A stretch of DNA of 64,000 nucleotides, taken from positions 110,794,001 through 110,858,000 of the forward strand of contig NC_043003.1 of the NCBI RefSeq assembly GCF_006345805.1. The letters are read 5' to 3'. Positions 1-64,000 of this stretch are shown here, in pieces. Positions within the stretch are counted from its first letter, which is position 1; each line of letters starts with the position of its first letter. The notes beneath the pieces were generated by a model that ran no database searches, was not told the origin of the DNA, and saw only the letters and a program-made list of their open reading frames with translations. Source of the DNA: Octopus sinensis. Taxonomy: Eukaryota. The translations under genes were made by a program, and so were the position numbers.

Positions 1-652
1 ACGAAAAATGGATCTTCTATCGAAATGTTAAACGTCGTAAAGAGTGGCTTGGTAAAAAGGAAAAAAAAACTCAACTAGAACAGAGAAGGGAATTTCATGG
101 GGAAAAGATTATTCTCTCTATCTGGTGGGATTGCAAAGGAGTAATTCACTTTGTACAGTCACTACATAATACAACAATCAATGCTCAAGTCTACTGTCAG
201 CAATTAAAGCGTTTGAACCAAACTTTGAAGAAACAGACCCACTTTAGTGAATCGAAAAGAAGTGATGTTTCATTAGCACAATGCGCGACCCCACACTGCA
301 AAGATCACATCACAGATGATCGAGGAGCTTGGTTGGGAAAAAAATTCCTCATCCACTTTATTCTCTCGACCTTGCTCCCCCAGACTACAATTTGTTTCGT
401 AGTTAACAGAATCATTTTGGCGGACATAACTTTCGCAAACCAGGAGGAGGACGAAAATGACATTTCAGAGTTCTTCGCTTTGAAACCAAAAGAGTTTTGC
501 ATTGATGGGATTCAAAAGCTTGTAAGTTGATGGAAAGTTGTCATAGATAATCAGGGAAAGCACATTGACGATTAAATTTCAATGAAATATAACATTTGAT
601 CACTTGTTTTCTTAATTCAAAATTCAGACAGAACTTATGGAATAACCCGATA
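1..652 (+). mobile_element. Mariner transposon, 3' part, degraded
   Basis: EKWIFYRNVKRRKEW, SIWWDCKG, a degraded HDNARPH-like motif, DLAP.DY and GIQKLVS.WKVVIDNQG. Ends in a TIR-like gaacttatggaataacccga plus TA. Confidence 0.85.
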
Positions 653-1415
653 AATGGGACGACATGTAATTTACTAATCCGTTAGGGTATTTGCCACTGT
701 TGTTACGTTAAAGTAAAAATATCACATAGGATATATTTATGATAAATGGACTGACGTTACCCGTTTGCATGTTTCAGGATTTCGAATATCATAGTTACAC
801 ACATTTTGCTCATGAATCTATTATCATGTGAAGGAGACATTGTACATCATTCCTACGAATTAACAGAAAACAACTTCTTCGGTGTTTACTTATTGGTTGC
901 ACGTAAAAGTTCCTTACCAAATGTGTTTCTTATTATACTGAATCATAAATAATAACTCAATTATTGTATTAATTACTGTATAGTTCTTGATTATGATAAT
1001 TGACGTACTCAATCATTAACAATTTTGGTGTAACTGAGTTAAAAAATATAAGATGGAAATATATAATAGTAATAATTAATTCATTATATATACACAAACA
1101 AAAGTAAACATGTATATACGAATAATATATACCCCTTTCATCGCTCGATCAATATAAAGTGGTGAAAAGATATAAGTATATAATCACGAGCTTAAGTATG
1201 AGTTTACACTATTATATATTACGTGTTCTCCCCCTCTGCACTTGGCAGATATTAGAACGAAGAAACACATCAACCAAGATAAGCATATCAGCAGAAATAT
1301 ATAAATGTCTGTGTATGTACGTATAGATGTATGTACGTACATATGTGTATGCTTGCGTGCGTATATGTATATATATATATATATATATATAGATACATAT
1401 ATACAAATATATATA

Positions 1416-1800
1416 CACTAGCACTATCACCCGGCGTTGCTGGGTCATAGCGCTAGTGCATGCATATACAGCTACGTACGTGCGCACATACACGCGAGTA
1501 CTGTCCAAATCTCTGACCAATCACACACAGATAATTGGCATTCAATTAGCGTATAAAGTTTCGGGCATTTTGATTGGGGTTTGAATAAAAAAATCACAAA
1601 AAAGTCACTTCTATTGAATCTTTAATGGCTTTGCGGGGTGACTGGGGGAATGTAAAGATGTGCACGACCACCCTTGGAGGGTGTTGAATGACCATAGAAA
1701 GTGCGAGCACTCTAACTGAATAATTGTGGATTCGTATTAAGTGTACATACGCAGGCATTTTGCTGTTTATATATATTTATATATATATATATATATATAC
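1416..1800 (+). mobile_element. Non-autonomous Helitron/Helentron-like (DINE/HINE-type) element
   Basis: Starts ACTAGC...ACCCGGCGTTGC.GGGT with a short inverted repeat (actagc/gctagt) and ends ttttgctgtttatatata. The layout resembles HINE-type elements. No coding evidence. Confidence 0.4.
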
Positions 1801-2749
1801 AGAAATATAAATATAAATACATACATAGAATTTCTGAACGACTCCCGAGATGTCTACACGCATGTACTTTCGCGCAATGTAGCAGGACTGAATTTTGAGT
1901 AACTGCTAATATAATTTAATTTACTTATGGATGACTTAAGTTTACTTTTAAACTCCCCGTTTTACAAACATATATATATATATATATATGCATGGGGCAG
2001 ATGAAGCTCCTTAACCAGGGTGAGTGCAATCCATCTAGGAGAAGGACAATTCTGACATAAAACCAGGCTAGTGGTTGCTGACACAACACATATATATTAA
2101 ACCAACGTGATCTGCCTTTAAAAAAATGTTGTATTTGAGTCATCTTTTGAAACAGTCGGGTATGTTAAGGAGAAGCACGAAGATTAGTTTGACAGAAATG
2201 ATCCGAAAATCGTATCCTCTTTTGGACAATATGCACAGATGCCAACGTCAACTGATTTCACTTTAAAAAAATAATTCTACAAAGCACAAAGATTTTAAAA
2301 AGGTGAGAAATATATGCCAATCTAAACTGAGGCTAGTGAAACAGATATGGCGGAAAAAGAAGGCACAATATTAGCAGGATGCTGCAGACAGATGTGACTC
2401 ATTTACAGTAGATTATACGTTAATTTAAAAACATATACAAGTACAAAAATGAAGACCACAACAATAGTAATATTCAGAGAGAATCAGCGTGAGATAGTAC
2501 ATGACAAGATCTACCCTTTGAAATACAGGCTCTACATATTCTTGCATTCTTGCCATCTGAACAGACTGAGCAACGTGAATTAAAGTGTCTTGGGCAAAGA
2601 CATAAGACACCGCCTGGAGTCGAACTCAGGACATTATGAGCCGAAACCCAAGCCAGGAATTCACGCGCCTATTATATATGTGTGTTCGTGTGTGTGTATG
2701 TGTGGGTGTATATATATGTATTGATATATATATATATATATATAATATG

Positions 2750-4570
2750 TTACAAACACACACACACACACATATATATATGCATGTTTGCATGAAAGAC
2801 TGACAATGTGTTTGAGAATACACACACATACACACACATATACATGCACCATACATTTATACACGTATAAATGTATATAAGTACTCTCAAATATACATAC
2901 ATGCATGTATATATGTCTGTGTGCTCGCATGTGCTGTTATACGTGCACGCGCATATATATTTTATAGATGCTCACACGTTCATATATGTAATAATGGAAA
3001 AGGTAGAGGGAAAAGAGGGAGGGAAAAAAGAGAGAATATGAGACAAATACTCTTATCACATAAAGAAATACTGTTGAAAGAATCATTGAATTCTCATTTA
3101 TAGCTGCTTGGATATTATTTCTTTCTATAGTTGAAGAAAAAAATACATAACTTAGTTATCAATTACGTATGTACGTCAGTTTTCCACTATAGAGAGACGA
3201 ACAGCGAAAATAACAATAAAACGTTACAAGAAGATATATCGATAGGTAACAGCTGTGCTGGATATTTTCCTTGGATTTACCTTCGCAATTTGTCAGCCAT
3301 GTTCTCCATTATATGATTTCATACTGAGCGCACACATCGTACAGTGTGTCATCTTTTGAGGCAGCAGAATACGCATCTTCTCTATTCATGCAAGTAAATG
3401 AGTGTACTACTGCGAGCGAGTATCCTACGTATAGATTTTCTATAAATCGAGGTATTCATTGAGTGTGATGTATAGAAAAAGCAAGTATAAAAATCTGTTA
3501 AACACTTTTGTCCGTAGCATGATACAAACGTAGGCTTACACATGTATATGCAGAAGCACATACAGTCATAGACTGAGACACACAACTGCGTACAATGTAT
3601 ACATACATCGACGCATGAGGCTACATAGAACAATACACAGACGCACCCACCACACACATATATATATGCATGTTTGCATGAAAGACTGACAATGTGTTTG
3701 AGAATACACACACATACACACACATATACATGCACCATACATTTATACACGTATAAATGTATATAAGTACTCTCAAATATACATACATGCATGTATATAT
3801 GTCTGTGTGCTCGCATGTGCTGTTATACGTGCACGCGCATATATATTTTATAGATGCTCACACGTTCATATATGTAATAATGGAAAAGGTATGAGACAGA
3901 GAAAGAAGGAGTCAGACTAAAGAGGGAGGGAAAAAAGAGAGAATATGAGACAAATACTCTTATCACATAAAGAAATACTGTTGAAAGAATCATTGAATTC
4001 TCATTTATAGCTGCTTGGATATTATTTCTTTCTATAGTTGAAGAAAAAAATACATAACTTAGTTATCAATTACGTATGTACGTCAGTTTTCCACTATAGA
4101 GAGACGAACAGCGAAAATAACAATAAAACGTTACAAGAAGATATATCGATAGGTAACAGCTGTGCTGGATATTTTCCTTGGATTTACCTTCGCAATTTGT
4201 CAGCCATGTTCTCCATTATATGATTTCATACTGAGCGCACACATCGTACAGTGTGTCATCTTTTGAGGCAGCAGAATACGCATCTTCTCTATTCATGCAA
4301 GTAAATGAGTGTACTACTGCGAGCGAGTATCCTACGTATAGATTTTCTATAAATCGAGGTATTCATTGAGTGTGATGTATAGAAAAAGCAAGTATAAAAA
4401 TCTGTTAAACACTTTTGTCCGTAGCATGATACAAACGTAGGCTTACACATGTATATGCAGAAGCACATACAGTCATAGACTGAGACACACAACTGCGTAC
4501 AATGTATACATACATCGACGCATGAGGCTACATAGAACAATACACAGACGCACCCACCACACACATATAT
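2750..4570. repeat. Tandem duplication of an about 0.9-kb segment (offset 886-907 bp)
   Basis: Identical ORFs at 3131/4038 and 3382/4289. The copies differ mainly by one short indel near 3005/3891. Confidence 0.95.
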
Positions 4571-4599
4571 GTGTGTCTCCCTGTCTATCTCTCTCTATA

Positions 4600-4689
4600 T
4601 ATATTATGGGCAGATAGATAGATAGATAAATAGATAGATAGATAGGTAGATAGATAGATAGATAGATAGATAGATATATACATATATAG

Positions 4690-4723
<34 letters not shown>

Positions 4724-4741
4724 TATATACATATATAGATA

Positions 4742-4773
<32 letters not shown>

Positions 4774-4786
4774 GATAAATAGATAG

Positions 4787-4817
<31 letters not shown>

Positions 4818-4977
4818 CCATCTCCTGAGCGCCTATTAATAATAATACTGTAATTGTTCCTGTTGTTGTTGTTTTTTTGTTTCCCTTTTGGATTAAAATT
4901 ATATATATATATATACATATATAGATAGATATATATATATACACACATATATATATAGATAGCTAGATATATATATA

Positions 4978-5023
<46 letters not shown>

Positions 5024-5029
5024 TAGATG

Positions 5030-5118
<89 letters not shown>

Positions 5119-5120
5119 GC
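4600..5120. repeat. (GATA)n/(TA)n compound microsatellite
   Basis: Direct inspection. Confidence 0.95.
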
Positions 5121-5671
5121 AATGGACACGTAGATACATGCATAAATAGATAGACGCACATATACAAACGTACATATATTATTCAGAAACAACATCTGTG
5201 TTAAAGACAATAGTTAGTTTAACACATATGTTGCAGGGAAAGTAGAAATTACAAAACAAATATATCTGTAATGAGAAAAAGAAAGGAAAATAACTCCGGC
5301 CGTGTTTCGTCTTTATACTGCCCTTAATAAGGAAGCATATTTTTCACTGATGTTTGCAGAAACGATGGTGATATAATGACTAAATATAGCACATTTCATT
5401 GTTGATATATATTACAATTGTTTATCGAAAACATACTACAGGGCCGCCATTTGCATGTAACAATAATTAAGATAATGTTATCCTTGAAGAAAGCAAGATG
5501 CAGAAATTGTTTCGTACATTGTCATTACATTCAACACGTGAACAGCTGCCAACAAGCACGCATATACATACTCACACATGCACACGCACTCATACATATA
5601 CACACGCGCACACAAATATATAAACATAAAGGAATTGCAATATTTAAGCTTATACATACATACATACACAC

Positions 5672-5739
<68 letters not shown>

Positions 5740-5909
5740 TTATTTATATATTTATATATATATATATTTATATATATTTATTATATATTTATATATATAT
5801 ATATATATTATATATATATATATATTATATATATATTATATATATATATATATATAATATATATATATATATAAATATAGAAATAAATATATATATATAT
5901 AATATATAA

Positions 5910-5951
<42 letters not shown>

Positions 5952-7339
5952 CACACACATACATACATATAAGAAACACATATTTACACAAACACACAGA
6001 CACAAACACACACACACATATGTACTTGGGAGAGAAATACTCCCATTTGTCCTCCCATATTCGGTAGTGTTACAGCGCTATATTCAGAATAGGTGCAGGC
6101 GGCGGCACGTGTAGACAACGTCGCTGCAGCTCAATGATTATATACTCCACTATGAACTTCGCTTCCGAGGCAAACGTCTGCTTAAGCAGAAGTCATTCGA
6201 ACCTGAGACTATAAAAACTGTCATAGCGACTGAACAAAGTTTTCCTTTCCCGGCTCTGTATTTTGCACTTACCTTCTGTTATTGTTGTGGCTAACGGTAT
6301 TTATTTTATTTAAACTTTAACATTGGTCGTCATCCTCACACCAGGATATCTGCAGACAAGATAAGCTTAATCTAACCTTCTGGGTGTAGGAGTATGCAAG
6401 CATATGCACATGAATATATACGTATATGCAGAAGGCATCGCCGCATAATCTCTCTCCCATTACAGGGAGATTCACATACGTGCAGTCATCCAGATATTTT
6501 GCGATAGCAGTAAATAACTATGCACAACTATTCAAACGCGTGTATGTGGTCGCATATGTCAATGTTTTTTTATGTATGTGTACTGGTATATTGGTATCTG
6601 TGCTTCTGCGTAACTCGCGTAGGTATACTTTCTTTAATTTGTGCGTGGGCTGTATGTGCATGAGTGAATATAAACATGTGACCGTATGCACGTTGCTATG
6701 TACAGAAATGACTCTCTTCGCTTACACACGCATATGTCTGATAGAGCACATATGCTGACACTAACAGCAAAATCATATGATCAAAGGGAATCAATTTTGA
6801 TATAGCTAAATAATTTACACGGTTACTGGTCAATTTTCTCTTCAAAACTAAACAGAGTTTATGATCTATGAAATTTTGTGATCCTTGGCAAATTGTCTAC
6901 ATTCATGAAACGAATCTCCTTCTGCATAAAATTCTGATTTCCTCTCTGTGAATATTTACTAATTGATAAGTTATTGGTAATGCTTTATAATTAGTAGAGC
7001 GTTAAGAATTTTTGTAGCAGCTCATAACAACAAAGATTGAATACATTATTAATCCTTGTTTAAATGTTGTGCAGAGATATGTTTTCAAACATAGTAGTTA
7101 ATGGGGATATCATTTAATATTCATTAATAATATTATTTATTAATAGTTATATTCTGTAATATTTGATTTCATTAATTCTCGTTATGGACTCTTCCTGAAG
7201 GATTTTCTCATACCATGGCAGGGTAAATGTCAGGCAATTTTGAAATCCAACGTTTTTTCTGCGTGGTTTTATATATGTGTGTGTGAATGTGTGTATGTTT
7301 GTGTGTCGGTCTCTGTGTGCGCGTGTGTATAATTACATA

Positions 7340-7501
7340 GGCGCAGGAGTGTCTGTATGGTTAGTAGTGTGCTTACCAACCATATAATTGCGGGTTAAGT
7401 GTCACTGCGTGGCACCCGGGGCAAGTGTCTTCTACTATAGCCTCGGGCCGACCAAAGCCTTGTATGTGGATTTGGCAGATGGAAACCGAACGAATCCCGA
7501 C

Positions 7502-7554
<53 letters not shown>

Positions 7555-7695
7555 CGTGTGTGCGTGTATTATGTTTGTGTATGTTTTTCTGTGTACGTGT
7601 GTTTATCTCCCCAATGTCGCTTGACAACCTATGCTGGTGCGTTTACAACCCCATAACTTAGTAGTTGGACTAAAGCGCCCGATAGAATAAGTATG
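7340..7695 (+). mobile_element. Octopus-type tRNA-derived SINE with internal microsatellite
   Basis: Head ggcgcaggagtg...tggtt, body gggcaagtgtcttctactatagcctcgggccgacc, internal (TG)n, then gcttgacaacc.atgctggtg. Confidence 0.8.
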
Positions 7696-8125
7696 TAATT
7701 ATTGAGTATGTGTATTTGGTGACAAAGAAAAGTGCATGTATATATATGCATACATCTATTCATATATAAAACACTCTTGAAGCGATAAATTATAGGGCTC
7801 AGTATCAATGTAATGTTCTGTAACAGGTTTGAACTCAAACGCTCAGAGTTAATCGTTTTCTCTCATCTGCTAATAAAGCGATATTAAAATACTCACTGTT
7901 TTTGCAACTGTCACTCACAAACGTCTTTTAAACATAAGTATAAAAAGTTTTGTAAACACTTTCATTTCACATTACAGTGAATATTCACAGAGTGAATGTT
8001 TTTAAAGAAAGTCAGGACCAGTTTACTCGCTGATGGCAGGAAATAAGTAACTCTAATTATTGACAACAGAGCCATACCGCTATAATGTACATACATACAT
8101 ACTTATTTACATACAAGCGTAAACG

Positions 8126-8227
<102 letters not shown>

Positions 8228-9537
8228 TGTGTGTGTGTGAGTGTGTTTGTGTGTTTGTGTGTTTGTGTGTGTGTATTGTTGTATTTAGGAATGGTCGTTT
8301 TGCCAGTTTAGCCAATAAAAACACACACACTATATATCTGGTGTTACTTTGCTTCAGCGTTATTTACTTTTTACATTAATCTTAATCTTATTTCAGCCGG
8401 AGTTCTTTCGTCACACTCCTGTGACGGCGTTAGTGGTCCTTTGCTTTCTTCTTTCTTATTTGTGGTACATACATACTTATTTACATACATGCTCATTCGT
8501 AACAGTAATTTTTACCAGGTACAAAGAAACAAGTGGTCTGATTAAAGTGTCAAAATTTCAAAGCAACAAATTTCAAAGCAAAACCGGATTTACGTCGACG
8601 TATATAATTCTCAAACAGTAATGCCTGTGAATGATATATGAAGCATCGAAAGAAAAATAGGTTTGATGAAGATGACATAAAAACTCATAAGGAATACAAT
8701 AAATTGTTGTTGTTGTTGTTGTTGTTTTGCCTCTTAATCTATTAGTATAACGATTACAATCAGTGTGTCATATTTTTGTCATATAGATTTTATTCAAGTC
8801 TACATTATCAAAGTTGGTATGACAACACACATTGATTTCGGAGTAGTTTGTTATTTCTTGTGGAACGACTCACCACTTAAACGTTTCCCAGTTTCATTGA
8901 ACTAATGCATGACAAACCCGAGAGGGAATACACACACACACATACATACAAGCACACATACAAGCAAACATACATACAAATACACATACATACACCCGTA
9001 CACACACACATGCACATGACATTAAATATGGATAGGATCAACATAAAACAGATGTGACATGGATGGCTTCATAAATCTGGATCTTCAAAGACCGCAAATC
9101 AAAGAGCTATTTCCCCCGTGAAGATTCCACACTAATGATAATGCATAAAAAATTTTTCTCTGACTAGGGAAATGAAACAGGTATAGAACTTCTCAATATA
9201 TTTAATAAAAAGGTGTTAAAATCTAAGCGATGGCATGGGAATATATAAATCCTTGGACCTAGTATTACCTGAGGTAATGAATAAAAATAAGAACGGTTAC
9301 ATTGCAAGTATCTCAGAAAATTGAACTGATTAATAGCAATAAAGTGAGAAAGCATAAAAGCTTGTGTTTTACTGAATTCTACAGCGTGACGTGATATTGT
9401 GGGAGAATATGAGGTGTATAGAGTTAAGATTTATCCTTGTTAACAATAAAAAAGATACATTTGCTCGAAGATTTGCTGTGCCAAGTCAGAGTTACATCAA
9501 TAATAACTTCAAAATAAATTATGTCATCCCATAAATA

Positions 9538-10010
9538 ATGAGGGTTGTTCTTATACTTCTTATAGTTTTAAAAATTAAGATAAGCAAAGTTCTTTTTTAA
9601 TCTAAAATATATTCTACTTCATATGCTCTTCTATTTGTCTGCTAGACTTGAAAGGCCCCTCTTCCAAAATTAACGTGTATGTGACGAAAAATACTCTTCC
9701 AGTACTGTTCTGACCCCGACTTACAGAATTCATAATTTTTCCTTCCAAATGATTTTGAAGACTGCAGAAAAAATCATAAGTGGAACAATATCTGGCAAAT
9801 ATGGTAGGTCGGTCATCGATTCCCATTCAAACTGCTCAAGTCTTTCGAATATCATTCTGACAATGTGTATGGCCGAGTATTATCTTCATTGAAGAACGCT
9901 TTTCGTCTTGAAATCAAAGATGGTCGTTTACCGATGGCACGCAAGTGTCAGTGAATGGCTGAATGACCAAATCCAAGCTTCTCTTGCTGTTCATCAACAG
10001 TTATGATGGG
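9538..10010 (-). mobile_element. Mariner transposase relic
   Basis: ...TYDFFCSLQNHLEGKIMNS (PSDYHLFRSLQNHL-like) with an upstream ITVDEQ (ITxDEK-like) motif. Confidence 0.7.
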
Positions 10011-10195
10011 ATTTTGTTCCAACAAGGGATAGATTATATAACATATCCTGATTAATAGACTTTGTTGAACGAGTATCATTTGTTTTGTCATTTGAACCTG
10101 CCGTAACTATGGTTGATACTCTCCAACTGCACGAAGAAATTTGGGGATTGCAAATAAGATATATGCTTATATACATATATATATATTTATGTATT

Positions 10196-10230
<35 letters not shown>

Positions 10231-10234
10231 TATG

Positions 10235-10311
<77 letters not shown>

Positions 10312-10474
10312 GTATGTATATATATATATTATTTATGTATGTATATATATATATACACATCTATATGCATATATACATATATATATATATGTAAGTATGT
10401 ACATATATGTATATATATATATATTGATATAGACATTTGTACGTATGTATGTATACATATCTGTAAATATACAT

Positions 10475-10548
<74 letters not shown>

Positions 10549-12675
10549 TTGTGTGAGTGTGTGCGAGTGTAGGTTTGTATATATGCATATAACAAATTCT
10601 CGAAGATCAAAGTTTGGGCGGCGGCTGTAATTTTATATGCATAAATTATTAATTACTATTCATTTGTATCAGGAAAGAGATATAGATATTTGAACTTAAT
10701 GATAATTATAATATTTAAACTTTACACGCACACATCCAAACATAGAAACATACTGACACCTCCACACGCTCTCACACACACATACATATAAATCAATGAT
10801 TACGCTGATACATATGAATATACCTATTTACGTACATTTTTGTGTGTCTACTTAAAAGGCGTGTTTGACAATATGAGTAACGATTAATCGATGCATATAT
10901 AAATGAATATATAACTGGTAATTAGAAGTTCTGGTTTCTGAAATATTAGAAACGCTTCTTATTCAAGTGTATTCCTTGGGGAATGAAATCTTTGTGCAAT
11001 ACTGGTCAATATGCACGTCGAATGCGTGTTGGCTGAAATTCACTGTGAAGCCTTAGGGAGGGAGAGTGTACATGATTGAGAGAAACAGGCGGAGTAAATA
11101 AGATGCATGTAAGTGGAGAGAGAGAGAGAGTAAACGTGAGATATAAAGAAAGTAAAGACAACTGATTCAGGATGAGTGCACATATAAGACTTGGGGGCAG
11201 GGAATGCTTATAGTAATGATACACACATAGAGTAATAGAAAATGCACAAGAGAGAGAGAGATAGGGAGGGAGGGAGGGAGGGAGGGAGAGCGGGAGGGAG
11301 AGAGAGAGTAAGGATAGAATAAAAGTAGTTATTAGGATAGTTCCTATAAAGGAGAAATTAATTTCATTTAATTTATATTTCAAAGTAATGAAAACTTTTC
11401 GGCTGAAATATATATTGCACAAGCATGAAGAATTTTCATAACATTTATATTGTAATTGTTGTTTACGTGTCATATTTCTTGATGTCATTGATGCAGTAGA
11501 AGTACATTTCCAAAGTTTCCAATGATATGGCGGGGCACATCCTAGTTCTTACAATAAAGTTTGAAACCGGTGCTAATTTCTTAAAAACTTTTGTTGGTTA
11601 AGTAAAATGCCATACAACGTTTTCTTGAATTCTTATAAGATTGTTTTTTCTACACTTTAGAAGAATATTTCCATTCGTTATGCGATTTGCTCTCATACAC
11701 GCCCGAAATAGTTACATACTTTTTAGATAAGAACTTTAATATATAACTATTTTATTTATTATTTTCAAAGTGCTATGCATCAGTGATATATTTCGATGCT
11801 TTACAGTTTCGTCAGCTTATGTGACTATATGACTATATGTGAGTATGCGAAATTATACGTTTTCCACTTGTAAAATCATGTGCATGATTTGCTAGTTTGA
11901 AAATACTCTTAATCGTTTCATTTGCTAGAATTAGCGTCCAATTCGGTATTCAAATCATTAAGTACTGTCATTGAAAAGGCGATTCTCACAGCATAACTGG
12001 ATTTCATATACACCAATGCAGATGCTAAACACGGCATAGCCATGGCATGGCCAAAAGCGGAAGGCAATAAACAATAACAAGTGAAACATTGTACTGGAAA
12101 TTCTGACTGGTTTCAATTGTATTTTTTCTGTAATTTTTCATTTTTTTTTCTTTAGTAAACAGAAGAGAATAAAAATATGCAGAACAGATATTAGAGAATT
12201 GATTCTCTTAAGAGAATTGACTTTTCATTATTCTTTTGGAGTTTCATGTGAATTGACATAACAAAGTGAAATTAATATAGTGTGTAAATTAGGTTTGCAT
12301 TTAAAAGGTTATTTAATGAACTTTCCATTTGTAATAATTGAACTTATATTGAGAATTAACAATATTTTCCACGATATTCAATGTGTAAAATTAAATTTAT
12401 TGATCTTCTTAATCTAAAGGTTATTTCGAGCGGAAAGCATCATTTAATACGACATAGACTTCACGTCTGCTTTAGTTTCAACTGCAAACGGAACATTAAC
12501 GACGGAAACATATTTTTTTAACTATAAAAAAAAGAGAGAAAAATTAATGCGATCTGGTAAATATGGCAACGACGAAAATGTCTGTATTAATATATTTGTA
12601 GATTACGATTCATAATACGCCACTGGTCTAATATTTTGCGGGAAATATACACAATATGGCCCATAATCCATAATG

Positions 12676-12979
12676 GTGGAGGCACATGGCCTAGTGGTTA
12701 GCGCAGCGGACTTGCGGTCGAGGGATCGCGGGTTCGAATCTCAGACCGGGCGGTGTGTCTGTTTATGAGCGAAACACTTAAGCTTCACGCGGCTCCGGCA
12801 GAAAGTAATGGTGAACGGCTGCTGACACTTTTGCCACAACCTTCTCTCTTCTTTCCTCCTGCATCTTGCAGCTCACCTGCAACGGACCGGCGTCCAGTCT
12901 AGGTGAGGAACCTATACACCCAGAAACCGGGAAACCGGCCCTTATGAGCCAGGTATGGCTCGAGAAGAAACAAACAAAA
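12676..12979 (+). mobile_element. tRNA-derived SINE (second family) with 13-bp target-site duplication
   Basis: A box TGGCCTAGTGG, B box GGTTCGAATC, A-rich tail. TSD ataatccataatg at 12663-12675 and 12980-12992. Confidence 0.9.
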
Positions 12980-13769
12980 ATAATCCATAATGCATAATAA
13001 TCAACAATTGCCATCTGATCGAAAATTGCAGTCTGTACAGATGCTTATAATATTGTTAACATTCGATTCGGAATGAAAGATCTAAGGCGGAATTCTTGCA
13101 ATTGTGAATGATTTGATGGTATTCATACTCTCAAAACTCATTCACATGATCATTCGTTATTACATAATATTATATCACATTACATTTCTTTAGAAATATC
13201 TCCTCAATTGAGCGATGTTCATGGCAACTTATTTTTATTCAGCTACGAGAAACTTCTTAAGACGAATGATGAAAAATGTGCTACTTAACAATGTTTCTTC
13301 CTTTACTTTGCTTTTCTCAGTTTCTAGTTTCGTAATATTTGTGGTGCATCCATTACCTCAGGATTCATCCGATGTAATCTATCATTTAAACAATAACCTT
13401 TTAATACACACCCACATATACATATATATGAAAATACACACGCGCACACATACTTTCTGATGTGTTGTCTACTCTGCATATTATATAGTTTGTTCTTAGT
13501 GCTTGTTCTTGGGCAGCACAGATTAGAGCCACCGTTTCCAGTTTTAAATTACTTTCAGTCATCAGCCGCCATCTCTGCTTGTGTTATCTTCAACATCTCT
13601 ATGAAATTGACCGCGCATTCTTTTCTTTACCCAAATATTTTCAATTCCGCGTATAGTGTTCTATCTTTGCAATATTTCATAATACACAAGCCTGACATTC
13701 TTACGTCTAATAATCGCGGTTCTCTGGCATTTTTACATACCATACTATGCTGTGTTCTTCTTCTCTAAT

Positions 13770-14075
13770 GCTTTGTTTAAATCAAATAAGTCCTCTTACC
13801 CCTCCTTTTCTTGATACATATAGTCTGTCTGTCTCACTATTTGGGTGGAGTGTCGCATATCTAGTTCGCAACTTCGTCTACTGTCCATGCGATTACCCAT
13901 CCTCCATATCTAAGAAGTGAAACCGTCCAGGTGTTAATAGCTTCAATCTTATTCCGTCCATTAAAGTTCGACTTAAGGATCAGTCTCAGTCTGCGCAAAT
14001 AATCCACCTTAAATATTTCTGTCATTTCTTTATCCATCATTTTGTTTATTTCCAAAATCCCCAAGTACCTGTAGC
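13770..14075 (-). mobile_element. Fragment of a second R4/Dong-like RT
   Basis: YLGILE...YLRRLRLILKSNFNGRNKIEAINTW and LHPNSETDRLYVSRK.G.RGL, paralleling 24960-25280 of the full element. Confidence 0.8.
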
Positions 14076-14077
14076 CA

Positions 14078-14720
14078 GTAATGTGCTAACGAGAGGTCTG
14101 AAATTATTTTTTTTTTTACTATTTCTTCAAAAGTGTTCTGACATTTAGTGGACCAATTCCACTTTACTCCTTGTTTAAATAAGTCGTTTAATGGAGCTCT
14201 AAATTTATGCATATTAGGAATGTAACTTTGATAGTAATTTGCCTACCAAAACATGCTGTAATATTTGTCGGCTTAGGTAAATTCCTTATTGCGTCTGCCC
14301 TCGACGTGTCAGAACGTCTACCACTTTTATGAATCATTTGCTTTAAGTACTTAATTTGGGGTAGAAAGAATTCGCATTTTTCCTCTCTCAAAGTGAACCT
14401 GAAGACGTTAATATTCTTAAATAGAGCTTTTATCGGTTCCACATGCTGTGCAGGAGATTTACTCTTGATCAAATGAGATCACATAGTATCCATCACTCGC
14501 TGGAGTATTGCTGGTGCAACTTTTAATCCAAATGGTAATCATGTGTATCTGTACAATCCTCTGTGTGTATTTATTGTCAAATAATTTGAACATATTTCAT
14601 TTACTTTTATCTGTAAATAGGCTCCAGATATATCTAATACGGAAAAAAAATACCACCATTTAACTTTAAATTTTTCCACCATTAAACGTCATTTGAGGTC
14701 GGAAGTGGATGGTCTGTCTT
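14078..14720 (-). mobile_element. Ty3/Gypsy pol RT fragment
   Basis: LDISGAYLQI...INTHRGLYRY..LPFGLKVAPA, EKCEFFLPQIKYL, APLNDL.KQGVKWNWS..CQ..F, SDLSLAHY. Confidence 0.85.
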
Positions 14721-15079
14721 AAGCATATTGTGTCTGAGAATATGTTCCACTATACGTTTTGTTTCAGGAAAACAATTATTTTCAATAATTGTATAATTTT
14801 CATAACAAAGAAAATCTTAATTCAATATTAGAATAAGACACTATCAGTATTTTTCTTAATTATATCCGTAAAGATATTTTAATCATATAGAGTACTGGAA
14901 GCTAATATCATGTTTTATTTCTTTTATTTTGTTTGCTTTAGCTGAAAGGGGAATATGGGGTATAAAATCAGATGAATACACTTAACAGATATATTTAAAT
15001 TTTTGTGTCCAAAATATGGAAATCAAAATTGACCTCTTGAAACTTTGAACAAATTTTAACGTTGTTTTCTTATTTTTTT

Positions 15080-16100
15080 CTCTTCACAAACTATTAGATT
15101 ATCGTTGCTCACAATAAGCTTCCATTCCTCCTTGATTACGCTGTTATATTCCATCTGGGTTCGATTTGTTTACCCATGTCATCGTCTCATCGCCTTGGAG
15201 GTCTTCCAGGATTTTCTTCAAATTTCATTGATATCAGTCAATAACTACACATGTTTCCCTATCATATGTGGATATTGAAACGATGTTACAATGCATTCTA
15301 AACGTTCGTGAGTGATCCATTAGGCTAATTTCATTTAGATATCCTCCTTGAATTTCTTAATGCATTCCGGCCCGGTGGAAATTGTGCATTCTGTATTCCA
15401 CTATCACATCGTTCATTCTATTCTGTTCTTGAATTACTGCGGTTTGTATATGATCTTGCAGAGATATTTTTGTCATGGCGGTATCAGTTGCATTCTGTGT
15501 CGTAGTCAGTCAATTGTTTCCGTTAATATCCACAAGGTGAAGATGATTGCATAAATTGCAGCAACGCATTGGCTTCTCTTGCTAATTATGCATTAAAAAA
15601 TCATTGTTAACGGTTAACACCGTGCACTGCTCTACTTGAAACTGTTCTGAAGGATGAGTTTAGAAGGATCAGTTGAGAAACATTTCAAGGCATTATGACA
15701 CAGTTGAATGTAAGTCCGGTGAGATTATAAATAATCTGGTGAGATTATATGAAGTCTGTATGCTGTTCAAACTTTTAAGACCGTATTGATTGCGAAAAAT
15801 CAATAGATATAAAGCAAGGATAGAGGTCAAAGCTACACGTTTTATTATATGGAGGAAGTAGGAATCGAGGTCTCTTCACAGCCATATAAAGTTCGTAGCA
15901 TGGTGGAAATAATCTGCATACCAGCCCCTGTGTATTTAATCTATTACTCTTCATAATACCCAAGACTTTTACGCGAAAATACTGTCAGCTTAAGTGTTCC
16001 GTTACTTTATACCAAAGGGTGTTAATCAGCGTGTAAACAATTGCATAAAAATAAAGCTAATAAAAATGAAATGTCCATGATCTTTGATTGAAACTATACA
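15080..16100 (-). mobile_element. Degraded RTE-clade LINE RT
   Basis: PCFISIDFSQSIRS (FIDFxKAFDS-like) and C-terminal PGRPPRR*DD (GRPxxRWxD-like). Many stops. Confidence 0.55.
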
Positions 16101-17185
16101 ATCCTTACACGACCCGTATAATCCAACTTTTTTTCTAATTCTTCATATAAAAAAAAATTCTGCATAAATGAAATCTATTGGTCAATACATCAATCTCTGA
16201 AAAGGACGTTATTGAACGTCACTTAACTTCAATCAGTAGACAGCATCTAAGAGACCATTATTTAAATAAAACGATGTTCAAATTGAAATCAGTAATTAAG
16301 CTAAGGTTTTGATTTAAATAGAAAAAATGTTGCTACGAACACTTGAACTGGTGATTATCACTTGACGCATTGTTTGAAGACTAATGACAACAAAAAAGTG
16401 GCTAAAATACAATAATTACTGAAAGTCAAATGATACATTTTATGGAACACTGTTCCTATTAAAAATTACAATGGATGATGGTATTGACATCAAATATCCA
16501 TAAAATATTTTATTTGCAAGTGTGCACAATTCGTGTTTGAATATTATATCACAAATGTATCATAATTTAAAGCAAAAATTCTCATAATAATTATATACAT
16601 TTCCATTATTCTTTTAGTTTAGAATAAAATATGAGTAGTAACGCTAAGCAAATAATTTTTAGTTTACAATGACAAAAATAAATAATATTGTGTGATAATT
16701 TGGGGACTGAAATTAAAATAGAAGCAATTGCTGCTTTTCATGTAGTGAATGATCAAGTTCAAACGAATAAGATGCAGTTTTATATATATTACCGATTAAC
16801 ATAGTTTTCTAAACTTTAGCAAATGAAGATCATGATATTGAAAACTTTATAAGTATTTTTCGTTTTCAAATTTCAGATTCGACTACTGGCGCTACGTAGT
16901 AAAGTCGTGATTCTTCCAGTTATGCTGAGACTCTTCTATAAAGATTTGATAGAAATGAACGTTCACTTATACAGACAGTAGCACATTGGCTGTGAAGAGA
17001 GACATACAGAAGCGCACATACATACGCACGCAAAATACACTCACACACATACATACGTATGTACTGGTTTGAGTATCGACTTTTTCTAATCATTCGTCAT
17101 AAATAAAACTAAATGAGAGGAAGTTGCACAAGGTGTGTGTGGTAGACATAAATAGGATCTTTACCAGTTCACTCATTTTTTGCTA

Positions 17186-17406
17186 ACTCTCTTTACTCTT
17201 TTACTTGTTTCAGTAATTTGACTCCGGCCATGGTGGAGCACCGCCTTTAGTCGAGCAAATCGACCCCTGGACTTATTCTTTGTAAGCCCAGTACTTATTC
17301 TATCGGTCTCTTTTGCCGAACCACTAAGTGACGGGGACATAAACACACCAGCATCGGTTGTCAAGCAATGCTAGGGGGGGGGGCAAATACAGACACACAA
17401 ACGCAG

Positions 17407-17442
<36 letters not shown>

Positions 17443-17614
17443 GCATATATACGACAGGCTTCTTTTAGTTTCCGTCTACCAAATCCACTCACAAGGCATT
17501 GGTCGGCCCAGGGCTATAGCAGAAGACACTTGCACAAGATGCCACGCAGTGGGACTGAACCCGGAACCATGTGGTTGGTTAGCAAGCTACTTACTACACA
17601 GCCACTCTTGCGCC
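17186..17614 (-). mobile_element. Full-length young octopus-type SINE
   Basis: Complete head, body and tail (gaaacaagtaaaagag). Nearly identical to the copy at 56640-57052. Confidence 0.9.
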
Positions 17615-19737
17615 TGGTTTATTCTATTTCTTTAGTTCTTCCATAAAAACAGGTAATGCCTTTCTGAGATTAATGCATTTATCTGATTTCTGTCTCCAAC
17701 TCAGTAGAGTTGATTAATTTCTCAAAAGGGTCCAATTATATTTTTGTTAGTTGGAGCTGCAACGTTCAACACAAGACATGTTTTCCTATATTTATTTATT
17801 TTTTATTGTGTATTTTTACCATCCCCCTCCTCCTCCTCCTCATTTTTATTTTGTAGTTGCAAATATATATACACAGTCCCTCCCCACACAGATATATATT
17901 CTGAATAGTAGAAGGGACTGTAACACATGAAGTTCTTAATTCTATGTTATCCGCGTACGCTCTTTTCTTTTAATTCTTTGATACGCAATAAGACAAATTA
18001 CTCATTCATCATAACTTTTGTAACGTTGAGCTAGTGATAGAAATCATTAGGTACTTCTTCCTGAAGTATTGGGGAAGGTAGCTTTGGTAAACGCTGCCGA
18101 AAAAGGCAGTATTTATTACCAGAAACTTATTTTGCTGTTTTCAACCGTCGTCGTGTTCAGTTCACCGATTCTTTTTTCCGAAAGTGATAAATTAAATACT
18201 AGTCATTCATTGAGGTCGATAACTTTCCTAAGGTTGAATAAGATTTCGCTTCAAAATTTGTACATTTTTGTAACAAATTGTTGATTATTTTCGGATATAT
18301 GAATGTCATAGCAACCCTTTCAACTTTATTGCTATAATCAATAATTTTTGTCTGTGCCGTATATTGGATTTTGTATTTTATGTTGAATTGTGCTTTGATA
18401 ATTGTGTAGTCGAAGTTTATTTGTTTTGAGTGGGTTGATTTTAATGATGAGGTTAACGATTTCAATAGAGATAATGATGTTGTTATTGTAGTTGAAGTTG
18501 ATGATGATTAATGTTCTTTGTCATGGTCATGATGATATTTTCGTTATTATATACACTATTACGGAATGTTGAACTGAAAACGGACCAATTCGCCTGCTTG
18601 GTAGCCAAGAAAATAATTTCCTTTTGTTAAGTATTTAAACTCATCCCAAGATATTACTGTCTGCAGGGTTATATTTCTTGTTTTGATTTCCCGTTGTGTT
18701 CCTCTTATTCTTACGAACGTTTGAAAGATTGCGAAAAAATAATGTTTGCTTAAATATTGTTCTATATTTTTATTTACTACAATGACAATAATGAGAATTT
18801 AATGCCCTATCATGAAATATAAAATATAAACATACCTAAAAGTTTGTACGAAATATTCGTGAATGATCTTCTAGAATAATTTCATCTAGTTTTACTCCTT
18901 AAATTTCATAATGCAAACACCTGTCCACTAGATATAAGAGAGCTTTAAGAAGTTAAAAAGTTATCATTTAAGTGAAAAATTGCATTGCACATTGAAATTT
19001 ACAAAAAACATCTTCAAACCTTATTGCTATTGAGTGTCTCACATTCTCCTTAGTAATATAATTAAAATTTTATTCGAAATATTCCACTGGAGATATTGCG
19101 ATTTCTACAATTTCAAGCGTGCTCAACTGAAGCCGCAAAATATTTTCTACTGAGAGATAAAATATCACTCATTAGCTATAACCGTTATCATTAATAAAAA
19201 ATTGTCTTGTTTACAACCACCACTCTCACTGTTACAATTATTTATAATTGTTAAACGTTAAACTGGCTTCCAACTCTACAAAATTCTGAGACGTCAGCCT
19301 GTCTATCCTTCGTCACCCAAGACTTTATTACTCGTGAACTCCATTCTAAACGTATTCTCACTTTTGCATACATCTAAAATCTACTGACCACGCTTTTCTA
19401 ACACACTTTAAATTTGAAGAGATGCATCCACATCATTATAAGTTATGACCGACTACTATCACATAGTGTTTTCGGCCTATTATATGAAAGATGGTCACTG
19501 AATATTAAAAACAACTTTCAAAATAACAAATCAAATAGTGTGAAGAATAAAATCAGACAGAACGAAATTGAAAGCTATTAACGCATAATAATTTCAGCAT
19601 CTATATTAAGATTTCCTTCAGACTAAACACAGCAGGAGTTTAAATCAATTAATGTTTTGCTAAGAGCAATTAAATACATAGCCCCTGACTCTGAGACTAC
19701 ATCATATAGACGTATACGTACGTGTATATATCTATAA

Positions 19738-19787
<50 letters not shown>

Positions 19788-19792
19788 CACAA

Positions 19793-19825
<33 letters not shown>

Positions 19826-19857
19826 AGCTTATGTAGATACAAATGTTTTTATATTAT

Positions 19858-19928
<71 letters not shown>

Positions 19929-21423
19929 TACATATATCATTTTGCACACACTTTTTGGCCTTCTTCAGAGTCCACTACATCTGCTAAATCAAACACTATG
20001 GGTCAGCGATCCTCTGGAGAGATTTATCAACATTCCAAATCAAATGTTTTTTGTGGAATCGATACAACTATATAGTCATTCTTGTTTTCGATTACGCTTC
20101 GATCATGTTTTTGGTTAATCCGCATTGGAACTGCTAGCTGTCTCTCACTAACCAAATATGGGTTGCTAAACTGTAATATATTTTCGCAAATGTTTTATTC
20201 AGATTAGAAGGGTAACTATCCATCCCATTCATTTTCTACCTGGCGGAACATCGAGGCTGTGACATCAGGAGTGATGGATACATCACAACTAGGTTGGTGC
20301 CAAACTATAGCTCAGCACTACAAAAGAACGTCAAGTGAAGAACATTGCTCCAGAATAGAATCGAACTTCTTGTGATCTGGGACCAAGACGTTAACCACTT
20401 GGCCATATAACATTGCTTTGTGTCATTAGAGTCTTATCGAGATTGTCATCAGAAAATCAAAAACAATTATTTATGTCAAATTATTTGGAAGTTCTCTAGG
20501 TAGTAGAGAGGATATGATAGCTCTCTCGGTTGGATACAAACGCAGATTAAACTGACGATAATCATTTCCATCAACACTTAATTCTATGCCGAATAAAGGA
20601 GATTATATCATACGGAAGAAATCAGATATCATAAAATAAGCGAATACAATATTTAAAATTATTTTTCATTCGAAATGGAAAACAGAGAATATCCTTCGTG
20701 ATAGATCTTCTGCAGCAGCGGGGTAAGGATAGAAATATATCATCAAATCGGAAACGCGGCTCGAATGCTTGCATTGAAGCGGTCTCAGCTAAAAACATCG
20801 GCATTCGAGGTGCCAGGTGGTGGTGTTAAATTGGTCATCGGGTTAAGCCTATCACCCAAGTAAGCTATGGAGAGAATTACAGTTGCGAACACGTAGAGCC
20901 CGAAGAAATACTGAAAGGCTTCCGCTCGATCCGCAGCCACATGTTTGGTCCATTTTATTGAAAGAAGGAAAAGCCGTATAATAATAATGATAATGATAAC
21001 AATAATGATAGTGTTCGTGATGGTAATGATGATGATAATAAGAATTAAATGAAGAACATGAAACTACTGCCACCAAAGAAGCAAAACGGATCAAACAGAC
21101 TAAAAATAAGAATGGATTACCAATCATGCAGGGATCGCAAAAGATTGGATTAACTGATACGTCACACGTATTGAGAAGAGTGGTGTCGCAGTGAATTTTC
21201 TTTCCTTTTTGACCTTTATTTTCTTTACTTTTATATTTCATATTTTTTTCCTTTTCTCTCTGACTTTCTTCCTCTTTTTTTCTATCACGGGACTTCGTAA
21301 AGGAACAATCTGGTGTGGTTATTTTAATGACCTTCAAATATATACCATACGTGTCTCTACCCTGGTTGTCAGGAAGGCATTCCCAAGAAAAGGCAACATA
21401 ATTGAAAGAAATTAATGAAAGTG

Positions 21424-21559
<136 letters not shown>

Positions 21560-22359
21560 GGCGGCTGGACGTGACAGAGGATGGACGTATTTTTACGATG
21601 CTCTGAACTGGCAACAGCGAACCCAGCAGGTCAACTGTAGAAAACTGGAAGATCTACTGTTTACTGTAAGTAATTTGAATTACCCTCAAAATAAGTAAAA
21701 AAAAAAAAGAAAAAAAAAAAAACACTTACATATCTACAGCTCATACAAACGTACACCTAACAAGAAAAATTAGAAACATAAATATCTCCAATTCTGTGTG
21801 AACATTTACATTTAGTCGTCTCTCATGACTATAAGAATGTGTAAAATTGCCTTTTAAATTACCTTTTATTGTAACAACACAATTAAATGCACGATAAAAA
21901 GTTATGGAATTAAGCACCTACTACTATATACATACAACTGAATTCAGAAATTTAAAAATATATACATAACATTGAACTCAGAAAGTTATTTAAAAAAAGA
22001 AAAAAAAATCTTCGACGAAAACATCAGATAATATGTGTGAGTGAATATACATATATATACATATACATATGCATGTGGTGAAGAAGAAAAGAGAACGGGA
22101 AAAAAAAAATAAATAAATAAATAAACGTAAACAGGTTTGACCTTTTACTGACCATTAACGTCCTTTGTCTCCACCATCTACCGTAGCTATTTACAGACCC
22201 AAAGAACATGAATTCTTTAACCACCCATTCTCCAACACAATGGAGTGTTGATGGTGGCTGTGGCTACACATAAAACAATGTCATTGAAGATGATGATGGC
22301 GATGGTGATGTTGCTGATGATGGTGATGGTGGTGAAGATGATAGTAATAACAATAATAA

Positions 22360-25300
22360 CTGACAGATCCCGTCTTTTTCCCTTTCTTTTCGTTTCCTTC
22401 TCCGTATTTTATTCTCATTATTTCGAACTAATACAGACACAGTAAGCCTTGAAGAAAGGAAGAGGAGGAAAGGAAAAAAAAAAAAAAAAAATGTCCGGAG
22501 ATAAAACTATCAACAAAAAAAATACAGACGAATATAGATCTGCTAGTCTTAAGAAGCGGCGCTATGAGCAATGCTTACATGTAGTGAACCCTAGACTGAC
22601 AGATCCATCTCCTAATATAAGAATGGATGCTCGTCATGCTTCAAGGTCAACAAATCAAACAATAAACCGCATTGGTCATTGCGCGGATTACAAAAGACCA
22701 CGTACCCGAAAATTGAACCAAATCCTGATTGAAAAATCAGTTACTGGATCAAATCTTCCCAACACACAGGAGCTGGACGAACCCCACAACCGGAATATTC
22801 CAACAGATGGCCATCCATGCTCATCACCAAATCATCAAAAGAAAAAGAAGGAAAAATGGTCTAGGGAAGATAATAAAGAAGTTCTTGAGGCCTTCTACCA
22901 TGCCATATATTTCCCCACAGATAAGTCTAGCACTGTACAAGCATACTTAAACTGGAGACAGAAACACCCTGAAGTAAGACCCTACATAGACAGTAACAAG
23001 CTTGCCAATGTTAGAAGAAACATTATAAAAAAGAAATTACTGACTGAAGTAGAGATTGATCAGGTTAGACAAGCAATATCGGATAAAATGAACGAAGCTG
23101 CAGCTAGAGAAGATAATACAGAGGAAATGATTATAGACCAGCCCAGGGCGGATAAAAACGAAGAGAGGATTGAAAGAGTTAGTATAAGTGATAGGCAAAG
23201 TGAAATACGCCCTGAACCAATCATAAGCACTAAGACAGATGAGCATCAAATAGATAAAGAAAGTCACACAAATATTGACCCAACAGAACTACATGAGCTA
23301 AAAAATCAAATCATGATTGAATGGCTGAAAATTAAAGAAACCAGCATGGATGAGCGTGATACACTTCCTAAAATCCGCAACTCTAACCAAAACATGAAAA
23401 TAATTGGTAAAATCCGGCTTGCACTTAAGGATATAATTTCAGTTAATGATGTTGATATCACAAACCTCAACCACCTATACTATGCATCCGCGAAAATCTC
23501 AACGATCCTATGTGGTGTAAAGATTAGAAAACGGCAACAGTCCCACAAAAAGCCTTCTTGGCAAGAGCGTCTGCAACAACAAATTAAAATATTTAGATCT
23601 GACATTGAATATTTGAAAAACCTTAAGGCTCACAAGATTACCAAACCTACAAAAACCCAAAAATTACTGAAAAAATACAATATGAAAACTATACTTGATA
23701 TTGATGCCACCATAGAAACCATCAAACAAAAGGTATCTGCCAAAGCTGCCCGCATAGCGAGGTATGAAAAGCGTGTTAGATTTTTCAAGGACAACAACAT
23801 GTTCAAAAATAACACCAAGAATTTTTACAGGAAGATAGGAAAAACAGCGTTTACTGCAGGGTCTGTACCATCAAAAGAAGAAGTGCAGAGATTTTGGAAT
23901 AAAATCTGGGCAGAAGAAAAAACACACAACGAAAAGGCCCCCTGGATTGACAGAATATCTACAGAACTGGACCCCTTAGAAGAGCAAAAGTGGGAGGGTG
24001 TCAAGGTAGAAGATATAAGATCTGCTCTCAGGAGGTCAAGCAAATGGAAGTCTCCAGGAAGGATAAAATTCCTAACTTCTGGCTGAATGCCTTCCCAGAG
24101 AGCCATGAACTGCTAACAGAACTGTACAATGATGTTTTGCAACACCCTAGTAGGATGCCTCCTTGGCTAGTTAATGGGTTAACATTCCTGCTTCCAAAAA
24201 GTGAAGAAACAAATGAACCAAAAAACTATAGACCCATAACCTGCTTAACAACTATGTACAAAACACTAACATCTGTCCTGACGGAATATACCTATAGTTT
24301 TTTAACAGACAGCAGCATATTCCCTAATGAACAGAAAGGATGTAAACGTGGATCCTACGGCTGTAAAGACCAACTACTCATCAATAAGATGATCTTAGAA
24401 GATTGTCACAAACGACACAAAAACTTATCAATAGCCTGGATAGACTATAAAAAGGCTTTTGATAGCCTACCACATAGCTGGATTAGGAAATGCCTTGAAA
24501 TGTATAAGATAGCACCAACTCTGCGAAACTTCTTGACTGTAAGTATGAGATCATGGAGAACCACACTAACTCTGAACAGTGACAGTGAATCCCTAAATGC
24601 TGGTGATGTAAAAATTTCGTGTGGCATTTTCCAGGGTGACTCACTGTCACCACTCCTCTTTTGTTTATCCTTAATACCTCTCTCAAAGCTGCTCAATGAT
24701 GCGCAGTACGGGTATAAAATGTTTGATAAAAATATAAATCATCTCGTTTACATGGATGATTTAAAGCTTTTTGCAAAAAATGATCAACAACTCAAGGGCT
24801 TACTAGCGATAGTCAAACAATTCAGTGACGACATCAGAATGCAATTCGGCCTCGATAAATGTGCAAAGGCTACCTTTATCAAAGGAAAAATGACAGAAAC
24901 ATCTAACGTTAACCTTGACCAACAGAATGTCATAAAAGAACTAGACCCAGCGGAGAGCTACAAGTACCTAGGGATAATTGAAGGGAACGGAATAAGGCAT
25001 TCAGAGATGAAGGAAAGGATCAGGAGAGAATGCTATCGAAGAGTGAGAGCAATACTCAAGACAGAGCTGAATGCAAGAAACAGGATCGAAGCAATCAATG
25101 CATTAGCTATACCAGTCGTGACTTACAGTTTCAATATTGTTAACTGGTCAATTACTGAAATATGTCAGCTCGACAGAAAAATAAGGAAACTGTTGACAAT
25201 GCATAGAATGCACCACCCTAAGGCAGATACAGAACGACTCTATCTGCCAAGAAAAGAGGGAGGCCGTGGTCTTTTGCAACTGGCAATAACAATGAAGATT

Positions 25301-26521
25301 GCTACAATTGGCCTAGACACCTACCTGAAAAACTCTGAGGACTGGATGCTAAAACTTGTCTCAAAACATGAAAACAAGGAAGCATCATACTCAGTCACAA
25401 AACAGGCAAAGGAATATCTAAGTGAATTCCGAATACAACCAATTTCGGAATTAGAGATAGATATACAAGAAACAAGCACAGAAAAAGCTAGGCGCATGAA
25501 AACCCGTGCCAAAACTGCGGCCTTAGATATTCTGAATAATAAATGGCAAGAAAAACCTCTCTATGGCAAATACCCAAAGAGAGCGAATAATGCAGATATC
25601 GACAAAGCCCTGACCCATCAATGGCTAATGGCCTCTGGCTTAAAATCTGAAACAGAGGGGTTTATCATAGCAGCTCAAGATCAATGCCTACCAACAAGAA
25701 ACTACCAGGCCAACATATTAAAGATCAGAAGCAGTCCAACGTGTCGTGTATGCAAGCAACAAAATGAAACCATTGACCATGTGGTCTCCAAGTGCAGTCT
25801 TCTAGCGCCTACAGAGTATCTCAACAGGCACGATAGAGCTGCACAATATATTCACTGGGTAATCTGTAAAAACCTGGATTTGCCCCATGAAAAAAACTGG
25901 TGGGAACACAAACCACCCCCAGTGCTTGAAAATGACCACATCTCACTCCTCTGGAACTTCACCATTCAAACTGACAGGAAGATAGATGCAAATAGGCCAG
26001 ACATCATATTGAAAGACTTCAAACAAAGAACATGCCTCCTCATTGATATGACTGTCCCAATCGATATAAACGTATCTGATCAAGACCTACCAAAAACTGA
26101 GCAAATATAAAGATCTTGAAATAGAAATCAGCAAGATGTGGAAGCTGAAGACTAAAACAATACCTGTTGTCATAGGTGCCCTGGGAATGATAGCAAAGGG
26201 GCTGATAGCTACCTAACTCAGATACCAGGAAACCCAAAAATGGCAGAGATTCAAAAGATAGTGCTCATGGGAACTGCTCATATCCTACGCAAAATACTCT
26301 CTATGTAACCTCAAGGTTTAAAACAAACATAATTTCCAGTTTAAAAAAAAAAAAAAAAAATTTTTTTTTTTTAGACATTCATTAGTACAACATCCCCACC
26401 CCCCAAATATATGGCACACTAGGCATAACAACAACATGAACTTCCAACCCTGTTGTCTCTTGAGGTCTCTGGGTGAGACTTGGAGCCAACTTGTACAAAT
26501 ATAAAGCAAAAGTCAAACATA

Positions 26522-26585
<64 letters not shown>
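22360..26585 (+). mobile_element. Full-length R4/Dong-clade RLE non-LTR retrotransposon with (TAA)n tail
   Basis: One long ORF 22491-26308 broken by three 1-nt frameshifts. It has an R4-like N-terminal domain (WSREDNKEVL...NWRQKHP...KLANVRRNII), RT motifs (NYRPITCL, IDYKKAFDS, GIFQGDSLSP, YMDDLK), a CCHC finger (CRVC...HVVSKC), RHD and the RLE motif RPDII..D...LIDMTVP. The 3' UTR ends in about 21 TAA units. The 5' boundary is approximate, placed after the degenerate taataacaataataa. Confidence 0.9.
22491..26308 (+). pseudogene. R4/Dong RT-RLE polyprotein, about 1270 aa when frame-corrected
   Basis: Frames join at about 24062 (SPGR|DKIPNFWL), about 26079 (VS|VKTYQKLSKYKDL) and about 26201 (AKG|ADSYL...HILRKILSM*). 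No in-frame stops within the segments. Confidence 0.85.
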
Positions 26586-26929
26586 TAAGAGAACGACTTC
26601 GTCTATTCATAGATACTATAATATATACGACTTAGGATTTACTCACATTCACACACACACACGTGCGCACGCACACACACACACGCTACTATGCACCACC
26701 CCTCAAAAACCATACAAGAATAAATTCATACTCTAACTACCAATCAAAATAAACAAAATTCCCATGTGCCATAGAAAGCCGATACCCGACAGAGGAAAGC
26801 AACCTACGCTACACATGCGACACACAAGTTTAAAAGTAATACAGCCGAAGACATTAACAAAGCCCTATAACAAAACGTACTGATACCGTACAGTATCCAA
26901 TCCGCCAAAAACTTCGCCACACACCACCC

Positions 26930-28640
26930 CAACAGCGAAGAAACCAGATGGGAACCGAAGAAGGGAAATTTAGGTGACATGCGACAACTAGTTACTAAGT
27001 AACATTTCAGAAGAATCTTGATGCCATCCTCGTAGGACATTACCTTCTTGTTGCTCCCCAAATTCTTACATATCCAAATGAAAGTATTCCAGGTAATCAA
27101 ATCAAGTTCATCCAGTGTCGTCTTGAAGTTAACATTTTTAAGTACTTCTCTAATTTGGGGTCCGACAAAGATACCCATTTTCAACTTGTCCGTGTGATTT
27201 TTGGAAATATACACAAAACGTCTGGCATTTCTGTTCTCTAGTGTCTTTTACAAACTTTCATCAGTCGAAGCTTTATGAATAAAGGAGGCAATAGAACATT
27301 ACATGTATCTACAAGAGGTCTATTCGTGACGATAGATAGTCCTAGCTGGTATAATGTTCTTGTCTGCCAGTTTAATCCCGAATAATGTCTGTCACTTACT
27401 TTAACACGCCATAGACACAAGAAACAGCAGTATTTTCTGAAACCTGACTGCATTCCCATTAACATTCCAATGACTTTTATATCACCACATATTTTCTATG
27501 TGTATCTTTTATAGCCAATGGCATGAAGTAGAAGTTCCATATTCTCATATGATTCATGAAGATGAACGGAGTGTGCAATAGGTATGGAGGGCTTCAAATT
27601 ACCCTTATGGGGAAGTATATCTTTTAAACCTCATTTTGGAGAGTCAATAAACATACGCCACCCTGCAGGATCATGATTTCGTGATAAACATTTGAAAAGT
27701 CCATCGATGTTACTGCAAAAGCATAGCGGGCCTTCAACAGAAAAACACGTTTGTAGAACCACAATTCCCTGCCGAAAATAGGTTATACGAACACCGTACT
27801 CCAGCAGATACTTCCCCTTCAGCGTTGATGCCAACAGTTCTGATTTATCTTTTGAGAAGGATAGGTCTCTGATAAGATCACTCAGTTCAGTGAGGTTATC
27901 AGCCACGAAATCTTACTCAGCAGCACTATCGTGACATCATCATTTGCTGTTTTAATGCCATCATCTGGTGGAACTGGAATTGGCAGACTTCTCTTGTGAG
28001 GCGCAGGTCTCATTACAGAATCCAAATTGGGAAACATAATTTTGCTTCTATTCTTCATAAAAAATCCGGTGACATTTATTAAAAAAAATAATAGTCGTTA
28101 AAACGGTCTTTTGGCTCCCTCCATATCACTGGAGTGGCAAAAGACATAGACTTCTCTTTTATGAACCAGTCACGTAAGCCATATCAGCAAGCTGCTGAGC
28201 AGATAAAATGTGGTGCCCATATCTTGTCCTGATCTCCAAGAGGACAGTCACAGTATAGCTTAAAAACCTTTTTGATCGCTGGTGTTATTGTACTTTTTGA
28301 GCTTTCACAGACATAACAAAACATATCAGGACGATTTCTACAATGTCTTAGCATTGTTAACAATGTAAAACAAGTTAGAAGAGAGATGCAAACGGTTACA
28401 CTTATATTGAATTTGAGATGATTATTATGAATGGACAATTTGAAATGTTGGAATACTTATTTCACCGGACAAAACTTGATCGGTCAATTTAAGATGATGA
28501 AATATTACCTCTGACGTTTCCATGATGTAAATGAAATACACGCATACACGTCATTCATTGGACTTTCAATATGATGCATGAGCTAAAAGAAAAATAACTT
28601 TCTCATCTTGAAAACTGTACGTGAGGTCATAGAACTAACT
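26930..28640 (-). mobile_element. Chapaev-like (CMC superfamily) DNA transposon relic
   Basis: CRN.PDMFCYVC, LGDQDKIWAPH, WREPKD, LIRDLSFSKDKSELLAS, WRMFIDS, CGDIKV, KYCCFLCLW, LLPPL.IKL.LMK, KLKMGIFVGPQIR, CRMS.K. Many frameshifts. The superfamily call rests on recalled motifs. Confidence 0.7.
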
Positions 28641-28740
28641 GTATATTTGAAATTACCATTAAAAGCAACACTAAGTACACCCTGACATGGGCTTGATGAA
28701 AAAATACTTGTTGTAATAATGATAATAACAACAATAACAA

Positions 28741-29150
28741 TCCTTTCTACTAAAAGCACAAGTCCTGAAATTTTGAGGAGGGGGCTAGTGGATTATATAG
28801 ACCCTAGTGCGTAGCTGGTACTTATTTCATCTACTACGAAAAAAGTGACAGGCAAAGTTTACCTCAGCAGAATCTAATCTCAGAATGTAAAAAAGGATGA
28901 AATGCCTCTAAGCATAGTGACCGGCGTGCTAAGGATTCTGTCGGCTAATACTAATGATAATGGATTTCAATTTTGACCAGCAACGTTTGAGAAGAGAGGC
29001 AAGTCGATTGTATCAATATATGTATTTGATACTTTATTTTATCGAACATGTAAGGATGGGAGGCAATGTTGATCTCGGCTGGATTTGAGTTCGGGACTTA
29101 AAAAAAAAACTGCTGATCTTTTCGTCCGACGAAAACGGTTTTGCCAGTCA
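28741..29150 (+). mobile_element. Two tandem degraded short interspersed repeats (SINE 3' body type)
   Basis: aaattttg...ggggctagtggatta..gacc...ctggtacttattt...aaagt.gacctc.gc.gaat.tgaactcag occurs twice, with related copies at 34140-34372 (-) and 61320-61505 (+). Confidence 0.6.
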
Positions 29151-30168
29151 GCTTAAAAAAGATATGATTTCATTTATGGCCGAGTTAAGTGTGGAAGGGT
29201 ATCACTCAACACGATTTTTTTGATTTCCCATATAAGAAAATACAAAGTGTTATATGTGTCAGTCCTCACATCTTGCCGCATTAGGAAATAATATATCATC
29301 ATTTATCAATGGACACGAGGATGGATAGTTTCTATATTTTATTGAGCATGTCAAGAAGAAAAACCAAGCAGAGCACGGCAAGATTTGAATGCAAAGCTTA
29401 ATAAAGACGTAATAAAACGCTGCAACGCATTTTGTCCAACACAATAATATTACTATCCCGTCATCGTTTTAAGCAGCATTATTCAGAAATTGAATACAGC
29501 AGTCTTCCTTTTTCCAGTGTTTGTCACTGAACTAATAGTCTCCTACGCAGATTCAGTGCATTTTCTAAATCCTTCTACGACGATGCACTTATGAATGGAA
29601 ATGAATAAAAACAACAGGAGCAACATCTTCAATAACAAGAGCATCATTGTGGACATTAAACTAATAATAAGAGAAATAAACCGTAATAATAATAGAATAA
29701 GGACAGAAATGTAATTAAGGAGCGTTTTAAATCTATCATCAATATCGCTTGCAGTAAATCGAAGCCGAAGACAAACGCAGAAATGTAAAGATTATTCTCT
29801 CCTTTTTTTCAATGTAATATTTTTCTTTAAGAATCACATAAAGAGTTCGATTGAATTAATGAGAAAACAGCGTGGATGCTGAAGTTGCGAGTTGATGTTT
29901 ATTAACATTGATCAATTAAACGAAATAGTATGAGTGTAGAGCAGAGGTAAATATTGAATGGAACGAAAAGTAGGAAGGCATTGATATTGATCGAAGTTAA
30001 GTAGGATTTCTCTTCCTGGAAGGAGACTAAACGCCCGATTGTGGAAGAGATAGGGGATGTTTAATAAGGACTCAAATATTTCATATCATTCCGATCATTT
30101 AATGTTGGGCCTGAAACAGGATAAACAATTTTCAATGTATACATACATCTCTCTCTCTCTCTTTCTAT

Positions 30169-30258
<90 letters not shown>

Positions 30259-30294
30259 TTACATATATTTGTGTATATATGTATGAATATATAT

Positions 30295-30350
<56 letters not shown>

Positions 30351-30859
30351 TACATACATATATATGTATGCTTATATCTGAATATATATGTATAAATAAA
30401 TATATATATATATATATATACACACACATATATATACATAAGTATATATGTGCGTGTATGTATAACTATAGTTATCTATCTGTCTATCTATATATATATA
30501 TAGGGAGAGAGAGAGAGAGAGAGGATTGTGCGTGCATGTATGTGTGTCTGTGTATATGTGTGAGTATACATATATTGTTTATATCGCGTAGAAGCAGCTG
30601 GACACATTAACTAGTATAGCGTCGGGTGAAGCTAATTGGTGCTGAGTAAAAGTGATTCGATAAGACCTCCGTAGGTCAAAATGAATTTATGGAAACTGAA
30701 TAGGAAAATTTTAACAAAATAATTGTAAGCACAAGCCACATGCTGTGCTACGCTAAATCCTCCTGAGAATGAAACCAAATACAGATGTGTCTGCGGAATC
30801 CTCGTCCTTATATATTCATGGTTTCTTGAGCTGTGAATAGGTGCGCCAACTAGCGAAAT

Positions 30860-31110
30860 ACTCAATATCGATCAACGGAAATCCACTTTCAGGAGGTATG
30901 AGAGATGAACTCTTGCCATCCATAGGACTATGGCCGTTTCGCAGCCTTCACCATGTGATAATAATTCCTGTCTATAACAAATTATATCTAGATATCTATA
31001 TACATCTTATGAAATACACTTATTCCTCTGATCTCCTGGATCTCAACTTCATGGGATTCTGCCTTATACTCGTTTCTATGGATTGCAATATATCCTGTTA
31101 ACTGAGCCTG
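30860..31110 (-). mobile_element. Possible Penelope-like 3' relic with decayed hammerhead remnant
   Basis: Weak GIY-YIG C-terminal resemblance (RRSEE*VYFIR) followed by gtgaaggctgcGAAACggcc, similar to PLE terminal motifs. Confidence 0.3.
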
Positions 31111-31211
31111 CGCGATGAGCTCTCTGAGATTGTCACACGATTATATGAAAGTACATATAAAGCTGCAACTTTGTACGAATATATATGTGTTTGTGTGTGT
31201 GTGTGTGTGTG

Positions 31212-31246
<35 letters not shown>

Positions 31247-32002
31247 TGTGATCGTGTGTGTCAGTTTTTATATATTTACAACGCTCTGAATGTACTTAGC
31301 GCATAAGCAATATTTTACATAAACAGAACAATTACATCAGACCGATGTCCACATCAACCTAAACTGATAATCTGTAATAATTAATAATCTTGTTATTGAC
31401 ACATTCAATCCTGATCGTGATAGCATAGAATAATTACTCAAACTATTCATCAAGACCTAACCAATCTGTAAACTTCATTCCCGAATAACGATTGGCAATA
31501 TTAACACTTGACCTATATTTATGAACTGTCCATCTATTAGTTCATCTATGTATTAATCTTACGATTTTCACTGTCGAAGTAAATGAAGCCTTCATAAATT
31601 CATTTTAGTGAAAGATAGCGTTATCTATGTTATTATTCTGATATATATGTGAAATATAAAACGGTCGGTTAAGTTCTAGATAATAAGCTATCGAATTTCT
31701 AAGCATATTTATCAAAATTGAGAAAAACTGTGGTGCGCGAGCTGCTCATACAAATTGATTGTTATGGTATATTGTGGCAACTCTTCCATTATTCTGCGCT
31801 ACACTGTTGGTTATCTTCGGTTCGATTTATATTCAATGAATAAAAATTCATATTTCAACTGGAAAACGTTAACTCTCCACAGTAATTTGAATATATATAT
31901 GACACGTGCCTTTTTTCTTTGTATCGTTTATCTGGATGTTTTGTTGTCCTAAATTTTTTATCACTTAGTTGTCCGGATCTTTTGCGTTCTTGTTCCATTT
32001 TG

Positions 32003-32084
<82 letters not shown>

Positions 32085-32335
32085 AGTGAGAGAGAGTGAG
32101 AGAGAATATGAGAGAAGGACAGACAGACAAACAGAGACACAGAGAGAGATAGAGATGCATACATATGTATATACACATATGCCGTACACAAATCTGTCAG
32201 TGGGTGTTTTTGTGTGCAATTGTGTGTGCATGTAGTTATGTATGACTTTCACTCACTCTTTATTTCTCCTTCAATATATATACATACACACACACATGCA
32301 CACGCACACACACACACACGCACACACATAATATA

Positions 32336-33440
32336 TACAAGGTATTTGAGGATAAATTTTGAAGACGTAGCTGCATTTTTTGCTAACTCTGTGTAATCTT
32401 TGTTTCAGAAAATGATAATGGCAGACCATCATCTCACTCAAAATACTAAGAGGCATGCTGTTATTGTGGTTCTAAAGGTTGAGCGATTTAGAAATATCTC
32501 GATTTTAAAAAGTTGTCAGATCTCTCGTCTACAAAATTTGTAAAAAGTTAGAGACTGAAGATAGAAACGTATCACCAGTATCAAAGCATAAAACGCATTC
32601 TACATTCTAAACTCTCTGAAATCATCAGAACACTTGAGTGTATCCAGCAATTTCAACAGACCATTGATTACAAACCCAGAAAGTCTATGAGATCAATTGC
32701 AAAAGATCTCCAATGTTGTCCACGAAGGCAGATGTAAGGAAAATAAAAATCACTACGTGATACTTAAACGTTTCTTAAACAAACTGAAAATTCCAGCAGA
32801 AGATATGATTTGTTTTTCCTCCAACGAGAGAAACTTCGATCAAGTTCAAAATGCTAACAGATGAAATGACAGATGATCATGTGTAGACCCTTCCGAAGTT
32901 CCGAGTGTTAAAGATACAAAATTGTCTGCAACTGTTATGGTTTTAGGGGTTGTCAGCAATGAAGGACATTTGATGACTCTTTACTTCATTCCACAAGGCC
33001 GCCTACATTTAGGTCCTGGAAACAATTGTTATGCCATAGATAGACAGTGTATGCATTGGAAGGCAATATGTGTTTAAGTAAGCCTTTGCACTATCACACA
33101 TCACTGTAGTAACTAGGTATGGATACCTGAAAATTTTCAGGGTCACCTAACCCCTAACATTTGGCCTCCTAATTCCCCAGATCTCAATCCATTGGACTAT
33201 TACGTGGAGAGCGTTTTTGAGAGAGAGGTCAGTGAACACGACCGTAATACCAAAGATTCTTTGAATACTGCAATAATCGAAGTAATGTCCAAAATGAACC
33301 AGGACCAGTTGATTCGAACATGAAAATGATTTAGATCTCATATACAAGCAATTGTTGAAGCTGAAGGTGGTTTTATTGAATAACATTATGGAAAAGAAGA
33401 TTTATTTCTATCGTCAGAGAATTTTTTGAATGCTATGAGG
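32336..33440 (+). mobile_element. Tc1/mariner element (maT-like), degraded
   Basis: PRKSMRSIAKDL, TVMVLGVVSNEGH, WPPNSPDLNPLDYYVWS, IQAIVEAEGGFIE*. Confidence 0.85.
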
Positions 33441-33924
33441 ATTTATTATCTTTTAGTATATAAACATATTCTGTCCGCAAATGTCTGTGTGTGTGTATAC
33501 ACATACACGCACACACGTATATATATATACACATACACACACGCGCATATAAATATATAAATATATAATACCTATGTCTGTGTGAAAACTGATGATAACC
33601 AAAATACCTTTAACATTTTCAATGAGAAAATGGTGTTATGGCTACGTATTCGGACATGTGTTATGATACGTAAACAATTTTCCTTCTTCCATTCAAAATT
33701 GTTCGACTAAGTTAAAAGCGGCAGATTTTGACACCATCTTCTCACCAGGGTTCATTTTAAATTTTACAGCCGCCTCTGTATAAACGTTACGCAATCTTTG
33801 AATATTTGATAATCTAATCAGTTGATAAGTTTACTTTTAATTAAAAATTATATATCATCACATTTTTCGGCATCAACTTCGTCCATGTCGTCGACGTCCT
33901 CCCCATCCCTCCTTACTCATCACA

Positions 33925-34139
<215 letters not shown>

Positions 34140-34150
<11 letters not shown>

Positions 34151-34372
34151 ATGTTTATTAGGGCAACGAGAATGGTTAATACGCCGAGTAAAAAACTTAA
34201 CGGTATTTTGTCCGTCTGGTCCTTCTGCATTCAAATTTCCTCGAGGTCGTCTTTGATTTTCATCCTTTCGAGTTGGATAAAATAGGTGCCAGTTGAACAG
34301 TGGTGTCGATGTAATAGACTTAACACCTGCCTCCAAATTTGCTGGCCATGTGGCAAAAGTTGAAAATAATAA
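34140..34372 (-). mobile_element. Short interspersed repeat (SINE 3' body type)
   Basis: Reverse complement contains gacctcgaggaaatttgaatgcagaa...aagttttt, as in the 28741 and 61320 copies. Confidence 0.6.
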
Positions 34373-34616
34373 TATTGTCGTTGTTGTTCTTGTTGTTACC
34401 GTTATGGGAGACATCCTCTTCGTAGAATCTGATTGTTGTTCAATATTCTAAATGAGAAGTAGATAGACAGCCGACAACGGATGAAGGGTCGTTCTTTGTG
34501 ATACTTGTCCTGTTTTTCATTGGTTTCCTTCCTTGTTTGCATACTGAACTCATTTGTTCTCGAATATTATGTTGTTTACTGTTGGCGACGTCCACTATTA
34601 ATATATACACATCTAT

Positions 34617-34659
<43 letters not shown>

Positions 34660-36914
34660 ATGCATGTATATATTATTTATGTCCTTATTTAATTGAAAGC
34701 TACGCATCCATTTCCAAGTAAATACACATGCACACACATGCGCACACATATGTGCGCATATATATGAATGTAGACATACATAGATATATATGTTTATGCA
34801 TATATATATATATATAAATGTATATATATATATGCATATATATATGCATATATATGTATACATATATATATGTGTCTATATATGTATACATATATACATG
34901 TATATATATATATATATATTTGTATATATATTTATGTATGTGTATATATATATATGTTTATATATATATATATATAATATATATATATATAAATATATAT
35001 ATACATATGTATGTGTCTATGAATATATAGATATATGTATATATTTGTATGTATATATGTATGTTTGTATTTATATATATATATTCATAGAGCTTATGTA
35101 TGCACAAATGCAAGATTAGTGGACAGGTCAATAGTGCGATATTAGACGATTAAAAGCGAAGTGAGAAACATCTGCGTCCTTTTCTTTCGCTCTATATAGA
35201 CAGATAATCTAAGAAACAATTCTGATAGGTATTTAGGTAGCTACCTTACTAAGGAGACAGATAGACTCTCAGACAAATAGGAAGAATTTTAACCTGTAAT
35301 ATTACTCATCTGATGTTCCTATTAACACTTATATTTTTTATTGCTTAGTTCTGAAACAAGTACTTATATATAGAATATTTAGCATAGTTCTGTGTATGAT
35401 AATACGTCTGCTACTGGGTATCTTCATCGAAATCGCGGTGAGCTTACAACGGTAAGTTTATTAGAATTGAATTCGACTTTTAAAATAAACACCTATGCAT
35501 GTACTACGCTGATACATGTTTTTATTGCTTTTGTTTGTTATTTGTGTCGTTGCCATTGTTTATGAGGTTCAGTTTTAGTCGCAGAGGCATGGGGAGAAAT
35601 ATAATGAAGTTATAACCATACCGTCTTTTACATAAATACATAGGACTTATTCAGTTATATTTCATTTTCTTATTTAATATTGGTATGAATGAGAGATATT
35701 TGGCTGCTATTTCTAGCAACATGTTGATTGACCAATGTGGGTTCCGACTGCTTATTGTTGAATCATTGCCAATGAACCAACGCAGAAACTTATATTTTGC
35801 TCGCCATGACTACAAAAACGATATCAAATAACTCAAAACACACCCTGCTGTTTCCATACAAATCACGCAATTAATGATATACATATTAAATCAGTACATA
35901 TACAAATTAAGTCACATATGACATATCAACAGTAGTGAACTTTTGCGAGCACAAATCTAATCCATCAAACATATTTGCAGTCTAATCAATAAAGGCAATG
36001 AATGTTGTGATGTACCATCTGTTTACAACTATAATAATTGTTCAAACGGAAACTTGCTAATTTTCAAGAGTCTGATTTTTTTAGCATTGGATTACAGAAA
36101 TAGTTTCCCTTCTATTCTCAATTACTACTTTTTTTTATTTTGCATAACTTCTCTCTTATGTTTTATGGGATACCATGTTGATATTCCTCCATGTTTGAAT
36201 ATCAAGAACAATTATAGTATTCAAGAACAAATATAGACAATGATTAAAAAAAACAAGAAACAGAGAAACAAGAAGATAGATTAACAAAAGAGAAAGTATA
36301 ATTATTTTATAATGTAATTGATTTAATGCATTTCTCTTAATCTACAGTACACGGAAGTTATGTATTTTCATCCCTCAGACTTAAGCCACTTTACATTGTC
36401 TTAAGGCTCAGTCAGTACTTTGAGTAAAAATGTGCGAATTTTGACAAGATTTTATTGAAGCATACAAGTTTACTTACGCAACTAATCAAATCGTAAGTGC
36501 TATGTGTCTATATATGAACAAACTATATATGTAAGAATGTATATATAATATATACATACACAGTTTCCGTATGCCAAAACCGCTGACAAGGGTCGGGCAA
36601 GGCAACACTGGTAAGCAAGCCTCCTATTGCACAGCCACATCTGTGGTTATATATATCCTGAGTTACAACTATGTATAAAAATCAACCATATATATATATG
36701 AATATACATTGATATATATATATAACTACAAAATTAGAGAATGGAGAAATATACTTAAATCAGTAAAACATCAACTATCCGATGATACTCAATCCATACT
36801 TTAATACACCATTACATATGAGTAAAGGCAATACATAAAATGAAATGAAATATACAGTAATAGTAAAAAGATAAAGAGATATAAGTAAAAAATTTTCAAA
36901 TATGATATGCAAAT

Positions 36915-37040
36915 AAATCAAAACTGACAGCTGTTTCGGCAGTGAGGACAGTCATACCTCATTTAACCTATAAGCCATAAAGGCAGGTATAAATGAGGCA
37001 TTAACAAGGATGCCCCACGGCCTCTTCAGAGAATTAAATT
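36915..37040 (-). ncRNA. Type I hammerhead ribozyme motif, Penelope-terminal type
   Basis: Minus strand reads CU-CUGAAGA-GGC.GUGGGG[long hairpin]CCUCAC.GCC-GAAAC-AGCU-GUC-AG: full core, extended stem II, palindromic stem III ACAGCUGU and a GUC cleavage triplet. Confidence 0.75.
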
Positions 37041-37375
37041 AAATTTGTTATAATAGTGAAAAATATTATACAATCATATACATATAAATATAAAAATATA
37101 AAAATGTAAAATATAAAAACTTATACATCATAATGCTACACTTATATAATATAATACACATTTGTACAAAAAAGGAAGGTAAACAGAACAAAATAAAACA
37201 AAATATATAATAGAGTATATATTAATATCAATAAGTACCGATATTATACATATTTGGCTAATAGTTTTTTTTATATATAAAAAAAAAGGCTAACATATAT
37301 GGAGATGAAAAATAATAATTAAATCCGTGGTACAGTTCATAAGATTCTAAAGCTATAAAGTTAATAAAAATTACT

Positions 37376-37445
<70 letters not shown>

Positions 37446-37507
37446 TATAATAAAAAATAGATACAGTTAAGTTAGCACCAAGTCCATCCTTACAAGATCG
37501 AAATAAC

Positions 37508-37548
<41 letters not shown>

Positions 37549-37835
37549 ATATTTTATACACAGACACACGTACACACATACACAAACACGCACACATACA
37601 TATATATATATATAGATACATAGGTACTGACGCTCATTCATGCCTATCTCGCGACCTATTACTGCTACATATTTCTCATTATGTATAGATGTGTGTGATC
37701 ACCAGTTGCTCTTAACTGCGTCTATGTTTGCGTCTTTATGTTTGTACATACGTGTGTGCTCGTGTGCTGGTGACGATGGTCAAATATACAAAATACCTCT
37801 CTTTACTACTTCGCTAAACATAAAATGATACATAC

Positions 37836-38042
37836 CGTCACACCAAGAAAATTTGTTGCATTTAGAGCTGCAGTAACTTCCTCACGAGTAAAGACTAAAG
37901 GTGTATGTCGCCGTTTCCGCTTTCTCGCCAGACGATCAAATGCCTTTGCAATCACCCAGATTCCGTCAAATGCGTAACCATGGAATTTGCTATATTCGTT
38001 TCCTCGTTTTTTGTTGTATTTGTCCAGGTACGTTGCTGGCGT
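37836..38042 (-). CDS. GABBR2: GABA-B receptor subunit 2-like, next coding exon, 69 codons, phase 0/0
   Basis: Translates TPATYLDKYNKKRGNEYSKFHGYAFDGIWVIAKAFDRLARKRKRRHTPLVFTREEVTAALNATNFLGVT, matching the GABA-B2 motifs TP..Y...SKFHGYAYDGIWVIAK...MNETNFFGVT. Acceptor atctctgcAG and donor GTATGT give 207 nt, in frame with the previous exon. Absent from the ORF track. Confidence 0.94.
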
Positions 38043-38170
38043 CTGCAGAGATTTGTTAATAAAGATTGTTAATATTTTTATTAAGCGTAAAACTCAAGCA
38101 ATATTTTTATATTAATTTTTCAATATACAAAAGGAGAAATTTTAAATTTAATTAACTTTGAAAAAACCAA

Positions 38171-38217
<47 letters not shown>

Positions 38218-39253
38218 AACTATTTTATGTGCTAACACAAACATTTACAGTGCATAACACAAACTACAGTGTCAGCATAACAAATGTGGATTATTACTTC
38301 ACTGTTCTTTTGTCTCTGGGTTTTCTTTTAAAATCGTGTACGCCCGTCATAATCAAAATCATTCAAGCAATAGCTAGCCCGAAAACTTCTACTAATAACC
38401 ACTGTCCAATGTAAGCTTATTTGCACAATTTTATTGTAGCATTCTAGCGAGATACGATTGTTAATTTTATCAGGTCAACATTCAACATAGAAGTTCCTTA
38501 CTTGCGACGTCATTTAGTTGTTGACGCCCTTATTGCGTAGACGCAAATATTCTCTAATAGATCTGATGAAATTTAAAAGTTATGTGATCACTGAAAACTA
38601 CATCTTAAAGTCACCTGTATTAAATTTACATTATGCAATGTGATATTCTTGTTTTTAAGAGTAAGTTTTGATTTAATGGAGATTTTGTTGGTCATTAATG
38701 CACATCGTCTAGTGAACACGTAGTTTCCTTCTTTATTATGTCACGTCACTGCTGTAATTATATGTGAGTTATATCCCATTCACAATTCCATCGTTAGCCT
38801 ATCTCGATTTCACGCTAAAACTATCATGATTTATTGACATTAAGCAGGTGATATCAATGCTAGAATTATATTAGACCTTCACCGATAATTTTATGTAATT
38901 CTGATAACATGAATATATGACAATTTGCAAAGCAACTTTGAAAGGCAGGACTGAGAGATGGGCCACATTTCAGAATGTTAAACATTTCACACATTTAGCT
39001 ATCTCTAAATGATAAACAAATGAGGGGGGAATGAACCATAAAAATTAGCTACACCAAATGTTAAAACCTAAAATAAAATACGTTTATTTCTTAACAAAGG
39101 AGATATATTCAATATTCAGGCAACTTATAAACGATGGGCTACAAATACTATTATTCATTCAGATCACTGTTTCCAGTGATAGAAACGCATATACACTGCA
39201 ATATTATCTAGCAATTCACATATACATATACATATATAAATATATATATATAT

Positions 39254-39285
<32 letters not shown>

Positions 39286-39293
39286 ATATGCAT

Positions 39294-39332
<39 letters not shown>

Positions 39333-39339
39333 CATATAA

Positions 39340-39413
<74 letters not shown>

Positions 39414-41329
39414 TAGATATATAAATATAGATATACGTGTGTGTATAATCCAAGAACATAAAATCATTTCCTTCAAAGAGATGTAAAACATACAATTTTC
39501 CGATTCTTCAGTTAGATACCACAAAAGAAAAAGAAAAAAACTCGAACGTAGGAAATAGAGAAATTTATTCGAACTTTTTTATAATATAATTATACTATAA
39601 AAGATATAATATAATACGATATAATATAATATATGTAATAAATAAGTGAAATATATATCCTACGATTATTTCGACTGATATCCACTAGTGAATCTATAAA
39701 AATTCAAATTTATGCACATGAGTCTCCTCATATATCAATCTAAAATGTAGATACATACACATATGTATACACACACATACATACACATACTACATATATG
39801 CATCTAATCAAATTTAATAATGAGAGTATATAAATAATATCATAAAATGCCCTATCGTGATTAAAAACAGTTCTAGTGTAAGTACGTATTTCCAGTTTTT
39901 TTCCGTAAGCAATGAAAGTATAAGTATATAAATATTGATTTACTGTGGTATTTTCCTCTCATAAAGTAAATTTGTGTTTTTACTTGTTACTTACTTAGAA
40001 AAATATTTATATTAGTACGCATAAATAGATTAGAATAATTCTTAAATACAATTTTATATATTTTCGTATAATTGTGCATATATGAATATTTTTTCTAGAC
40101 TCTATAATAGTTAATATATATTACCATAGTATGTCCTTTCGAACTGCTATGCGCATAGAAATTATAGAATATTAAGATCATTGGCTTACTCTAATTTCTT
40201 TCCTTCTTAAGTAAAATGTTTATACTTTATTTATTTATATAATATTAACATTTTTATGTAAGAAATAGTATAGTTTATGATAATCGTAACTTTGTACATT
40301 TGTATAACACCGGCGTATTTAGTAGAAACTCTTGAATTAATGAATCGCTGATTAAAAGTTTTTTAATGAATTTACTATCTGAATAAAACATATCCTTGGT
40401 TATTTCTTCATAGTAATATACAGAGATTTTAAATGAAATATATTTTATACTCCAGCGTAATTCCTTAACATATTATATAGATTTTATTGTGATTATTTCA
40501 GATTAAAATATATTTAAATTAATATCATTAAGGATGCATAAAAATATTTTATGACTGTTGTAATTCTTGTGTTTATTAATTCATTTTAAAATTATTAACG
40601 CTCGCGCTTGTAAACATAGCTATACTTTAGATTAGTCAATTCAATGATATATGAGTCCTTCCATCAAATCTTGTCTACTATTTAGGCAAATATTACCCTG
40701 AGGAGACCCATATGCATAAATGTGGCTTTTTATAAATCCCCTTGGGATATGAGTCGAAATGCATTGTAGGATATATAAATATATATATATATACATGCTT
40801 TAATAATTTGTTAGATTATATATTTTATAGTGTAATTATATTATAATATAAATAAACTTTTAATATGTCGACTGTATTTCTATATTTCCTTATATATATA
40901 TATATATATATGATTGTATGTAAGTATGTACATGCAGAAAAATAGGGGAAGAGGGAGGAGACAGAGCTCACAGAATATTTATATGTAAATTGAGTTATTA
41001 TAAAACTAGTGTTTATCAGAACACATTTCATTTTGAAAATTAATAGGATGTAGAGTAAAATTCTCATTTGCGATCACCGGTTTTCAAACCAATGAATGTT
41101 CGCATCTTCCACTGCTGGTATCTCGCTGTTAATTTTATCAGGTCGATATCCTGCATAGAAGTTCCTCACATGTGATACCATTTCAGTGGTGGTGCTGTTT
41201 TTGTATAGCAACAAATATTCGTAATGGATATGGGGAAAGTTGAAAGGTAACCGAGCAGCAACAAATACATTTAAAATGAGATGTATTAATTTCTCAGTTA
41301 ATGTCTGTCCCCAAATTCTTGTGTGTGAA

Positions 41330-42174
41330 CGTTTTTATACCATAAAATGTATCTTTAAAGTATTGCCATGAAAACGTCCAGAGGTGTAAGGTCTGGTGAA
41401 GGTGGAATGTATTCTACTAAATCGTTGTGTCGTATCCAGCCTTTTGTCGACGTTGCTGCGGAAGTGCAGGAGTGCCACATGTTTGCTGGAGATAAAATTC
41501 CAAAACATTAAAGTCCCTTGGATGCTTGGTTTAACAGTTTTATACATCAAATCTAAATTAATATGAACGATTTCTGAAACGCTAAAAAGAATGGTCCAAT
41601 TAATCGTGTTGATGATAATATGTATCACATTGTAACTTGTTGCTCTTCTGCAATATAGGTATCTTCAGGTCCCTCATATTAGGTGTAATTATGAAGGATA
41701 GTAGAGACAATTAATTTAGATGTAGCTTCATCACTGCATATTTCTGTTTGGAACATCTTCATTCAGAGAATAGACAATTCTTTGAATGCAACTTTTCGAA
41801 AGATGGTATTTCAATTTGCGATGAACGCTTGACTTTGAAATTCCATCTCACGATTTACTTATGGCGGAGATATTCTTGAAATTTGGCAGATGATTTATGG
41901 GTCTGGTCTGTACCCGAAATTTTCTGCACACTTCCATCTACTTCAAAGTTATCGTATTCAATTGAAGTTAAGTCGGGTATTTGGATCTGCTTGAAACTAC
42001 TTCCTAAACACTCTTTGCTCTTCGGTTGCGTTTCCAATTTTCAGATTTCCTTTTTCAAAGATGTGTCCGCCTACCGTAATTATTTGATTTAAATTCCAAA
42101 CCAAACGACTATTGAGTTATTATCTTTTACAATGCGTATACATTTTGAGAGACCACTTTCTTTCGCACCTTATA
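41330..42174 (-). mobile_element. Tc1/mariner relic inside the intron between the two GABA-B2 exons
   Basis: Degraded CSDEAT (FSDEA), QQ..GTPA (QQDGAPAH) and PPSPDLTPLDVF. TIR-like end gaccactttctttcgcacctta-ta. Confidence 0.7.
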
Positions 42175-42325
42175 TATATATGTGTGTGTGTGCGTATGGA
42201 TGCATGTATGTATTATGTATGTATGTAAGTGTGTACGTATGAACGTATGTATGTATAAAAATATTCTGATGAAGTTTCCTAGATGTTTATGATGACATCA
42301 TGCAGTAATGTCTTATCCTTGTTCC

Positions 42326-42384
<59 letters not shown>

Positions 42385-42661
42385 TGTGCGTGTGCGTGTG
42401 GTTAATTGTGTTTCTATGTATGTATGAATGTATGCATCTATGTCTGTATGTATGTATGTATGTATGCATGTGTGAGTAGCAAAAGAAGGAGGGAGTGAGA
42501 AAAAGTAAAGGGAGAGAGAAAGAAACAGAGATTAAGGAAGGAAAAATCAAACAGAGAGGCTGAATAATATTTCACATTTACACATAAAGACAGAGACACC
42601 TTTATACAGACTTATAAGCACATACATAATATGTAAAACTGTGTAGTTCAAGAATACCTAC

Positions 42662-42847
42662 CCAACCAGAATCCGTAACTAAATTGCTGCTACTGAGTGG
42701 GAGGATATCTGTTGAAATGTAACCATGGATTGTCTCATTGATTTGCTCTTGAGTACAATTCTCTTCACTCTGTGTCCACCAATCCACCGGATAACCACCA
42801 AGGATTATCCACTGGTACTTTGGTCCATACATCCCTCTTTTGTAGGC
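42662..42847 (-). CDS. GABBR2: GABA-B receptor subunit 2-like, internal coding exon (Venus flytrap domain), 62 codons, phase 0/0
   Basis: Translates AYKRGMYGPKYQWIILGGYPVDWWTQSEENCTQEQINETIHGYISTDILPLSSSNLVTDSGW, matching the GABA-B2 segment as I recall it (AYEENMYGSKYQWIIPGWY...EGYIGVDFEPLSS...TISGK). Acceptor tttctcctttgaagacAG and donor GTAGGT give 186 nt. Confidence 0.92.
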
Positions 42848-43446
42848 CTGTCTTCAAAGGAGAAATACCAAATTTTAGATACAAATATATTATTATTGAT
42901 TTAGAAAAATCATAATGTAATTAACTCCTGCAACATTGATCACGCGTTTCAGATGTATATTAAAGTAACATAAATGCAATCTACATTAAGCGTGAAGTAA
43001 AAATGTATTTTACTGAAAAATGAAGTATTTCTACATGAAACTTAGACTAAATATTATGAGTAGAAAACTGTTTTATTTGTTACAACACGCTAGATCAGTA
43101 AGTGAAACTCTGTTACATAAAATTCAGAACAGAAGTTTGAAATATTAAAATATGAAAGCGATGAAATTGCTGTTGTATTGCCACTATATATCACGCGAGC
43201 TTTCAGTGCGATAAATATACTGACAAGTGTGATTTGTATGTTTGTCAAATATAAATGATATATGAGAATTGTTTTATTAATAAACGCGTAATTAAATGAT
43301 ATAAAATCAGAGGATCACTTTTCATTATATCATATACAGACATGCACACATACGCACGAACACACACACACACACAAACACGAACACTAACAAACACGAA
43401 CACACACACACAAACACACATTTATATACTGTTGTGTCTGGGGCAG

Positions 43447-43615
43447 GTCATTCTCTTTTTGTGCCTTATAATTTAACACATTCACCGGTAAACTTTACAC
43501 TCATTTCTTTCTTTATTTTACTAAAATTTTCTTTGCGTCTTGCAACCATTTCAATAGTTGCTGATGCAAAAACACGGTGTTCGTGTTAAATTATAAAGTA
43601 CTAAAAGAGAATCAC
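43447..43615. repeat. MITE-like foldback with 33-bp terminal inverted repeats and an inner hairpin
   Basis: gtcattctctttttgtgccttataatttaacac versus the reverse complement gtgattctcttttagtactttataatttaacac (29/33). Inner tttgcgtc.tgcaacc...gttgc.gatgcaaa. Confidence 0.8.
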
Positions 43616-44087
43616 TCTCTCCCCAGGCACAACAGAATATGCTTCAGCACATGAACTCACATAAAGAATCTTGCAAACCAAATCCCCAAACGATATATAT
43701 TATACATATATATATATAACTTTTTTTTAGAATTATGAGTGTAATTATAATTAGGTTTCAGCTAAAAGAATTTCTTCACCATATACCGACAATTTTGAAA
43801 TAACAGCCAAATACCTAGCTATTTCTCTACCGTAAGAGAATCTCTCAGATAACATATATATGTATGTGGTGAAGCAAAACTTTTGGCTGGACCTTCATTA
43901 TAAATATACTCATACTTATAAAAAAAGTGTTGTTTAAGTTTACCGATAATGGTTCTTTTAACATGCCGAAAATATTTGGTAGAATTATTAATTAATTAAT
44001 TAATTAATTTTACCCTTTATTATATATATATATATTTATATACATACATGTAGGTAGGTAGGTAGGTAATATATTATATATATATTG

Positions 44088-44525
44088 CCACAGGCGTGGT
44101 TGTAAGGTAAGACGTTTGCCTTCTAACCACGTGTTTCCGGATTAAATCCCTTTGTGTTGCACCTTTGGCGAATACGTTCTGCTCTAGTTACGGGCCCACG
44201 AAAGCCTCACGACTGCATTTGGTAGACGAAATCTGAAACGAACCCCCTCGTGTATGTACTTGTGTGTGTGTGTGTGTGTGGTGTGTGTGTGTGTGTCTGT
44301 TTGTGTGCATACGTGTGTGCGTGTCTATTTTTGTCTCTTTATGCTTGTTCCCAGAACCGCTTGAGAATCGTCGTTGATGTTTTTGATTTCGGTAACTTAG
44401 GGGTTCGGCAAAAAACGATCGGTAGAATATTTACCAGGATGAAAAATTAGTTTAGAGGTTGATTTATCCCAGTAAACTTTTGAACGCGGTGCCCTAGGAT
44501 GGCACAGTCCAATGACTGTAAAACT
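44088..44525 (+). mobile_element. Octopus-type SINE, diverged
   Basis: ggcgtggttgtaaggtaaga head, gaaatctgaaacgaacccc + (TG)n, tail ggatggcacagtccaatgactg. Confidence 0.7.
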
Positions 44526-44894
44526 AAAGTATCGTATGAACAGGAAACTGAAAATCCCGGCAAGTATCATGCACATTTTATATTACACTTTATTCCTTTC
44601 ATTATAACCAAACGAACATCGAGGTAAAGATTGTTTATTAAATTAGTTAAATGGAATGAAAACTTGTTATTCTAATGTAATTATAAATCCCGTACTATTG
44701 AAAACAATGTATTGAGTACTTAATTCTGTTCATTATATCATTATAAACAAACATCTATGTATAGTTTATTTAATTACTTAAATGGAACGAAGAATAACGA
44801 CTTGTTATTTTGCTATTCTAATGTAATTATATATCCTGTACCATTTCGTGAGCCATTGATAGAGTAGCACTAAAAATCTTAACTGTAGCTTGGC

Positions 44895-44944
<50 letters not shown>

Positions 44945-45516
44945 CAAAGCGGAGAGTAAATGAAAGAAAAAGGTAAATTAGAGCAGATAATTATATACTC
45001 GAAATGCCGAAATTTATGTCATCAATTGTATGTTACTTATCCATCCACATTGAATGCATCCACATCTTCTTTCTATGTATATAATTATTTGTTAGTATAA
45101 CTAAAATTAGAAACTTCACTAGCCCGGTAAATCCCTCTTTTGATAAACGTTCTCCAATTATGAAGTGCATTGAATGCCTGCAGTTATATTTTGTATTAAG
45201 AGACGGTAGCTAATTACAATTAAATGTACCGAAGCAACTATATATAATTGATTGTATTTACAATAGAACCGGCGCAGAGGCATATCATCAAATATTTCAT
45301 CTCTTTTTTATTTAGCCCACTGCGATTCAATTCATTCGTAAATGAACATATATCAGTCACAATGTCTAGTTCTCTCGTAACCAGTAAACTGCTTCTTACC
45401 AGACTTTTTAAAAAACTCTTTTAAACTCATATACAGTTACAGCATAGTTTGGTACATGCATCCACATACTTCCTCAAAAAGTAGGCTGGAACTTAATAAA
45501 TGGAGCGGGTGCAGAC

Positions 45517-45775
45517 GTCACAGTATGGCAAGCGGTTTGTTTCCCAACCTCAACGCTACTGCGTATTATCTTGGGCGTCTTGTACGCGAGCCGTGGAAGG
45601 CCAAATACTTGTGAGTGGATTTGGCAGGCGGAAACTGAAAGACGCTTCCCGTATATTCAGGGTGCGATTGGTATGTCGTCGACATTGTACATTCTTAATT
45701 TCGCGCATGCGCATTGCTTGTCTTTTGTTTTGTCTACTACACAATGTGGAAGGATCATTTGAGCACCGTCTGTGA
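45517..45775 (+). mobile_element. Octopus-type SINE, diverged and truncated
   Basis: gtgagtggatttggcaggcggaaactgaaagacgc core with a degraded tRNA-like head. Confidence 0.65.
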
Positions 45776-45789
45776 GAAAAAACAGCACC

Positions 45790-46328
45790 ATGTCGCAATT
45801 CACTCAGCCAGAAATTTTGAATCGATATGCTGTACTGCTTGGCATTTGCGGAAGCTCCAATATTGATATTTCAGAGTGTTTGGGTGTCAATAGGTGGTTC
45901 CTGGAAGACCCTATGCCTCGCAACAGGACTCTGCACCATGCACAAAAGTAGGAGAGCTCACTCTGCGACCACATCACCCCTAACATCTGGCCACCGAACT
46001 CCAGTCTGCAACCCCCTATATTATTTTGTGTAGAGGCGCTGATGAGCGAGAGACCAACCAAATTCCTAGTAACACCAAAGAAATGTGAAGGCAAGCCTTA
46101 TGTCAGTATTCACTAACTCATATAAGGAGACCGTCCAGAATTGTTGCAGCTAATTCCGAAGTCGTCTGGAAGCCGTGGTTGAAGCCAATGCCGATTTTAT
46201 TGGATAGATTTATTATTTAGTATTTCAAGATATTTTTATGTAGTTTTGGTAATTATATCTCTTGAAATGTCACTGTTATTTTCCTTTTCGCGTAATTTAG
46301 ACGACAGTTTATGCACCACACCTTGCAC
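45790..46328 (+). mobile_element. Tc1/mariner fragment of the same family as 32336
   Basis: HITPNIWPPNS..CNP.Y...V and RLEAVVEANADFIG*. TIR-like end ttatgcaccacaccttg. Confidence 0.75.
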
Positions 46329-46384
46329 ACACACCCACATCCACACACACATATATATTTATGTAAGTATTTGTGTGTGTATTC

Positions 46385-46415
<31 letters not shown>

Positions 46416-46573
46416 CACACAAACATATACGTATAGTTTTCTTTAATAAATGTTTATGTTATATAATAATATTATGTTATATTATATTCATAGTATATCA
46501 TGCAATATAATATTAAATTATTGGATTCTCAATAGTATCTCTCAATAAAATTTAACTTTATATATATATATAT

Positions 46574-46753
46574 AGGCGCAGGAGTGGCTGTATGGTAAGT
46601 AGCTTGCTTACCAACAACATGTTCCCGGGTTCAGTCCTACTTCGTGGCACCTTCGGCAAGAGTCATCTACCATAACCTCGGGCCGTCCAAAGCCTTGTGA
46701 GTGGATTTGGTAGAAGGAAACTGAAAGAAGCCCGTCGTATATGTATATGTATG

Positions 46754-46809
<56 letters not shown>

Positions 46810-47065
46810 TATATGTATATGTATATATACATATACGACGGGCTTCTTCCATATGTATATACGTGTGTGTGTGTTTGTGTTTGTCCCCCCAACATTGCTT
46901 GACAACAGATGCTGGTGTGTTTACTTCCCCGTAACTTAGCGGTTCAGCATAAAGACTTATAGTATAAGTACTAGGCTTAGAAGGAATAATCTATGAGGTC
47001 GATTTGCTCGACTATAAAAGCGGTGCTCCAGCATGGCGCAGTCAAATGGCTTGAACAAGTAAAAG
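46574..47065 (+). mobile_element. Full-length octopus-type SINE
   Basis: ggcgcaggagtggctgtatggtaagtagc head, internal palindromic microsatellite flanked by gaagcccgtcg/cgacgggcttc, tail ggcttgaacaagtaaaagag. Confidence 0.9.
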
Positions 47066-47074
47066 AGTATAAGA

Positions 47075-47138
<64 letters not shown>

Positions 47139-47237
47139 TATATATGTATATATATATATATATATATATACATAACATACATACATACGTACATACATAC
47201 ATACATGCATACATACATACATACATGCATACATACA

Positions 47238-47270
<33 letters not shown>

Positions 47271-47729
47271 GTATAAGAGTATACAAGAATTTTAAATATT
47301 ATTAAATGCAATATTATTATCCAGGAAGAAAATATACACAAAGCGAATGTACGCGATGTACAATGATTGCTGGAAATAGCAGCCTGTAAGTTATCGGTGC
47401 TATGCAGATCTTCATCCATTGCTCACAGACAGAGGTGTCTGGGGGCGCTGAATATATGAAAATTCTGTACTATCTCTATGGAGATGGTCAGAGGATTGAA
47501 GGACGACTCAATACTGCAGTTTGAAACTTTTCGGATCACGTGCGTGAGAACGAATCGGATTGGTTATCTTCCCTTCTGTCTACCATTGACAACCAAATTT
47601 TAAAATATCACTACTGCTTGTGTACTCGGCTGATACTCCCAGACAAAATCAGAACCAACATCAGTGTATTCTATCAGGCTGAGCTTAAAGTAAGCAATGT
47701 TTCGAAACATGAAATTCATCACAATATAT

Positions 47730-48420
47730 TTCAACAAGTCGGAAATTTTATTCAGCAAAGAAAGTAGCATTACAATCAACATAAGTTTGCCGACGAGTTA
47801 CAAGTTTGTTTATTCCGGTAACATAAATGTCAGGGGTTCCGGAGCTGATGAGCTCTTTGAACGCAGGAAACCATCAAAGTGCTTCAAAAAGTGGTAGTCA
47901 GTCGAAGGAAGATATGGGGAATAAACTGGGAGAAGAACTTCGTTAGTAGTGAAACGTGTGGTCGAGCATTGTCATGAAAAATGATTGGCCCTCTTCTGTT
48001 GACTAGTCCGAGACGGAGGAGTAGCAGTTTTTCGCGCATTTGGTAGCTTCTTGAAATATGTTTCTGCAGTTATTGTTTTTCCGAGTTTTATGAAGTTATA
48101 GTGTATGAGTCCAGCAGCACACCACCAAATAGTCGCCATAACCTTCTTTTGTTGAGTAAGAGTTTAGGGAAGGTTTCCGGTGCTTTATGTTGGTCCAACC
48201 ACCGCGAAGAACATTTAGTTATTATTGTACAGAATCCACTTGTCATGGCAAGTTACACTAGGTTCGAGAAACGGATCAGTCTGGTTACGGAGAAGAAATG
48301 ACGAGGAAATTTAGTATCTGCGCATTTTCTGATTTACATTCAAATCGTGTTACTCATTTGTCGAACATTTTTGATTTTCCGATCGCATGGAAATGGTCGC
48401 AGGCAACTTGAACTTGAAGT
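47730..48420 (-). mobile_element. Mariner (Hsmar-like) transposase relic
   Basis: PFLEPSVTCHDKWILY, TIWWCAAG, LVNRRGPIIFHDNARPH, YSPYLPSTDYHFLKHFD. Confidence 0.85.
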
Positions 48421-50414
48421 TATTTAGATTATCAAATAAAGGGAATAAAATTAAAAGCAAAATATTGAAACAATATAAACTTTAAAGGTGGAAATTAGAA
48501 TTGAAGGATACGGGAGGTAATGATTTATAACTGAGCAAATTTACTATAGATATGCATTATTTTTTAAACACAAGGAAATAATGTAAATATGGCTGAATCA
48601 AGGAAAATATATAAAATATAGTCCAAAAATGACCATATTGCATTGCGGATAAGCAATGAAGGAAAATAATCATCACATAAATTTGGAGATTGCATTACTT
48701 CTAAAGAAGCCATAAAAGTAAATGTTGCAACAGGATTCAAGATTTTCTGTTGTTGCTTGTTTTCGTCGTTCATTCTTTCCCACAAAATAACGTGAGTACG
48801 TAGTTTTCTGTATTTCATATTCTTGCTGCGGCTATCGGTACCTAAATATTGTGACTAAATATTGATATTTTAAATATATTCACCTCGAAATCGTTGGTGA
48901 ACCAGGAGACCTACCACCAAAAACGTTACATGGAGAACCACGTTTACCCAGTCTTTTAATTCTAAAGACAGTACATTAAGATTTAACGAGATTTTAGTTT
49001 CTATCTCGTGCTGATTGAAATATTGTGTAAATTTTCCCTTTTTGAAGCAGCGGGACATTATTAGTAGGAATGTTACATTTTGTCCTGGTTCATTTGACTG
49101 TTTCTGTTTTCGTGCTCAACATTAATGGTTTTACTTTTCAGCTGAAGTAAGCAACCGTAATATAGTGACATTTATTTTTCAGTTCAGTTAGATGACGTAA
49201 AGAAAAAAACACACCAAGTTTAAGTCGGGTGGCTTGATTAAAATGCGTAGGCTTAATACTTAATCTTTATTAGATAACTTAGAAAACTTAAGCTTTGGAA
49301 AATGTTAACATTATCACCTAGGGATACAGAAATTGTTTTGTAGAGATTCAGACAAAGTTAGAAACAGATATGAATGCATCAAATGTGACATATCTTTTAA
49401 AATCATAACTAAATAAATCTAGATGGGGCTAATAAATCCTATCACATGTTAAAATCAGTTTGCCACCACCTTCCATCAAAATGTTAGAAAAACACACACA
49501 AAGATAGCATGAATTAAAATTGATAACTTTACAAGATGACGAGAATTGTGCATTCCTCATTGTTAGTAGTATTCTCTTTTACAATTGTCGATGTCTGTTT
49601 GCATTAACCTAGGAATTTTTTGCTATCACCGCCTGATGTGAAGTAGTTATTTTATTGGCATCTATCTACAGTGTTAATTTACAACTCAATGTAATTATTT
49701 TGAAAGTATTTATTTGCTTTTCTTTCAAAGAAATCAGCACAGTGGAATGCCTGCTGTTCACCGGAAATATCAAATTACAGATTCTTTTTCCGCCATGTGT
49801 CCTACTACTTTTCTGCGATTTTCTTCATCAAATAACAGTTTTATTCAAGTAACAGTAAATAAAGTGACAATAATAAATGATAGTAAAACATTACTTTAAA
49901 GATGCAATTTTGATGATGTATTTATTTTTAGAATCAATTATTCGACTTAAATCATGTGTTGTTGATTAGTATATATTAGAACTGGATACTAAAACAGCAT
50001 CACAGCTGATCGAGTTCCTATTACTTAATATTTCAGTTTGTCAACCAAGATGTGGATAGTGTCTAAGGCTTTGCTAAGCTAACCACCCTCCAACACTCTA
50101 TGACTCGTTCGATAGTAAAGATCGTTCAGTAGCAAAGATCGATATAGCTAGTACAAGAGCTGATAAGTAGAGCATTCAGAAAACTGCGGCTTTCTTGCTG
50201 AGTACATTGCAAAAGTATAAAGGGCTGAATTTGTTAAATCAGACAATTTAATATGTGAGTGCATTGGATTGGCTTGGAAAGTTATGTTGAGCGGAGGAGG
50301 TGAACTCAGTGTATTAGCTGAAATGGAAAGTAAACGTGCTAGTAGCTATAATCGTTAAGTCAATGAATAGTTCTGAAACACGTGAATTACACCTAAAGGA
50401 TAATCAAGTCTAAC

Positions 50415-50485
<71 letters not shown>

Positions 50486-50486
<1 letters not shown>

Positions 50487-50694
50487 CAGTCTTATGTTTG
50501 TCTGTGTACGTGTATGTGTGTTATGTATATGTAAGTAAATATACATATACATACACACATAATAATGTTGTGTATATATATATATATATATATATGCCAG
50601 TCTTATGTTTGTCTATGTATGTGTATGTGTGTTATGTATGTGTAAGTAAATATACATATACATACACACATAATATGTTGTGTATATATATATA

Positions 50695-50733
<39 letters not shown>

Positions 50734-50818
50734 AGTCTTATGTTTGTCTATGTATGTGTATGTGTGTTATGTATGTGTAAGTAAATATACATATACATAC
50801 ACACATAATAATGTTGTG

Positions 50819-50852
<34 letters not shown>

Positions 50853-50940
50853 ATATGCCAGTCTTATGTTTGTCTACGTATGTGTATGTCTGTATGTATA
50901 TGTAAGTAAATATACATATACATACACACATATTAATGTG

Positions 50941-50970
<30 letters not shown>
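50486..50970. repeat. Minisatellite, 4 units of about 110-135 bp each containing a variable (TA)n
   Basis: ccagtcttatgtttgtct...gtaagtaaatatacatatacatacacacat recurs at about 50486, 50598, 50732 and 50858. Confidence 0.9.
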
Positions 50971-50988
<18 letters not shown>

Positions 50989-52740
50989 GTGTGTACGAAT
51001 TATACAGGTAGATTAGTGCATGAGAGTACTGATATACAGGGCTAGTATTTCGTGCCTAACATTGGTATTATATCATATGATATTCACGTCTGCGACATGC
51101 AAAAATGAGATCTCGTATTGTTTGCGCTTCACCAATTCATATTATCCCAGCTGCTCACTGGTATTAATATTCCGGATATTTCAAGATTTGTATTGATCGC
51201 ATGTAACCATTTTTCTACAGGTTTAATCGCTGAGATTTCTTTTTGAAGAATTAACCAGAGGAAAACAAACATCTACACGCAGTCAGAAATTAGGGTTACG
51301 TAATCTCGGTTAATTTATCAAGTGAATGACTATAAAATAGAAGCCATTCTTCACTTTTATCCATGTTGATCGTACAAAATTAAAACCATCGTTACACAAC
51401 TTGGTTTGCAAGGAAGAAAGCTAGGGCGGGCAGCGCGTAACTAATATCACTTTGTTAGATCACTTCTTGATTCCAGTCGACATGCAAAGAAAGTTGCGAT
51501 GTCTGGTTAATCATTTTTACAATTTCTGCTTAATCTTCATCTACTCACAACAGGGAAAAAGCACTTAGGATAATCCACTTCAATGTATTCTGTTAACGGA
51601 GTCTTACTTCCAGGATTTGGAATGTTTATTCAGCTCGCCTACTCTTCCTGATCTTTATTGATTTCTAATGTAGAATTAAAATACGATGGATATTGTTATA
51701 TATACAAGTGAAGTACTCTGATAAATTATATTTCACCAGTATAGTGTAACACATTGTCTTCAGTGTTAAATGATATGACGAAGAGCATTCTCGTTATATT
51801 AGACTTTAAAAGTCATATAGCGGGTACTTATCTTCACAATCTTTCTTCCTACACTTTTGCAGTTTCAAGTGTTGTTCCATAATCAATGAAACAAAACGAG
51901 ATACAAAAGTTTGGTATTTTCTTATGCAGTATTAAGATATCAAAGATGAGGTTGGATAAACCACAAAAGTACATTCTATATGTTCGTGCACCAAAAACAT
52001 GTAAACTTTCGTCGCTAAGTAATTCCATTATATGTGTCCATTACATCCATTTTATCAATGGAAATGAAGTTTATGTGAATGTGGACAACCATGAAATTTA
52101 TGCATGTAATTCCTTAAAGAGACTAGCAAAATGATTTATACAACTAATTCCTTAAAGAGACCAGCGAAATCTGACTACTTTGCGATGTAGTCAGAATATC
52201 GTTTAGAGTATGCAACACTCCAGCATTTCGATCTCTTCCTCCTGAAAGAATTCAGAAATTTCTGATATGGAAAATGGATTAAATGAAATATGGCTTTAGT
52301 TAAACACAATAATTATAAATTTTATTATAACAAACCCTTTAATTGCATCGTTTAGTGGTATCACACTGAATGCATACGATTGTTACAAAAGTGATATTAT
52401 TGAATTCGGGTTAGATCACGTTGATACTTTCCAGTTTAAAATAGAATTACTTAAGATAATACCAGTTAAGCACATTACGTAGAAACACATTAGCGAATTT
52501 AAATTAAATTTAAAACAGCAAAAAATGAAGGGATTGGGATAGAAATACAATCTTCCATTAAAGAAGAAGATGCATTAAAAATATATATATATTTTCCAAA
52601 GGCATACATAAGCATACATATATGATATAAGATAAACGCGAATCGCGAAGATGAGACATGTGACCTATATATATTTATGTGCATCTTAGTTTGCATTTAT
52701 ATATGTGTGTCTGTGCATAAATTATATATATATATATATA

Positions 52741-53926
52741 TTACATTATATAATTAGGGCTTAGTAAAATAAATTACTTTGCCACATACTGAACTTAGTA
52801 GAAATAGCAGCCAAAAAAATTTTTCTTAGCATTTCTACTACTTAAAGAAAAATTCTCTCAGATAATGTTTACTCTAGACAGCTCACAAAGGTTTGGGGGT
52901 AAATACAGAAAAATATCACAAGTACATAGATCGTTTGAGTACGTCAACGTTTCAAGATTAGCCAAATAAAATCAGCATTTCTTTCGTCAGCTCAAAATTT
53001 CTTAATTTGGATTTGGAAACACTAAAAAGAAGGAACTTTACCTATCAGCGAACTTGTCGCTTCAGATGAACCACTCCAACTAAACAGTGTCAACAAATTC
53101 AAAATGCGCAGGCGTAAAATTCTGCACTCCCCATTCCACCAACGTGGTCTATCTAGCAAACATCATATTTTAAGCGCGAGAACCGAGGCAGTATGACCGA
53201 GAGAAATGAATTATAATATCAACAATTGAGGGTAAAATTAATTAATTAATCAATTTCACCAAGTGTTCAGTATGTAAAAGGACCATTTAAGGCGAATTCA
53301 AAATATTACATTATATAATTAGGGCTTAGTAAAATAAATTACTTTGCCACATACTGAACTTAGTAGAAATAGCAGCCAAAAAAATTTTTCTTAGCATTTC
53401 TACTACTTAAAGAAAAATTCTCTCAGATAATGTTTACGTGGGTGGAATGGGGAGTGCAGCATTTTATGCCTGCGCATTTTGAATTTGTTGACTCTGTTTA
53501 GTTGGAGTGGTTCATCTGAAGCGACAAGTTCGCTGATAGGTAAAGTTCCTTCTTTTTAGTGTTTCCAAATCCAAATTAAGAAATTTTGAGCTGACGAATG
53601 AAATGCTGATTTTATTTGGCTAATCTTGAAACGTTGACGTACTCAAACGATCTATGTACTTGTGATATTTTTCTGTATTTACCCCCAAACCTTCGTGAGC
53701 TGTCTAGAGTAAACATTATCTGAGAGAATTTTTCTTTAAGTAGTAGAAATGCTAAGAAAAATTTATTTTCGCTGCTATTTCTACTAAGTTCAGTATGTGG
53801 CAAAGTAATTTATTTTACTAAGCCCTAATTATATAATGTAATATTTTGAATTCGCCTTAAATGGTCCTTTTACATACTGAACACTTGGTGAAATTGATTA
53901 ATTAATTAATTTTACCCTCAATTGTT

Positions 53927-53930
<4 letters not shown>
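52741..53930. repeat. Tandem plus inverted arrangement of a 565-bp repeat unit, embedded in (TA)n
   Basis: Unit start ttacattatataattagggc at 52741 and 53306. 53438-53930 is the reverse complement of a circularly permuted unit. Confidence 0.95.
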
Positions 53931-53971
<41 letters not shown>

Positions 53972-54509
53972 GAAATATGTTACGAAAAGAAAATATAAAA
54001 TACACGTGGAAATGTAAGTGTAAAATATGAAAAATCAATGAAAATGCATATTGCAAATAGAAAAAGGCTATTTATGACAGATAACGACAAATATATACAT
54101 TTAGATTGACTGAGGTAGTAGTACGAGTCATAAAAGTCATTACTATGAGATGATTATAAGATGATAATAAAGTAAGAGAACAAAACGAATCAATGGTTTA
54201 TGCAAAGCTATTCATCGTTTGAACAATTCCGGTTAATATGCGGTGTCAGGTCTAATAGTTCCTCAGAAAAAAGATTATTTGTAAGGGAGGTAAGTAGTTC
54301 TGGATTTAGAGATGTGAGTGGTGTAGGAAGTGTATAGGGTTTAGTGGTTTCAATTGAAGAGGTAGTGGTTTTCTGTATTGAGTTGTGTGTTAATATTTAG
54401 TTGGGGGAGAAATTTGTTGATGAAAAATGCCTCTTTATTCAACCTTTGTTGCATTGTGGTGTTCTGTGAGCATTGGTAAAAGGGAAATATTTGGAAATTG
54501 TTTTTTCAG

Positions 54510-54547
<38 letters not shown>

Positions 54548-54569
54548 GGAATATGTACTTACATATAAG

Positions 54570-55030
54570 GCCAACGAGGGTACTGACGCCGCTATATATA
54601 TTACATGTAGAAAAATACAAACTGGGACAAGAACGTAAAACATTTAGAAGACGATACAAAAAACACGGACGGGACATTCGAAGCCTTCAATCTTCAGTCA
54701 AGAACTGGATCATCGTAGCAATTTCGGCTGATTAATCTTGAGATCGCCCCGATCCGGCCAGCCCCAAGGAAAAACTAAGCTATGCGCATTAGATTTCTTG
54801 GAAGAAGGATCGAATGTATACGAAACAGGGACAGAAAAATGCACGATGCCACACGAATATAAAATAAAAAAAAACAATAATGAAATACAAAAAACAATAA
54901 TGGTAAAAACAGGACGAAAACAGCGGCTGTCTTACGACTAATAAACAGTATAAGTTTAGCTGGCGTATTTGGAAAAAATGCCTTTTCGGCAGACGAAGAC
55001 AACGATGTTCTCACAGCACTGGTCGGAGGC
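54570..55030. mobile_element. Probable interspersed repeat, unclassified
   Basis: GC-richer non-coding block (gacattcgaagccttc..tcttcagtcaagaac...ccagccccaaggaaaaactaagc) between microsatellites. Resembles a common octopus repeat from memory only. Confidence 0.3.
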
Positions 55031-55098
55031 AAAAAGGCTGATTTGACCAGCAGTCACGTGATGGAAGAGAGAGAAAAGAAAGGGGGCAAAAGAAACAA

Positions 55099-55130
<32 letters not shown>

Positions 55131-55454
55131 GGACGAAGGCAACAAAGGGGGAGAAGAGAGAGAAAGAGGAATTAAAGAGGGGAGAAGAGAGAGTGCGTGT
55201 CAAGAATTTGACTTGTGAGTGCAAAGTAAGAAAGACAGAAATGTGAGAGAGTGGGGGAAGAGTAGACCAAAGAATCAGAGGCAAGAAAAGAGAAAAGGAG
55301 GAGAAGTAGAGAGAGAGAGAAGGGGACTGATCAAAGTAGAATACAAAGTGTGAAAGGCCACCCCACCACATCCATTACCCCACCAGTATCATCCTCTCTC
55401 TACACTCCACTCTCTCTCCGTACCTTTCTTTAACCACGCCATCAGAACATCACC

Positions 55455-55725
55455 CCTCTGCTAAAATTAAATCTTTGGCTGTTTGGTAATCCGGTTTCAG
55501 TTTCACTGCGTGGCACTTTTGGCATGTCTTCTACTATAGCCTCGGGCGAACCAAAGCCACGTGAGTGGATTTGGTAGCCGGAAACTGAAAAAATCCCGCC
55601 GTCTCTTTGTCTCAATCTTCTTCCCCCCCCTATCGCTTGACAACCGATGCTGGTGTGTTTACTTCCCCGCAACTCAGCGGTTTAGCAAAAAGTGACCGAT
55701 AGAATAATTATGAGGCTTACAATGA
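55455..55725 (+). mobile_element. Octopus-type SINE, partial
   Basis: cactgcgtggcac...tcttctactatagcctcgggc...gtgagtggatttggtag...cgcttgacaaccgatgctggtgtgtttac. Confidence 0.8.
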
Positions 55726-56639
55726 ATAAGCCCTAAGGTTCATTATGTTCATTGATTTACACCAATCAAAATTGACTGATATGTCGACTAGTAGCATATT
55801 CTCATTGTTTGGTTCATCTTATTTCTTATATTTCTTATATGGTGTAAATGCGTATATGTAATTTTACGTTAGATATTAAATGCATTCGGAATATTTTTAC
55901 ATACATCAACATATACTGTTCTTGGAGTCACCGTCATTCCGAAGTCACAGGGCACTCCGTATGTCACAAAATACGCCTACATCTACGCTAGCGCTTGTGT
56001 CTGAGCGGCACACTACTGAACCGACCGATCATTTCTTTTAAGCCTGAGTAACCTTGGTAATTTCTCAACAGCTTCTACGTTATTCTTCATGTCATTTTAC
56101 TCCGACTAATGATTAAGTCTCTAGAAAAAACGATGCATTTCCTGTCTAGATGAAAAATGCAATGCTAACATGATTTTGTCGAATTCATAATTGCCGGTAG
56201 CAATAAGTATTGTAGTTCTTATTTGTTAGTTAAATTTATATAATTTGAAAATAAGTAATATATAACGCTAAAATAGTTTGAGAAAAACAAATTAATGCAT
56301 TATTTGATTAATATCGGTGCATTCATGTGTCAGGTGTTGCTGCCATATTAATTGGGAACCCATTACAGGAGATATCAGTAACCGGTAGGTTGTGTAGTTA
56401 ATATCTCCTAATATTTACTAAACATTGTCTGCAGAAATTTTACCCCTGTAATAAATAATTATGCGGAACTGTTTGACGTATATGTAAGTGACGTGACACC
56501 CTTCTAAAATCAATACTAAACATAAAATCGGTTCAATAAATTGTTTCTTCTTGCTTGAAGATTAACAAGATCATGTTATGGGGAAGTAAACCACGAAAAC
56601 AAGAGCGTCAAAAAGAATAATATTAGTTTTCATATATGA

Positions 56640-57052
56640 TAGGAGTGGCTGTCTGGTAAGTAGCTTGCTAACCAACCACATGGTTCCGGGTTCAGTCCCA
56701 CTGCGTGGCATCTTGGGCAAGTGTCTTCTGCTATAGCCCCGGGCCGACCAATGCCTTGTGAGGGGATTTGGTAGACGGAAACTGAAAGAAGCCTGTCGTA
56801 TATATGTATATATATATATATGTGTGTGTGCGTGTGTGTGTGTGTATGTGTTTGTGTGTTTGTCTCCCTAGCATTGCTTGACAACCGATGCTGGTGTGTT
56901 TACGTCCCCGTCACTTAGCGGTTCGGCAAAAGAGAACGATAGAATAAGTACTGGGCTTACAAAGAATAAGTCCAGGGGTCGATTTGCTCGACTAAAGGCG
57001 GTGCTCCACCATGGCCGGAGTCAAATGACTGAAACAAGTAAAAGAGTAAAAG
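56640..57052 (+). mobile_element. Full-length young octopus-type SINE
   Basis: Complete head, body and tail. Near-identical to the 17186-17614 copy. Confidence 0.9.
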
Positions 57053-57329
57053 AAAAGAGTAATATATATATAGTCCAACATCGTGCGGTATATTTATCAT
57101 ATCTACACATTTTAATATTGCATCAGGTGTTACAACGGCAAATATGAACGCAAATGCATGTATTAGTACACACACACACACACATTTATCCATAATATGT
57201 ATATACACACATACACACGCACGCACAAAAACACACACTCTTACACAGCCCGATATAGCTCTTCGATTCGGTTATGTTAGAATCTAGCCTGGTTGTAACT
57301 TTCCCCTTATATATGACGGATTTATTCAT

Positions 57330-57830
57330 GCATTTCTCTTTGTGCAACAGGTGCCTGGGTCTCAGCAGTTATTCATGGAAGTAGGCTTTTGGTGCGGTTT
57401 GCTTCTAATTGTGCTTCTAATAATGGGGCAGACGCTATGTGATATTTTAACTGAGCACATGTTGAATTTTTTTATTATTCGCCTTATTATTGGAGTGATT
57501 ATATATTAATTCATCATTAAAGCCATTATTTGCTGAAACATTGTCGTGATAGAGGGTAATCTTCTCGGAAATTTCTTTAGAGGAATAGAGATTAGATGGT
57601 TAGATACTCTGTTACTAATGCTGGCTATGAAATATTTAAATACTATGGTGAGGGTCACAAAACTGTTTGTGTATATAAGAACGTTTCTGGTTTGGTTTAT
57701 GATAAGCTTTATAAGAAGAGTTTAGGGCTGGGGAGACATAAAAGACGTCAACTTTAGACAGATTAATAGTGACTGTGATTTTAAGGCCTAATTGTGCTTA
57801 ATACAAAGAGACCTACAAGATCGAAGATGC
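57330..57830 (-). mobile_element. Penelope-like element RT/thumb fragment
   Basis: SKVDVFYVSPALNSSYKAYHKPNQKRSYIHKQ resembles the PLE consensus KxVNFLDVTL...YKPYxKPN...YIH; followed by a KISHSVCP segment (KVSYSCMP-like). Confidence 0.6.
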
Positions 57831-57984
57831 CAGCACTGTGGCACGATCCCGTTGATACATCGAAACACTCATGATTATCGGACATTTTTTTACCCATGCT
57901 GAACCCTTACTAAACAGTAATGGTTTTCTTGCATGCAAAGTTAAGTCTACAGGGTCTACATCAACATATGAATTAGCAAACTAG

Positions 57985-58150
57985 TTGTTTTATCAAGAAG
58001 TGATCTCTATATGGACTACCACACTGCTGAATTCCATATCTGAAATGTTGAACGATTATAAATCTATGGATAAGTTCCTGATGGCGAATTGGAAAGTACC
58101 ACCCTCTCCGGATGGAGCAGCTGTACAGCAGACTCAAGGCCACTACCCAT
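57985..58150 (+). mobile_element. Possible CR1/L2 LINE C-terminal relic
   Basis: FYQEVISIW...LNDYKSMDKFL resembles FFxxRVxxxW...FKxxLDKFL. Confidence 0.35.
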
Positions 58151-59899
58151 TCAGCCTTATGACTTTACGGTCAAAGGTGTCATAGCCCCAACTTTCAAAC
58201 TCTTGTTCCTTTCTGTTTTAATTTTCATTGTCCGCTTCCTCAACCTTCCACATTTTACATCTACTCCCTTCACATCTTATTGCTATTTTCCTCTTATCAT
58301 ATCATCCTGTTTTAACTTGTTAAGCAATGTCGGCATAGCCTGAAAATTGTGTGAATGCATATATATCCATCGTTCAATTACAAGAAAGTAGTTAACGCGA
58401 GACTCCAATGAAAGATTCTTTTTTAATATGTCACAGGGGTAAAGTGAACGTGGAATCATATAGCTGTGAAGTGAATTACTCACTTACACAATGCTGCATG
58501 TAATAAGGCGAAGTCAAAGAAAAGTAATTAGCATGAAAGCTATATATCTGATACTTAGGAAACTGAATTTGGCTCTAAGATATAAATATACACTGTTGCT
58601 GATGAGTTTATTTTATTTTATTTTATTTTTAAAAAGGGAGCAATTAAATTAAAGCTTAATGTAAATTGTCTCCCATAAAATCCAGTTTCTTAAAAGTAAA
58701 CTCCATTATGAGTTAGAAAATTACCATTTATCTTCAGTTATATCTACTGGCTGTAGTTTAAACTTCGATGGTTTTCTTGTGAGAAGTTTAGACAAGTTTA
58801 ATACATTGCTTCCATCCTACCTAATTTTAAATCGTAGAGAATCATTGAATGCTTCATAAAGGAAATTGACATAAATTATATATTCACTTTCAGAAATGGC
58901 GCGCAAGTGACGACCATGCTTTTGACAAGCTCATAAATCTATTCGTTGCAAAAATATCCGCTTCATTAAATAATATTCAACGTTTATTGTAAATGATACC
59001 AAATGTGTATATAAATGAATACAATTACAGTAAACAGCAGGAAATATCACTCACTGCAATGTAATATTATGTACAGATATCAAAACTGTAAATATCGTAG
59101 CACAATGAGGATTAGAATTTATTGATTACTACCGTCATTTGCGTAATGTTTCCAAGAAGTCTTGAAGCTGTCATATCTTCTTAAAATCTTATCATCATTT
59201 AGAATTTAATACTGCATTACACTGTACCTAAACTTGCAGAAACTAACATGTTTTGAACGATATGACACAGATTGTCGCGGGAAACTTTGCACAAATTACT
59301 TTGGCCAGTCATTTACTAAAGATAGAAAATATTTCCGACAAAGACATATATTCCCAGACATAATTACTCAGACATAAGTAGAGGAATTTTTCCAGCTGCA
59401 TGGTAATCTGACGGCGACTACCAGAATTATGATTATATAAATTTAGATGATAAACACAAAAATGTATCACGTTTAATCAACATCCAAAAGATTAAATAAA
59501 TCGAAAATTCGATTTTATTTTGCTTTAGACTTTAAGATTTTTCCTGATGCAGAATGTAGCAAGTGGTGAAATAACTGCTACTTTACAAATTATAGGAAAG
59601 GCATATTGAGAACAAAGATTTTCATGGTAATTAGTGTATATAGAGGTCTAGTCGGTGAAACATAAGCAAGTGAAATATGTTTCTTTGAAAATGTTCCAAA
59701 ATGAAATTCAAATACTTGCGCACCTCGAAAAAGGTAAGCAATGTACATTTATGAAGATCCACTTAAGCATTTTTAAAAATACCTAGCACTATTTCTCTCT
59801 CTCTCTCACTATCTTTCTCTCTCTCTCCCTCTCTCTTTATATATGTGTGTGTTTATATATGTATATGTATCAGGTTAGTGCAACGGTAATGGCTGGTTT

Positions 59900-60900
59900 T
59901 AAGATCCCTATTAAAAATGAAAAACCTCATGATTAAATTTGTTCATTAACATAATTGCAAGTGTTTTCTAGATATTCATTCCACGCTTATAAATGGCACG
60001 CTTGTAAAATTGTTTATATTTTGATGCGAAATATGAATCACTGTCATTTTCAACCGCTTCTCTTGATGTCAAGCTGATACCATTCATATGGTCCTGTTGT
60101 CCCCAAAGTAAGTGATACTGAGGAGAAGCGTGTGCTGGAGAATATGGAAGATGAAGCAATATTTACCAACAAAGATCTTCCAAGAGATCATTAGTCAGTC
60201 GTGCTGTGTGACGCCGTGCATTAACATGGTTGAAGATGATTCCCTTTCTCTTGACTAAGCAGGGTCACCTTCTGTTGAAAGCTTTCAAACGCTGAGGTTG
60301 ATCACAGAAGAGATGAGTAGTAATTGTTGTATCATTTCTAACAGTTCGTAGTGGACAATTCCATGAATATCCCTCCATACGGACAACATAACTTTCTTAT
60401 GGAAATTCCTCTTCTTGGTTGTTGAACAGGTCTTCCTTATCGACTGATCCACGATCAACGGCGTTGAACGTTATGTTAAAGGATACACACCTCAATCCTT
60501 CCCGAACATAGTTACTTAAGGTGTCATGAATGTAATGACTGATAACAAACAACACGCCGTTGCAGATTCTGTGAACACAGTTCGTGCGTGACCCATTTTT
60601 CACCCACTGAAACCTTTCAGATCCTTTTCAGTTGGCGCAGATCAGTTGTATGGGTTATATTAAACTGTTCTGAAAGTTCTCTACAAGTAGCCGTTGGAAT
60701 TTCTGTTTTGGACGACCTATTTTTGGCCCGCCTTACAAACTCAAAATCACACTACTGAAGCGAGAATGCCAAACCCTGCAAATTCTTTCACTCAGAAAAT
60801 CATCCCTTTAAATTCTCTGAAATGACTTTGTTGCTGTGTTTACATTGACATGCTTATGAAACTCATAGAGTAATGTGAAATTTAGATGGGGCGAACATGG
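59900..60900 (-). mobile_element. Mariner transposase relic
   Basis: VMLSVWR, HHVNARRH (HDNARPH-like), HLPYSP...YHL, FASK...FYKR.I. Confidence 0.8.
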
Positions 60901-61108
60901 CTGTGAATATAGCAGAAGATTATAGCCAAAACGTTCAGAATCTGAAATAAATATTCATAAATTACTCATTGTGACATTCTTAAACATTACAAGTGGCACA
61001 ATTTTAAAAAATGTTATCTAAATCCATCTTTTAAAAGATCGGCCATAACCTTTGCACCAGCATAATATATGTACACACAGACACACACACACACACACAC
61101 ACGCACAT

Positions 61109-61162
<54 letters not shown>

Positions 61163-61319
61163 ACATATATGTGTGTGTGGCTATTTTAATTGTATATATT
61201 TCTAAACGGAGACTGTACTATGCAATAAATGTGTTTTGTAGTCATTTCCATTGTTTGCATCTTAACAAACCGGAACGGAATAAGGTGGCTAACAAGTCGG
61301 GCATTAATGTTAGAAACAT

Positions 61320-61505
61320 GCATAAATATTGGTTTAAAATTTTGGCACAGGCCCAGGTATTTCGGAGAAGGCGATTAGCTGATCACATTGATCCTAGCGC
61401 TGAACTGGCACTTATTTTATCGAACTCGAAAGGACGAAAGGCAAAGATGATCTCGAAAGAACGAAAAGCAAAGTCGATCTCGGCGGAATTTGAACTCAGA
61501 ACATA
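61320..61505 (+). mobile_element. Short interspersed repeat (SINE 3' body type)
   Basis: aaattttggcaca...gatcctagcgctgaactggcacttatttt...aagtcgatctcggcggaatttgaactcagaac. Confidence 0.65.
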
Positions 61506-62208
61506 ATAGGCCCTTTTCGTCCCTTTAAATCATCTAAGCTTCCTCATCATAAAAATTAATGTGTAATGTGTAAAAATATAGACACTATAATTTTCGTCAA
61601 ACCATTCATTCTAGCCCCAATTTATAGAGGAACTCTTTATGCTGCCTTAGTAAAGCCACTGTTAAATATTTACCACCGAGAAGGCTTCTTAGCATTTTAC
61701 GAAATTCTGCTTAGCATTTTTCCCGGTGTGCCAACATTTCTGCTAGCTCGCCGCCCTGAACGAGTGCATGAGTACTGACTGTGGTTCAGAGGTAGTACAT
61801 TTATACTTCATTGTATTGAATATGAGAGGTGAACATATACATATTGTTTATAACTTTATACATACATGCACGCGCAGCACACATTTATATATGTTAAATG
61901 AATGATGCATTGCATGATAGATCGAGTATATCAGAGAAATAAAAAGATAGAGACCCCTATGGTTAACTGAGTTGCGAGTATTGAAATATTGCTTACTTCC
62001 ATCTTCATAAAATTATGGCCAGTATATATTACTTTAATGTATAACTGTAGTTATTTTATGTTCTTGTCTTAAAACTGGTAATTTCAAGTTAAATTATTAC
62101 ACCTGAAGAAGGAACATCCGGCCATTCCTTTACCTCCCACAACATAATCATCAACTGCCCATTAATTATTAGTTGCCGCATAAATTACAACACACACACA
62201 CACATATA

Positions 62209-62250
<42 letters not shown>

Positions 62251-62252
<2 letters not shown>

Positions 62253-62533
62253 ATTGCAGCGTGGAAGGTGTTTATAAGCCATTTAAGAAACACACAAAAG
62301 CCATTCGATTCACTTCAACATTTAAGTTTAATTTGTCAAAATATTTTCGTCGCTTTAAGACCGCGACCTGTTCACTGACAAAAATCCGTGCATCACGGAT
62401 TTTTTTGTCAGTGAACAGGTCGCGGATTTTAGCGACGAAAATACTTTGACAAATTAAACTTAAATGTTGAAGTGAATCGAACGGCTTTTGTGTGTTTCTT
62501 AATGGCTTATAAACACCTTCCACGCTGCAATTG
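62251..62533. repeat. 283-bp near-perfect foldback next to (TA)n, each arm carrying a variant hammerhead motif
   Basis: caattgcagcgtggaagg... is mirrored by ...ccttccacgctgcaattg, with centre atccgtg-cat-cacggat. The ORF track shows near-identical peptides on both strands. Confidence 0.95.
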
Positions 62534-62590
62534 TTTTCGTTTCAGCACACGATCTCAGATCAAATCACTTGATATGCGAGTACATCTCCG

Positions 62591-62640
<50 letters not shown>

Positions 62641-63849
62641 TACATGTGAGGTATTACATTGAATGTTAGTCATATTTTTGCAATGGCTCAATTAAAGCCA
62701 GTACTATAATGAGTAAATTGCTAAAGAAAATGTACCCTGGACATACTGACAGAAATGTTTGCCTATGCATTACGTAGCACTAATGCTGCTTGTCTGTGGG
62801 TAGCTAGAAATATGATAATACCTCACTTTACGAGAAACCTCCTTACGAAACCCCTCGTTACCACTTTTGTTATAAAAAGTTAAACAACAATTTCTTGTGT
62901 GTGGAAAATTTGCAACATATGGCGTCTACACAGCAACGGTACAAATTACAGATGTGAACTATTTAACAAATCATTATTGCTTATATTTAAAATATCTCCC
63001 TCGACTATATGTCGGTAACCTAAACTTACACTCTAGGTTCAGAGGTTTCAGTCATCTGTATTTCATTGATTATGCTTTCATTTTACATACACGTTTAATG
63101 TAGCAGAAAATAAGCATGCAAGTCTGCTGCCCTGGAACTAAATAAGTTCAAGATGAAATTCTTTTCAATAGAACATCGCTTTCATTTATTAATAGGCGTT
63201 AAATTGTTTAGGTGCACATACAATTTTGAATTGCTAATCATTTTATGCCTTAATTTGTGAGGTTGCTTAAAATACTTATTCCTATATTTGCATCTGAAAT
63301 AACCTTTCAAAGAACATAAGATATAACACAATATCTGAATGCATATATAAGACATTTAGTGATTTACACGTATTCATTTCTTAAGAGAATTGATCAATTT
63401 CCAAATTGCGCCATATCAGTTATAGATAGAAAGATAAACCTGTTTTACTGGAAAACGTTTATGTAACAGCTTCAAATTATAATGAATAATGATGTGACCA
63501 TTTCATAATTTATCCTATATTTCATTCAATTTATCCTTATATTTTAGATAAGTACGGATAGGAAACCTAAAATTTCTGTATATCATGACAATAATAAAAA
63601 ACAAAATATTATATGCTCAAAAAATTGGACCCGGTATTCATTGATCAGACACCGAAAACTTATGAAGAAGGACATGCGATTTGACTTGACAGAAATTGAA
63701 AGACTATCAATCACTATAATATGCTACTTTAAAGCAACACTAGCCCAGATACATACGCTCCTCTCTCACCCTACCCCTTGCTCGTTTTTTCTGTCTCTGC
63801 CTGTCTGATTCTCATTCCATTTATCTCTCTCTCACGCTCTCCCTCTCTC

Positions 63850-63932
<83 letters not shown>

Positions 63933-64000
63933 ATACATATATCTCTATACCAATAAGCATATATATATACCCTACAACTCCACTTTGTTATATATATATA

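What the first reader, a model, noticed from the sequence alone, without database searches (positions are those of the whole stretch)
36915..37040. Canonical hammerhead on the sense strand of the GABA-B2 intron, about 800 nt after an exon
Seen: the minus strand carries a complete core CUGAAGA...GAAAC-AGCU-GUC. Stem II is unusually long: GGC.GUGGGG/CCUCAC.GCC closes an inner AUGCCUCAUUUA/UAAAUGAGGUAU helix. Stem III has an 8-nt palindrome (ACAGCUGU). Stem I has 2 bp, a UU/UU loop, then further pairs. It lies on the same strand as the receptor exons, downstream of the donor at 37835. Established: PLE termini carry such motifs, and intronic self-cleaving ribozymes exist in vertebrate genes. Inference: it could cut the nascent GABA-B2 pre-mRNA in a very long intron and affect splicing, or yield a truncated ectodomain-only transcript. 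It may also be a silent PLE remnant that needs dimerisation.
Basis: partly seen in the sequence, partly recalled or inferred. Interest (0 to 1): 0.7.

Follow-up and report, generated by a model that had tools for sequence, protein, structure and literature searches.

The report
Lone hammerhead ribozyme motif in intron
A complete hammerhead self-cleaving-RNA motif really does sit on the sense strand of a GABA-B2 receptor intron, but it looks like a single leftover copy of the retrotransposon-type hammerheads common in animal genomes, built to cut only in pairs and missing from the same intron of a related species, so it is probably an inert passenger rather than a gene regulator.

Summary
On the minus strand, 37040..36915 carries a type-I hammerhead. 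It has the core CUGAAGA / GAAA / GUC (C17 = 36926), a G10.1-C11.1 pair and an 85-nt helix II. Helix III is 2 bp plus the palindromic loop AGCU. Helix I is 2 bp, a UU/UU loop, then more pairs. It lies about 800 nt into a sense-strand intron of at least 37.8 kb, after a GABA-B2 exon. Motifs this good are expected 0.003 times per shuffled window. Rfam does not call it, which I put down, without a direct test, to the long helix II and weak helix I. Its helix-II base, core and helix III match a compact natural type-I hammerhead found in a metagenome repeat family.

The features point to the animal retrotransposon class (Penelope-like element or retrozyme). As a monomer, helix III is predicted to form about 0.1% of the time, while a dimer is 7 kcal/mol more stable. 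The window holds no second copy, no tandem array and no nearby RT or GIY-YIG remnant. In the only relative recovered, the intron appears to lack the roughly 4 kb stretch that holds the motif.

Best reading: a solo, probably weak or inactive retroelement-derived hammerhead. A regulatory role is not excluded but has no support. Genome copy number could not be tested.

The parts
36915..37040 (-). Whole type-I hammerhead motif: helix I 5' strand, core, helix II, core, helix III, cleavage site and helix I 3' strand
   Evidence: Sequence read directly. Descriptor hit 37029..36926. Fold z = -4.09.
37023..37029 (-). Core box C3-A9, CUGAAGA (N7 = A)
36938..37022 (-). Helix II, 85 nt. Base GGCC/UGCC with a C10.4/U11.4 mismatch, then GUGGGG/CCUCAC, internal loops, a 12-bp inner helix (37001-36990 with 36965-36954) and an apical stem-loop. 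Predicted -38 kcal/mol on its own.
   Evidence: I15
36934..36937 (-). Core box G12 A13 A14 A15.1 (GAAA)
36927..36934 (-). Helix III: A15.1-U16.1 and C15.2-G16.2 closing the tetraloop AGCU. The whole ACAGCUGU is an 8-nt palindrome able to form an intermolecular 8-bp helix.
   Evidence: Pair probabilities 0.001-0.002 in the monomer. The dimer MFE uses this helix.
36925..36926 (-). Predicted scissile bond: after C17 (36926) and before A1.1 (36925)
   Evidence: Position follows from hammerhead numbering. Cleavage was not tested.
36915..36925 (-). Helix I 3' strand, AGUUUUGAUUU
   Evidence: Pairs with 37030-37040 at 8 of 11 positions (7 of the first 10), with only 2 consecutive pairs at the junction.
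37030..37040 (-). Helix I 5' strand, AAUUUAAUUCU
37836..38042 (-). Upstream GABA-B2 exon (TPATYLDKYNKK...NFLGVT). GT donor at 37835-37834. The motif starts 796 nt downstream.
   Evidence: The orthologous exon is in P0001/L001.
33744..37749 (-). About 4.0 kb of intron containing the motif, with no counterpart in the relative's contig, which has about 213 nt between the two flanking homologous blocks
   Evidence: The orthology of the 33548-33743 block is inferred from 70-75% identity over about 200 nt and from it being the only match in the window.

Best explanation
This is a solitary copy of an animal type-I hammerhead ribozyme. It belongs to the class carried by Penelope-like elements and non-LTR retrozymes, and it lies as a passenger in a repeat-rich, lineage-specific stretch of a very long GABA-B2 intron.

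Its catalytic core is intact. The architecture, however, is the kind that cleaves efficiently only when two copies pair through the palindromic helix III (ACAGCUGU), as in tandem repeats. Here there is one copy, and helix I is weak. The usual 4-bp helix II with its loop 2 is replaced by an 85-nt hairpin, so the usual loop 1 / loop 2 tertiary contact has no obvious equivalent.

The expected behaviour is that the motif is transcribed within the pre-mRNA but cleaves slowly or not at all at cellular Mg2+, with no designed effect on the receptor transcript.

Shown: the motif, its non-random nature, the strand and intron position, the single copy in the window, the predicted monomer-versus-dimer energetics, and the absence from one relative's contig.

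Inferred: retroelement origin, low activity and neutrality.
For: - All invariant core positions, G10.1-C11.1 and a GUC site are present.
- The expected chance count is 0.003 per window.
- Helix III (2 bp plus a palindromic tetraloop) matches the published description of canonical metazoan type-I hammerheads that act as dimers (PMC4209133 section 4; PMC6155905; PMC3088659 Fig. S8 legend).
- A long helix II, a short helix I, G10.1-C11.1 and a palindromic 15.2-16.2/loop 3 are listed there as traits of PLE-associated motifs.
- The string GGCC...UGCC-GAAAC-AGCU-GUC is identical to a compact natural type-I hammerhead in a dispersed repeat family (L006 963-1007). Rfam RF00163 scores that one at 28.3 bits, E = 0.004.
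- The monomer ensemble gives helix III pair probabilities of 0.001-0.002, and the MFE sequesters C3-G5. The homodimer is 7.1 kcal/mol below two monomers and forms the intermolecular ACAGCUGU helix.
- There is no second copy or tandem array in 64 kb.
- The relative's contig jumps from the exon flank to a block about 4 kb further on in the window.
- PLEs are an annotated TE order in Octopus vulgaris (PMC13282606).
- About 43% of Xenopus retrozyme copies lie in introns, so intronic copies are ordinary.
Against: - No other member of the putative family was recovered anywhere. Two metagenome scans found none. A six-frame plus flanking-ORF protein search gave 0 hits. Exact ORF look-ups found nothing on record. 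Repeat status in the source genome is therefore untested.
- No RT or GIY-YIG remnant appears in ORFs of at least 40 aa between 29 and 45 kb, and no clear target-site duplication is present. The link to PLEs or retrozymes rests on ribozyme architecture alone.
- The PLE 'extra nucleotide between A9 and G10.1' is absent.
- An 85-nt helix II is not described for these families in the papers read.
- Absence in one relative at about 80% identity cannot separate insertion here from deletion there.
- Secondary-structure energies do not model the hammerhead's tertiary fold, so monomer activity is not excluded.
Confidence: 0.62

Rival explanations
1. Chance look-alike. A stable inverted repeat (hairpin) in AT-rich intron happens to be flanked by CUGANGA on one side and GAAA-N8-UC on the other. 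On this reading there is no ribozyme ancestry and no activity.
For: - Rfam finds no hammerhead here even at E<=10.
- Helices I and III contribute only 2 consecutive pairs each.
- The window has 31 CUGANGA heptamers and three other weak hammerhead-like cores: -52990, +40698 and +47845.
- The criteria for 'as good as the target' were chosen after seeing it.
- If many windows were screened, a 0.003-per-window event will turn up.
Against: - The 0.003-per-window figure already ignores three further features: the 12-bp inner helix, the G10.1-C11.1 identity, and the palindromic loop (about 0.08 more by base composition).
- All 20 nt of helix-II base, core and helix III are identical to a natural repeat-borne hammerhead.
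- Animal genomes commonly hold thousands of such motifs (PMC4209133), so the prior for a real relic is high.
Confidence: 0.15
2. Domesticated cis-acting intronic ribozyme. The motif cleaves nascent GABA-B2 pre-mRNA about 910 nt into a >=37.8 kb intron. This would lower productive splicing or trigger early termination, tuning receptor output in the way proposed for the amniote intronic hammerheads.
For: - The motif is on the sense strand with an intact core.
- The downstream intron is at least 37.8 kb. Even slow cleavage would have minutes to act before the acceptor is made (inference from typical Pol II rates).
- Conserved intronic type-I hammerheads exist in amniote genes (PMC6155905).
Against: - The motif is not present in the orthologous intron stretch of the one relative recovered.
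- Helix III is predicted unformed in the monomer, and no cis partner lies within the window.
- Loop 2 is replaced by a long helix, so the tertiary contact needed for fast cleavage at low Mg2+ (PMC3088659) has no evident equivalent.
- The motif is embedded among microsatellites and repeat fragments.
- The cut product would lack a poly(A) tail, so an 'ectodomain-only' protein isoform is unlikely.
Confidence: 0.07
3. Member of a so-far undescribed, possibly active cephalopod family of hammerhead-bearing non-autonomous elements. In this family the long helix II is a family trait, a rod-like RNA body built into the ribozyme. This copy would be one dispersed monomer, and processing would occur at tandem copies elsewhere.
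For: - Helix II is a well-formed, mostly paired 85-nt hairpin rather than a random insertion.
- The non-microsatellite unit 36725-37075 (about 350 nt) falls in the size range reported for metazoan retrozyme monomers (170-400 nt by my recollection of PMC7229834; the passages read here state only 330-350 bp for the axolotl repeats). It is bracketed by TA-rich tracts with a weak direct repeat (D2).
- Solo monomers are the evenly dispersed form in Xenopus.
Against: - No second copy exists in 64 kb.
- No related sequence was found in any searchable collection.
- The flanking repeat is only 72% identical and of low complexity.
Confidence: 0.12

Closest known systems
Canonical metazoan type-I hammerheads of satellite or retrozyme repeats (newt satellite 2, Schistosoma Sm-alpha, axolotl HHR_Amex2, mussel retrozymes; Rfam RF00163)
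   Same: Type-I topology and a full core. G10.1-C11.1. Helix III of 2 bp capped by a palindromic tetraloop ('similar to invertebrate HHRs', PMC7229834). Dimer-capable palindrome. The helix-II base and helix III are identical to the compact L006 hammerhead.
   Different: No tandem repeat. Helix II is 85 nt instead of about 4 bp plus a loop. Helix I is 2 bp plus an internal loop instead of about 6 bp. No recognisable loop 1 / loop 2 contact. Below every Rfam reporting threshold.
Hammerheads in the pseudo-LTRs of Penelope-like elements (min-HHRs and the Drosophila/rotifer/shrimp/mosquito variants; Cervera & de la Pena 2014)
   Same: Larger-than-usual helix II with an irregularity near its base, and a short, poorly defined helix I. 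Conserved G10.1-C11.1. A small palindromic helix III. Most copies in a genome occur as single dispersed motifs, thought to be truncated elements. Low activity is expected as a monomer.
   Different: No PLE ORF or pLTR is detectable nearby. No unpaired nucleotide between A9 and G10.1. Helix II is far longer than the 6-8 bp reported.
Conserved intronic hammerheads of amniotes (RECK, CTCL, DTNB introns)
   Same: A type-I hammerhead on the sense strand of an intron in a protein-coding gene, probably of retroelement origin.
   Different: Those are conserved across whole vertebrate classes. This one is missing from the only relative that could be compared, and it sits in repeat-rich sequence.
Discontinuous hammerhead of mammalian Clec2 3' UTRs
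   Same: A hammerhead in which one helix carries a very large insertion, located inside a host gene transcript.
   Different: That one is type III with the insertion in helix I (150-1500 nt) and lies in a 3' UTR. Here the enlarged element is helix II, and the site is intronic.

Membership tests
Hammerhead ribozyme (motif level) | Conserved core C3 U4 G5 A6 N7 G8 A9 / G12 A13 A14 / A15.1-U16.1 / H17 | tested here: met
   CUGAAGA 37029-37023; GAAA 36937-36934; U16.1 at 36927; C17 at 36926
Hammerhead ribozyme (motif level) | Three helices radiating from the core, with G10.1-C11.1 at the base of helix II | tested here: met
   Helix II is strong (P = 0.99 for 10.1-11.1). Helix I: P about 0.66 for its first two pairs. 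Helix III can be drawn (2 bp) but has P about 0.001 in the monomer.
Hammerhead ribozyme (motif level) | Site-specific self-cleavage after H17 | not testable with these tools
   Needs in vitro transcription and cleavage assays, or RNA end mapping.
Rfam Hammerhead_1 (RF00163) | Covariance-model score at or above gathering (34 bits) | tested here: not met
   No hit at gathering or at E<=10 on 801 nt. The same model gives 28.3 bits to a compact hammerhead with the same core and helix III. I attribute the miss to the 77-nt expansion of loop 2 and the weak helix I.
Dimer-type animal hammerhead | Short helix III (1-2 bp) with a palindromic loop, so that two copies form an extended helix III | tested here: met
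   ACAGCUGU is an exact palindrome. The cofold MFE is -95.3 against 2 x -44.1 kcal/mol and contains the intermolecular helix.
Non-LTR retrozyme | Head-to-tail tandem repeats, each with a type-I hammerhead (330-350 bp in the axolotl passages read; the 170-400 nt range across animals is my recollection of PMC7229834) | tested here: not met
   No tandem array, no second copy in the window. A 'solo monomer' status cannot be judged without the family consensus.
Penelope-like element hammerhead | Located in a pseudo-LTR flanking an RT plus GIY-YIG ORF | tested here: not met
   No RVT_1 or GIY-YIG hit among 135 ORFs of at least 40 aa in 29-45 kb. The only RT in the window is a LINE-type ORF at 23990-26110. 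Degraded or truncated remnants could be missed.
Penelope-like element hammerhead | Extra unpaired nucleotide between A9 and G10.1 | tested here: not met
   A9 (37023) is followed directly by G10.1 (37022), which pairs with C11.1 (36938).
Penelope-like element hammerhead | Enlarged helix II, short helix I, and palindromic 15.2-16.2 / loop 3 | tested here: met
   compared with PMC4209133 sections 5, 6 and 9
Penelope-like element / retrozyme hammerhead | Many related copies per genome forming consensus families with covariation | not testable with these tools
   The source genome and cephalopod assemblies are not searchable by DNA here. Indirect attempts found nothing.
Domesticated intronic hammerhead (amniote type) | Conservation at the orthologous intron position across species | tested here: not met
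   The relative's contigs L001-L003 align to 38212-37750 and then to 33743-33548. The 4 kb between, which holds the motif, has no counterpart, and no hammerhead core lies in the relative's downstream sequence. This rests on one relative of unknown identity.

The most novel reading that the evidence does not exclude
A cephalopod-specific functional hammerhead whose helix II has been expanded into a long, stable hairpin. It would still cleave in cis within the nascent GABA-B2 pre-mRNA, for example with the extended helix II or a protein partner substituting for the missing loop-loop contact. That would give a ribozyme-based brake on a neuronal receptor gene with a very long intron.
Probability: 0.04. 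Interest if true: 0.75.

Novelty: new member of a known kind. Interest (0 to 1): 0.27.

Why it matters
If the best explanation holds, this is one more dispersed copy of a well-known class of retroelement-borne ribozymes. Its value is mainly as an annotation. It flags that hammerhead-bearing elements probably exist in this (apparently cephalopod) genome. In the papers I could search, none describes such motifs for octopus.

It also shows that standard Rfam scanning misses variants with an expanded helix II. A family-level survey could reveal whether long-helix-II hammerheads form a distinct lineage.

Only if the motif proved active as a monomer and conserved among close relatives would it bear on the open question of what intronic hammerheads do to host transcripts.

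Tried and rejected
- **Rfam** on the whole window at gathering, and on 36600-37400 at E<=10: no hammerhead. The only hits were low-complexity miRNA-like noise outside the motif.
- **Self-BLAST** of the motif and flanks against the window, and an approximate search for GAAACAGCUGUC: no second copy.
- **TRF**: only microsatellites.
- **Metagenome scan, family-specific pattern**: 0 hits.
- **Metagenome scan, looser long-helix-II pattern**: 8 hits. Seven belong to an unrelated repeat family whose hammerhead has a short helix II. The pattern matched across a helix-III insertion. One hit (L011) looks random.
- **Six-frame translations** of the motif plus nearby spurious ORFs, used as a protein query to fish other copies or orthologous introns out of Logan-type assemblies: none at E<=0.1.
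- **Exact look-up** of three window ORFs: not on record, so the source genome is not in that index.
- **Literature search** for the SRA and ENA accessions, to name the relative and the metagenome: nothing.
Replaced by 135 stop-free ORFs: no RT or GIY-YIG.
- **tRNA scan**: none, so there is no tRNA-like feature in the hairpin.
- **miRNA precursor or other known RNA in helix II**: considered and rejected, because no Rfam match overlaps 36938-37022 at E<=10.
- **Part of the dispersed SINE-like repeat**: considered and rejected. The nearest fragment (36562-36655) is about 270 nt away, and other copies of that repeat carry no hammerhead.

Full report
**What is there**

Reading the minus strand gives this sequence, 5' to 3':

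AAUUUAAUUCU-CUGAAGA-GGCCGUGGGG...CCUCACUGCC-GAAA-C-AGCU-G-U-C|AGUUUUGAUUU, spanning 37040..36915.

- The core boxes are CUGAAGA (37029-37023) and GAAA (36937-36934).
- The cleavage triplet is GUC, with C17 at 36926.
- G10.1 (37022) pairs with C11.1 (36938).
- The first ten positions of helix II give nine pairs, with a C10.4/U11.4 mismatch.
- An inner 12-bp helix joins 37001-36990 to 36965-36954 (also I15).
- ACAGCUGU is an exact palindrome.
- Helix I is A-U, G-C, then a UU/UU loop, then U-A, U-A, G.U, A-U, then U/U, then U-A, U-A.

**Is it more than chance?**

I wrote a type-I hammerhead descriptor. It required an exact core, at least 3 consecutive helix II pairs, at least 2 helix III pairs, and helix I scored over 10 positions. 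I ran it on the window and on 300 dinucleotide-preserving shuffles.
- Hits as good as the target had at least 8 of 10 helix II pairs, at least 2 consecutive pairs and at least 7 of 10 pairs in helix I.
- Such hits occurred 0.003 times per shuffled window.
- This figure gives no credit for the inner helix, the G-C identity at 10.1/11.1 or the palindromic loop.
- The 146-nt segment folds with z = -4.09.

The thresholds were set after seeing the motif, and real DNA is not a shuffle. I therefore keep a chance origin at about 0.15 rather than near zero.

Rfam does not report the motif, either at gathering or at E<=10 on an 801-nt slice. The probable reason is visible. RF00163 is a 45-position model with a 4-bp helix II and a 6-bp helix I. 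A compact natural hammerhead (L006 963-1007, GCCAUG-CUGAUGA-GGCCUAAAAAUGCC-GAAAC-AGCU-GUC-CAUGGC) reaches only 28.3 bits. The window motif shares that RNA's helix-II base (GGCC...UGCC), core and helix III exactly. It differs in having 77 nt where the other has UAAAAA, and in having a much weaker helix I.

**Gene context**

Two exons lie on the minus strand, at 42832-42665 and 38042-37836, with GT at 37835.
- Together they match GABA-B2 chains in the PDB at E = 1e-24, against 1e-8 for GABA-B1.
- No further exon was found between 1 and 37835. The motif therefore lies 796-921 nt into a sense-strand intron of at least 37.8 kb.
- The surroundings are microsatellites and a diverged fragment of a dispersed SINE-like repeat at 36562-36655.
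- Further away lies a LINE-type retrotransposon.

**What kind of hammerhead**

The literature describes most animal hammerheads as type I. Their helix III is 1-2 bp, capped by a small palindromic loop. Such motifs cleave poorly alone and well as dimers, typically when tandem copies are transcribed together (PMC4209133; PMC6155905; PMC3088659; PMC7229834).

Motifs associated with Penelope-like elements additionally tend to have four traits:
- an enlarged helix II;
- a short, ill-defined helix I;
- a conserved G10.1-C11.1;
- palindromic 15.2-16.2 and loop 3.

The window motif has all of these. It lacks the extra nucleotide between A9 and G10.1.

ViennaRNA calculations agree with the dimer design.
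- In the monomer ensemble the two helix III pairs have probability 0.001-0.002.
- The MFE pairs C3-G5 with CAG in and just after the helix III strand.
- The homodimer MFE is -95.3 kcal/mol against -88.2 for two monomers, and it contains the intermolecular ACAGCUGU helix.
- These energies ignore tertiary structure, so they are indicative only.

Fast cleavage at cellular Mg2+ normally needs a contact between loop 2 and a loop in helix I (PMC3088659). Here loop 2 is replaced by a long helix. I therefore infer low activity.

**Is it part of an element, and is it conserved?**

Within the window it is a single copy.
- BLAST finds nothing else.
- There is no tandem array.
- There is no other GAAACAGCUGUC, even with two mismatches in a hammerhead context.
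- No RVT_1 or GIY-YIG signal appears among 135 stop-free ORFs of at least 40 aa between 29 and 45 kb.
- The non-microsatellite unit around the motif (about 36725-37075) is some 350 nt long and bracketed by TA-rich tracts. These share only a weak 72% direct repeat, which suggests an insertion but does not prove one.

For conservation, a protein search with the exon peptides found one orthologous exon ORF (P0001, 83% identity), carried on Logan contigs from three sequencing runs.
- The contigs align to 38212-37750 at about 80% identity.
- After 213 nt with no match, they align to 33743-33548 at 70-75%.
- That block is the only match in the window.
- If it is orthologous, about 4.0 kb of the window's intron, including the motif, has no counterpart in the relative.
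- The relative's downstream sequence contains no hammerhead core.
- Whether this is an insertion here or a deletion there cannot be told. The relative's identity is unknown.

**Attempts to find the family elsewhere**

All of these failed.
- A specific metagenome pattern gave 0 hits.
- A looser pattern recovered only an unrelated hammerhead-bearing repeat.
- A six-frame plus flanking-ORF protein query gave nothing.
- Exact ORF look-ups showed that the source genome is not indexed.

Copy number in the source genome, which is the single most informative fact, therefore remains untested.

**Mechanism and verdict**

The best-supported reading (0.62) is a solo, retroelement-derived, dimer-type hammerhead. 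It is transcribed as part of the intron but cleaves little or not at all.

Intronic copies of such elements are commonplace. In Xenopus about 43% of retrozyme copies overlap introns, though they are modestly depleted there. Penelope-like elements are an annotated TE order in Octopus vulgaris. None of the papers I could search describes hammerheads in octopus.

A cut transcript would also lack a poly(A) tail, so an ectodomain-only protein is unlikely.

A related possibility (0.12) is that the motif represents an undescribed family in which the long helix II is a family trait. This would make it a new variant rather than a new member.

I file it as a new member of a known kind, of modest interest.

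Noticed in passing
window 52940-52996, minus strand: A second hammerhead-like motif lies on the gene's sense strand, in the intron upstream of the 42.8 kb exon: UUUGAG-CUGACGA-AAGA...UCUU-GAAAC-GUUGAC-GUA|CUCAAA. Helix I is 6 bp and helix III is 3 bp, but the pair at 10.1-11.1 is an atypical A-U. The expected count is 0.03 per shuffled window. The fold z is only -0.67, and Rfam gives no hammerhead hit at E<=10. Probably chance.
   Followed up: partly
window 40698-40768, plus strand: A weak hammerhead-like core (CUGAGGA ... GAAA) lies antisense to the gene, next to a TA microsatellite. Helix III is wobble-rich and helix I is 2 bp. It accounts for 11 of the 17 loose descriptor hits only because the microsatellite offers many alternative ends. 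Probably chance.
   Followed up: partly
L004-L010 (ENA metagenome assembly ERZ1740055), e.g. L006 963-1007 and L010 4005-4110: A dispersed repeat family (70-85% identity over 150-300 nt) from an unidentified organism carries type-I hammerheads with the same ACAGCUGU helix III. In L006 the motif is compact (RF00163 28.3 bits, below gathering). In most other copies I read ACAGCU...AGCUGU as a 6-bp helix III closing a 60-70-nt insertion. That reading is from inspecting the sequence and was not tested by folding. These variants escape Rfam.
   Followed up: partly
window 33744-37749 versus L001 934-1147: There is a roughly 4 kb length difference in the intron between the window and a related species' contig. 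The window-specific part is rich in microsatellites and repeat fragments.
   Followed up: partly
window 22449-26110, plus strand: A LINE-type retrotransposon lies antisense to the gene in the same intron. It has two long open frames, of 545 aa (no Pfam hit) and 706 aa (RVT_1 E = 5.5e-28, plus weak zf-RVT). The open frames suggest a fairly young copy. It is not a Penelope-like element, as no GIY-YIG domain was found.
   Followed up: partly
window 2752-4570: A tandem duplication of about 900 bp: 2752-3663 and 3637-4570 are 97.3% identical. It was first noticed from repeated ORF translations and from paired pattern hits 907 nt apart.
   Followed up: partly
window 7373-7627, 17197-17496, 45556-45798, 46567-46895, 55442-55672, 56630-57045, and a fragment at 36562-36655: Copies of one dispersed SINE-like repeat, usually abutting microsatellites. 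They are recognisable from recurring spurious ORF peptides such as ...QGFGRPEA... and ...SFSFRLPNPLT... and from weak BLAST matches. The same repeat ends the relative's contig L001 (1409-1516).
   Followed up: no
window 26804-28438, minus strand: A run of ORFs (84, 91, 75 and 136 aa) looks like a decayed gene of a mobile element; one has a cysteine-rich N-terminal segment...CYVCESSK...DQDKIWAPHFIC.... The three ORFs I scanned (84, 91 and 136 aa) had no Pfam match at E<=0.01; the 75-aa ORF was not scanned.
   Followed up: no
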